Positions 1 through 64,000 of a stretch of DNA of 64,000 bases are shown here, piece by piece. The position numbers were made by a program, and so were the translations under genes. Location of the stretch: contig NC_087248.1 in NCBI RefSeq assembly GCF_037042905.1, positions 11,036,001 to 11,100,000 on the forward strand, in the 5' to 3' direction. The number at the start of each line of letters is the position of its first letter. The stretch's first letter is position 1. Under the pieces are notes generated by a model. The model searched no databases and was not told where the DNA came from. It saw nothing but the letters and a program-made list of their open reading frames with translations. Source of the stretch: Lytechinus pictus (lineage: Eukaryota).

Positions 1-319
1 TGGCTATTTTAGCACGCGGCATTCCAAAAATTAAAAATTTACGACTTAGCTGGTCTACTGAAAGTGGTATGAGATGCAAGGCATGGATCATGATACCGAC
101 CAAGTAACGACATGATGATACTCTAGATATTAAACAAAATGCAATACTATTTCAAAAATACCAGTCAGAGTTTTACTGGAGTTTCGAGTCACATCTTTGT
201 GATTCAGTTCTAGTCATTTTGATCAGATTCGGGTCATTACCCAAATTCTATCTCTTTCCACAAGTTTGACTTCTGTCTAGACAATATCGTTTGCGATCTG
301 ACTGTAACGTTCCCGTACA

Positions 320-880
320 AAGCAACTCCCTTTATCACCACTATCTTATTTATATCGGCGGTGGTATTATAGGACGGTCGCTATGAGAACGGTACAAAAT
401 GACGTTCTCATCTGTCCTTATAACTACCGTCAGCATTTCGAAAACTCCCTATTACCACTATCACATCTATATTGACGTACTTTTCTTAACGTTCTCATAC
501 CAACCGTATAACTACCGTCCTCTTTTCGATAACTCCCCATTATCACCGCTGTTCTCATCTATATCGACGTCCTTTTCTTATAGCTCTCATACCGTCCGCC
601 TTTAATAATAATCACCGTCCTAGTCTCAAAAACTCATTATCATCATCACTGTGAACATCTATATTGATGTTGACCCTACTTTTATTATTATTCTCATACC
701 ATCCTGAAGTACCGTCCTCGTTTCAAAAGAACCCTTTATCACCACTGTTCTCATCTATATCGATGTCCTTTTCTTAACGTTCTCATACCGACCGTCCTTA
801 TAACTATACCGTCCTCACTTCGAGAACTCCTCGTTATCACCACCTCTTTATCGTGTTCATACCGACCGTACTCAAAACTG
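320..880. repeat. Degenerate ~90-bp tandem repeat (5-6 units) in the tubulin intron following exon 2
   Basis: Recurring unit ACGTTCTCATACC...TAACTACCGTCC...CGAAAACTCCC...TTATCACCAC...CATCTATATCGACGTCCTTTTCTTA at about 402, 489, 580, 691 and 777. Confidence 0.85.
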
Positions 881-1229
881 TATAACCAAACCTCACAATT
901 CTCATAACTATCACTATTCTACCATTACTGCACGAGACTAGCACCACCATCTTCACCACCAACAACTTTGCCATCATCTCCATTCTTCCTCAATATGCAA
1001 ATTAACCAACATCCCAAATGCCACAATGATATATGTGATAGGTGCAACTTCACCCCTTTATAGGTGCATGTCTGCACCCTTCGTTCTAGTAGGGAGCAAA
1101 ATTGCACCTTCAACGTTTTATTTAAATTTTTAATAATTTCCATTCGTATTGGCCATTGCTTAAGTTGCCAAGCTGTACCATTTTTTTTCTTAAAATGTTG
1201 AGTCATTATCAAATAGTAGTTGGCCTTAC

Positions 1230-1464
1230 CGATGACGGTCGGCTCGAGATCGACGAAGATGGCACGAGGAACATGCTTTCCTGATCCTGTCTCGCTGAAG
1301 AAGGTGTTGAAGGCCTCATCGGTCGACCTTGAGGAGGAGGAGGAGTCTTTCCCATTTGGAAGATATCCATCAGGCTGGATGCCGTGCTCCAGACAGTACA
1401 ATTCCCAGCATGCATTGCCAATCTGACATCCGGCTTGGCCAACGTGGACAGAGATACATTCGCG
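1230..1464 (-). CDS. TUBA: Alpha-tubulin (divergent isotype), coding exon 2; downstream exons lie outside the window
   Basis: tag|CGC GAA TGT... encodes [78 protein letters not shown] and ends G|gtaagg. The 235 nt run phase 0 to phase 1, the typical alpha-tubulin intron positions. Confidence 0.97.
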
Positions 1465-4400
1465 CTATTTGAAAGAAAGGGGGTATATAAGAAAAATATG
1501 AGATGTTAGATAATTGGAATCTAAAAAAGTGATTTCCAGAATTTGAAGGAATCATGGTAATTTTTGTTTGAATCAGTGATTGTTCTTCTCGATAATTTGT
1601 TACTTTACGTGATTATTCATTTTTATAATCGATATTTAGGTATACATCATTACAGGTCAAAAATGTAGTCACAAAATTCTATACAATGGGCGGGGGGTAT
1701 CAGTATGTATACAGGCTTTTTATTTTACAATGGTAAGCAGGATTTTTTTTCACAAAAGGATACTATGACATTAAAATATCTTGTAATAAAACAAATCATA
1801 AAGGTGATATTCTTTAAATGACTACGGGGGGGGGGGGGTCAGACAGCAAAAAACACAATACGAAGAGTTGCAGCGTTTACCTATCACTGTGAGTGTCGAA
1901 TAGCAAAAAAAAAATCTTACCGGATTTCCAACTTTCATAGCTGAAAACAAAATGATATATATCACCGGAAAATGATACAAAAATAAGACGAGCAATCCTC
2001 AACTTTTTCTTGAAGGTGTCAACTCTATCACCCTCATCTAATCAGCGACATTCAATCCCGACCGGATGCTAACATAATCGTTTATACTTCCTCAATAATT
2101 TCAAGATTAATAATTAATCAAAGAGCGGTTGGTTCAGCATCTCTATAAATATGTCAATCTACCATGAAATGGTTGAAGTCAAATATAGGTCGGTGATTAT
2201 CCTCAATAAATATAATGGCAGCCAAACAGCTTTCCAACACACCTCGAATCGCAGCGTGAAAATAAATGAAGAGAACTTGGAAAGTTTCATATCTATATAA
2301 GGGTTGTTTTCGAGCGCAATATTTCATGTTGACGATAATATTATAGTTCCACATCCGTCTCCTCCAGTAAGCTACCAATTGGTCGTGAACCCCCCCCCCC
2401 CCTCTTCATCCTCTCGTCTCCGTGAAAGGTGTTGGAGTGAAAGCAGGTGTAAGGCTTTTGCGAGCAGAGATTTGGGTTGGAGATGGTACATAGTGGATAA
2501 CACAAACATAATGGGTATATAATTATATCTTCTTTAGATATGAACTGACCCTTTTCATTCCATTGGAAGATTTCGTATAGTAGCCTATATGGGAGAGGGT
2601 CGTCTACCCCGCCCCCAACAGACCGAAATCCCATGAAATCGCCGCATCATCGGGGGGGGGGGGGTTAGGCAGCACTGGGGTTAGGAGGTGGCGGTGTCGG
2701 TTCATTAACATCCGACAAGACAAGTTGTCAGATCTGACAACTTAAATTTAAGGAGAAAGTTCCGATTGTTGCTGTCATATTAAACCCACAAATTTAAAAG
2801 GAAAATGGCAAAATTCAGCCTTCACATGGCATTTGATATGACAAGAAATCAAAGCGAGGACATTATTTTTTGTAGATTCCGATGACAATTCTGTTTTGTC
2901 AACGTATTATAACATGCCCAAGTTGCCCCACCCCTTCGGCTCTCACTGAATTTCAACGATTGGAATAAAGGGCAAATTTCACCGACCATAACGCCCAATT
3001 ACTCGGAGAAAGGCCCCAGGTGGGCCCTTGATCTCGCCTCACACCCCATGGTGTCGAAACCATTTGCACTTCCGAAACACGAAAAATAAATGTAGGGCAA
3101 ACGTGGGATTAGAAGAAAATTTGATTGAAGTCGTCACCACATCTTGTGAAGTGATGTCCATCAAATTTTGACAGGCTTTACAATTCTTATTTTGTTTCGT
3201 ATAAATTTTGATAAAACTTTGACATGTTTTTTAATAGCACTTTTCCCGCCATGAACATTCGAGGCCGATCTAAGAGATATTAAACTTGAAACATTGAATG
3301 TTGATATATTAATTTCTCTTCTAAAATGACATCGAGAGAAAAGAAACATTAAATTATGACAACTACCGATAATTTATGTAAAAAATTGATGTATGTACCA
3401 ATAACCTGATTATTCGATGTATAAAAGATTTATTTATCAATTAATATTTATCCTAATATTACTTTGAAGACAGGCATATCCATGATCTTCAGGAGCGGAA
3501 CCAGGGGGGGGGGGCGGCGGAAGGTGAGGGCGCATCCCGTAAAATATGAAAACCTAATCGTACCAATAGAACACCACTTAGAATGCCTTCGTCATGCACC
3601 CATAGGTGATGACTTTTATTCTTCCATTTGTTTTTCTTTGCTTGTAAAATCTATCGTTAAACAAAATGCCCTTCATTTTCAACTGATAACCTTTTTTCTT
3701 CATGTTTAATTTATGTATTTATTTATTCAGTTATTTATTTATTTTCCACTTGCCATATTTTTCGGACAAGATCGCACCCAGTAAAACCAGACTCTGTTTC
3801 TGCGCCTGATATCAAATGTTATTTCATCAAAAATGTTAAACGAGCCTTGTTAGCTCCATTGGCATACTGGCGTTTTTTCTTGACTTGTACTCATGAGAGT
3901 AGAACTCAAGAATGAATAAAAGGCCAAAAAAAATATTTAAAAAACCAAGGAACAAACGGTGTGCAAATTGTGTGCAAAATTATGGCGATATTAGCCGGTG
4001 CTATGGTATTAAAATTGGGATATTATCATCATCATCACCTTCATCATCATCATCAATGATTATAATGGAAGTCAGATGAAACGTTACTAAGATATTATGA
4101 ACATGGTCTGGAGAATCCCATGTTGACATCAATATAGGTCTCTTGCTTCAAAATTTCTCTTGTTCTAGAATGCCCAACTGAAACAATTAAAACCGTTTCT
4201 TGGTTGTACCATTGACCTACTACACGCAGGGAGTCATCAGCTGGAATCGAACAGCCTTATAATTGGCGGAACGCGTCACGGTGTGACCAGGTGTAGTAGA
4301 AATATAGGGTCTACAACAGCGAACAGTTGTGTCACTTATGACACATTATTGTGACAAACAACAAATTACACGCGTATGGCTGAGCTGGTGGAAGAAACTG

Positions 4401-7400
4401 GTGGGATATATATAATGTAGGTGTCTCTAAAGGTAGATTTATCTTTATGATACAAAGAGCTGTGTAATTAAAGGGGTTTACAGGCATTTAAAATGAAGGT
4501 TCCTGCTGTTTTCTGGTCATATTAATGCTTTTATACGATTGGGGGCATCTTCCATATATAAAAAATTGATAATAAAAAATACGCAAGGTTAAAGCCCTAA
4601 TGATAATCGACTAAATAATTTGTTCAACTTTATGTCATTTATATTCACAATATTCACAATATTCCAATACTCATTATTCTCTATATTTCCTTTACATATT
4701 TCTACACTTTCCCATGCCCTCCTCGCTAACCCTTCCCTTCCACAAGACAACTTCCATTCGACTAAACCTTTTTTCATCATTGAAACCCAGACATGATAAA
4801 GTAACACTGAAGTATGCACGGCGCATTTTGAGTAGCAATAAATAATGGGGGAGCCATGTGTTGAACTTGAATTAAACTAATTATGTCGAGATATCTGACC
4901 TCATACTTCCTCAATTTGATTATTGTATTGTATTTGACCTATTTAATTACAATAATATTACAATACATTAACGATTGATCATATATAACATACTCGTTAT
5001 TGTTTAATGTGTGTTTACCTTGATTAGTGTGAAGTTCTGTGAACTGGTATGGTGTGGATTTCGTCTGCAAAACTCGGTAAAATAACCATAGTAATGTAGA
5101 ACAAAGAGTGGTGTAACGCTACTGCTTTCGTTACATATGATTTATCTCAAATATACCCTCGCCTGTATATTCTTTGAAAATTTTAACTTCAAGAATAGGA
5201 TACCAGCCGTAATTTTGCTCCTTGCAATTCGGAATTAATATTTTTTCTTTTAATTAAAAACAACAACATTCTATCAATCGTGATTCATTCGATTATGCAT
5301 CAAGCCCAGTCTGAAAATTTGTAGGACGTACAGACGTGATATACCAATAATTCATTCTCATCAATATTTTGTATAATGGATTATGCTAATTGTATATTGA
5401 TTATGTATTGTAAGCAGTGTTTTGTATTGTCTTTATAACACAGAAATCAAAGCAAACTACAAGCAATTAGCGAGGCGATAAATAAGCTTACAAGAATTTA
5501 AATTACAACTTATGGTTTTGCCTTAAAATCACCGATCGTAAACGTGGTCCAGTACATACTTCCATTTCATATGGGTTTTTGTATGGTACATAGGCCTATT
5601 TTCTTGAGAAATGTAAATGCTGGGGTTCGTGTTCCTGGTTAGATTTCTTAACGGATGAAAAGACAAAGACAACCGTCGAGCAAAAATGAATTTCATCGGA
5701 AAATGCCGCAGTAGCTTTTAATCATACACGCTACATTACACCATGTATCACTACAATCTCTGGAGTACTCTATCATGTCTATTAAAGTTTTAGATATAAT
5801 TTTGATCCATATTTCGACATAGTCCAGTATATAATGTGCGTTTGTTTAATCAGCGCTTGCCTGTAATATATGTACATTCTCTCCCCCCCCCCCCCCCCCC
5901 GGAGAGAATATTCAAGCAATGAGATATTTCACAGATGCCATTAGCTATTTCAGAATGTTTACGATGAATTCATATTCAACATGATTGATAGAAAATGTCC
6001 GACATCTTTCCATGCGAAATTTCTATTTTAAGTCAGCCTATACCCGTTAAAACATTACCGTGCACACTAATGAATACACATTTATGTGTGTAAAATTAAC
6101 ATGGGCATCATCATGAAGATACTCAATGTACAAGGAGGTAGTAGATTACTATAATGTAAATATGTTATAAGAATGGTATGGAAAATTGCCAAGTGGAAAT
6201 GATTCGATTTCCTTGTTAAAAGCTAAAAAAAAAAAAAACTTAATGTTTCATGTTACATGACTGCTGAATTACATGAACACTTATTTTCACAGATAGATAT
6301 CGCAGAGGCGGCGACGGGTTGCTTTTTCGATAGGGGTGGCAGCTTTTCCCCTATCAAAAAATGCATTATAAGATACACGACTCATCATTTTGATATCGCA
6401 CTTATAATTATGACGTTATTTGAAAACGAATTAAAGTAAAAAGGTGTCGTTAAGAGAAAAATAGGTAAATGGCAAAGAAGAGGGCCTAATGGATTGGAAC
6501 GTGATCCTCTGCCCCCCTCCCCCTCCCAGACCTGCACCACCACCATCACCACTATACCCGGATAATAATCTTTCTCTGCTTGATATTATTTCCTGATATG
6601 ATATGAAAAGTTTCCTGACTGTACCAAATGTGAGATTCAGTGACTGCAATATGAATTAACTTGACCTCCTCATTTTCAAATTGGTAATCCTGCATTTGGT
6701 ATGTTGTAAATGATTGCATGGCTTATATTGAAAAATGATATTTTGTGAAAAATTGAAGAAAACAAATGTTGAATTGAATTGAATTTGTGGACTGTTGTCA
6801 TGGACATTTTATGGACACTGTTTTATGGACATTATTAGTCCATAACATTTCTCAAGTGATTTCTTACTGAGTCAACATCCCTCAAAACTTGTTTTAATAT
6901 CGCAAATTATTAAAAATAGTTAGTTATAAATAAGTTTCAGACAAAATGAGCCCAATACTTTGTTGTTCTTTTTATCCAAAGACTCCCCCTGAAATAGCTC
7001 TTGTTCTTTAATATTACATCAAGGTAAATGTATTAATAAGGGGAATCGTAAGTTTGAAGAGGTGAGAGTGCTCAGTGACGTGAAGAGTAAGGTGAAGAGT
7101 TCTGATATCAGACAGTCTGACCCATGTAGCGTATATATATTAGCCAATAGGGGCAAGTAACCATCCCGTGTAAGGTGTAAAAGGTGGTATAGAAATAGTC
7201 ATAGTCATTCCCCTTTCTAAAACAGTTTTAACTGCAGCGTAATTCTGAAACCATCAACTCCAATTAATGTCACAACCGTTTTCCAAAAAAGGAACAAACC
7301 CTGCAAATCTGGGACAAATGGACAAAGAAAGCGAAAAAATGAGTTATACATCGGCCCCTTTTTTTTCATTTATTCAATTTTTTCGATTCGTTATTGCTAA

Positions 7401-7505
7401 AATTTTCCTTTTCTGTTCTTTATTCACGTTTATTCATTATTTTTATTGGAGAATATTACATTCCATAGCCTATTTGAAACGATAAACCCTATCACTATGC
7501 ACCAG

Positions 7506-7904
7506 GGGAGCGTTTCATGAAAGGATTTTATCCGACAAGTCCTGTTTTATCCGACAATTACCATAGTAACAGTACCTCTCACCCAAACAGAGGGTCGTGG
7601 GTTCGAATCCCAGCCATGGCGTAATTTCCTTCGGCAAGAAATTTATCCACATTGTGCTGCACTCGACCCAGGTGAGGTAAATGGGTACCCGGCAGGATTA
7701 ATTCCTTGAATGCTTGAGCGCCTAGGCAGCCCAGCTAAAGCCGGGGTAATAATAGCAGGGCCCGCTGGGAGAACAGTTTTCGGAACTGAAGCGGCTACCC
7801 TGGGTAAATATACCGCTATTATTATTATTATTATTATAATCAGAATCAAGGAAAGTTGTCAGATCTGACAACTTGTCGGACAAAAATGTTGATGAAACGC
7901 TCCC
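7506..7904. mobile_element. MITE with GGGAGCGTTTCAT TIRs (PIF/Harbinger-like), interrupted by a SINE
   Basis: cag|GGGAGCGTTTCATGA...GATGAAACGCTCCC|cag. Related copies at 31692-32493 and, partially, at about 2700-2780. Confidence 0.8.
7587..7838 (+). mobile_element. 5'-truncated tRNA-derived SINE
   Basis: Pol III B box GGTTCGAATCCC, central GCACTCGACCCAGGTG...AAATGGGTACC core, and a (TAT)n tail. Confidence 0.85.
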
Positions 7905-8996
7905 CAGGTCCACCACTGCCACCATGATACCATCGTGCCCCTCGATTGCAGATTACACATTAATGAAGAAATGACCTCACCTTCTTAGCCCCCCCTCCAG
8001 ATAACAGTACCCCCTAAATTGCTGATCACCTGACATTGACTAATGAAGATCGCATCTGTGGAATGATTTCATTCCCTGAGTCAGGTGAAGAGTCACCGTG
8101 AATGGACATGATGATGTATTAGCGTTGATGACATACCATTGGTATCTGAATAACATTAAAGTGATGACTGTGTTTACAAATATGATTAAAATGTTTTGGT
8201 TGATGATGACGATGACGATAAAGATGACAAAGTAGGTCAAGATTATGTTCGTAATGGTGATGATTATGTTGACGATGTTATTACGAAGCAGAGAGATCTT
8301 CATAAAAAGAAAATCAAGATGAGCATGCCCTCTGCAAATACATTCATGACATTAGGAAACACCAAACTAAGAAGATTCCCAATCATGCCAATCCGATGCC
8401 AAAAGAAAATGATTAAATAGGTATTGTCATTCTCTGTGATTTCTTCAGATTTCTCATTTTTTTCCCCTGGGGGCGACCTAGCTCTCTCCCATAGGCTTCT
8501 ACACAAATTCGAAATTCGAAAGGGCACGCCCCACCCCCCCCCCCCCAATTACCACCAATGGGTATTATCATTAAGAAACTAAATTAGGTTGAAACGCTGA
8601 GCTATTAAAGGTATCATTATGTCAGGCAAAGTTTGTAGGATTCTTATTTTAGAACATTCTTTGGAATCAGTGGTGTGTCTCAATGTTACCAAGCCCACTG
8701 CCCTTTATTTTTCAGAAAAACGAAATGTTAAGATAAAATATGAATGTTGATGATGCTACTCTTATTCTCCTGGTAAAAGAAATGGAGATCTCATAATAGA
8801 GCCCGTATTTCGTACAAGTTGTATTGAAAGTGAAATAAGGTTATATGGAGATAGAGGCAATTAACAAACCATTGGCTTACGTGTCATTAAGAAAAGCATT
8901 ATAATGCTGGTCGTAATGGCTATTAACTTTACTATTGTGGTAATTTTATCATCCAATGGTAACTTCCATGGAATCCTTCATTTCAATTGACTGTTA

Positions 8997-9245
8997 CACT
9001 CTAAAAGTTATTGGGTAAAAGTGCTCCAAGAGGGTAATTATAATGTCCAACCAACATTGGGCATTTCTTTTGCGCATTTTTATTTATCCAGTGTGATGAA
9101 AATTTGGCCCATTCTCAAGTAATTGCTGCTTATTTTTTTAACCTTACTGGACATTATGCTTCCCGCATTGGGTAAGCTAATGCCTCAAATTGGGTGGACA
9201 CATAATTACCTTCGTGGTGGTAAAGAAATTACCCAATATTTTTTC
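8997..9245. mobile_element. Degenerate CACTC-terminal MITE
   Basis: CACTCTAAAA start with imperfect inverted TATTGGGTAA/TTACCCAATA and GGTAATTAT/ATAATTACC. A similar element lies at about 16004-16229. Confidence 0.55.
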
Positions 9246-12153
9246 TACGACTTCAAAACCATGGTACTTTCTCTTGAACATGTTAAATGGCACATTTACT
9301 ATATCATGATAATAGTACTTTGATACAACCACAACCATGACAATAATGACCCTGCATGGTTAAGTCACGATTGATAGTGTTACACTGTCTTTAGTTTCCT
9401 TTTAATTAATCATGTATTGGAAGTTATCAGGGCAATTATTAATACTTTCGATGCACTGGCTTGGGGCCATGCCCCCCCCCCCCCACCCAAAAAAGTTCAA
9501 AGTTCCACGACCAAGAAAAGGAAGGAAAAAGGAAAGTAAAAGTTGTAACATGCCATGTTATTTTCTGGATATTATGTCCAAAAAAAAGAAGAAGAAGAAG
9601 AAAGAAGGATGAGAAAGGAAAAAAGAAGACGTAAATATGGAAATTGGTCGGGTTGTGATTCACGCCAATCACGAACAAGCCTGGTGAACAGGCGCTGCAT
9701 CCCTACGGAGAAAAGTATACAAACCGCATCTCAGCATCTCACAGCGGGAGAGACAAAACAAACATGTATTTGTGCGGAGGATGTATCAGACACAATCATT
9801 TGGGTTTTCATTAAACCTTCACCAATATTTTCTAACTTGTTCTGTTTTTATATAACCATCTTTTGTCGTCAGGGTGAATTTCCCCTTTAAGTCACTTGTG
9901 TCTTGTGGTTACAATGGCCAGACTTTTGTTTTCCTTATACAGCAATTACGGCAAACCACAAATAATAAATTATATATCAGTGTATTACGTGTTAATGAAT
10001 ATAATTTGCGACATAAAGATTGTGATGTTAGTAGCCAGAAAAAATAAACACTATAAAATCGTACTTCTATTGTAAGGCAGAGAGTTATATGTCTTCTTTT
10101 CGGGGTGATTTTTTGTAAGGAAGATGAGAATATGAAAAAGCCATAATCAGATATTCAGCGACAACAAATAAAGATACTTATTTGAAATGGATTAAACTCT
10201 AGGAATAGATCATGGTAATATAATCATACCAATGATAAATGAAAACCCATTATGTGCATTGATTTTCATGTATTATTTTAATTTTTACTTTGCGGTGTTT
10301 TTTTTTAAGGAAAGTCAAATCATATTCTTGGTGTGTAATTAAATTCATGACGATTTAATAGGGCTTGAATTATGTTAATGAAAAACAGTGATAACAAACA
10401 TAGACAAAGGCGCATGCACTGTCATATAAGAGGATCAAGAAATAAAAGAATTTAAGATTTCCTTTTTTGGATTCAATTTACATTGTGGATGACGTTTTTC
10501 TTCTTGTATTTGAACCGATACTTGAAGAGAGGCATGCACGTGTAAATAACATACCTCGGATATACCGCACAAATATAATCTTGTGAATTCGGGGTAGTTT
10601 TCAAATGGGATTTAAACATTTTAAGTGAATGGAATAAGAGGACATGATTTCTCCCCCCCCCCTCTCTCTCTCTCTCTCTCTCCTTCTTTTTTTCTCTTTC
10701 GCACTCCATCATCACCATCATGACCATCATCCTCTTTCCTCAGTGTTGATTGATGATGCGATTTCGCTGAGCCAAGTGCAGCGGTGCACCCTGCCCATAT
10801 TTGGAGGCAGCGAAGAGTTATTACAACTAAGATATGAAAATAGTTTATGTGAGACCACATAAACAACGTCAAGCAGCTTGAATTCCTTTTTTTATTCTCG
10901 CATCACTTTGTATCGTTCTTTTATCCTTTGTGTCGTCAGATGGAAAATTCTTTATTCAAACCCCCGAGCCCCCCTTCTATCTCTTTCCTGCACATTATTC
11001 TTATAACATGCAAGAAAACATATAATCTTAAGCTGCCAAGATTATTTTAGACCAAAGATACTCATGTATTTTCATTCAATTAGGATTTTATTCTCGCATG
11101 GTCAATCACATGACGTCAAATACTTTTTTCCCCAGGCTTGCAGTATCTTGAGTATTTTGCAATAAGCAAACGTATTTTTGCTTTCCTCATTTTAGGAATC
11201 TTTGTGTATTACTATTACCAAATCTTCCAGACAATTTTTCCTCGCTCCTCTCTTTCTCTCACCCGTTCCCAGCACATCCCTCCCCCTCTTTCTCTCGGAG
11301 GCTCTCACTGAAAACAAATCTATATAGAGAGGCTTTTATTTATCGATGTTTTCCCCTTCCCCTTTCATGCAATTTGTTCGCCTTTTGTCCATAATTCACA
11401 TTGCATTTTCACATACACGTTCCAATTATTGTATGCAGGATGTAATTTCATATCTTAGGCATTTCATTAATTTATCTCAATTTAACCATGGACCTAGTAG
11501 GTCCATAATTTACTACATGAAATTCCGTCTTCTTTTTAACAAAGTCCATGCTCCCTCCATCCCGGCCCTTCCCTTGAAAATTCGTCTCCATCTCATACAG
11601 TAATCATCGCCTCGATCGTTCATGAGCACCAAATATCATTTTCGCGTTATTCTCACCACGTAATCTCCCTTAAAACACCTTCCCTCTTCGTTCACCTTTC
11701 TCGTGTTTGAAATCTCTTTCATATTTTCACCCTTGGTTGCCCGAATTCAAGATCACTTTCCCGTGAAAGGTACCCATGCATCTGTTCATCTGGGCCCGGT
11801 AACACAAAGCGTAGTAATTGATCGTGGGGCTGATTTTTACGATTGGTTGTGTTGACTGTTGTGTATGATCAATTGCAAATACTAGCTCCATGATTAATCG
11901 CTGAGCTTTGTGTAACGGGACCCTGATCATTACAGTACAACATTCATGACATTGAATCCTATACCGTATGAGGGTGGATGAATGATAAAACCGTATGTTC
12001 GGGTAAACAACGCCTCCTTCTAACATGAGTAAACTTTAATCATGCACATGATTCATGATACTATTCTCTTGACTTAAGGACATTAAATCCTGTGAAGTAT
12101 AAATGTCATGAAGAAGTACACAGTATATACACAAAATAGAATAAAAATAACGT

Positions 12154-12338
12154 AGGGGTCGCGGAAACGGGGGTGGGGCTTGGTTGGCTTCACCCCCCAC
12201 ACTCCACACGCACATTAATTTTTTCCAAAACCATGTACAAAAACGTAATTCTGATAGCGATTTTTTTGCATGGTCAGCACCCCTCCCCACTTTTGGCTCA
12301 CCCCCCCCCCCCTTTCAAAACCGTTCCGCGGCCCCTGC
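12154..12338. mobile_element. Short MITE family AGGGGCCGCGGAA...TTCCGCGGCCCCT (second copy at about 13460-13594)
   Basis: TIRs plus shared internal sequence (AAACCRTGTACAAAA...GATTTTTTGCATGGTCAGC) in both copies. Confidence 0.75.
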
Positions 12339-14835
12339 AACGAGTAGGTCTATAGCAAGTTACTTATCTATCTTTTAGCCCATTCTCCAGATTTTTGCTT
12401 TGAATAACTTGGGGATAACTCTTTTAGAATTGATGTGCTTGGAGTGTAGCACCTCGCATATTTCTGATGCAATGGTAGGCAAGGTCATGGGCGTCGGCGC
12501 AGAGGATTGTCCTTTGTTCATGGGGTACCATCTAATGTTGCGCCCCCCCAAAAAAAAATAATAATAATAATAATAGATAGATAGATAAATAAATAAAATA
12601 AATGAATGAATGAATAAATAAATGAATAAATAAATGAATGAATGGAAATAAAAATAATTCTCCGCTCTGCCGCCCATAGGCAAGGCACTGTGGGTAACTC
12701 ACTGATATCTTAATTCCTTCATCATGGATATGAATGAGAATATAAAGTTATGAATTAACTCACTAGTTGTTTAACCATGTATGAGAGCTATACATGTAGT
12801 TAGAGAAGTCGTTGTGAATGGTTTCCAATGGTGACTCATGACGTGTGAATGATCGTGTTCAAACAAAGATAAGACATTGGGGATACTCGTAGGGTAGACG
12901 TAATGGGGGCGGATAGGCTGCATAACTCTACAAGGGGGGCAATTGGCGTGGGACAGGGGGCAGAGTGTCCTTCCCCCGGCAGAATTTTGTTGACCGGTCA
13001 TGCCTCTCTAATCAATTTTCGGAAATGATTTTTTTCCCTATCCCGACGAGGTTTTCTAGGTTCTCCACTGGAGGGAGGGGTTCCATAAATATAATCAAAA
13101 GGAATGTTGAAAAGGGTATGGCTATAGCAAAGGGGACATAATTATGTGCATTGGATCTCAAAAATGTCAGAGGGCATGCTGCAAAACGAATTGAAATTAA
13201 ACGTATATTAAAAAGTCAAACACAATTGATTATTAACCATTCAGAAACATGATACTTTCATTTTTATCCTTTTTTATTGTTGTTTTGCGATCCGGACAAG
13301 GGACTCCATGTGAAATATAGACCTATAAAGCATATCGATATACTATAGGATTATACCCCACCCCTCGGCAAGCTCCTTCAGATTGAAATGATTTCTACAT
13401 TTCAAAGAAAAAACATTTAATTGCATGTATAATTCCCTTTGTTTTCGTATTGAACAAACAGGGGCCGCGGAAACGGGGGAGCCCCCACTTTTTTTGCAAA
13501 ACCGTGTACAAAAATGTAAAATGTCCATCTGATTGTGATTTTTTGCATGGTCAGCCCCCCCCCCCCCCACTTTCAAAACCAATCCGCAGCCCCTGATAAA
13601 CTGATAAACGTTATTTACAAACAAAAATAAAAACATCAAACAAAGATATATTCCACATTCATTCTTCTGCATGTTGGGTTATATCCTCTAGTCATGCTAG
13701 TGTAATAAGAAACTAAAACCGCAGCAATTCAGATCACGTGATACATTCGGTACTCTTGCACAAGTGCATGTCTAGGAAAATTAACCTCAAAATCGTTTTC
13801 CCAGTTTTTCCAGACAAGTCCATAACTTCACACTAGAGGCATATCAAGGAAATGATATAACCGAAGGAATGGGGACGGATATAATAAATATTTAAGAATA
13901 TGCGTAGCAAAGGCAAACTGGGGCATCGAGGTCTCTTTTTCCTCATTAAGTTAAATTAGTGCTTCCATGTGAAAATAGTCTGTGATAAGATTATGGCAAA
14001 TGCACATCATCAGTGATATTTCCCTAATCGTATTCATACGGTTTTTTTTGTCGATCGGAGACAGATGGAGGGTGGGGGGTGTCACCTGTAATTTAAACTA
14101 ACGCATACTTTAGTATACAGAACAGCATAAGCAGATAAGGGCAATTACCCCCTCCATATCCCTCTTACCCCTCCCCCCGGGGGGGGGGGGTGGGTCACTG
14201 CCATTGAAGAGTGGACAGCATACGCGAAAATCGTCCAGACTGAAAAAGTACTCTAAACGAGGATTAAAGCAAGGAGATATCACTCTAACTATCTCCTTGA
14301 TTAAAGGGCATGCCGCTATGACACTACGTGCAAATGTCCCAGATTTTGCATACTCTAGTCTAAACAGGGATTTCATATGATGATGTTTTTGATACTCTAA
14401 TCGTGTTCCGCGCCTACCGGGAAAACCATCCCCCTTTTCCGCATTTTTTTTAAATCGCGGATGCTGTCCACTGGCCATGGCACTGACCCCCCCCCCCTCC
14501 CCCATTTCCGCACATCCAATCCCATCTATATAAGGTGTAGTCCTATATACTCTGTTTACTGCCCGATACATAGACTCTTCCTCGAACAATGTTAGTGTTT
14601 GATGAAATGAAATCGTTGTGTGGTTTGGTGGGTTAGACATGGGGAAAACATGTTTATGAAATAATTAATTACCAAGCGAAACTAAACACTCGATGTTCAC
14701 TTGTCTTGTTTGTTATTTCTCTTTCGCGTTCATTAGTGTTGTCTCGAATTCACAGTAAATGGAACAATCTTTAGGTGGCTAACACAACATTTCCTTCTCT
14801 TCGATTCTTTTTTCACTTTACTTTTTTTTACTACA

Positions 14836-14935
14836 CAGATCCCTTGGAGAGGACCTTAAGCCGTCGGCCCTCTGGTTGCTTGCTTACAAGCATTCATGCT
14901 TTCTTAGCAATCAGGTAAAAAAAAATCACCAACAC
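14836..14935 (+). mobile_element. Probable SINE 3' fragment
   Basis: CAGATCCCTTGGAGAGGACCTTAAGCCGTCGG...GGTAAAAAAAAATCACCAACACC resembles SINE 3' bodies. Judged by recall only. Confidence 0.4.
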
Positions 14936-17544
14936 CATCACACGGTTGGAATATTATGGAAATACTGTATCGTGTTTTAATTCATTGACGTTTTGAAATA
15001 AAGTTAGGAGAAGGCACTAATTTCTACTGGTAGCTGATGGTGGCAATAATCAGACATCCCCCCTCAAAAAGAAAATATATAAAATATACGAGAGAAATAT
15101 TACAAGATGAAAAGTCAACATTTGGCTTGTTTTGGTCATTTGGGGTTATTTTTATCATGACTGTCATTGAGTTCATTGATTATAATAACGATTTGAGCTA
15201 CGTTCATTATTTACGTGTCCTTTCTTTTTCTTCTAAAAACGTGAATAGGTAAGACAAATACTTATTTAGCAAGATAAAGGAATTTTAGAATTAATATCCC
15301 TCCCGTAACTCCAGTAATTGCCGATTTTTTTTTTTAAAGCTCACTCGCTCGCTTTGCCTCCTCTCACACAATTTGTCAGATATATTTAAGGAATTCAAGT
15401 CCAAAGCAAATTCTGTCCTTTTGATATCGTGAGTGTTTCGTATATAATTCACATAGGCCGAGTATGAAGTGAGCATATCATGCGCATATAGGACTGCAAT
15501 GTCAATGGGTCTATAGTGTACCTGCACTTTTATGTCAAGACAGACAGACAGAGGCGAATCCAGAGGGGTCGAGGCAGGGAGATATTTACCCCTATTATTT
15601 CGTTTTTAAGTATATAGAAAAAGGAGGGAAAGGGGGTGAAATAAGGAAGAAGGGTATAAAAAAAGGTAATAAAAAGTCTGGGTCATCTAACCGACTCTAT
15701 AATGCCCCGATAATTCGATTAAGGTAAAAGTCACCGTATATCAGTGTCAATATCTTATTCTTCTCTTTCACATCTCCCTTCGTGTGTATAATTTGTATTG
15801 TTTTGTTGTTGTTGTTTCTTCAGAGTAAGGAGAGGTCCGTTCGCCGTGCTCCTACCTCTATATATACTGGGGTGTTCAAACTGACACCAGTTGGTGTATC
15901 TATAGAAGACCACACCCTGAGGTGTTAAAATTACACCAGAGAGATTGAACATAATATCACCAAGCTAAATAGTGTTAAATAGTAACAACCAATTTAATGT
16001 GTTCACTCTAAAACACTGAGTACAATTTTACCCAATTTTGGGTAGAAAGTGAACATACATGTTTGCTGTGTTTTTTTTTTTTACCTCATATTGGGCAAAA
16101 TGCATGTTGTTAAGGGTAACCTTCAACGCAACATTGCGTAGAATTTACAAAATATTTGGTATCTTTTTACCCAACCAACATGCATGTTCCCATTTTACCC
16201 AATATTGGGTAAACCTTTTTTTAGAAGTGTTGTAATGTTTAGATGTTGAAGTAACATTGTAAATTTAAAAGCGATACACCGGTTGGCATCAAAGTTTTTG
16301 TTTGTGCACTAATCAGATGGATGATAATCAGATCTGTCTGCTGCATGGTTTTGATTATCATGCAGCTGTATAACGATCTGGAACAGCAACACGCGTTAAT
16401 TGTTTATCATGTCTATCTGACAGTGATAACATCTTGAAACCACGTCGACTCTAATCTCACAGACATGTTGACCTTAGAGGTGAGGTCATTTAAGAGCAAA
16501 TGAGTGACACTGAATGTAAAATCGTCCTTTATCAATTATTAGGATTTATGAATTACATCACAATTACCCTGGACCTATACATGCTCTATATAATATGGTT
16601 TCACGTGTTGTCTTGAATTATAAAGCACCTGTGAAAATCAAGTTCATATTCAACATCATTTCTAACTCAGGTTTGGTAGAAGTGATGAAAGACAAACTGT
16701 AAGTCTAAAACGAATAATGAAAAAAATACAATTACGGTTTCATACTTTAAATTTATAAAGCGATTCATATCATGTTTGACAAATGGAAATTATATACCCA
16801 ATTATATATAGATCAACCTCATTAACATTTGCCTTTATCCGACCATCTATGCCATATAGGACCTTAAATTGGAATAAAACATGACTGTAAATGTAAAGGG
16901 GCAAATGAAAACTATCAATGCGTGCATGGAATCATTCCACGTGTAAAATCAATTGGGTGAGACGAAACTCTGACTCACTCGACCTGCCGCGACCCATCGC
17001 TAACTTTATCAGATTTCGTCGCATTGTGTAAATGGGCATATTCAAAATAGGAGATGAGCTTGAATGAAGGAGTATCCCCCCCCCCCCATCCCCTTAACAC
17101 ACTCACACTCACATATTTTTTTTCTTCACATTTCTAATTGGGGCTTGATTCTTCATAAAACAACAGCAGACCTGCAATAATAATGATAATTAAATAATGA
17201 CCATTAGGCATGTTATAGGAGCTATAGGATTAGGCTATATATTTTATGTTTGTGGGTTAACCATCTCCTTCCCTCCTCCTCCTCCTCCTTCTCCCCTTCT
17301 CCTTCTCCTCTTCCTCCCCTCCCCCTCCTCTACCTCCTTCTATTTTCTAAAATCTCGTTTATCTTCTCTCTCCCTTTCTCCCTCTCCCCTCCCTCTCTCG
17401 CTCCTCTCTATTTCTCTCTCCTTCTCTATCATCCAATCCCCTTCTCATCTGCAGTTTTACACCATTCGTGTAAACCATTCTCTTGGGAGAACCCGAAGGA
17501 ATACAATACTAGTTTAAGGAACTGAGTGAGAACAGCCTCATTGA

Positions 17545-18004
17545 GGCTGTTCTCACTCAGTTCCTTAAACTAGTTTAGTGGAAACTAGTTTAGTGGAAAC
17601 TAGTTTAACGCTAAGTGAGAACGGTCGAAGCGCTCTTGGAAGCGCTCTTCCAAACCAGTTTGGAAGACCACCTCGCGATGTAGTTTTCAAGATCGCTTCG
17701 CATCGGAAAAGTGGTTTTAGCGTAAGTGAGGACACAACCGTTCTTCGGGAAGCGATCTTCGCACATTTTGAGCGCGCTACTCCACACGACAGGTGTAGAA
17801 TGCCTATGCTGCGGTTTCGAATTTCGCGCGAAACGTGTCTCCCCACTGAGAGCGTTTCCCATAGCAACAAGAGCGCTATACGTGAAGTGATTTTGAAAAC
17901 CACTTTCGTGTGATCAAGTGAGAACGCTAGCAAAGCGATCTTCCAAACTGGCTTTCTGAACCGGTTCCCAGTAAACTAGTTTTAGGAACGTAGTGAGAAC
18001 AGCC
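17545..18004. mobile_element. MITE with GGCTGTTCTCACT TIRs; degenerate inverted copy at about 32545-32960
   Basis: GGCTGTTCTCACT...AGTGAGAACAGCC. Internal AAACTAGTTT repeats, and CCACCTCGCGATGTAGTTTTCAAGA matches the reverse complement at about 32810-32835. Confidence 0.85.
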
Positions 18005-18795
18005 TCAATGATCCCCCCAACCAGAGGTACCGTACTCAGACAAGAGGTAATATTGAGATGTGTACATTCATGATGCGGTGAGGCGAAATTTGCATAGAAG
18101 TTGGAGAAAGCATAGACTTTGCGATTTCGACATCAGTTTAACCAGTACATAATGGAGTGACTCACTGCATTACGTATCTGTGTGATGAGATTGGAATGTT
18201 GAAAGCATTCGTGAATTGCTCATTCTAGAATAAAAGGGTGAATCTGTCACCCCCCCCCCCCGAAAAAGGAGCAAAAATATGCAAGAGAGAGGAGGAAGTG
18301 TTGCAGAAAGCCCTGCCCTTTGAAGAAAAAAGGAGCACGATATAAAATTAAAAATAAGATTTAAAAAAAAAAACACCGCCCCTTCCAATGGTATTTATGG
18401 ATGAATTTGCACTTTTTAAAGGGCTGTGACTCCCTATCCCTATAAAAAACAAATCACAGTCCTTTGTATTTCTTTACTATATTATCATCTTAATAGTTTC
18501 AGTTTATATATTCTCTTAGAAGCATTAACATTCTTTCATTTCTTCATTTTCATTTATTGATTACTCATGTTGATGTGTGTTTTTTTTTTCTTCTTTTTGG
18601 AGATGTGCTTTTTTAGAACGACTGTAAAGTGACTTAGATGGGATGGAAAGTCTATATATGCAGGATTTTAATTTATTTTTAATTTTAATCATCTTAAACT
18701 TTTCACTTTAACTTGGCATAGGTACTCAACATTCTCTGTATACCTTCCATTTTCGTCCTGCCATCCACGACATCCCCCCCCCCCTCCACCCCACA

Positions 18796-18991
18796 CACTC
18801 TTAAAAATGTTGGGCAACATACGGTCCACACAACAATTGGTTAAAACTTTATCCAATTCTGGGTAGTTTTACACCAATACTGTGTAGTTTTCACCCAAAG
18901 CACACATTATTGGTGTAAAACTACCCAGAATTGGATAAAGTTTTAACCAATTGTTGTGTGGACCGTATGTTGCCCAACATTTTTAAGAGTG
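18796..18991. mobile_element. Young fold-back MITE with CACTC termini (CACTA/EnSpm-like) and a 2-bp CA TSD
   Basis: Perfect 84-bp arms at 18796-18879 and 18908-18991 with a 28-bp spacer; ca|CACTC...GAGTG|ca. Confidence 0.9.
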
Positions 18992-21593
18992 CAGCCCTGT
19001 GAGAAAACATTACAGTTATGTTAGTCATTTCGTGTCCAACTCATACATCATTTAAAAGCAACACGTTTTCATCGCATTCAAACCACAGACCACATTCATT
19101 CATTATTCCAATCGCAGACTCTCATATTTATGCGCCCAATAGCTCTAATCAATAGATACTCTAGACACCGGATTTGGAGAAGCAAAAGGACTTTGATAAA
19201 ACACACACACAAGTGAATCTTAACTACCTTTTGGCGTTTATGAGATGGCACATGAGTTGAATCCTCGATGACTCAAATATGATAATGGGAATAATTTTGT
19301 TCATGATAAATCTGTAAATTCATTAAAATGCTGTTGTTTCTAAAAGGGGATGGGGCAGTTTGTGACAATAAGTGTTTTCATTTCACTCATTCATTCAAAT
19401 AAACATTTTTGCTTCAATTTTTCACAAAATATTGTTTTCCAATATGAATTATACAAAATCATTTCATAAAAGCTCCCTTCATTAACAATCTATTCGGTAT
19501 ATAGGTAATAACGCTAATTAATGCTTTGGGGAAGGGTGAAAACGAGGAAATATATTAACATTCCGAAGATTTTGATACTGCAGTTTTAAAATCGTCAGTA
19601 AACATTCACTTTAAATTGACATATCATGCTTAATAATTAAAAAAAAAATATTGAAAACAAACCAGAGGGGCAGATTTTTTTTCCCTTTCGTGCCAACTGG
19701 ATATACCTCCAATATATTTGTAATAGAATGATTATAATCCGGTTAATGATAAACAGATTAGGGTATTTTGACCAACGCACCACTTGATCCAATTGTGCAT
19801 ATATCATATGGACAGTGGTATGCCCCCCCCCCCCCCATGGCATATCCGCCAAGGGAAATCGAACCCCTTTTAGTTAAGTCCCCATGATATCTTAAAAGAA
19901 ACTTACACAAAATATCATGAAATAAGATCATTACTGCTACCCTTTTCCGGAAAATATCCCTCCAACATTTTTTTTGGGGGAAGCCCCCCCTCAATTTTAC
20001 CGAACCCTTTATTCGCCCCGGAATCAAATTGTGTATAGACTGAGGTCTGTATCAAATGCATGTTGCTGAAGACCAACACACAGTCATGTTAACTTAACTG
20101 CCCATACTTGAAGGGGGGAAAAGCGTCAATATTTGGATATTTATAATCCTGTTATATGGACAGATCTCATAACAAGCCAATAAGGCAGGGTAGCTATCTC
20201 AATGCACTATTCAGGGTTGTATTTCTCATCCCATTCAGAGGTTGGTCGTTTTTATTTCCGCATCTCTTGAAGTTTACGACTCCACTGCCTGCAGGGGCAA
20301 GGGGGCGTGTTCCCTACTCAACCCCAGTAAAAATAGTGTTATTTTTTAAAATATCCTATCTGTGTGTCCACCGCTCCCTTTATATACCTCCGCCCCCTCT
20401 CTCTCTCACTCTCTCTCCTTTCACTCTGTTCGCATGCATGATATTACACATTGACTATGATCTATCTTTATTTTTATTTTTATCTCTTTCTCTCGTTCGA
20501 TTTCTCTTTCACATACATACCCTGACATTCACCCCCCCCCCCCCCGGTCCATCACCTTAAATCTTTCTAGTTTACACACTCACACAAACACGTAGTCGAT
20601 TATGAACTATTCACAAGGTAATACAGTACTAGCTGCTGTTATAAAACACTTTTGCTGGTATAAGAAGTTATATTTTTTAATATACGACTCACATAAAGTC
20701 GGGGCCCCGCCCCCAACAATGTAAGTGTCTATATAGCTGGATCAACGCTACTTAACTTGTTGCTACTTCCTCCTATTGTAAGCATAGAAAGTGGCCTTTA
20801 GATTTAGGCCTTTAACGCACATTGTCTATATACCTTTCGGTGCTCAACAATAAATCAAAAGTGGTCGTGGAACGGCTCTCCTCACACCTTTCTTCTTTTT
20901 TTTCAAAGGCGAAAATAATTACTTTTGATGTGAGTGTGTTTTGCGTGGCCAGCTCCCCCCCCCCCCACACATACACTTTCAAAACATTACCGCGGTCCCT
21001 AATTGATACTAAAATTGTGAAATTAATAACACTTAAATTTGATTAATATATATTTTTCATAATATTCAACAAGCATTCAGCAAGTTAACCTGCTGTTGCC
21101 ATGAGCATCTTGTCTTGAAATACATTTCGATCAGGTCTACTGAATATTTCTTTTTTATTGCCCGCGAAGAAATCGGTGAACACGTCCCATTTGGAAACTG
21201 AAGACCAGTACTAAAAATTAGCTACGAATCATGCAGCCATGCAGCAATTCCTTTATTCTACCCCCTCCCTTTGCCCCTCTGTCTCCATCTCTCGCTCTTT
21301 CCCCCTCTCCGCCCCCCTTCATCACTTACTGTTACCCCTTACCTTATATATTTCTCCTTATTTAAAATAATTTTCCAGTCTTATGCAGTCAGATCAAATA
21401 ATCATCACGATTACAGGGGCGTCTCACCGCCCTCCTTTATATACCATATAACTTTTAAAATGTCGTTTTGGTATAGAAAGACATATTGGTCATCAAAAGT
21501 TTGCAAAAAATTCACATATGATTGAAGGCACACTGATTGCCATTGCTCATGAAAATCAACAGATAATATCAACAAAATTGATATAGCACTTAC

Positions 21594-21596
21594 CAT
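21594..21596 (-). CDS. TUBA: Best candidate ATG-only first coding exon of the alpha-tubulin (implies a ~20-kb intron 1)
   Basis: The minus strand reads gcaataATG|GTAAGT: a perfect donor with A at -3, next to a CpG-richer region at 21650-21910. Alternative candidates exist at 2163-2165 and 1921-1938. Confidence 0.45.
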
Positions 21597-24500
21597 TATT
21601 GCAGTTATTCAAGGCAAAGTTGTTTGACAAAGAATAAAAAAGGGCGTTATTAATCGACAAAGTGCACCTGGATCGCTTCGCTAGATGGAGTCCTACTTAA
21701 ACAGGTCTTTGAGAAATATTATCGAAACTTTTGCTGAGATTGATTTGCTCTCGAGCTTCTTTTCCGTGGCTGTTTCAAAGTACTGCGACGGAAGGCGAAG
21801 GATTGAAACATTTACAACTCGGATTGCCGTTTTTATACCATCAGACCGCTCCTTGCGTCAAATGGACAGCAAGAAACTCAATGCACTATAGCGCCATCAT
21901 GCGCCGACTAGTCAAAAGTTTTAAAGAGAAAGAACCAACGAATAATTGTATTTCTGTAGAAAGAACGAGGGGAAGATGTTATGTTTTACTAGTACAAATT
22001 GTAACTCCGAAGAGAGCTTAGAATTTGAAAACAAAATCGATTTTAGAAGTGGGTGAAGATAATAATCTGTGAGCAGATAATCTAAAAGAAATGAGAACAT
22101 TTACAAGCAGCACTGCACATATACTTTATGCTCTCTAAATTCCTATGGGCCTCATTTTTTTCCATTTTTAAATATGTTAACTAAAAAAGATATCCATCTT
22201 TAATTCCTTTGTTTCCTGTTCTTTGTTTATTGAATCATGATTTATACTCCCGGGTTCTACTCGTGCTTTGAATCTCCTAGATTAGTGGATGCCTGGATAG
22301 TAACATCAATGATAACTTTTAATAGTTTTCGACAAAACTTTATCAATTAGTTTGTCTGATTTTTTCTGCTTTATTTGTAATCAACTTTATGTGCATCAGG
22401 GTGCACCGCAAAAACTGTGGTAGATGACTGCACCAGTCATTTTAATCCGGTGTTACTTTGTTGGTTTTCGTTCAACACCCATGTGTGTTAACACCTTTCG
22501 TTACTTTACGCTCTTAGGTGTTATCTTAATTCGGGGTGTAATTTCAACACATCTGGATGTGGTCCACTAGGGACACCAACTGGTGTCAGTTTTTAGGAAT
22601 ACTCCTCTGAGACCTTAAAATCTGAAGTAACCAAACCCATCTTTTCCAGCAACTTTTTGAATAATGTGTGTCTTAATTATTGGGGTGCCGGCGCCTTTGA
22701 TTTTTTTTCTGTTTACAGAGAAATGCCGCTATACAAAATAATGCTATTCATCATCATCCAATATCATTTTATATTGTGGATTCCCCTTTAACATGTTTAA
22801 ACGGTAATGAGTAGGCCAATTAATGATGCATGCCCAGCAAGAGAAGTGTATTCATCACCAGTTAGGCATGCAATATACCATGATGAATATTACGACAACA
22901 ATGCTTTTCTTCGTAAGATGTCGGCTATACACTTTCGCTTTTCACAGAACTGTGTCTCTATAGCTGTCCCTCTCCTCCCTCCCTCCGCCCCCTCTATAAC
23001 TCTCTCTCTCCCTCTGTTTCACTCTCTTTGTCTCTCTCTCTTTCTATGTATCTGTCTTTCTCTCTATCTCCCAATCATCCCCTTTTATTTGTATAAAGAA
23101 ACTGAAATGTTTTTGAAAGGAAGACACTTATTTTGCTGTAGTTGGTAACTTAATTATTATAGCGTATGGATTGTAGTGGTGAATTAACATGCTATCATTC
23201 TAGTGGGCCTATACAATCTATTATAAGACTACACTGATCAGAATGTTGCATTATGGGAAGTGATCCTGGCCAGATAGGCTTTAAGCTCTGGTGACCCCCC
23301 CCCCCCATGCGTTTATTACTATTACAATTCATTACTACATCATAATTATGAATGTCTTCAGTAATTAAAGGCGCCAATTTCGTGAGATATTTTGTCCATC
23401 ACGGGAGTGGGGGGGGGGGGGGTGAAGAGACCACCCTCTCCCATTATGTTCCTGCATAAATTTCTTAAATCGAGGGGGGCACGTCCACACCCCCACCTGG
23501 ATCACCGCCAATAATGGAATAAATACTATGTTCTGGTTAAATTCTGCGATTTGTGGTTACATTTTCAGAGCTACCTATTGAGAAATTTCTAATCAATATA
23601 ATTAAGGATTTTTTGTCACAGTTGAGTTTTTGTCACAGTTGAGGGCTTCACTTAGAAATAGACCACGTTTGAATCCTGGGTTTGAATTTCCGGTAATGAA
23701 ACGGGGTGTCGTTCCTAGTGATCGAGGATCAAAAGATTTTCATCGGTAACTAATTGTCATTCTATGTAATTTCAGGCACTTGGGTATGAGGGGCTAATGC
23801 CTCCTCCCCGGCCCCCAATACAAAAAAAGGCATTTAAAAAGGACAAATCGTTCTAGTTAGCAGTCTGTGATAGTATTTGTCACGAAATTAGATTTTCATT
23901 TAATTTGTCTTCAGTACGCCTCCATCATGTTTCGTCCCCCCCCCCCCCCCCCCCTTTCCCCTACGCCATCACTGATTTCGGCCGGAGAATATCTCGAAAT
24001 AACCTTGAACCCAAGTTTTGTTCAATGTTTGTGATTAATAAAAATGTATGAAGCATGGCGAGCAGCTGCTCTAACCTGACTTCAGTGGCGTAGGCTATGT
24101 ATCGGGAGGGGCAAAGGGGCGCAACCTCTTTGGGGCGCAAGATCGAGAGACAGAAAGGGAAGAATATGGAAGAAGAATTCTCTCATAATATAGCCTAATC
24201 ACCACGACAAGAAAACGACGTTGTCTAGGGTGGAATTCATAGGTAAAAAAAATTAGCATTTTTCCGTCGTCATCTAAATATTCGTGGGGGCACATTTTTT
24301 TATAACACCCCTACCCCCGGACAACGTTTTTCCCTGATCAATACGCCACTGGCATAGCTCGCTGAACTCGACTTTTTGTAGCGACATCTTGCTAGTCTTT
24401 AAATCCTAGACTCAATAGTGAAGATAGTTAATGTGACAGTGATGCACAACATTATGTCTTAATCCGGAATCCGAAGTTGAAAAATAGCAATCATAGCAAC

Positions 24501-25019
24501 AACAACAAATCCAATAAAAAAGTAGGGACCCAATTCTAAGTACTGTATTTATTAGAAGTACTTAATTTTATTTGACCAAAGAATACCGATTGTGATAAAG
24601 ACTAGCTTGGAAACACTGGTCATGTGACTGTGACTAGCAGCTAGACAGATACTGCATACTGTACCACGAAAACAAACGTCTCTCTAATGTTAGGGACAAC
24701 GGTACATTCGGTATTTGCTCTATCAAAATCCCTACATACCATTGCGAGTGCGTCGAGCGCGTCCGTTGATCCTACGAAGCCCCAATAATGCATCCCTCTT
24801 GACTGATAATTTCACCCTAAATTGAGTTATTTCAGGTAGCTATGATATATTTGGCATTAAAAGGATCGGTAATTATTTGTCAGTAATTATTTAGTATTCT
24901 ATATTTTCGAATGGCTTACCTCTACTTGTTCTTTGAATGGGAAAATATCGTACTTTGTCCTTGTATTCCACATGAACTGCAGAGTTTGTATGTGTATAAA
25001 GTCAATGGGGAAATTCAAA

Positions 25020-25470
25020 CTTTTGCACACGCGACCCGTCACCATGACGTCACCAGGATTGCGTGTGAGCGAGCTAAGTTTGATTTGGGGGCGGCGCCCT
25101 CCAAAATTTAACCAATAAAAATTCTGCATTTGCTGCATCTTTTGGGATTTTCCCTAAATTCATGTCTCAGGGACCGTCTTGGAAGTGCGTGCTGAGCTGT
25201 ATAATCTTTTTGAAGGACCCACCCTATTCTACTTAAAGATATTCAATTAAAACATCTTGGGGCCCGTTTTGGGACTTTTCATTCTTAAAAAAGATGGTTT
25301 TGAGACGAAGTCTTATATCTAGATTAATTTAAGAAAAAAAAATTAGTGACTTTATTGTTAAATTTTAAAATGCAAAGCAAAAACCTCCATATGACGTGTA
25401 CGTGACGTAATTATCGTCATGAAGTTGAAGATCGCGCGAAGTGGTGGGAGGGGCCTATCGCGAACGTAGA
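25020..25470. promoter_or_regulatory. Candidate cis-regulatory region
   Basis: Locally CpG-rich. Full CRE TGACGTCA at 25045-25052, GC-rich box near 25087, CCAAT near 25112, and paired TGACGT sites at about 25392-25410. Confidence 0.35.
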
Positions 25471-27397
25471 CCATGTATTAGTCTTGATTCAGGCAATTTT
25501 TATGATTTGTAAAGTTCGTTGAAACTCTGTAACGTTGTGAACGGATATCATCCAAATAAAATAAATGAAAATAATTTTAAAATGTGAAAGGATGAAGGCT
25601 AGCACAATCTTTCTCTTAGGAACATTCAGCCCCCCCCCCCTCCTCAGTTACAAATGTTAATCACGTGTAATCGCCGTGATACAAGGAGAGATGTTTTGGA
25701 AGGTCATGTGTGTGTGAGATATTGCACATGGCATAATGGCGGCATATACGTGTGATACAGGGAATTCTGTACAAGGATGTTTACACTTGTGTGTGAGAAG
25801 GTCTGTGACCGAGATGGTGGCATGGGAATAATGGAGTTAGAGTGGATTAAAAAACTACGTGTGTAAAGCATGGACCTGTACGTTGCAACTGCACATTCGC
25901 TCTGGGGGCTAAATCCCGGGGCTAAATTAAAATAGGGGAATCCCGGTGTGTATAGCTTGATTAGTAATCAATTGTTAAGGCCTACTAAAGTATATTTTGT
26001 TTATTAAAAAATCTAAGAAATCAATGTTTTAATTTGCAATGTTTACGCACAATATATGTATATATGCCCTCTCACAATCACACACATTTAAGATTTTATT
26101 TTTAACAGTAACATACTGATTGTTGTAAAATTAGGATACAAAAATTACTCTACGAGATGTCAGTTATTTTTTTATTTTCTAATGTATAGGCGGAGGGGGG
26201 CGGGTGGGTTCCCTCGGTCCTGCGCGCCCTTGCTCTTAGCAAAAATAAATAAATGGATATTAAAAAAAAAAAATCCTAATTGGAGAAAATTTTCCCCAAA
26301 ACGTACGTATATATCTCCTATCTCCTGAATTACAATAATAATTTCTGCCAATACCTGCAAAGAATCCGTTTACACCCCCCCCCCAAAAAAAACCCTGAAA
26401 ATTGGAGGCCATTTATATGATTGAGCGGAGAGTTGGAAAAAAAATGTTTTCGGTGAGAGACCCCCCCCCCCCCGCTGACTTTTACATCCGTAATCTGCTT
26501 TTTTATGGGAACATTTTTCTAACACTTCGTCTATCATGCCCTGTCATGAGTGAAAATATAGTTCAAACAGGGATATGCAATATCCCTGGTTCAAACATAT
26601 GGACCTTTTAAAGCGTTGACAAAAAGTGACAAAAAAGTCACGCTATTATGGGGCTTTTATACCAATGTAACCCGATATACATGTAAATAAATTAGGTATC
26701 CAATGCGACTGTCAAATTGAATTTACATCTGATTTCAAGGGATCGATGTGCCATAGGCCTATATTGATTTTTTTTACACGGGGAGGGGGCCTACATAGCT
26801 CGTTTACATTTCTCGATTTGACTCCTTTTTCCGCCATGAGTCTCAACTTCCTACATGGGATATTATGGAGGATCGATGGGGTGGCCCTTAATTACCCCTT
26901 TTATATAGCTATCCCAGTAGAGGTCAGGGGTTGGATTCTGAATTAGGGTGGGGGTAAGGGTATCATCATGTAACAACGATCAGACGAGAATACTCACTTG
27001 TTAATTATTATATGAAAAGAGTTGCCCCCTCCTTCGGTGTCTCTGGTCGGTGCCGGTGAGTTTTCCAAAAGAAAAATATTCTGAAGTTTGCTATGGGGAA
27101 CTCTTCGTCAATTTTGAGATATGACATTATTTCACTTATTTCACAAGTCATAATCATGAACATAATACAAACAAATATTACATCAGAAGAATTAACATGA
27201 CGTACAAATAAGACATGGCATCATTTATTTAAATTGAATAATACGGCGAATAGAAACATGAGGGAACCTGCATTAAAAAGCAACGTTTTATTTCTTCAGT
27301 CTGCAGGATCCAAAAAAATATGAACTCTTCATGCAGGACAGCACAATAAAAATGATAATTTGATTACGTAAAGAAATGCCAAAAATATCACAACTGT

Positions 27398-27595
27398 AAA
27401 GAAAGTAATTTACATGGACTTTTTCGGAATAAGGAGGGTGTGAAAAAATAAGTTGTTTCTGTGAAGTTGCCGCGGTGTATACTTCAAAAGATCAATGCAG
27501 AAGGGTGTTGACAACAAAAAGAAAGTAATTTACATGGATTTTTCGGAATAAGGAGGGTGTGAAAGAATTTGTTTCTGTGAAGTTGCCGCGGTGTT
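27398..27595. repeat. Local direct duplication of about 80 bp (period about 120 bp)
   Basis: AAAGAAAGTAATTTACATGGAYTTTTCGGAATAAGGAGGGTGTGAAA...GTTTCTGTGAAGTTGCCGCGGTGT occurs twice. Confidence 0.9.
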
Positions 27596-28427
27596 GACAG
27601 ACATGAAACAGCCTGTCCGATAAGGTCTTGGAAGCCAGACATTCCGTCGTCTTCGGTAGGAACATTTCATGAGATAAAATGAGTCATGTTTTTTTTTTGC
27701 GTTTTCACTTCTGATTGGGTCAAAGCATTCATGTGCTGACCAGTGAAAAGCACCCCTTTCCATTGATCTTTTGAATGATCCCATGATGGGTTAGTGTGTT
27801 CTAGCCTGAATTATATAACACGAGAATACCCCCAGGGATCCCCGAGCTGGTTGTACCCCTGCCTTTCCGTTCCAGGGAATACTCCAGATGGACGAGGGCA
27901 TTTACCACATCAGGTAAGAATCATCCATTACAATTCATAATTATTAATATGTAATTCAAATTTTATTTTCCACTGCGGAAATGTTCAAACCTTATTAATG
28001 TATTTTTATGTTATAGAGAGAGAAATCGAAATAAACATCCCTAAACCTCACTTAAATTATTTTAAATTGCAGTATATACAAATATTAATTTTAAATGTTC
28101 TTAATAACTTGATTCTTTTCCATGAAAACATTTTTTTTTCATACACCGACCCACTCTTTCTAAAAAAAAAAAAAGGGAAGATACGTCCCGGTTTACGTCG
28201 TTATATATAGGCATACAGAGATAAGATCAATGGCTTTTACCGTTATCTGAGATTTTTTTTAATCATGTACGTATATAAAATAAAAAAGAATATATAGGGG
28301 GCGCCGAACCCAAAATCCCAACAATTAACTTAAACTTTTCCTTCAACCCTGCATGATGTCACTCAACACCCCCTCCCCACTCCCCCCCCCCCAAAAAAAA
28401 GATAGCAGTTACCGAGGAAAAAAACAT

Positions 28428-29440
28428 TCATGAGCAAGGTCGACATCCCGTCCTCTTCGTAAGTGGGAACAATTTCACGGGAGAATGCTAATGGTAGAGA
28501 CTGGGAGGTAGTTTTATTTTTCTTGGGGGGGAGGTAAGGCGACCGTAATCAGATCGATAAAAATATCATAACTGTCTCTACCCCCCCCCCCCCTCTTTCC
28601 TTATTTTTACGAGCGTGTAACACCTCAGTCACATTTTGATCTGATTTACGGCGGCCGTACGGTGGTCGAACACAGCCGTTTTATTCATTTCTATTCAAAC
28701 TATTAGTAACCAACCCACCTAGTATGATATAGCTATTTTTTAAAATCTTTAAAACGGCTGTTTTTTTTTATTCACCGTTCTGCCACCATAGAGCAAATGT
28801 GACTGTAGTGTATCTGATATAAAAAGGAAACATTTACAGAAAATAACAGAAAAGGAAGAGGAACAAAAATAACCTATATAAATCCAAACAACTGACTCTT
28901 TTCCTCCATAATGTCCCTCAACGCCCCCACTCCCAAGACAGAGCTCCCTGTCCCTACCAGAGCATTCTCCCATAGCGTATTTCTTTGTTACGTACGAAGA
29001 GGGGGGGGGGGGGGGGGGGGGGAGAGAAAAAGAAATATGAGAACATGATCGAGTAAGGTCGACATTCAGTGGGAACAATAAAGGTGAACATATTCTCGTG
29101 GGAGAATGATCTGGTAAGGACAGCTAGGTGTGGTTTTTTTCTGGGGGCGGTAATAAGATCGAAAAATGAAAAATAAATAATCATCACTATTTTGACTTGG
29201 TCTTCACCCCCCCCAAAAAAAATTTAAGGGGGTTGAGTTGAGCCCCTGTTACCCCCCCCCCCCCTCCCCCGCGTACGCCACTGGAGCCTGCAACAGGCCT
29301 CTACCTCGGTCACATTTGTTTATACGACGGCCGTTTTATTCATTTTTATTCAAACCACGGAGCTATTTAAAATGTTAAGACGGGCGTTTTTTTTTTACTC
29401 GTCGGACGGCCTTTGCATGAGCAAATGTTCTGAGGTAGTA
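28428..29440. repeat. Old diverged tandem duplication (period about 620 bp), each unit carrying a small MITE
   Basis: AAGGTCGACAT...AGTGGGAACAAT...GGGAGAATG...AGATCGA...ACCTCRGTCACATTT...GCCGTTTTATTCATT...GAGCAAATGT occurs at 28428-28810 and 29043-29437. Confidence 0.75.
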
Positions 29441-30245
29441 GGTTGCCAAAATTAAGAGACAGAGCTCATGACATGATTATCAGTTCGATGAATTAGATGT
29501 CAAATATCACCATACTCTAGATCAAATTTAAAGTAACTTAGTAAGGAATCAAATCATAACAATGCAACAATAATCTAACAACAAAAATATCTGCATTCTG
29601 CTCTTCTTCGGGCTTGATGACTTCACAAATAAATGGCACACAAGCAATATCTGAAAACAATTTAAATACTACTTTTCCCTCTCTGTTTTCTCTCATTTCC
29701 TTGACTCACTCACGCTTTCTTTCTGTTCTATCAATGTTCGATGGACGTACATTAAAAGTGACTTTAACTGGGTGGAAATATTTCGGGACCGAGATCATTT
29801 ATTGAATAACGGCGCGGGACAGCGACGTCTTTTACAAGACTATATTTTGGGGTCATCGGACTTACGCGATGCGCCAGCGATCACCTGATATTTTCGCGCA
29901 GCTGTCTCCGTCCCAAACTGTCTGAAACTGGCCGCAAAGCTTTATTGACACAAAGCAGCGCGGACGGAGTCAATGGGGAAATTGAACGTTTTGGGCCAAG
30001 TTTGAACCCTTTTTTTCTAATTTCATTTACATGTTGGAATAACAAGACTTGTCTGAATGGTTTAGTACCACTTATTTTAATCAAGTAAGTGATTTTAATA
30101 TTATAAAACGAAGGAGATTTTTTTTTGTTTGTCTTCATTGGGGTCCCTACTAATGTAATTCCTGTTCGAAGTCGAAGAAACACAAACAATAAAGCCCAAC
30201 TAGGTCAACGTTTCATTCCGAGTTTCAGTGAAGAATATTCGTGCA

Positions 30246-30461
30246 ATGACCACCTCATCGAACGAGTCTTTATTTCGATCTTCTTTCTATCATATCACAG
30301 CCAACAAGCTGGTGTTGTTAGGGGTTCTTTTGCTTGGGATCATCGGGGCATCTATGGCGGCGGAAAAGAAGCGAATGGGTGGGATGACAGGCGTGACGTC
30401 GCTTGATAATGGTTTAGTTAGCGACGAAGAAAAGAATCTAATTCAGGGATTGCTTGATAAG
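30246..30461 (+). CDS. Stefin (cystatin-A/B-like) coding exon 1, with signal-peptide-like N-terminal extension
   Basis: Encodes MTTSSNESLFRSSFYHITANKLVLLGVLLLGIIGASMAAEKKRMGGMTGVTSLDNGLVSDEEKNLIQGLLDK and ends AAG|gcaagt (GC donor, phase 0). Contains the conserved stefin GG and LxDK. In-frame ATGs at 30246, 30354 and 30375; the true start is uncertain. Confidence 0.85.
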
Positions 30462-30519
30462 GCAAGTATACTTTAAAAAAGATAGTGAATTAACATTCCA
30501 ATTCTGGCCGCTCCAACAG

Positions 30520-31458
30520 TAGAGGCGCACGGCCAATATGGGAGACTGTCTCCCGAGAGAGATTATCTTCAATATCAGACTCACAGTCACACTTAGTCTT
30601 AGACAGCTGGCAGCCGTCTGTTTTGAGGAGTTTTTTAACATTTTTTTTTTAAAGTTCTCCTCATACACAGACGGCTCGCTAGCGTGCAGCCACCATTAGG
30701 GGACTTGCAATGCAAAATCCCCCCGTCGGGGCTCTTCAATTTTTGTCTTTAATCAATAAAAATTTTGAAAATTAATGCGACCAAAATGCAAATTGATATT
30801 CCCTCTTGGCATTAATTGCCAAGAAACGGAGAAAAATCGAGTTAAAAGGAACAAAAACAGTGACTTACCTCGGCTGTCGCGCAAATTCACTTCCCCGTTT
30901 TATCCGATCTTAAGTACATAAACATATGGCCATTGAGTCCCCTGTACAGATCGCGCTAGAACTTCGGTCTCTGTATTTGGTGAGTGAAGCCAACGGAGTT
31001 CAGCTGAACAACCAACATAACAGAGACCGAAGCTTTTGGTCTAACTCACACTCACAGACTTGTTGTATTTGTAAATAATTTGGGTATCCAATTTCAGAGA
31101 CGGTCTCCAGTTTGGGAGACCAATTTCCTTTGTTTACATTTGCTGCAAAAGGTTTACCTCGGCGGCAAATAAAAATGTGATTGGCAGATTCCTCATGAAA
31201 AATTACCCCTTTTCACCGTTACTTTAAAAATTCACTGTCTACTTTTGAGTTTTGTTTTGATAAGGATTTTTGTTGTCATCCACACACAAAACAAATGGGC
31301 TTCTGACCTAAGACTTAACTAAGTGAGACAAAATTTTGGGTGGAAAAATAACGCTTTTGTTGGTGTTGTTTCCTTTGTTCTTTTGCAAAGCAAGTCTCCA
31401 ATATGGGAGATTGTCTCCCCTATTGGAGAGAGTCTCCCATATTTGCCGTGCGCCTCTA
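30520..31458. mobile_element. Non-autonomous hAT-like element in stefin intron 1
   Basis: TIR TAGAGGCGCACGGCMAATATGGGAGAC; 8-bp flanks TCCAACAG / TCCAATAC (degenerate TSD); repeated GGGAGAC/GTCTCCC subterminal motifs. Confidence 0.8.
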
Positions 31459-31776
31459 TCCAATACTAAGTAATTTCTTCAACTTTTTTTTTGTTTTTAG
31501 TCAATTAAAATCATTGAAAATTGGTACAGTAATGTACTACCAACTGATCAAGGACTTTTCATTGATTGAAAACTAAATTCTGCGTGTGTGTGTTTAATGT
31601 ACGGTAGACCCCAATGGAGTTTTGTAACAATCAGAAATGATTATTTACATCTGGGACCAACCTTCCAAAAAAAAAAAAGATGTGATATTAAGGGGGGCAT
31701 TATTTTTTGTCTGACAACAAGTTGTCAGATCCGACAACAACTTTCCTTGATTTTGATTGGCTTTAAAAAAAATTAA

Positions 31777-32385
31777 AGCTCAAGTCCACCCCAGCAAAAT
31801 GTTGATTTGAATAAATAGAGAAAAATCAAACTAGCATAACACCGAAAATTTCATCAAAATCGGATGTAAAATAAGAAAGTAATGGCATTTTAAGATTTCG
31901 CTTATTTTTCACAAAACAGTGATATGCACAACTCAGTGACATGCAAATGAGTCAGTCGATGATGTCCATCACTCACTATTTCTTTTGTTCTTTATTGTTT
32001 GAATTATACAATATTTCAATTTTTACAGATTTGACCATATAGGGACCGACTTGACTGAACCATATAGTATTAAACAATGCTAATTCCACATGTATAGAGA
32101 GGAATTAATCACTGTTTCACTTGACAATAAGGAGAAAATTTGAATATTTCATATTTCATATAATAAAATACAAAAGAAAAAGTGAGTGGATGACGTCATC
32201 AGTCTCCTCATTTGCATACCGACCAGGATGTGCATATATATAACTGTTTTGTGAAAATAAGCAAATCTTCAAAATGTCAAAACTTTCTTATTTTACATCC
32301 GATTTTGATGAAATTTTCAGTGTTATTCTTGTTGGATTTTTCTCTTTTTATTCAAATTATTTGTTTGTTGGGGTGGACTTGTCCT
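31777..32385. mobile_element. TTAA-flanked long-TIR MITE (Kolobok-like termini) nested in a GGGAGCGTTTCAT MITE
   Basis: ttaa|AGCTCAAGTCCACCCC...GGGGTGGACTTGTCCT|ttaa with imperfect arms over 150 bp (GAAAATTTCATCAAAATCGGATGTAAAATAAGAAAGT and its reverse complement). Confidence 0.85.
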
Positions 32386-32989
32386 TTAATAGCCAAGATC
32401 AAGGCTTAGGTTCGGCAGTGTTAGTGTTACTAACTACGACTATGTAAACTGTCGGATAAAACGTGCGACAAGTCCTTTCATGAAACGCTCCCCAGGCATG
32501 CCAGGGCTAGAGTCTGTTTTACATGTATGTACAGTGTAGATCTACCCTGTTCTCATAACTAGTTTACTGAAACCGGTTAAGGAAACCAGTTTGGAAAAAA
32601 ACACTTGACGTAAAGCGATCTTGACTTGTTGCTCCGGGAACGCTCTCAGTGGGATGACATGTTTCGCGCGAAATTCAAAACACAGACCCGCAGTGTAAAC
32701 ATTCTACACACAGTATGTTGAGTAGCGCACTCAAAATGTGTGAAAATTGCTTCCTGAGGAATGCTTGTCACCTCACTTACACTGAAACCAGTTTAATGAG
32801 TCAGAATGTTCTTGAAAACTACATCGCGAGGTGGTTTTCCGAACCGGTTTGGAAGATACATGTAGCTTCCAAGACCACTTCGGCGGTTCTCATTACTAGT
32901 TTCCATGATTAGTTTCCACTTTCCAGTAAAACTAGTTTTATAATGGTAATGAGAACGGGGTCTAAGTCTGCTAAAATAATGAGAAGCCA

Positions 32990-33170
32990 AACCAGTGTGT
33001 TGGCTCAGTTGGTAGAGTGTCCATCTCACAAAAGTGCAACCGCCAACCGGGAGGTCAGTCCCCGGCTGCATCAGACCAAAAAGACGTTAAAAGATGGGAT
33101 GGGACCTGTTTCACATCCAATAAATTTCTGGCACTGCACAGTGGCTGCCAGGCCCACAATCAATTGGGCA
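32990..33170 (+). mobile_element. Degenerate tRNA-derived SINE
   Basis: A box TGGCTCAGTTGGTAG, damaged B box, then TCAGACCAAAAAGACGTTAAAAGATGGGA body. Confidence 0.6.
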
Positions 33171-34944
33171 AAATTAATTTTGGAAGTATTTCTCAACATT
33201 GTGATAGGATTATTTAAGATACATGTAGATTTCAATAAAATATTTTTTTAATAAAACATAGATTTTCGTATTAGAGCATCGTTGCACTCAATGCATTGTA
33301 CACATATGTACAGTATTTGTGCATTTCTCTTGTTAATTTCATTTGCTTTTAGAAACTGGATTGTAAAATTGACTACAACTAATATTAAAGACAATATGGC
33401 ACTCACACTTGAACCATATAGCCTACATACATGTTTGGGACATGGTTTAAGCAGTGACTTTCCCTTGTTTTAAGTCATAAATACTAGTTTAGAATACAGA
33501 CCAAATAGTCTATATCAAATTACTCAGGGAAGTATACAGGGGCAAAAATTACATGGGGGCTGGGGATAATTTACCCCCCCCCCCCCCCAACAAAAATAAA
33601 TAAATAAATAAAAATGAGAGCACTGAAAATTCCCATTCATCGCAATGTGAAAGCTTATTCAATGTTGCAGATTTAGGCAGTACGGTAAGTTGTGAAAAGT
33701 AGCCTCCAAATATAAACAAGAAAAATAATATTTTGCCTGACTGTACTGCATGTACATGTACATGATCTACTATGGATATAGGGTATTGTTTTTCAGTATC
33801 ATTCTCTTTCTAATCATTCAATTTGATCCAAGATAAAGAGTAATGGCAAAATGTGAGCATGATATAACTTAGACAAGTACATGTTACTGTACCTGTATGG
33901 ATTAAACAGCACACACTATACGTGTACATATGAATTTGCACTGCGATGAAAAAAAAATATATAAATCACTGCTCAAAAGTGTAAATTTCCAACCTTTTGC
34001 TATGTTATTTTATTATTTATTATTATCATTATCATCATCACCATTATCATTATTAATTTATTATCATCATCATCATCTTTATTACCGGTATTAGTATTAA
34101 AGAAAATTAATGATTGACGCATTTTCAGGAGTAAAAACAGATTTAAATCTTGACCTAATGAAAGCTTTGTACCGCTATATGGGTAGTATAATATAAAAGG
34201 AAGTATATTAATGACTTTGTGATGATCTTCCATAGACCATTGACTTCAATCACCAGTACATTTAGCTGTAAGGTCACCATCTGTTCATTAACATTATTCT
34301 CCTATCTTCCCCAAATTGACAATTGAGATAGCACAGACACAGTATAGTCGGATCATTCTTGTGCAATAAAATATATTTGTATGCACCTTGATGCAAGCTT
34401 CTATTTCATTCTACTTGTACTTTTGTACCCTATAATTTGCTTTCAAGAAATTCATGAAATTATTGTTTACACGTACACTGTGCTCATGACATTTATATTT
34501 TTCTTATTCATGTGGGGATAACCTCAATTTAAATAGCACGGTGCTTTAATATTAGCTCCAATTACCAAAATTATGGGTGTATTATTATGTGATGTACACT
34601 GTACATCACATACAATCATATGAATGCATTTGACATGAAGATATTGTGATAACATTTATTTGATTCTCTTCAGTTTCATGCTTTGAGATTGATTTTGAGA
34701 TGGTGGTCTCCATTTAATTTCATAATTAATTCTGTTATTCTCAGTATAAATGACAAACAATGTCTTCATTAGGATTTCGGATTACTACTTTGTTGTCTGA
34801 TATTGACACAAAAGGTGAACAACCTTTTGTAAATTGTTTATTGATAATCATCAGTAAATCATAATCAATAATGAATTAAATTTTAGCTTGAGTTGATGGT
34901 CTCAACAGGCCTGCATTTTTTTCATAAATTCATGTACTTACATT

Positions 34945-35245
34945 GGCCCGTATTCTGAAGTCGGTTTAACTTAATAAACTTGGGTTTAAAGTTGTGGTTT
35001 AAGTATGGACAGCCAATTGTTACATAAATCACTAACAGTATAGTTAATATTTAAGCTCATTTGGCTCTCAAATCATTCATAATTGTGTAGGAAGTATAAA
35101 TGAATGATTGTCTTCACAATCGATGAATCAGGAAAGAGCACAGTAAACATAAGAAACATACAAATTTTGACACTTTTGGCTTCCCATAATTTTAGCACAG
35201 AGTTAGACCACAGTCTAAGTCAAACTTGACTTCAGAATACGGGCC
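34945..35245. mobile_element. MITE with GGCCCGTATTCTGAAGTC TIRs and ATT flanks; partial copy at about 46498-46705
   Basis: att|GGCCCGTATTCTGAAGTC...GACTTCAGAATACGGGCC|att. Confidence 0.85.
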
Positions 35246-35439
35246 ATTGTATTGGGGGGGTTACAAAAAAAAATGTCTACAATTATTGATAACACCATTT
35301 GTTTTCTGATTATTGTTAACCTTTTCTTCTTTGATTGTAAATGGTTGTAAAATGTGTATGTATGGAGGTAACCCCAAGATGTAACCATAGAGCTATGATG
35401 TAACCAAGCCAACCCCAAATCTCTATTGTTTCCATGCAG

Positions 35440-35541
35440 GTAAAGCCCGATGCAGAGCTAGAGGCAAGAAGGAAATTCGAGGAATTGACACCTGTAGCCT
35501 ATGCAACCCAACTTGTGAATGGAGTCAACTATTTCATAAAG
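35440..35541 (+). CDS. Stefin coding exon 2
   Basis: cag|VKPDAELEARRKFEELTPVAYATQLVNGVNYFIK|gtatgt. 102 nt, with the QxVxG motif (QLVNG) and NYFIK. Confidence 0.96.
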
Positions 35542-36073
35542 GTATGTGTCAAACATGTATATAGGAATGATTATGAAGTATAAAAAAAAACAGATGGCAA
35601 CATTTTTTTATGAAAGACATTGCCGAATCAGAAATTTCGATTTTTTTTTTCTCACCAAAGCCCTGTCCTATAACATAAAACTTTGTGATTTATCTTGGCA
35701 CTGACTTCTACATGTACATTTGAGGGTGCATTAGATCTGTGATCAATCATAAAGATTAGCCGCATTACATGTATAACTTCAAGTTTATGTTTCGGAGCCT
35801 CAGAGAGATTAAGGGGTACTCGAGATGAAAATAATAGCTGCATGTATTAAATAAAATTCAACAAGCAAAATGCAGAGAACTTCATCAAAAGCTGATGAAA
35901 TATAATGAAGTTTGATATGAGATTTTAAAGTTCAGCAATATTTTGTGAAAATAGTTATATGCCATCTTGAATAATGTACGGTACATGTATGTCTATTTTA
36001 TGTGGGCTGATGGTGTCGAGTCCCCCCTTCCAGTTTTCTTTTAAATTTTACATAAAATCATAATTGTTTCTTC

Positions 36074-39000
36074 TAGTAGACTTGTTAAGAGGTTGAACGC
36101 TGCATTTTTTAGTACAAATGTCCCACTTGGCACAAATGTTCTTTGAGTCAAAAGAAAAAGATTTATCCAAAGAGACACGCTGTATCTATGCAAATAAGCA
36201 AGTAATTTGCATAAATTTGCATATTATGTCGATATAGTAAAAACAAGTATTTCAGAATATATATTTAACCAGAACTGCCCTAAAATTGGAAATAAAGAGT
36301 TAGGGTAAGAAAGGGAAGAAAATTGTCATAAAATAATTGGGATATCCTTGTATATTATTACCTAATTTACATAAATTATGCAAATTATAATTTAAAACAG
36401 AGTATTGTTCCATGAATCCTGAATTGTTTTATAAATAACAGCAATTAATACACAATGTCTACATTCTACATGAAAGAGAATATATTAGCGAAAATATCGA
36501 TATGCTTCATGACAGTATTAGTGTCTTAATTTGCTTAGAAAGAGGGCAAATATGTCAAAATGTATGACGTGATATTGCGCTAAAACGAGACCAAAACAAG
36601 CTCTATGTCACAGTCACACTCACGAATCGAACAATAAAGCGATCAATGGTACGTCATTCGAAATAACACAATCCCAACACAATAGCTTCCATCGGCTTCT
36701 CGCATCGCTTTTGTTGGTGTGTCTGCCACACCGTAATCTATGATACATACGGACAAAATGCATTTCGGTATCGGTAAAACACTATTAATTTTGTTTTATT
36801 TGTTTCTAATTTGTTTCTCTTGGAAAATTTACAGGAGACATTGCTTTGCAGGTTACTGCTTTAATGAAACTCTGGCACATGAATCATGACGAATGTATCC
36901 TACCTCAATCCATATTTTAACTTTATTAAAATATATATCTTTTGGAGACCCCGAAGTGGCAAAACTGCATCCCCCTGGCATTCCCGCCACTTTATAAAAC
37001 CAGTTTGACTTGTTTAATCGACTTGGAAAAGACAGACAGTTCTCCTCTTGAAAAAAAAAAAACATAGAAGGCATCGTTTTATATCTCATAAAATAAGTTC
37101 GTGTACGTGACGGTGGCCCGTCGAAGTTGCCCAACCCTTTATTTTGTTTTGACAATATATATTTAGAATATCGTCTAAATGAAGCCCTCATCTGGAAAGG
37201 GCACTTATTAAAGGCAGCATCTACATTATATAGAGGAGGCTCTGGCACTGGGAAGAAGGGGCTGAAGCTTGTTAAATTTCTTGGGACCAACATTTTACAT
37301 TGAACCTTTTTTGCTTTTCAAATTTACATCAAGAAATTTAACAAGCAAATAAACAAAATGGATTGCACTAAAAAATGATGTTTTTTGGTAACGTTTCTTT
37401 TTTTTCGTTTTGTCACATCTGCCGGAATTCCAGGGGGTGCTGTCTATGGATAATAACACACGCAGCACACCCCCCCCCCTTCCGGAAAATCTTGCGGGTG
37501 CTTCAGCCCCGCTTCCAAGTACCAGGGCCTCCTCTATATAATGTAGATGCTGCCTTTAATAAGTGCCCTTTTCCAGATGAGGGCTTCATTTAGACGATAT
37601 TCTAAATATATCTTGTCAAAACAAAATAAAGGGTTGGGCAACTTCGACAGGCCACCGTCATGTACAAGAACTTATTTTATGCGATATAAAACAATGCCTT
37701 CTATGTTTTTTTTTTTCAAGAGGAGAAAGTAAAGAGGCTTCACTGTGTGTAGTAGAAATGTATCTTTCTTCCGAATGGGCTCTAAAAATATTTAAATTTA
37801 ACATAGAGTGGAATCAAAAAAGGGGTTTGAGTATTTTAGAGCTTACGTGTGGCTTTTCTTCAATGTACCACATCTCTTCTACATGTCAATTGTAGATTAT
37901 TTTCTCCTCAATATATTCCAAGATATCAATACAAACAAAAGTAATCTTTTAAGAGTTCTAAAGACAATAAACTATTTTTGAATACATAGAACCAAAAGGG
38001 AAAGTGTATCCTATAGGCATGCTCCTGTTGGGTTATAGCCTTTACTGTGCTAGAGCATTATTACAAACTGCAGAACAACAACAATAATAATAATAATAAT
38101 AATATTAATAATAATAATAATATTAATATAGATAAATATGAAACGAAGATATAAAAGTTGCTTTATTATACCAAAAACGCAATTTGCCTTGCCGGTGGCT
38201 TTAAAACACGATATTTTTTATTTAGTGTCGAAATACAGAGAGGGGATGGGGTAAATTCGGAGGGCTCCCGTGGACATAGGCTTAAATAAACAAAAAAAAA
38301 CTATCTTCAGGAAACATGTTAACTGATGTCTCATACATCTGTCTTTTCCATGTCGATAATACAAGTCAAACTGGTTTTGTAAAGTAGCGGGAATGCCGCG
38401 GGGAATGCAGTTTTGCCACTTCGGGGTCTCCAAAAGATATATATTTTAACAAAGTTAAAATATGGATTGAGGTGGGGGTACATTCGTCATGATTCATGTG
38501 CCAGAGCTTCATTAAAGCAGTAACCTGCAAAGCAATGTCTCCTGTAAATTTTCCAAGAGAAACAAATAAAACAAAATTAATAGTGTTTTACCGATACCGA
38601 AATGCATTTTGCCCGTATATACCATAGATTACGGTGTGGCGGACACATCAACAAAAGCGATACGAGAAGCCGATGGAAGCTATTGTGTTGGGATTGTGTT
38701 ATTTCAAATGACGTACCATTGATCGCTTTATTGTTCGATTCGTGAGTGTGACTGTGACATAGAGCTTGTTTTGGTCTCGTTTTAGCGCAATATCACGTCA
38801 TACATTTTGACATATTTGCCCTCTTTCTAAGCAAATTAAGACACTAATACTGTCATGAAGCATATCGATGTTTTCGCTAATATATTGTCTTTCATGTAGA
38901 ATGTTGACATTGTGTATTAATTGCTGTTATTTATAAAACAGTTCAGGATTCATGAAAAAAATACTGTGTTATAAATTATAATTTGCATAATTCATGTAAA

Positions 39001-39302
39001 TTAGGTAATAATTAACAAGGATATCCCAATCATTTTATGTCAATTTTCTTCTCTTTCTTACCCTAAGTCTTTATTTCCAATTTTAGGGCAGTTCTGGTTA
39101 AATATATATTCTCAAATACTTGTTTTCACTATATCGACCTATTATGCAAATTTATGCAAATTACTTGCTTATTTGCATAGATACAGCGTGTCTCTTTGGA
39201 TGAATCCTTTTCTTTTGACTCAATGAACATTTGTGCCAAGTGGGACATTTGTACTAAAAAATGCAGCGTTCACCCCTTTTTTTGCAGTTAACAAGTCTAC
39301 TA
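36074..39302. mobile_element. 3.2-kb non-autonomous DNA transposon with ~965-bp TIRs (Academ-like ends) in stefin intron 2
   Basis: ttc|TAGTAGACTTGTTAA...TTAACAAGTCTACTA|ttc. Arms at about 36074-37038 and 38338-39302 are highly similar. Inner inverted repeat at 37041-37266 / 37499-37727. No transposase ORF. Confidence 0.9.
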
Positions 39303-40189
39303 TTCTAGGTACATGTGTGTAAAACATGTCTCCCCTGTCATGAAATAATTTCAACAATGATTGTTTAACACAGGAAATTAGTAGTCAAGAACTTGAAGGT
39401 GTAAATCAATAATTATGATTTCATAATGCAAATTTTTACAATGTAATTTGTTATTCTTTTTCTGATTTTAATTAAATTTTCAGTGTTTTGTTCAAGTCAG
39501 ATATTAGATCTGCAGATAGATATTCCAAATTTACGATGGCATATAATAAAATGACATAAAAATCACTTAATTTTCGGTCTGGAGAACTTCTTTAATTCAA
39601 AATGGTGGTTAATAGAAGAATCTGTCCTATAGTATTGCTTTAAAACATTGGTTCAGATTTTCACTCTAGAGCTGAAAATATTTCCCATGAGGCATTTTCA
39701 TGTGGATGCAATGTATCTTCTAAAGCTATAATTCACACTGTATGAAAAAAGAATCAGAAGATTTTACAGAATAATAAATATTAGCTCAGTAGTTTCCTTA
39801 TTTAAATATTCTTCCCAAGTTCCCATACTTTACTAAACTATTCATTCATTATTTTCATTCAGAGTGAAACACCATTTTGTAGGAATATACATGTATATAG
39901 CTAGTCTGGAAAAGCAGTGAATAATATACCGCAATGAAAAAAAATGCTTGGTATTTTTAGGGTAATTCATGTAGTATTGTTGAAGTAACTATTCTCATTA
40001 TTTATCTGCACATAATTTTCATTTCTTAGTTTGAATTCATCTGATTTTTTTCAGTCCTTTTTTAAATGTAGTTCTTTTTTTGTTATTAAAAAAAAAATTG
40101 TCATGTAATTTTTTTAATGAGTATTTTTTGTGTCATTCTATGCTCTTCTTCCCTCTCTCTACTACCCCCATCTCTCTCTCCCTCCCCAG

Positions 40190-40318
40190 GCCAACACCGG
40201 TGGCACTGGTGACAAAAGATATGTTGTCATTCGCCTGCACAAGTCATTCGGTGGTGATGTGACTGTCCACAGTATCCAGGTCGATAAGACAGAGGCGGAT
40301 CCTATTACATATTTCTAG
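40190..40318 (+). CDS. Stefin coding exon 3 (terminal)
   Basis: Polypyrimidine tract + cag|ANTGGTGDKRYVVIRLHKSFGGDVTVHSIQVDKTEADPITYF*. Typical stefin KT..DPITYF end; AATAAA near 40650. Confidence 0.96.
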   Translation, partial: ANTGGTGDKRYVVIRLHKSFGGDVTVHSIQVDKTEADPITYF

Positions 40319-43091
40319 ATTCTTAAATTATATTCTTCATTAATATTCAGACTCATCAATATCTCCAGCATGTTTTAAATACCAACAAACTTCAATTGCC
40401 TAAATCATAAATTGTTAATTTTGCTGTCAATATGTTAATAAGCATTGCACAACACACACACAAAAAGCCTATGGAATCTTTTTCCATTGAATTATGGCCA
40501 TCATAGGGTTATATTAAGCAGTAGTAGAAATCAAAATCTATTGCAGAGAAGTTTTTATGTGAATCTGTTGTACGGTTTTTCAAAATACCTCTATATCTGT
40601 CTTGTATTATTAAAATGATTATATTGGGTGATTTCCTCCAAATATTCATAATAAAAGCGATCCATGATCCATTGGAATATTTCAGAAAACTTATGCAGTT
40701 TTAATCGTCTCTAAATTGTGCTTTCTTGACCAAGACCCTTTTCAAATATGATCAAGTATATCAAAATAACACATTCATTGTGTTAACTACTACATACATT
40801 TACCTCTAATAACATTTAAGCTGTGTCTGTTGTGGATTTACATTTGTATGTCATCACTGTTGTAATTTGATAAATGTGATTTCCTGGTAGATAAGATTGT
40901 GGGAATGTTTTCAACTTCTCATATTACATTTTACATCTAAAGCAAGGATGGCATTGCATGCATTTTAGTATGTGTCAAGGGCTTGTGGCAAGAGGGGGGG
41001 GGGCAGCAAGGTACTCTAAGTGTTTTATAATCTACCATCTGTTTTTCAACTGCAAGTACAATATGTTTCGCTGGCTTTGCTGCTTTTTCATTCGGGCTGA
41101 CCACATCTCTTTTCATCAGACATTGAGAATCAGGATTATTTTTACCAAAGCATGATAACTGACATACATGTATGCACTTAAGATTGATGGTTATCTTCAT
41201 TCAGTAATTTTTATCTTTGTTTATGAATTTCTCTCTACAACTTGATCTACTTCTGCTCATGTATGTTCAAAATTGCGTACATGTACAGTGTACTGTACAT
41301 GTATTTGTACAGTTTTTATTTAGGGTTTCCAACGCTTGGATTTGTCGCATGCTGAACTATATTTCAATATTTAATATACATCTAAAATGAAAGTGAAACA
41401 AGCAACTCCCCACATATACATGGCAAGGTATGCTGTTTGTGAATATGATGATTTCAATCATATTCAACAGGAGTTGACAATTTAGCATAAATAAAAACCT
41501 GGATTATATAGTAGTTACATGAAATAAAACTGAAACCATTTTTTGTATCCCTCAGCATATGATTGCAAAGTGGGCTGTTTAGATAAAAATATGATGGCCT
41601 CGTGTCACCCTACTGTAGTCAATAATAAAATCATAAAACCATCTGAACTTTAATCTACAAAGAGCTTCCATATCCCATTTTCTACATAGTTTTGAAATCT
41701 TTAGAGCCATTACATAGTAATTTAAACCAATATACTCTGGTAATTTTGAATCAGGTTAGCATGTCTCTGTTGTGAAAACTATTTTTCAGGTATATGTCTA
41801 TTCTCTTGAATAAATCAATATGCAATATGTCAAAATGAATGCATGATGGAAAAAAAAGAAATTTCTATATATTTTATACTCTCAACTTTCATACCATTTC
41901 CATATATGCACTGTATTATCTCCGTGATTGGTCAAAAGAATAGAATTTGATTGTTGTCTTCTGTTCTTGTTGTTGAAAAAAGTACAACTTTGTTTTTAAT
42001 TTTAAATGTATAGAATCTTCTTATATGGATACAATAAACTTATTTCAGCTTTATACCAGTTTTCATTGTTATTTTTTATTTTTTTACTTGTGTGTACATC
42101 ATGTTTTACACAAGCTACCTACCGTGTATCAGCACGAGGAAAGGATTGGCACGAGGGAAATTGGGAGCTGGTCCGTCTAGCTTCCTTCTATCTGTGGTAT
42201 AATGTGCCAAAACTTTTGAGGGCCAGAATCGGCTGATGGAGGAAAAAAATGCAAGTGGGCGAAGTAATCAAGACAAATTTTATACCTCTTTAATAATTTT
42301 TTTGTTGTTGAAAGAATATTCAGAAAATGATATATTTCACTACTTTTCTTTCTTTTCCCTCTTTCTTTCTTCGTAAAAATGTTGGGGCCATGACCCCAAC
42401 CCCCCCCCCCACCATCTGAATGCCACTGCCCTCAACATCCAATCTTGACTACCCAATCTGCTATTAACTTGAAAATAAATTTTGTGGGAATATGTTGTGT
42501 ACATTTATTTCTCAACAACCTCTCCTACATTTATAATGCATCCCAGTAAAAAAAAAACATTTGAGAATATTTTTTTTTTCGTAAATTTGATAACACATAT
42601 TCCCCTTTTTCATTAGCCATTTATTGTTTTTGAAAAACTGTTCATTCTCTAATCATGAAAAATTAAATCTGTATTGCATGCATAATATGCAAATTATGGC
42701 ATTTAAATATAATAAAGTGAGAATAGGAACAACTAATTTGACTGGGGTATCTGAATAAAAGCACTTTTCGAGTAAGTTCATTTTCTGCCTTTCGACATGA
42801 CACTTCAATGAAAAAAAATGACCAAGGGTAATTAAAGCTCCATCAGTTTAAAGTAATGCTTGCATTTAAATTATGTTTCAAAATGAAGATATTTGTCACT
42901 GCAGTTAGTCAGTTCTCAATCAGGACTCCTGATTTGCCAAGATAAGCCCTGCATCAAATCTTTAGCACAGTAACTAAATGCTATTGCAGGCAGCCAGTGA
43001 AAATGAGTTTGTTTCATGGGCATTATGAAAATGAAATCACTGCAGAAAATAGACTTTCTGAATGTGTGATTTTCTCGTATAAACTCAGATA

Positions 43092-43490
43092 CCGAATTCA
43101 CGAGGGTGGTTTTCAAAACCTATGGTTGAGTCCATGGTTTATGCAGATATCCTGCATAAATGACGCTTATTTTAGCGCATATTGGGCGCGTGTATACAAA
43201 ATTCCAATGCTGATGCGCGTTTTGGTCACATTGCGGCAAATTGAAGCCTGTTACCATGGTTAGATACAATATTTTATTCAGGAGTCTACTGTTTGAAGAG
43301 TGGAATAAAATAGCGTGGATAACCACGGCAATCGGGCAATGGGCGTCAATTTGGCGCACTGACAAAAACGCGCATCAGCATTGGACATTTTTTAATATAC
43401 GCGGTAAAATAAGCGTAATTTATGCAGGAAATCTGCATAAACCATGGACTCAACCGTGGGTTTTCAAAATCACCTTTGTGAATTCGGGCC
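43092..43490. mobile_element. Fold-back MITE
   Basis: CCGAATTCAC...GGTTGAGTCCATGGTTTATGCAGAT is inverted at ATCTGCATAAACCATGGACTCAACC...GTGAATTCGG. The near-duplicate peptides in ORFs 43120(-) and 43241(+) reflect this. Confidence 0.85.
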
Positions 43491-44118
43491 TAAATTTTTT
43501 TTGTTCATCCATGCATGCATTATGCACATGTGAAGATGAAAGAAGATGATCCAGGGTTAACAATGTGTGAACTTCATTTCTGATTTAAGTACCATAAATA
43601 ATTAATAATTCCCAATTTCTTTTTTTGGGGGGGATGCACGGTATAATCAAAATCTGCTCGAACTTCCAGAATCCGTTTCTCTCAGTTCCCATATTTTAAT
43701 TAAAGCGCCATGTCATAATTCAGAGATGCATCTTTCCTGTAGGATTCCAGCAAGCACCTATTATAGATCATCACAATCACCATTGACAAAATAATGGGGA
43801 CTGCAGGAAAACTGCAATGGAAAGACGCATGGAATCCTTATAGCTGCAGGCACAGACCCCTGGTTTTGGCAAAGTGCATAATGCAGAGTCTGAAGTAGTA
43901 AGACTAGATTCACTATGTACTGTGGCTGACACAGACAGAGTCCTTGGAGTCTAGTCTTCACTCTAGACCTGTCATTGGTTGAAGTGTCAAACAACATGAG
44001 TCTGTGCTTGCAGACTACGGGATTCCTACTCAAAGACTTCAACAAGTTGCATCTTTTTGTCGGAATGAGATCACTCCTTTTGAATAACAAATTACCAAAA
44101 CTAATAGCGAACCATTAA

Positions 44119-44888
44119 CCCTAACTAGGCCGGGCTTTTTTGGCTGTTCTGTGGCCGGGGGGGGGGGGGGGTTGATTCAACCCCCCCCCTGAGATCTCGG
44201 CCGCCGATCGCGCGAGCGCCGCAAAAATTTGCATGCTGGTAGTGCGCGGTATAATCTACAAGGCTGTATGGTAAAATTTTCCAAAATAATGAGATTTTAT
44301 TTTATATGAATTAATTATGCTAATTTATGCATAAATCATACTTTTTGCTCTAATTCACTAAATAAAGCTCCTAGAATGCTAATTTTTGGTAAAAATATTC
44401 TTTGTAGCATTCTTAACAATGGCAATTGAAAAAAACTTCGGTTTGGAAATCAATTTCTTATGTATTTTATTGTTTTATGAATTTCTTATGTATTTCTTTG
44501 TTTTTCAACCTTTTGTTTTTCTTTGTTTTTTTCACCAGATTTATTGCACAACCTTTTTGAAGCATAATTATGCTAAAATCAATTGCTTTCAGCTGTTTAA
44601 AGTAAAAATAATCATATCTTTATGAATAAGATGAGAAAACTCAATTTGCATTGACTTTGAACACAAAATCACGTTTTGGAACAATTTTTGGTTTGACATG
44701 CACTTACAAAATGTTGCGTAATTTCGGAACCGCGTACCCGGGCGTCGTAAATTTGGTCTCAAAAGATGCGCGAGACTTAAAAGTATAAACTCTGCGAGTG
44801 GCGCGGTCAAAAAATTTCGCGCGGCAGAATGATCGCAGAAAATGTTGAGGGGGGGGTTGATTCAACCCCCCCCCCGGCCATTTTAGGG
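44119..44888. mobile_element. Non-autonomous piggyBac-like element
   Basis: TTAA|CCCTAA..GGCCGG...CCGGCCATTTTAGGG|TTAA, with the palindromic GGGGGTTGATTCAACCCCC motif near both ends. Confidence 0.85.
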
Positions 44889-46160
44889 TTAAACAAAACA
44901 ATAAAAAATAGTAGGACACAAGGTAAATACATGAACATTGAATGGTTGTATATTACAAAGTTATTTTTATTTGTCATAACGTATCCAATACGAATGCCTA
45001 TGTATGCACAGAGATATAATCAGTAATCGGGATACATTTGAATACATGCAAATTGTCCTTTTTTATTCAAATCCACTTGCTCTCGGGTGAATTTGGCCTT
45101 GCTGCATGAATCAGAATAAGAGTAAATAGTACAGGGAAATAAAAGCATAATCAATGTTGAGACATTTTGGACTACCCTGAGTCAAAACACAGATGTATGA
45201 AGTGAATTTTAGAGTACAAAATACATTTATTTGCACCCTTTGACATTTTTTTTCTGAGCATCTATCAACGATGATCACCTCAAAGAAAAGAGCCGAAGGA
45301 CCAGCGACTCTATGTCCTCTCAGAGGGACCTTGTGATTGAGGGATAATAACTTTTAAGAGGATATTTATTTTAACACATCAACATGGTATTGAACCCGGG
45401 ACTCCATGTTAATGAGACCACTGCTATCAAAGGATTAGGATTAGGGTAAGTTTTTAGGTGTTGTAGATTCTTAAGAGCACTTGTCGATGGACAAGTGTCA
45501 TAATTTTTTTTTCTCTTTAAAGTTATATGAAATAATGCAAGATTTCTGAATTCGTAAAAGCAAAGTGTGCTTTTCACCATACAGGTATGCTTCTATCTTT
45601 CCATGAGAACAAATTTATATTCTGACATTTCAAATAAAATGGCCTGGAGTGGATGGTACCCCCCCCCTCCCTTCAATGACAGAAAGTAGCACTAGCCCTA
45701 GATTAAAAAAAAATACTTTTCTTCCCCTTTAAATCTGACTGCTTGATTTTTATTTGGGTTTTTCACAATCCACTCATCCAAATGATCTCTCCAACACATC
45801 CTGACTGAGAGTCAAAGAGGGGTTACAGTGTCCACAACTACAATAATTCCCACCGGAGCTTTACAGTCTACATGTATACCAGTCCACTCCGCCCGGCAAA
45901 CTGATACAAGATCTCTAAAAGCAAACTTACACCTGGCGCACACTAGGCGACGGGATTGCCCTAAGAAATATACCTCCTACCTCTTTAATCTCCTCTGCAT
46001 CATTTTTTTTAACAATCCAGTCATTCAATCATATTCCTTCCTGATCCATGCATATGATACCCATCAGTTGGTTCAGAATGTCAATTAGGGACTTTGGCAT
46101 CCACCTCAAATCCCCACTAGAGCATGAGAGTCCAAATTAATCCATTCCACTCGCAAACTG

Positions 46161-46418
46161 CTATGAGCCAGCACTAGACTTCTTCTTCCGCTTCAGGCTC
46201 TGGACATGCCTCTCAAACTCCTCCTTGATCATCGCCCTCTCCTTGTTGCTATGGGAACTTGACCTGTATAGATTAAGAAGATCCATCTTCTCATAATCTG
46301 GAGTCCACCACTTCTTGCCCTCCTCTATCCTCTCCTCGGAGAGCACCTCCGTCATGTCGATTCCTTGGAAACCATACCGCTCCCATCGCTTGTGCCATGG
46401 CTTGGGTTTCATCTTCAC
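46161..46418 (-). CDS. MRPL19: MRPL19 exon 5 (terminal)
   Basis: tag|VKMKPKPWHKRWER...WWTPDYEKMDLL...KKKSSAGS*. The five exons total 981 nt = 326 aa + stop. Confidence 0.95.
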   Translation of the reverse strand: MKMKPKPWHKRWERYGFQGIDMTEVLSEERIEEGKKWWTPDYEKMDLLNLYRSSSHSNKERAMIKEEFERHVQSLKRKKKSSAGS

Positions 46419-46899
46419 CTATGCAAGGAGATGGGTCAGAAAAAAAACAGGTGATCAGACGATTGTAACTTTACTTAAATAAAACTGAAATCCCATAGAC
46501 CTGTATTCTGAAGTTGGGTTTAATTCAAACTCTGGTTTGAAGATGTGGTTTAAGTATGGATAGCCAATAGTGGCATAAATCTCTAACAGTAGAATTCCAA
46601 TGTATCATCGCATTTTTGTCTCTCAAAACATTAACTGTTTCGTAAGGATAAATAAGATAGATTTCTTCACCATTCACAAGTTAGGAAAGACCACGGTAAA
46701 CATACATTTGTATATCACTGAGTTGTGTGCACAACTGTTTCATGAAACATATTAAAATGAAACTTTACAATGTCATAACTTCCTTATTTCAAATCTGATT
46801 TTGATGAAATTTTGAGCATTATGCTTGTTTGATTTTTCTCTTTTGATTCAAATCAACATTTTTCTGGCATGGAATTAACCGAACCCTTAACAAATACAG

Positions 46900-47200
46900 T
46901 AAATATAGAAAGGGAAATTATATGAGTGAGCAAGAACTTATCTTTATATAAAAGATCTTTACATATTTTTTCTCGATAGGAAGAGGGAGGGTGCAAGTTT
47001 CCAATGTTGAGAGGAAAAGAATGCCAAAGTCTAGGACCATCTAAATTAAGGGATTGTCTTAATTTGCACAGATTCATCAATGACTTTTCAGAAAAAAACT
47101 TGTTGATATCTAGGATAAGTTTAATTTATAAATAAGACAATCTGAAATTTAAATACATCATGGCAGATGGCTGGGTAAAGCCATTTGAAGAAAAGTATTC
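46900..47200 (-). mobile_element. Degenerate 3' fragment of a CR1/L2-type LINE
   Basis: Translation GPRLWHSFPLNI...YREKICKDLL resembles the GPxLWNSLP...FK..LK..L C-terminus of LINE ORF2. Confidence 0.55.
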
Positions 47201-48529
47201 TAGAATTAAAGTTTTTAATGGAAAAATGCAGTAATGATTACAAAGGCTTTGCATCAATAAGGCATGGCTGATTATAAGGTCAGATAAATCATTATGCTCA
47301 TCACACCTGCTTATGTTTCCTGCAAACTCGAGGAGGGGAATATTTGTTTATTCTTTGATCATAGATTTACAATAAGAAAAAATAAACAGTCTTCATTTAT
47401 GCACCTTTCTACCTGACTGACGTGCGCTGACGTCGCTTCTTTTTAGCTCCATTTTTTGCTTATTTTTCTGTCTTGATTTTTCTAATTTTAATTAATTTCT
47501 AGTTCAAACGGGCTGCAAACCCTTTTAGAAACTGTAGATTACCGTATTTTTATATATTTCACTCGCCAAAGGTGAAATTCTATCGCCAAAATATTTTACA
47601 TTTTCACACGTATTGTGCCACACCTCAGACGAGGCGCTCGCGAACTACTCCCCACTACAGTCGGGGTGGTTTTTCCTAGTGGTTCGTGTGTTGATTGGGG
47701 AGTTTTTCCCAGCATTGGTTATAACGTAGGCCTAGGCCTATTACGGTCTGATTTTATAATAGGTTTTCTACATTTTTAAGGTGTACATTTATATTGTATC
47801 AGTCTTCAGTGTGGTGATAATGTTTTTTGAAGTGATTTTACTGGATATTTAGAGTGTTTGTGTATTGGAATATCTTTGTAAGGTTGTGGAATTTGTGGTA
47901 TTTTGGGGTGTGTCTGGCACATGTTGGCGGCCATTTTTAAACTTTGCAACAACAATTATTTTAACAAGTCAAATAGATCTACTTTTAAATCAGCATTCAC
48001 TCCACATTTATCTCAACTTTTTTGCATTGCCTTGCATCTTCTCTGCATTCTGTGCATTGCTTGCATATTCTCTATCGAAATGAGCTACCCCAGGCCTTCA
48101 TGTTCTTTCCTTGTGGCAACCTTCATATGTATTGGCTTACGCCTCTTTTCGACAAGTCCCGCAGTGATGTTGGATGTTTTGGACAACCAGCTTTTGTTGG
48201 ACCACTGGACTGCTCCTCTTGCTAGCCATTCTCCTCTCAAGTTTGACTGCTGCCCGGTGAGTCTGTTCCATGTTTCATGTGTCAAAGAAACTTATTTTCT
48301 ATTCAAATTTACAACTTGAAATTTTTAGAGTACAAAGATGAAGAAACACTTCTTCAGATAAGCTAAAATTTGAATTTTGGCTTTTTGAAGACCAATTTAC
48401 TATTTGTTTTTATTTCCCTGATGACTTATTGGTAGTTTTGGGGTGGTTGTTCACATATTTTTGTAAGAATGTGCTAAAAGATTTAAGTGTTTGGGAAATA
48501 ATTGGCTTGAGCACAAATCCTTCATTTAC

Positions 48530-48717
48530 CTTCACATCGTTGACAGGAACTGGTTTGCCCGGAGGATGTTTGATTGTTGTCATGTCAGGATCTATGGTGC
48601 TGTACTCAGGCAAGGCATCTCGCAGGTAGAGGAGGTTGCGATCTAGCCTCTTCTCAAGTTTGATAACCTCAATCTTTTTGATGAGGGGGTTGTACAGTTC
48701 ATAGTTGATCTCAATAC
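48530..48717 (-). CDS. MRPL19: MRPL19 exon 4
   Basis: cag|[63 protein letters not shown]|gtaaat. Confidence 0.97.
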
Positions 48718-49153
48718 CTGGATATCAGATGATACAATTATTGTGTTGTAACGGTATAGTGACAAGTGAATGTATACATTTTGATGATTAAGAATATGAT
48801 TTCTAATTTTCTATCATTTCATTAATTTGACTTAACTGTAAATACTTTTGAGTGGTGAGTTTGATTCAAGAATTTCCCATTTTGGAAGAACTTGGACCAC
48901 AACTAAGCAAAATATTATCTTAAGTTCCTTTTTCTTAAAACTGAATACAGATACATTGAAAAACATAATGAACTATAAACCTTCTTGATATAAAGACTTT
49001 TAAAAAAATGCATTATTTTTGAGTCCCCACAATACAGTCTAAATACACTTTTGTTACATAGATCTGGAGAATAAACATTTACATTTAAATTAATATCAGT
49101 TACTTCCTACACCACTGTCTGTAAAATTCTATAATTCCTGATGAAATACTAAC

Positions 49154-49288
49154 CTTGATCATCTATGCAATTCCGTAGCTTAAAACTGGCACCAAGTCCG
49201 TAGTTTTTCCTTTCAATACAGATGCCAACAAAACGATTTTCCTTTCCTGGAGCATACGGGTCAGACACTGTTACGGCTAGGATTGAAC
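49154..49288 (-). CDS. MRPL19: MRPL19 exon 3
   Basis: aag|[46 protein letters not shown]|gttagt. 135 nt; L19 core. Confidence 0.97.
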
Positions 49289-49614
49289 CTTCATTGAGGG
49301 GAGAGAGAAAATCATGGACTTGTGTGTTACACAGTACTCATCATAATACTTTAAGCCTTAGGTATGATACAAACTTTCCAAGTAAGAAACCAAACTGTTT
49401 TAAGCAGAAAGTAATATTCGTATCTTCTTTGCCAAAGGAGCTCCAGATATGCTTGAAATAGCTATAAATTGATTCTTAAACACATCTTTAATTTTGCTTT
49501 TAAACAATTTGGCAGAGGGAAACTTCTTGGCCTCCTAAAGAGAGCTATTCTAATTTTATTTTTGGGGGGGTGGGGAGGGGTGGGCTGCAGTTGGGCAGGG
49601 AATAGATTTGATAT

Positions 49615-49870
49615 CAATGAGAAGGTATGAGAGATCTGAATAAGACAGTGAAGATGGAGGAAGGAAGCTGCAGGAAGAAAGTGATGGACACAGAGACTGA
49701 AGGAAAAAGACAGAAGGGATGGACCACAGTAAGGTTGGTCTGAGCAAGGAAGATGCTCAAGACAGAAAGAAGCGGAAGCAGGGAGTGTCATCATGGTGTA
49801 AGAGTCGGGGTTAGAGTCTTCATTAGACAGAAAATGCTGACCGTAATAAATGATGATGATTGATGATGAA
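49615..49870 (+). mobile_element. Degenerate 3' end of an RTE-clade LINE
   Basis: Frames give MEEGSCRKKVMDTETEGKRQKG and GLSKEDAQDRKK (RTE C-terminal G.R.RGRP / A.DR..WR pattern), followed by AATAAA and a (TGA)n tail. Confidence 0.7.
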
Positions 49871-50092
49871 TCTGCTTATATGTTATCCAAAAAGAAACCT
49901 CAGCCGATGGAGATTAACCCTAAGATTTATAGTAGTTGTTTATTTCTATTTTTTTCATACATTTCATTAAAAAATCAACAAATTTGCATGAAAACTTATA
50001 CAGTGAATTTATCTTTCCCTTTTTAATACAAAATATTATCAATATAACAAAATAAATAACACAAATATATATTGATTACAACATAACTCTAC

Positions 50093-50392
50093 CTTGATAA
50101 AACTCTGGAATATCCAGGACCTCTCGTCTATTGTAACAATCTTCCCTCTCCAGAAAGTCTTTCAGCGTACTCCTCTGCCCCATGGGAGGCATAAACTCAG
50201 GGCTGAAATACTTCCTCTCCTGCAGGGCCTCACCAACCTTCTTCCGCCGCGGTCCTCGGGTGGTGGCAGGTGCGTGCTGGGAGGGGAGTGGTTTTGTTGT
50301 AGGTTGGGTGGAGTCTTCAGGCTGGTTGGCATCAGTCGGTGAATGATCACTTTTGCCCGAGTCATCTGAACTAGCATAAGCTGATTTTGAGC
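50093..50392 (-). CDS. MRPL19: MRPL19 exon 2
   Basis: cag|...RKYFSPEFMPPMGQRSTLKDFLEREDCYNRREVLDIPEFYQ G|gtagag. 300 nt; SPEF and IPEFY motifs. Confidence 0.93.
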
Positions 50393-51145
50393 CTGTAGAG
50401 TCATGAAGAGAAATTTGAATTCATATTGCAAGTTTTTCAACACTGTTATTTTACTGGTAAAATTTCAAACAGTAAATAGGAAATTGTAATAAAGTATTAC
50501 TTTTACCAAGCAAAGCAAGGATGACATCAAAGCCTTGGCAAAAACACATTTTTTGCACAGTGAAACATATCTGTAAATCTCAGGACTTAAATTTCAATAT
50601 TTCTAGGGCAAGACCACTTTTAACATTTTATAGAGCACTTCTTTTTTCCGCACAAATGGGAAAAATAAAACAGGGCACAAAAATATCAAAGGCCAATGTC
50701 ACAAGAGGGGTATAGGGACCTATCAAAGAGCATCCAATGCTGTGGCCTTCCATTGCCTTAAATTAATTTAGGCACTGAAAGCAATACCCATGCACCAGAG
50801 CAGTAAGAAATTTGGGGGACCAAGGGGGTGGGCTTAATCAAATGTAACAACCTAGGGGTTCAATCAGAACTTCAGAAGTAAATTGAATCCTTTTCATTAT
50901 GAGAAATATCTAGATTCGTCAAATACAAGAGGATATCCTTTTTTACCAAATGAAATAGGACATAGAACAACAAAGTCAAGCTCTATTGTAGCTCTCTGAT
51001 GAAGATTCTATGTCTGGCACAAGTCACTAATGATGTCCTGGATTAGTAACCCCATTACCCCAAGTGTGCTAAAATAATGTTGACCAGTAATATTTGGCTT
51101 GTTTTCTCTCTATCTGGTGGATAAATTCTTGCTGTTGGGGACAGT

Positions 51146-51671
51146 CAGTATGGTAGGGGGTCCTAAAGCTGCGCGGGTCCTAAAGCTACGCACCACTCAT
51201 CGCGCATGCAGTTTTATGGCAAATGCGCACTCTGTGTGTGGAACTGTGACTGCAGAGTGACGAACGATTCCTATTCAATTTTTTCTACAGAGGCTGAAGT
51301 AAATCTCTAAATGCAGAGAAAACAAACAACTGTTTGGAATTTTGGAGTTATATTCGCTTTAATTTCATTTTATCCCATAATAATTTGAATATATTTTAGA
51401 AATTTAGGTACAGGAAATACTATTTTTTTGCATGATAAATCGAGTGCGTAGCTTTAGGACCCCTTCTACATCGGGCGGCGAAATCAAGAGGTGTTCAGAA
51501 AACACGGCGGGATTTTCGTATTAGTGAGTTTTGCGATATTTTCTTCTTGGTTAATGATCTTTAGAATGTTTGCCACAAATTAGTGAAAGATATTTGTTGA
51601 AATATTAAAATCGGCATAGTTTTCATCGTTTGAAAACAAAGTGCGTAGCTTTAGGTCCCCCCATCATACTA
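51146..51671. mobile_element. MITE with GGTCCTAAAGCTACGCAC repeats
   Basis: AGTATGGTAGGGGGTCCTAAAGCT... versus AGCTTTAGGTCCCCCCATCATACT; an internal copy at about 51444-51462. Confidence 0.75.
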
Positions 51672-52712
51672 GTTAATCCTCAAATGCCTTGGCCAAAAAC
51701 TAAATTGGTTTGTTTGAATTATTTTTTTCGAAATTAAGAGAATATGTGGGCCATACTTTTGACTTACCACCAATAGAAGAACTTACAAAAAATACACTAA
51801 AAAATTACAGATTTTGAAGGCTCTGGTGAAGAAAAATCCAGTCAAAGATGTATAATGAAAAATGGATCATAAATGAAAGAAATCAAAGGGCAAGTTCACC
51901 CTGTTAACAAATTTTTTTGTTAAAATAGAAAAAAAAAGAAATATATTGTTGAGGGTTTGATAAAAGTCAAAGACTTGGAAATTACAAGCATTTAAATTTT
52001 TTAAATTGTGACGTCATATGCCAGCAACTTCCCCATTTGACATGTAGTAAAAAAAAATCAATCAAATGTCATTTTCTATTAAAAAATTGAAAATGGTTTT
52101 TAATCATACTTTATAAATAACTAAGAATTCTATTAATTTTCTTAATCTACACAGACACTCTACATGATGGATTTCGCTTAAATCTTGACTTCATCAACAT
52201 ATTTTTACAAATGACACAAGTGATGTTTTAAAGACTTTTATGATGTGTGTTTTGTATGTTGCATGGACTCCACTCAATACAGACAGGGTGGTTGCAGACT
52301 GCAAGTGGCCAGCAGCCCAGCAAGACAATGTCACAATCGCCATGCATGAATTGTCACACTCACACAGTCACAATGCATGTTCACAACACGATTGTCTCAC
52401 TCTATCCTTGCCTGGTTTAAAACTTTTCTTCTTCTTTTCCCCTTCTTCAACTCATCAGCCTTGACACTTTCTCCATATAAAATTACAATTTATTATTTGA
52501 GTGCTCTAGATAGATCTACTTGTTGTTAATATGGTTAAATGAAGCCCGCATTTCAATTTTGCATTTGCAACATGCCAGCAGCCTACATGAAAGTGTACAT
52601 GTGGGACAATGAACCCGTTTCCCAGGTATTTTTTACAAGAAAAATTGAGATAACCTGACGATTTTCTGCTAATTGTAAATCAATAAAAGGGTCTGTAACA
52701 ATCACATCTTAC

Positions 52713-52812
52713 CGTTTATTTCACGAACACTGCAAGGAATTCGTGTCCCAATACATGATTGTTTCTGAAATATTAGAACAGGCCGTCCTCTAAAAATCCT
52801 GAAGCATGCCAT
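52713..52812 (-). CDS. MRPL19: Mitochondrial ribosomal protein L19 (bL19m), exon 1 (targeting peptide)
   Basis: aagATGG...MACFRIFRGRPVLIFQKQSCIGTRIPCSVREIN G|gtaaga. 100 nt, phase 1 matches exon 2; Arg-rich and acid-poor like a presequence. Confidence 0.8.
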
Positions 52813-53004
52813 CTTTGATAACCGGAGCAAAGTATCCTAGGGGAAAAATATCGGGCAACAAGGAAAGGCAACGTTTTTATACGTAGTATATTCCCGATTC
52901 ATGGGGGGGGGGGGGGGGGGGCTTTCTCACGGACCGCTCCAGGTTAATATTACTCGGGGTTTACTCCACTTTCTATTCCGTTTTTGCAAAGTATGATACC
53001 CCAC

Positions 53005-53310
53005 CAGGGGCGGATCCAAGATTTTCCAGGGGGGGGGGGGACACATTCATGGACCTATATCCACGGATGATTATACTGCATGGGGTACGTGCTGTGACAA
53101 TGCTCAGCACGTATCCCCAGTAACAATAGAATAATCCTCCGTGGACAGGTCCATGGGCGCATTTTTCGAGGAAAATTTGACAAGCAAAAAAAAGAAGGTC
53201 TTCATCACACTTCTGTTACAGTTATAACGGCATTTTTACATTACAAATTTTAATTTTGCTTCTCAAAAGGGGGGGGGGGCACCGGCCGGCTGTGCCCCCC
53301 TGGATCCGCA
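53005..53310. mobile_element. GCGGATCCA-TIR MITE with a nested ~110-bp hairpin MITE (about 53048-53156)
   Basis: GGGGCGGATCCA...TGGATCCGC; inner CATGGACCT..TCCACGGA / TCCGTGGACAGGTCCATG. Confidence 0.65.
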
Positions 53311-53920
53311 AATATATAAGTTTTAATGTCAAAATCTATTGCACTGAAAATTAGATTTTTGCATAAAGAGGTCAAAAAAGTTTTCGCTCGCGTTGCCCTC
53401 TCTCATGTAAAAAATCTAAATTTGGCCTTTTACGTCATATCTCCCCAGAATCTTTTAGAAATAACATTTTTATATTGAAAACTTTACAACACAAAATAAC
53501 CAAAGTGTGCATTTCACTTTAGAAAATGCAAAAGTGCCCCATTGGCATGCAAGCTTAGTTGTTCTCTCCCTTGCTTTCGAGTTTCGTGGAAAATTTGTCT
53601 TTCCCCCCCCCCCCCTCCGAAAAAAAATATGCATACAGCCATGGTCATCCCCCTAACCATGAATACTGATCGACACCCATGGCACATACCGAAGAGAAAT
53701 GGCATGAAATCGGCAAAGACTTATATAAGTAGGAATTTATATCGAAGAGTTGACTTAGATGAAACAAAATTAAACTAACATAAGCTACGGTGTTTCAACC
53801 AATCTGGCTATGCTTGCTTATCTTTTCGCACCTTTGTATATGTTCATTATGTACTTTTCATGTAAAATACTTTTACATATTATCTATGTAATCTCATACA
53901 TTATATTTACATTGTGGCAT

Positions 53921-54066
53921 NNNNNNNNNNNNNNNNNNNNNNNNNNNNNNNNNNNNNNNNNNNNNNNNNNNNNNNNNNNNNNNNNNNNNNNNNNNNNNNN
54001 NNNNNNNNNNNNNNNNNNNNNNNNNNNNNNNNNNNNNNNNNNNNNNNNNNNNNNNNNNNNNNNNNN
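53921..54066. other. Assembly gap (146 N)
   Basis: Run of N. Confidence 1.
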
Positions 54067-55140
54067 AGAGCGCCTCTGGCAGTCTCACCTAGCTGCACTA
54101 CACGATTCAATGAGGAAAGCCGTGCTGACTTTGTTTTGATCGACTATAGAATAATCATTCACAAAAACACCATTCATATTAATACGATGATAAAATATCA
54201 TGTTCACTGACCCTAAATGACATTTGACCTTGATCGTGTGACCAAAGACTTGTGCAACTATACGATCAGTTATACTTGATTACACTTATGTCCACATTTC
54301 GTGAACTAGATCCATAAACTTTAAAATTATGATGGCAGTTCAACAAATAACCCCAACACGGCCAAAGTTCATTGACCTTGGTCATGTGACCTGAAATTCA
54401 CGCAGGATGCTCATATGCTTCACGGTCCAAGATTCATGAACTAGATCCATATACTTGCAGAGTTATGATATTTAAAAAAAAACTTAATCTTAGTTGAGAT
54501 TTTGTTTTGATTCCCCCAACATAATCTAAGTTCATAGACCCTAAATGACCTTTGACCTTGGTCATGTGACCCCCAAAATATGGCCAAAGTTCATTGACCT
54601 TATGGTCATGTGACCTGATCTCAGGCAGGGTGTTCAGTAATACTTGATTATAGGCTCTATACTTTTTTGTCCAAGTTTCAGCTAGGAACCAGATCCATTG
54701 AAACTTTCAAAGTTATCGGATGACATTTCAAAAAGTTAACCCTTCGGTTAAGATGTTGATATTGATTCCCCAACATGGTCTAAGTTCATTGACCCTAAAT
54801 GACCTTTGACCATGATCATGTGACCTGAACTTCAGGGTGTTTAGTAATACTTGATTACCCTTAAGTCCAAGTTCCATGAACTAGGCTCATATACTTCCTA
54901 AGTTATGATGACATTTCAAAAACTTAACCTCCGGTTAAGATTTTGATATTTATACCCCAACAGGGTCTAATCAAGTTCATTGACCCTAAATTTGACCTTG
55001 GTCATGTGTCGTCCCCTAGCAGGATGTTCAGTAATACTTTATAACCATTATGCCTAGTCACTAAGTCCACATACTTTTTTTTTAATGATGACATTAAAAA
55101 AAATGTTGACGACGCCGCCGTCGGAATAGCGACGCCATTT
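54067..55140 (+). repeat. Element with internal ~180-bp tandem array (Helentron/HINE-like layout)
   Basis: Repeated GTTCATTGACCCTAAATGACCTTTGACCTTGGTCATGTGACC...GTAATACTTGATTA...CATGAACTAG units; ends GACGACGCCGCCGTCGG. The family assignment is inference. Confidence 0.75.
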
Positions 55141-55812
55141 ACTGGCCTAAAACCGTACATTTAAAAAAACGAATCCAATTCAATTCAATCCTATCAACCG
55201 ATGCTAAAAGAACTCAGTACATTCTTTTTTATATAAATCACTATTATTGAATCCTGTACTTAAGTTTTTTGCTTCTGTATAGTTTTCATAGAGTGTATAA
55301 CGTCATGTGATCCAGGAGAAATCGAGAGTAGCATTTTATAATTAAGCCACTGGTCTGTGATACACGTGAGAAGGAAGGGAATACCCCATTTCATGGGTTG
55401 ATTTATTTTCGGGTGTGTTTGTGTGTAAACGTGTTATATCCAAGCCATTGTGTAGATCGGTCATTGAAGTACTGAATTGCGTAATGTAATAATAGAACAA
55501 GATCAACAGTTGTCTGTTTGCCCATTCTATTCTCTTGATTGTGAAAACATGCATTTCTTTATCCCTCAATTCCATTCGTCCCTCTCTTGTTTTTTCTCTC
55601 TCCCTCATCCCTCTCCACCCTCCCTCCCTCCCTCGATCCCCTCCCTCTCTCCCTTTCTTTCTCACGCACACCCACACAAACACACACACACACACACCCA
55701 ACGCTCGCCCGATATACACCTTACCCACAACAAATTAATTACCACTTGAATTGTTAAATGAATGATATACATCGATGATTTACATCCGAAATTATTAAAT
55801 TTTGTTCATTAC

Positions 55813-56402
55813 AGGAGGATGAAACCTTTGGAACAAGATAGATTGTGTGAAAACAGAAAAATCAAGGAAACAGATCAACGAAAGTTTGAGAAAAATCGGA
55901 CAAATAATGAGAAAGTTATGAGCATTTGAAAATTGCGATCACTAATGCCATAGATCGAGATCCTCCTATTGGCAATGCGACAAAGATGTGTGATGTCACT
56001 TGTGAACAACTCTCCCCATTACTTTAGTATATATTTCACTTAAACTGCCTCTTTTATCACATCTATCAGTAGATCATGTGTTCTTTCTATAGTAGGGCAT
56101 GTAATACAGATTTTTGAAGAATACATCATGGATAAAGAGTTTGTATCACCATAAGAAAAATCAAAAATATACATTTTGGGGAAAGTTTACAGTCTATCAA
56201 AGGGAAAGTTGTTCACATGTGACATCACACATCCTTGTCGCATTGCCAATGGGAGGATCTCCATGGCATTAGTGATTGCAATATTCAAAATGTTCATATC
56301 TTTCTCATTATTTGTCCGATTTTTCTCAAACTTTCTTTGTTCTTATTCTTTGATTTTTCTGCTTTGACACAAGCCTACTTGTTCCAAAGGTTTCATTCCC
56401 CT
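55813..56402. mobile_element. Long-TIR (~200 bp) MITE with ...CCT|TTAA end (Kolobok-like)
   Basis: ATGAAACCTTTGGAACAAG...ATTGGCAATGCGACAA..GTGATGTCAC is inverted at GTGACATCAC..TTGTCGCATTGCCAAT...CTTGTTCCAAAGGTTTCAT. Confidence 0.85.
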
Positions 56403-57258
56403 TTAATATCTAATGTCAAATTTTAGATTTGTATTTTCTTGTCTAGATTTTCATTGTTTTGGTTATGAAAATTTAGCAAAAACCAATAATTAAAACTAAA
56501 TTAACACACACATATATATATATATATATATTCATATACCTCTCTCGATCTTTCTCTCCTCCACCTTTTCTCCCCTCTCTCTCTTTGTCCATCTCCCCTC
56601 TCTCTCTCTTAACTCCCCCTTAACTCTCATGTCTCTCTCTCAATCGCCTCCCTGCACCCTCCAAAGCCCCCCCCCCCTTTCCCTTCTCAATCTCCATATC
56701 GTCCTTCGTAAATCATGCTTCCCAATAACTCGCGAATAAACCATTTCTCTTCTTTTGGTAGACCTAATCCCTGCTTAAATACACCTCTTGTCCTCTATTT
56801 CTCATTTGTCCCACTCTGGAGAAGAGTCAACATCTAAATCATTGTTGTCTTACTCTACATGCTCTCTCTCGCTTTCGTTGGGTGTGTATGTCAGTGGACG
56901 AGTGGCGTTAACATGCATTGCTAAATGCTTTATACAATTACTATTGACGTGGCATCTAGGGACTGCAGCAGACAAGTGTGGTAATTATTCAGTGATTTTG
57001 GGATAGTTTTTCCGATACTTGCTCGTTATTGGAAACTATATGTCATACCAGAGTATATTCATGGCATTGTTATCTTGTGATTATATAGAGGAATAACTCT
57101 CCTGGCTGATATGCAATCTAGGTAAGTCTATTGAATGCTGAGGGCCTATAGGCATATACACATGCAGAGCCTGGTAGTCAGCTATAATATAGTTTCTAGT
57201 TTCCTCTAGATAAATTATGTGGGCTTATATGAGCTATATATACATATATATATATATA

Positions 57259-57652
57259 TTGTGAAAGAAATGGATGAAGAGAACAATGATAGGCGTAGCT
57301 TAAATCAAGGTTCCCCAGAGCTTTCTACCCTTAGGAAAAATTGGTGATGCCGAAAAATATTTCTGCCAGGAATCGAACCCGGGCCCCCAGCTTTGAACGC
57401 CAGTGCCTTAACCACTAGACCACAGAGACGGGTTAGTGGCTAGGGCGACCCCGATCCGGTTGACCGTCAGATAGACAGATTTTCGACACTTTAATGGCAG
57501 AGATATTTTTTCGGCATCACCAATTTTTCCTAAGGGTAGATAGCTCGGGGGAACCTTGATTTAAGCTACGCCTATCATTGTTCTCTTCATCCATTTCTTT
57601 CACAAAATATTTAAATAAAAGAGTTGCCAAAGCTGTTGTACGTGTATAATTT

Positions 57653-57701
<49 letters not shown>

Positions 57702-57817
57702 TGTATATACCTTGATTTAAGCTACGCCTACCATTGTTCTCTTCATCCATGCATTTCTTTCACAAAATATTTAAATATAAGAGTTGCCAAAGCTATTGTA
57801 TATGTATAAGTTCACAC

Positions 57818-57860
<43 letters not shown>
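57259..57860. mobile_element. tRNA-containing repeat in inverted plus tandem partial copies within (TA)n/(CA)n
   Basis: Arms 57259-57368 and 57495-57605 are inverted; a third direct partial copy at about 57710-57818. Each copy abuts microsatellite. Confidence 0.8.
57358..57429 (-). pseudogene. tRNA-like cloverleaf (repeat head), nominal anticodon UCA
   Basis: GTCTCTG TG GTCT AGTGGTTA AGGC A CTGGC GTTCAAA GCTGG GGGC CCGGG TTCGATT CCTGG CAGAAAT A. A and B boxes intact; one acceptor-stem mismatch; atypical G32. Confidence 0.7.
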
Positions 57861-57865
<5 letters not shown>

Positions 57866-58151
57866 GCAGTATTGCCAGTATTGGTTTTGCAACACTTGCA
57901 AATCACATGAATATGATTATTTGATTTTGTTACTTTAATGATCGAGAGAGACTGTCATAATCAATCTTTGCTAATATTAATAAGAGTCAACCATACGGAC
58001 CGCATGATAAACTTTCAGTTTATAAACAAATATTTTGCTCTATTATATAGGCGTATACTATGAAATTGGTATGAGTTTTTTTGTGTGTGGGTTTTTAACC
58101 CTGTTAACCATTTGCGAAAATAATTTGGAAACTTTGTATTATAGGCCTATA

Positions 58152-59106
58152 CAGTGCGTATCAAATAAAAAGTTTACACTTAGAAAAAATCCTGTAAAAT
58201 AATATATTTGTAATATCCTGAAGATTTTTCCACATTTTAAGATTTGTACAGATCCATTTAAGCAAATGACGATATAACTGTCGAAAAATATGTCCGCTTG
58301 AGTGAGCACCACTGACTTTTGAAAAGTTAGTGAAAATGATTTGCGCAAAACTTTGAAATAGTTATGCGAATAAAAGTAGACCTTTATAATCATGAAGAAC
58401 ACGTGGAATCTAGCTAGTAAAATTGATTTGAAGATATCTTTTACTGTTTAAAACTTGTTTCCTTGCCCAAAACACCTCGAAGAGTGCATTGCGCCCCACC
58501 CCACTCCCCCACACACCGAGGCCATCGTGACGATATTTGCTTTACACTGATCTGTGTTTACATGTAATGGTTTAGGCTTGATTTTCATTTTGTTAATCAT
58601 TGTCAAGCTTGGGAAAAGGGTGGAGAAACAAGTATTAAATGAAAAATGAAATGTAAACCCACTTTGAATGATAAAAACTTAGTGAAAAAATGCTGGAGAT
58701 GTCTGATAATTATAAACTTTTGTTCAGATTCAGTTATGTCCTCAGATCCAGCTGGCACAAAAAGGGTAAAGGTTGTGCTTACTAAGTGTTGAAATTTCAA
58801 TTTGGGTGGCAAAATTGTTACAAAATGCTCGGATGTATCCGTTTTATTTCAATTGACTAAAAAAGCAAGGGAAATGTATGATATCACCCTTTCTCCTTGA
58901 CACAGCGTGAAAACGAGCATTTCTGCGCTAACAGATTTATGCGAGCTTTACAAAAATGGACAGTGCTCACTCAAGTGTAACATTCTGTCAAAACTTTTAC
59001 TTTCATTGGATAGATGAGACCCAAACCCAAGATTAGATGTGAAAAAATTACCCTCATGTTGTATATTTTTTAATTCCCAAGTGTAAACTTTTTTTGATTC
59101 GCACTG
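58152..59106. mobile_element. Non-autonomous Tc1/mariner-like element
   Basis: TA|CAGTGCGTATCAAATAAAAGTTTACACTT...AAGTGTAAACTTTTTTTGATTCGCACTG|TA. Confidence 0.88.
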
Positions 59107-59245
59107 TATAGGCCAACCAAAAATACGCCTTCACATGTTAGCTTGGGATAAATCACTACTATCAAATCATGTTTTCATTTATTGCAGACATATTTCTCAT
59201 ATAACCCATCAGAAGGTCCTAGATTCGAATCGCTTGTGAACGAAG

Positions 59246-59617
59246 ATGAAGGACGCCACGCAGACCAAAATCATCATCCTCCTCTCTTTCGTGCTCATAG
59301 CCATATCGGTCATGATCACCATTGAAACACAACGCAAGGCGAACGCCCTGGTCGAACTCAACACCGACCTCCAGGAACGCCTTGCAGCCGTGGCAAACGA
59401 CCGCGAGCTCATCGGCGACGAGCTTAAGAAGCTCGCCGACCGCTTCAAGATCATCACCGAAGCCAAGAGCAACAGTGATACATTGGTCAAGCAGAAAGAG
59501 GAAGAGGTAGCAAATATAAGGAAAGAACATGAAGAAGAGAAGAAATTAACAGATCAGACTGTGATTGAAAAAGACGAAAAGATTAAGGAATTAACGACAA
59601 ACATAGAAAAGAAAGAG
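59246..59617 (+). CDS. Uncharacterised signal-anchored coiled-coil protein, first coding exon
   Basis: Acceptor ttgcag at 59187, then aagATG. MKDATQTK + hydrophobic IIILLSFVLIAISVMITI + heptad-rich helix; coding-like codon use; GAG|gtaatt, phase 0. Confidence 0.9.
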
Positions 59618-60453
59618 GTAATTATATACTGTTATCATATTTTATTTTTTCTACTTCATTGTGGAAAAATAATGTTAAAAACTAGAAAAGAATGTTTAGC
59701 CAGCTCAAATAATTCATCCGTGATGATTTGTACTCTCATGAAGATTTTTTTTGTTAATGGAAGCAATATTTTACATGTACAATGTCATATCTTTAAATTT
59801 GTCAATGCTAATTCAGCTATACATCGTTGTTATGTTTTTAAGATCTGTAGGTTCAGGCCAAGGGGCGGCGCTACCGGGAAGGGGGGGGGGGGGAGAAAGA
59901 GAAGAAACGAAGAACAACGCCCTGTAATTCAAGAATTTTGTTTATGAGTCGTCATGCCACTTCCCCTCAAAATGCCCTGGCGCCGCCCCTGTTTGGAAAT
60001 ACAATATTTAAAAAAATGATTCCAAGCATTCGGTTTCTTTATATTGATTTTTAAAAAGAAAACTTTCCTTTCCCTTAATTGCAAATTGCATTTTGTGCAT
60101 AACATTTTCAAGCATTAGAAAAAAATCAAGGGTCCGGGTCAAGGGTTAACAGTAAAATAATTATCATACTCGTAATCTATTCATTGCAGCAGGAAATTAT
60201 TTATACAACAACAGATGCAGTGAATTAAATATTGGTATTGCTTTAAACAGAAGTTAGACAAGGGCATAAAGCTTATATTTAACATGTCTAATATATCGTG
60301 TGAGTAAAAAAAAACAAGACACCTCACAAATCCACATTCTGAGGGGGGGGATGGCGTGAACGCATAATCATTTTATATAGCTGGAAAGCGTATCTTCTCC
60401 TTATTAATTTGATACTTATTTATGTGGTATGTGTTAACGCTTGGATAATTAGT

Positions 60454-60777
60454 AGGTATTCTTTGCAGTGATGTAAATTTTGACTTGCGCCAAAGTAAGG
60501 CATGACTGCAATGAATGAATTCAGATGCCAATGATGTCATTATCCTGCATGAGTTAGTAAACACCCTTGCAAATCCGTTGTCATTGAAATTTACTTGAGA
60601 ATTGATACTAAAACATGTTTATTTAACAATTATAATGTAAATGATTGAAAAGGTGTTTTGAAATGGATTTTAATGCAATCCTTATAGGATTATGACATCA
60701 ATGACATCTGGATTCATTCATTGCAGTATGACTCACTTTGGCGCAAATTAAAAGTTTCTTCACTGCAAAGAATACCT
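60454..60777. mobile_element. Fold-back MITE (~100-bp arms)
   Basis: AGGTATTCTTTGCAGTGA...TGCGCCAAAGT...CTGCAATGAATGAAT is inverted at ATTCATTCATTGCAG...ACTTTGGCGCA...TCACTGCAAAGAATACCT. Confidence 0.8.
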
Positions 60778-61157
60778 CCGTAACACAAAGATCAGCGATC
60801 AATCGCTAAATGAACTGACCAATCAATATCAATGTTACACGGGCATTAGATTTAAAATACTGACAAGGGACCAATCAGTGCGGCTCTTTCATATTTGCAA
60901 TTAATCGCAAACCTTTGTGTAACCTGGACACATAGCACATAAATATGGTATATAATTATTTGGGAGAGTACTCTTTCAGGCCATAATATGTAATAATGAT
61001 GTGTTCATGACATAATGTTTCCTTAAATTGGGGATTTGTGAGGCATCATCGAAAGTAAGAAATAAAATCACTAAATTGTTGAGTCATTAAATTGGCATGC
61101 AGTGTTGATTAGAATTCAATCATTTATTTGATTAATGTCTTTTTCCCCCACAATTAG

Positions 61158-61298
61158 ACCGAGATAGATAGTGTGAGAAGTGAATTACAAACTGCGCACG
61201 ATGAAGCAAATAAAGCAAAAGAAGACCAGCAAAACGCAGAAAACAGAGTGCATGAACTGGAAGAGCAAAGTGCCAATTTACGGAGTCAAGTCGAGAAG
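61158..61298 (+). CDS. Same gene, second coding exon
   Basis: ttag|TEIDSVRSELQTAHDEANKAKEDQQNAENRVHELEEQSANLRSQVEK|gtacgc. 141 nt, phase 0/0, continues the coiled coil. Confidence 0.88.
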
Positions 61299-61734
61299 GT
61301 ACGCCTATAAAGTAGTCGATTTTCTTAAACTTGATCATCATCATTATTCAGTCATTATTATTTTGATATTCCAAACACCTCTGAGCGATATTGTTTTGGG
61401 GTATTTTATAAAGCAAGTCGATATGGTCCGTATCTACCTATACCCTTGCATGAAATACTTTGTATGGAATGACTACAAATCGATCCGTAACACTTGAAAA
61501 TTCATTTTTATTTCTTGTTTATTGGAATAATTATGGTTTGACTCGTCAGCGTTCAAGAATTGTAAGAAGTGTAAGACCATCAACATTGTAAATGGTTTTA
61601 ATTTTATTTCGTTTAAGAAATTAAGCAAGAGGGAGAGATGGGGAAATAAGAAGAGATTGGGAGAGAGGGAGTAGTAGGATAAAGAAAGAGAGAGAGGGGG
61701 GTAAGAGAGAAAGGGAGAGATCAACGGGCCCCAG

Positions 61735-62151
61735 GGGCCCATTGCAGAAAGAGTTGCAATCAATCACAACTCTAAAAATCATGTGCAGCTTGATTTTCAA
61801 CCAATCAACAGCGCGCATTTGTTACTTGCGATTGATTTTTTGACTTGCGTTTAAACGCAACTCTTTCTGCAACGGACCCCTGGGCCCCGTCTTACAAGGA
61901 GTTGTGATTGATCCAATCAACAATAATTATAGAAAGCCAGCAACATCAACATCTAAAATGTATGATTGTTCAAAATATTTTCTAGATATGATGTATATGT
62001 ATACAATTATCATTCTCTTGAAAATTCAGTGTGATTCTCTGTTTAGTACGGAGATTGTACAAATTTCCTGTAGAAAAAAATTACGGTGTGCATGGATTTC
62101 CATACATTTGAGATTGATTGGATCAATCGTAACTCTTTGTAAGACGGGGCC
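61735..62151. mobile_element. Two abutting related MITEs (61735-61879 and 61883-62151)
   Basis: cag|GGGCCCATTGCAGAAAGAGTTG...CAACTCTTTCTGCAACGGACCC|ctg|GGCCCCGTCTTACAAGGAGTT...AACTCTTTGTAAGACGGGGCC. Confidence 0.85.
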
Positions 62152-63062
62152 CCGGGGAGGAGACAGCAAGAGAAAGATGGGGATTTGCATCTAGTGGGTA
62201 ATAGCGAAATAGTAAAAGAGAGAAGGCAGAGAGGGAGAGGGGGTGGGGAGGGAGAGGGACAGACGGAACGGGGAGAGAGTCATGTCGATTCGACATCGAT
62301 TTTGAAGTGTGATATCACATCTGGATAACAAGTTAAACATTACAAGGCCTATAACAAATCACCTGTTCAAATGAAATCTTAAATTATAAGTCTATAAGCA
62401 TGCAAAGGGTAATGTATTGATAGCTAAACGTTGTTTTTAATACTTGAATAATGCCCAAATGCATTACCCAATACGTATAGTCAGGTTAATTCGAATGTGT
62501 GCCTTATGGGTTTGGGGTGAGCATTGGCAGTGCCCTCCACCCACTCGATCTCCCTCTCAATACATGTTTATCTTTATATACAAGCTATGCCTTTGAGTGA
62601 ATTCCCATTTGTATATATTCATGTATTTCGCCAATGGGAGGGAGGCGGAAAATATATTTTCATCCACATTTTACCGGATCGGCTGCTAAATGCTGATTTT
62701 CGTTGGGTTTTTTTAGAGGAGCAGTCCTAACTGAATACTAACGTTTTGTTTATTCTTACAAGCAAGTCAAGATAAGGTATTTCATAAGGACTAAATATTG
62801 CAAGCGCGAAGCGCGCGAGCTCAAATTGCTGTATTTTTCATGTATTTAGAACTAAAAATTCAATGATCAATGCTTGTAAATTTCTTTGTTATTTATATCA
62901 CTGAATGTAATTATACACATGTACTAATTTTGTTTTGTTTTTTAATTTGAATTGAATTTGACCACCCTCACTCTCTCTCTCGTTCTTTCTTTTTTCTCCC
63001 CACCCCTTCGAATCTCTGCGTCCCTTACTCTTAACTTAACAATAATTTTTTCACCCGACCAG

Positions 63063-63224
63063 TTAAACGCAGATGTAGCGGCGGCACAGGCAAATCAGCA
63101 ACCACAAGCACAGCAACCTCAAGCCCAGCCACAACAGCAGCAACAAGCTGGGAAGGAGGCTGCTCAACCACAGCAGCAACAACCACAACAACAACAGCAA
63201 CCACAAGCCCAACAAAAATCTTAA
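63063..63224 (+). CDS. Same gene, terminal exon (Gln/Pro-rich tail)
   Basis: cag|LNADVAAAQANQQPQAQQPQAQPQQQQQAGKEAAQPQQQQPQQQQQPQAQQKS*. AATAAA at 63475-63480. Confidence 0.85.
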   Translation, partial: LNADVAAAQANQQPQAQQPQAQPQQQQQAGKEAAQPQQQQPQQQQQPQAQQKS

Positions 63225-64000
63225 ACCCATGGGGGCGGCGCCAGTGTAATGATGGGGCATCTGATATTGACGTCCTTTTTTCTCCGCATGGTATTATAAA
63301 ATTCCACGACCAGTGCTTCTATTTCCAATTCTCTTTCTAGACTTGTCTTTACTTTTCTTAATATTTTTTTTAATTACTTGAAAGACCGAATGGATATACT
63401 TTGATTGGCGCTGCCCCCTCGACGTTCAATCAACTGGTTACATGGACAGTCAGTATCTCTCAACATTATCATGTAATAAATTATCAAATCTAATGTATAT
63501 CATTTATTAAATATCAGTATAGACAATTATATATTTTGTGTGCATATTTGCATTTACATATATCTTGCTGAGTCTGTTTAAATATTGCAACAACTATTGG
63601 CATCGATTTGACCTGCGACACAAAAGCATGGAATGCTTAGAAATAAAGTTGCATATCGAGCTGATTATAATCATTCTATAGGAAATGTGGATATCAAAAT
63701 AGGGTAGGACCATAGAGATGTATGGGTAGTACACTTTTCGTTGACTGATCCAATTTAAAGGAGGTAGTCCAACTTGACGTAAAGTTTGTATTTAAATGCC
63801 AATAATAGCAAAGTTTACAGGATTTTTATTCGCCAAAACTTCATTCATATTTTTATTTTATCTGTTTTATGAACCAAAATAGTCGTCGGTGTGGACATTC
63901 ACTGTACTTGTAATGCACTTATAACTGAGTATGCCTTAATTCAATCGCATTACTCTTCTTCGAGTTTCAACGGAAAATACGTCATTTTCTTGTAGAACGT

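What the first reader, a model, noticed from the sequence alone, without database searches (positions are those of the whole stretch)
30246..30377. Stefin carrying an in-frame signal-peptide-like extension
Seen: the gene has a type-1 cystatin layout (3 exons, phase-0 introns, QLVNG, no Cys, DPITYF end), yet upstream of the GG motif the same frame encodes K-LVLLGVLLLGIIG-ASMA, a basic residue, hydrophobic core and small-residue cleavage site. Established: stefins are normally leaderless cytosolic papain-family inhibitors; secreted ones are exceptions reported in a few invertebrates. Inference: this is a secreted or membrane-anchored stefin.
Basis: partly seen in the sequence, partly recalled or inferred. 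Interest (0 to 1): 0.7.

Follow-up and report, generated by a model that had tools for sequence, protein, structure and literature searches.

The report
Sea-urchin stefin with export signal
A sea-urchin gene for a stefin, a protease inhibitor that normally stays inside the cell, carries a transcribed N-terminal hydrophobic signal conserved across urchin species, so it is probably exported or membrane-bound, which the papers I could search report only for stefins of parasites and a few protists.

Summary
The window is Lytechinus pictus. The three-exon gene (30246-30461, 35440-35541, 40190-40318, + strand) encodes exactly RefSeq XP_063954440.1, "cystatin-A2-like", 148 aa.

Residues 42-148 are a classical stefin: GG, QLVNG, no Cys, and a C-terminal D-x-I-x-Y-F. 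Residues 1-41 are an add-on: a 21-aa n-region, a 17-18-aa Leu-rich core, then G-x-[AS]-x-A.

Stranded RNA-seq covers ATG 30246 at the same depth as the downstream ATGs and confirms the GC-AG intron 1.

L. variegatus, S. purpuratus and two unnamed urchins keep the extension in frame. Substitutions in the hydrophobic core avoid second codon positions (5/0/6). The canonical "MGG" Met is Val in three of the five.

Best reading: an ER-targeted stefin, probably cleaved after residue 38 and secreted. A signal anchor is possible. No localisation data exist, and no signal-peptide predictor could be run.

It is not a fluke/myxozoan "cystatin-like stefin", because it keeps the C-terminal motif and has no cysteines. 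It looks like an independent gain in a free-living deuterostome.

A splice form that removes ATG 30246 exists in one run. Its donor lies inside a polymorphic 5.46-kb transposon in the reference haplotype, so it is not a conserved switch. The scan also noted this splice separately (s1-311752).

The parts
30246..30461 (+). Exon 1 coding part (72 codons): N-terminal extension plus the stefin N-terminal trunk and start of the helix; ends ...LLDK at a GC donor
   Evidence: RNA depth falls to 0 after 30461, and loose ends at 30462 read the start of exon 2 in X1, X15, X19 and X20.
30246..30308 (+). n-region, codons 1-21 (MTTSSNES...ITANK). ATG context gcaATGa, with G at -3. An N-x-S sequon at residues 6-8 is kept in all five species.
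30309..30362 (+). Hydrophobic core plus c-region, codons 22-39 (LVLLGVLLLGIIG-ASMAA). Putative signal-peptidase site after codon 38 (30359|30360), with [AS] at -3, A at -1 and G at -5 in all five species.
   Evidence: Kyte-Doolittle mean 2.5 over 17-18 residues in every species; 11 Lytechinus/Strongylocentrotus substitutions, none at a second codon position.
30354..30356 (+). In-frame ATG, Met37 (tctATGg). A Met 6-8 residues before GG is kept in all five species; it would be the first in-frame start if ATG 30246 is skipped or spliced out.
30375..30383 (+). Met44-Gly45-Gly46. This is the position of a canonical leaderless stefin start, but the Met is Val in L. variegatus, S. purpuratus and one unnamed urchin. 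GG is the conserved N-terminal glycine of the inhibitory wedge.
35440..35541 (+). Exon 2 (34 codons) with the QLVNG first hairpin loop (35509-35523)
   Evidence: exon 2 sequence seen joined to exon 1 in RNA.
40190..40318 (+). Exon 3 (42 codons plus TAG) ending DPITYF, the classical stefin C-terminal motif
   Evidence: aligned to the C-termini of stefin A and cystatin-A2.
30150..30245 (+). Minimal transcribed 5' leader shared by all haplotypes. It contains an ATG-TAA start-stop at 30153-30158 and an in-frame TAG at 30201 that is AAG in the X19/X20 animals. The last 45 nt are 82% identical to S. purpuratus.
24691..30149 (.). About 5.46-kb young high-copy transposon inserted in the 5' leader of the reference haplotype. 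Ends TAGGGAC...GTCCCTA; 7-bp target duplication CTAATGT at 24684-24690 and 30150-30156. Absent from the RNA haplotype of X19/X20.
   Evidence: the loose end before 30150 in X20 reads the sequence that lies left of the element.
30085..30300 (+). Optional 216-nt GT..AG intron seen in one run. Its donor AA|GTAAGT lies inside the transposon and its cryptic acceptor cacag|CC inside codon 19. It removes ATG 30246 and the n-region.
   Evidence: X15 joint, depth 30.7, against an unspliced contig at 31.4. Not reported in X1, X19 or X20, and no depth step at 30301 in the raw reads. The donor region does not align to the other species.

Best explanation
The gene encodes a classical stefin (type-1 cystatin, MEROPS I25A-like) that in camarodont sea urchins has gained an N-terminal ER-targeting signal encoded within its first exon.

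Proposed mechanism:
- The mRNA starts upstream of ATG 30246 (shown).
- Scanning ribosomes meet that ATG first, apart from a start-stop AUG-UAA, and start there (inferred).
- The 17-18-residue Leu-rich core is recognised co-translationally and inserted N-in/C-out (inferred).
- Signal peptidase most likely cuts after residue 38, at G-x-[AS]-x-A (inferred).

The result would be a soluble, cysteine-free inhibitor of about 12 kDa whose N-terminus lies 5-6 residues before the conserved GG. It would sit in the secretory or endolysosomal lumen or in extracellular or coelomic fluid and block papain-family cathepsins there. If the site is not cut, the same insertion gives a type II anchor with the inhibitor domain outside. 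A separate leaderless stefin paralogue on the same chromosome can cover the cytosolic role.
For: - Transcription: stranded raw reads in X19 and X20 cover 30240-30259 at 17.9/20.2 and 30360-30379 at 17.2/20.1, with no step between the ATGs. The X1 contig (depth 227) runs 30055-30462 into exon 2.
- Annotation: the product equals XP_063954440.1.
- Conservation: the extension is present and in frame in L. variegatus (147 aa), S. purpuratus XP_784732.2 (146 aa) and two unnamed urchin contigs. The only indel is one codon, and there are no stops.
- Selection on hydrophobicity: in core codons 22-39, Lytechinus versus S. purpuratus substitutions fall 5/0/6 by codon position. By my arithmetic, (2/3)^11 is about 0.012. 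Every replacement is hydrophobic or small.
- Rate: dN/dS of the extension is 0.31-0.71, like the rest of exon 1 at 0.29-0.51.
- The canonical MGG Met is Val in 3 of 5 species, so a leaderless start at that position is not conserved.
- Signal-peptide anatomy is kept in all five: G at -5, [AS] at -3 and A at -1 relative to residue 38|39.
- Stefin identity: PDB cystatin-A2 8gqq at 3.7e-11 and human stefin A at 2.4e-10, aligned to the C-terminus. Residues 42-148 of the Atlas model match a 95-aa cystatin-A-like cluster at TM 0.90.
- A leaderless paralogue exists at G000:C4, about 30.317 Mb.
Against: - No signal-peptide or topology predictor was available, and no proteomic or imaging data were found.
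- The n-region is long at 21 aa, making a 38-aa signal, which is near the unusual 'long signal peptide' class (PMC2447879).
- The conserved basic cluster (KKR/QKR) lies on the C-terminal side of the core, and the flank charges are balanced. The positive-inside rule therefore does not favour N-in.
- A 17-18-residue core lies between typical signal-peptide and anchor lengths.
- Synonymous divergence in the extension is lower than in the rest of exon 1 (dS 0.39 against 1.05), and the adjacent 5' leader is also conserved. Part of the conservation may therefore act at the nucleotide level.
- RNA coverage does not show which AUG ribosomes use.
Confidence: 0.62

Rival explanations
1. Cytosol-facing tether. 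The hydrophobic segment acts as a reverse (type III, N-out/C-in) signal anchor or an organelle-surface anchor. The stefin domain then stays in the cytosol but is pinned to ER, endolysosomal or outer mitochondrial membranes, guarding them against leaked cathepsins.
For: - A conserved basic cluster lies directly after the core (EKKR, EQKR, HQKR, NQKR, MQKR), which is the side that usually stays cytosolic.
- Flank charges are balanced or slightly C-positive (my count).
- The short unfolded 21-aa N-terminus could be translocated.
- The N-x-S sequon at residues 6-8 is invariant in five species and sits about 15 residues from the core, enough for lumenal glycosylation.
- The domain has no cysteines, as cytosolic stefins do.
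Against: - The conserved G-x-[AS]-x-A end of the core looks like a signal-peptidase site, which has no role in this topology.
- The core is very Leu-rich and only 17-18 residues long, which in model proteins favours N-in insertion (my own knowledge).
- A leaderless cytosolic paralogue already exists.
- Conservation of the sequon is not statistically striking at 57% identity.
Confidence: 0.17
2. Mostly leaderless in practice. ATG 30246 is bypassed by leaky scanning, the start-stop uORF or 5' splicing. The main protein would then be an ordinary cytosolic stefin started at Met37 or Met44, with the upstream frame conserved for RNA-level reasons.
For: - A Met 6-8 residues before GG is kept in all five species.
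- One run shows a form without ATG 30246: the 30084>30301 joint at depth 30.7 against 31.4 unspliced.
- dS in the extension is low and the 5' leader is conserved.
- An AUG-UAA lies in the L. pictus leader.
Against: - ATG 30246 has a purine at -3 and is the first long-ORF AUG, while Met37 and Met44 have T and C at -3.
- Zero of 11 core substitutions hit a second codon position, and all replacements are hydrophobic. This is a protein-level signature.
- The splice donor lies inside a polymorphic transposon that is missing from other haplotypes and species.
- No depth step at 30301 appears in X19 or X20.
Confidence: 0.12
3. Annotation or assembly artefact: the hydrophobic frame is a chance open frame in a 5' UTR.
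For: Only automatic RefSeq models exist. The Pfam cystatin score is below its cutoff (17.2 against 22.2 bits).
Against: The frame is open and alignable in five sequences from at least three species and two families. It is transcribed and shows the codon-position bias.
Confidence: 0.03

Closest known systems
Classical stefins (type-1 cystatins: human stefin A/B; 'Cystatin-A2', PDB 8gqq)
   Same: N-terminal Gly, Q-x-V-x-G loop, no cysteines, C-terminal D/E-x-L-x-Y/H-F-type ending (DPITYF; DHLTYF in S. purpuratus), a domain of about 100 aa, and three exons with two phase-0 introns. Sequence match E 4e-11 to 2e-6 over the whole domain.
   Different: Carries about 41 extra N-terminal residues with a hydrophobic signal. 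The second hairpin has F-G/F-Q instead of the usual L-P. Classical stefins are defined as leaderless and intracellular (PMC2784779).
Cystatin-like stefins (CyL-stefins; FhCyLS-2 of Fasciola hepatica, and myxozoan 'atypical stefins')
   Same: A stefin-type domain preceded by a secretion signal. FhCyLS-2 secretion and signal cleavage were shown experimentally (PMC9986714).
   Different: CyL-stefins lack the C-terminal D/E-x-L-x-Y/H-F motif and typically have one or two disulfides. They have a 20-aa signal and are reported only from parasitic flukes and myxozoans (PMC9986714, PMC7913475). The urchin protein keeps the motif, has no Cys, has a 38-aa signal with a conserved n-region, and comes from a free-living deuterostome. 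This is most simply an independent gain.
Type-2 cystatins (chicken cystatin, cystatin C)
   Same: A secreted single-domain inhibitor with a signal peptide. After the predicted cleavage the conserved Gly would lie 6-8 residues from the new N-terminus, like Gly9 of chicken cystatin (my own knowledge).
   Different: No disulfides, no insert between strands, no P-W second hairpin, a stefin-type C-terminus and stefin gene structure.
Signal-bearing stefins of unicellular eukaryotes (Hyperamoeba, Capsaspora, Karlodinium)
   Same: A stefin that newly gained a signal peptide (PMC2784779).
   Different: Different lineages. [quoted passage not shown]
Long two-part signal peptides ('NtraC' model)
   Same: An extended, conserved n-region ahead of an ordinary h/c part (PMC2447879).
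   Different: That class was defined at 40 residues or more, mostly in vertebrate membrane proteins. Here the signal is 38 residues and no function of the n-region is known.

Membership tests
Classical stefin (I25A) | Conserved N-terminal Gly and Q-x-V-x-G first hairpin | tested here: met
   G45-G46 and QLVNG in L. pictus; both invariant in the three RefSeq orthologues.
Classical stefin (I25A) | Significant sequence similarity to solved stefins over the whole domain | tested here: met
   8gqq 3.7e-11, 1dvc 2.4e-10 and 1stf 1.7e-6, all aligned to the last residue. Pfam PF00031 scores only 17.2 bits against a cutoff of 22.2.
Classical stefin (I25A) | No disulfides / no paired cysteines | tested here: met
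   No Cys in P0006, P0001 or P0008.
Classical stefin (I25A) | C-terminal D/E-x-L-x-Y/H-F segment (as worded in PMC9986714) | tested here: met
   DPITYF (Ile in place of Leu) in Lytechinus; DHLTYF in S. purpuratus.
Classical stefin (I25A) | Stefin fold (helix packed on a five-stranded sheet) | tested here: inconclusive
   In the Atlas model, residues 42-148 match a 95-aa cystatin-A-like cluster at TM 0.90. My own AlphaFold run on a 3-sequence alignment was poor (pLDDT 52).
Classical stefin (I25A) | Two introns at conserved positions (PMC7913475) | tested here: met
   Introns after ...DK and after ...FIK, both phase 0, in L. pictus, L. variegatus and S. purpuratus. The equivalence to the human positions was judged from the protein alignment only.
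Classical stefin (I25A) | Leaderless, intracellular | tested here: not met
   A 41-residue N-terminal add-on with a 17-18-residue hydrophobic core is included in the mRNA. Localisation itself is not testable here.
Classical stefin (I25A) | L-P pair in the second hairpin | tested here: not met
   KSFGG / KSFRD / KPFQG at the aligned position of stefin A KSLPG.
Cystatin-like stefins (CyL-stefins, PMC9986714) | Obligatory signal peptide on a stefin-like sequence | tested here: inconclusive
   Signal-like segment present and conserved. No predictor or experiment.
Cystatin-like stefins (CyL-stefins, PMC9986714) | Lacks the C-terminal D/E-x-L-x-Y/H-F motif | tested here: not met
   The motif is present.
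Cystatin-like stefins (CyL-stefins, PMC9986714) | Typically one or two disulfides | tested here: not met
   No cysteines.
Type-2 cystatin (I25B) | Two C-terminal disulfides and a P-W second hairpin | tested here: not met
   No Cys and no Trp in the protein.
Cleavable eukaryotic signal peptide | n/h/c layout with small uncharged residues at -3 and -1 and a helix breaker near -5 | tested here: met
   G34, [AS]36 and A38 in all five sequences. This was a rule-of-thumb reading, not a trained predictor.
Cleavable eukaryotic signal peptide | Actual cleavage and translocation | not testable with these tools
   Needs a microsome assay or N-terminal proteomics.

The most novel reading that the evidence does not exclude
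One gene, two compartments. Besides the exported form started at ATG 30246, urchins regularly make a leaderless cytosolic stefin from the conserved internal Met (Met37, 6-8 residues before GG) by leaky scanning. The conserved n-region, N-x-S sequon and K-R pair directly before x-GG could add further control, such as a reverse-anchored cytosol-facing pool or a dibasic trimming step that exposes a canonical stefin N-terminus. That would be a deuterostome stefin with regulated dual topology, unlike any described cystatin.
Probability: 0.12. Interest if true: 0.65.

Novelty: new variant of a known kind. Interest (0 to 1): 0.45.

Why it matters
The stefin/cystatin split is taught as intracellular versus secreted. 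The known exceptions are treated as adaptations of parasites (flukes, myxozoans) or oddities of protists. A classical, cysteine-free stefin with a conserved export signal in free-living sea urchins would show three things: the boundary has also been crossed in deuterostomes; the gain happened on an otherwise unmodified stefin scaffold; and disulfides are not needed for a stefin to work outside the cytosol.

It also points to a candidate extracellular or lumenal regulator of cathepsins in urchin immunity, gut, eggs or skeleton formation. This can be tested quickly in a model organism whose embryos accept injected mRNA.

The three RefSeq entries are named only "cystatin-A2(-like)", with nothing in the name to mark the extension.

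Tried and rejected
- The Pfam family search of the own genome (PF00031) found nothing because the exons are split. Single-exon protein queries worked instead.
- The word-index protein searches returned only the two Lytechinus proteins, one low-quality model and S. purpuratus. I therefore could not establish the range beyond camarodont urchins (other echinoids, sea stars, sea cucumbers).
- P0005 (1307 aa) is a bacterial repeat protein and a spurious hit.
- P0002, "LOW QUALITY cystatin-B-like" of L. pictus, is a frameshifted partial duplicate of exon 1. It was set aside as an artefact of an older model. The present genome has a single exon 1.
- AlphaFold on a 3-sequence alignment gave pLDDT 52 and was not used.
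- The X1 loose end at 30084 first looked like splicing to another exon. It maps to another chromosome piece (C21) and lies in a high-copy transposon, so it comes from another copy's context, not from this gene.
- The X20 loose end before 30150 first looked like an upstream exon. It is the empty-site allele of the transposon insertion.
- The conserved acceptor-like tttcag|TG at 30223-30228 is not used: there is no loose end or depth step there.
- Synteny with the tubulin gene next to the S. purpuratus orthologue was not found in this window.
- Literature searches for urchin cystatin proteomics, the S. purpuratus accession, coelomic fluid, echinoderm stefins and mollusc stefin signals gave nothing on this protein.

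Full report
**What is there**

The + strand holds a three-exon gene: 30246-30461, 35440-35541 and 40190-40318 including TAG. Exon lengths of 216 and 102 nt make both introns phase 0. The intron 1 donor is GC (AAG|gcaagt) and intron 2 is GT-AG.

The 148-aa product has no cysteine. It carries GG at 45-46 and QLVNG in exon 2, and it ends DPITYF. Upstream of GG the same frame reads a 21-residue polar stretch, then LVLLGVLLLGIIG-ASMAA, then EKKR.

In-frame ATGs lie at 30246, 30354 (Met37), 30375 (Met44, the 'MGG' start of an ordinary stefin) and 30384. The frame is closed upstream by TAG at 30201 and TAA at 30156.

**Identity**

The model is letter-for-letter XP_063954440.1, 'cystatin-A2-like [Lytechinus pictus]'. 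The window is G000:C4:11036001-11100000 of an 812-Mb genome.

Against solved structures the protein matches 'Cystatin-A2' 8gqq (3.7e-11), human stefin A (2.4e-10) and stefin B (1.7e-6). The alignments begin at residue 63-67 and run to the last residue. Pfam's cystatin model scores 17.2 bits, below its 22.2 cutoff. The ESM Atlas model of this exact protein aligns residues 42-148 to a 95-residue cystatin-A-like cluster at TM 0.90. So the first 41 residues or so are an add-on to a complete stefin domain. My own AlphaFold run on three sequences was too poor to use.

**Is ATG 30246 in the mRNA?**

Yes. I laid four runs on 29960-30559. In two stranded raw-read RNA runs, X19 and X20, all reads have the first mate on the minus strand, as expected for a + strand RNA in most stranded libraries. 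Their depth is:

| Interval | X19 | X20 |
|---|---|---|
| 30240-30259 | 17.9 | 20.2 |
| 30260-30279 | 18.5 | 21.4 |
| 30360-30379 | 17.2 | 20.1 |

There is no step between the first ATG and the 'canonical' one. Depth drops to zero after 30461. In all four runs the loose ends at 30462 read the start of exon 2, which proves the GC-AG intron. A 1287-nt contig of X1 (depth 227) runs from 30055 through 30462 into exon 2.

The RNA haplotypes differ from the reference at five coding positions: S4T, L25F, D54E, G56D and E62D. The frame is kept, and the one change in the hydrophobic core is Leu to Phe.

**Is the extension conserved as protein?**

A profile-free search of 1.84 billion representatives with exon 1 alone gave five hits at E <= 0.001: four urchin sequences and one spurious bacterial repeat protein. 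A follow-up search added S. purpuratus XP_784732.2, 'cystatin-A2', 146 aa.

All of the following begin MTT-x-x-N-x-S and continue with a 17-18-residue core and G-x-[AS]-x-A, then a basic pair and x-GG:
- L. variegatus (147 aa, two genomic loci);
- S. purpuratus;
- two unnamed urchin contigs from Logan assemblies.

The only length difference in the extension is one codon, and no species has a stop.

dN/dS of codons 1-43 is 0.31-0.71, about the same as the rest of exon 1 at 0.29-0.51. The sharper test is codon position. In core codons 22-39, the 11 differences between L. pictus and S. purpuratus fall 5/0/6 on positions 1/2/3, and 4/0/6 for L. variegatus. Second positions decide hydrophobicity. 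Under equal rates, none of 11 has probability about 0.012 (my arithmetic). This is what selection for a hydrophobic peptide leaves, and what a merely conserved RNA would not.

The Met of 'MGG' is Val in L. variegatus, S. purpuratus and one unnamed urchin, so a leaderless start at that position is not a conserved option. A Met 6-8 residues before GG is present in all five.

**A caveat on conservation**

Synonymous divergence in the extension (0.39) is lower than in the rest of exon 1 (1.05). The 45 nt before the ATG are 82% identical between the two genera. Some nucleotide-level constraint around the start is therefore likely as well.

**How it most likely works**

Shown: the mRNA contains ATG 30246, which has G at -3. 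Met37 and Met44 have T and C at -3. The only AUG ahead of ATG 30246 in the shared leader is a start-stop AUG-UAA at 30153. The hydrophobic segment is maintained by selection.

Inferred: ribosomes start at 30246, and the Leu-rich core engages the ER translocon. The conserved Gly at -5 and small residues at -3 and -1 of position 38|39 in all five sequences fit signal-peptidase cleavage.

I could not run a trained predictor, so cleavage versus anchoring is a judgement. Several features argue for caution:
- the n-region is long (21 aa; compare PMC2447879 on long signals);
- the core length is intermediate between signal peptides and anchors;
- the conserved basic cluster lies on the C-terminal side, so flank charges do not favour N-in.

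A reverse anchor with a cytosolic inhibitor domain stays open (about 0.17). The invariant N-x-S sequon about 15 residues before the core would then face the lumen.

A second stefin gene lies on the same chromosome at about 30.317 Mb. It has a hydrophilic 20-residue N-terminus, QVVAG, also a GC donor in intron 1, and no classical C-terminal motif. It can supply a cytosolic inhibitor, which fits a division of labour.

**The 5' splice form and the transposon**

In run X15 a contig joins 30084 to 30301 (GT..AG, 216 nt skipped) at depth 30.7, beside an unspliced contig at 31.4. This removes ATG 30246. An in-frame TAA lies just before the donor, so the first in-frame start would be Met37 and the product would be leaderless. 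The scan also holds a separate note on this (s1-311752); I had found the joint before reading it.

The donor is not part of the ancestral gene. Window 24691-30149 is a transposon of about 5.46 kb with at least 15 near-full copies at 96-98% identity, ends TAGGGAC...GTCCCTA, and a 7-bp duplication CTAATGT. The X19/X20 animals carry the empty site. Their reads leave the reference at 30150 and read the sequence that lies left of the element, which also aligns with L. variegatus. This also shows that the native leader extends beyond the insertion point.

The donor region has no counterpart in L. variegatus or S. purpuratus. No depth step occurs at 30301 in X19 or X20. The leaderless splice form is therefore best read as an allele-specific by-product of a young insertion, not a conserved switch.

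**Comparison with what is known**

Kordis and Turk (PMC2784779) describe stefins as intracellular and leaderless. They note signal gain only in a few unicellular lineages and list echinoderms simply as having stefins and cystatins.

Bartosova-Sojkova et al. (PMC7913475) and Busa et al. (PMC9986714) describe signal-bearing stefins in flukes and myxozoans. The latter define 'cystatin-like stefins' by an obligatory signal, loss of the C-terminal D/E-x-L-x-Y/H-F motif and, typically, disulfides.

The urchin protein keeps that motif (DHLTYF in S. purpuratus) and has no cysteine, so it fails two of the three defining features. It is a classical stefin with a signal added. It probably works like a secreted stefin but is not a member of that group.

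I found no paper on this feature in urchins.

Two weak hints suggest that extracellular or N-terminally extended stefins may be more widespread:
- stefin-like proteins of 19-21 kDa predicted mass in oyster nacre matrix (PMC3361287);
- the nearest Atlas clusters, which are 123-124-residue 'cystatin-A' groups of molluscs and chordates (not inspected).

**Verdict**

The feature is real, expressed, and conserved since the Lytechinus/Strongylocentrotus split (tens of millions of years, my own knowledge). The protein itself is already in RefSeq, so what is new is the reading of its N-terminus. It is a new variant of a known kind, of moderate interest and readily testable.

Noticed in passing
window 24691-30149: Young transposon of about 5.46 kb with at least 15 near-full copies (96-98% identical) across the genome. 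Ends TAGGGAC...GTCCCTA; 7-bp target duplication CTAATGT; no ORF of 90 aa or more that looks like a transposase. It sits in the stefin 5' leader of the reference haplotype and is polymorphic: the site is empty in the RNA of X19/X20.
   Followed up: partly
window 30085-30300: A transposon-borne GTAAGT donor is spliced to a cryptic acceptor inside the signal-coding sequence in one run (X15). This would give a leaderless stefin from Met37. It is the same feature as scan note s1-311752.
   Followed up: partly
window 30462-30467; G000:C4 about 30318670 (paralogue): The intron 1 donor is GC (AAG|GCAAGT) in this gene, in L. variegatus and in the L. pictus leaderless paralogue, but GT in S. purpuratus. 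Use of the GC donor is confirmed by RNA.
   Followed up: partly
G000:C4:30315400-30318750, minus strand (L003, L010, L011): A second, leaderless stefin gene with a hydrophilic 20-residue N-terminus before GG and QVVAG. Its C-terminus ends ...QQTQAK without the classical Y-F motif.
   Followed up: partly
window 30520-30553 and 31425-31458: 34-nt terminal inverted repeats (94% complementary) bounding a MITE-like element of about 940 bp in intron 1. The repeat is heavily represented on both strands in RNA runs.
   Followed up: no
window 31772-32390: Large nested palindrome in intron 1: arms of 137 nt (85% complementary) and 83 nt (76%).
   Followed up: no
window 30153-30158: Start-stop element AUG-UAA in the 5' leader of L. 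pictus, present in both filled and empty alleles but absent in L. variegatus. The in-frame TAG at 30201 is AAG in the X19/X20 animals.
   Followed up: no
window 30261-30269 and 30369-30374: An invariant N-x-S sequon at residues 6-8, and an invariant K-R pair one residue before GG, in all five urchin sequences. These are possible glycosylation and dibasic processing sites; both are untested.
   Followed up: no
L008 and L009 (L. variegatus CM031018.1 at 27.45 and 43.70 Mb): Two loci encode the identical 147-aa protein with identical 120 nt upstream but very different intron lengths (21.7-kb and 8-kb genes). This is either a recent duplication or an assembly duplicate. L. pictus has one copy.
   Followed up: no
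window 53921-54066: Run of 146 N (gap or masked); left alone.
   Followed up: no
(ESM Atlas): The nearest feature clusters are 'cystatin-A-like' groups with 123-124-residue representatives (molluscs, chordates), about 25 residues longer than ordinary stefins. They may be further N-terminally extended stefins.
   Followed up: no
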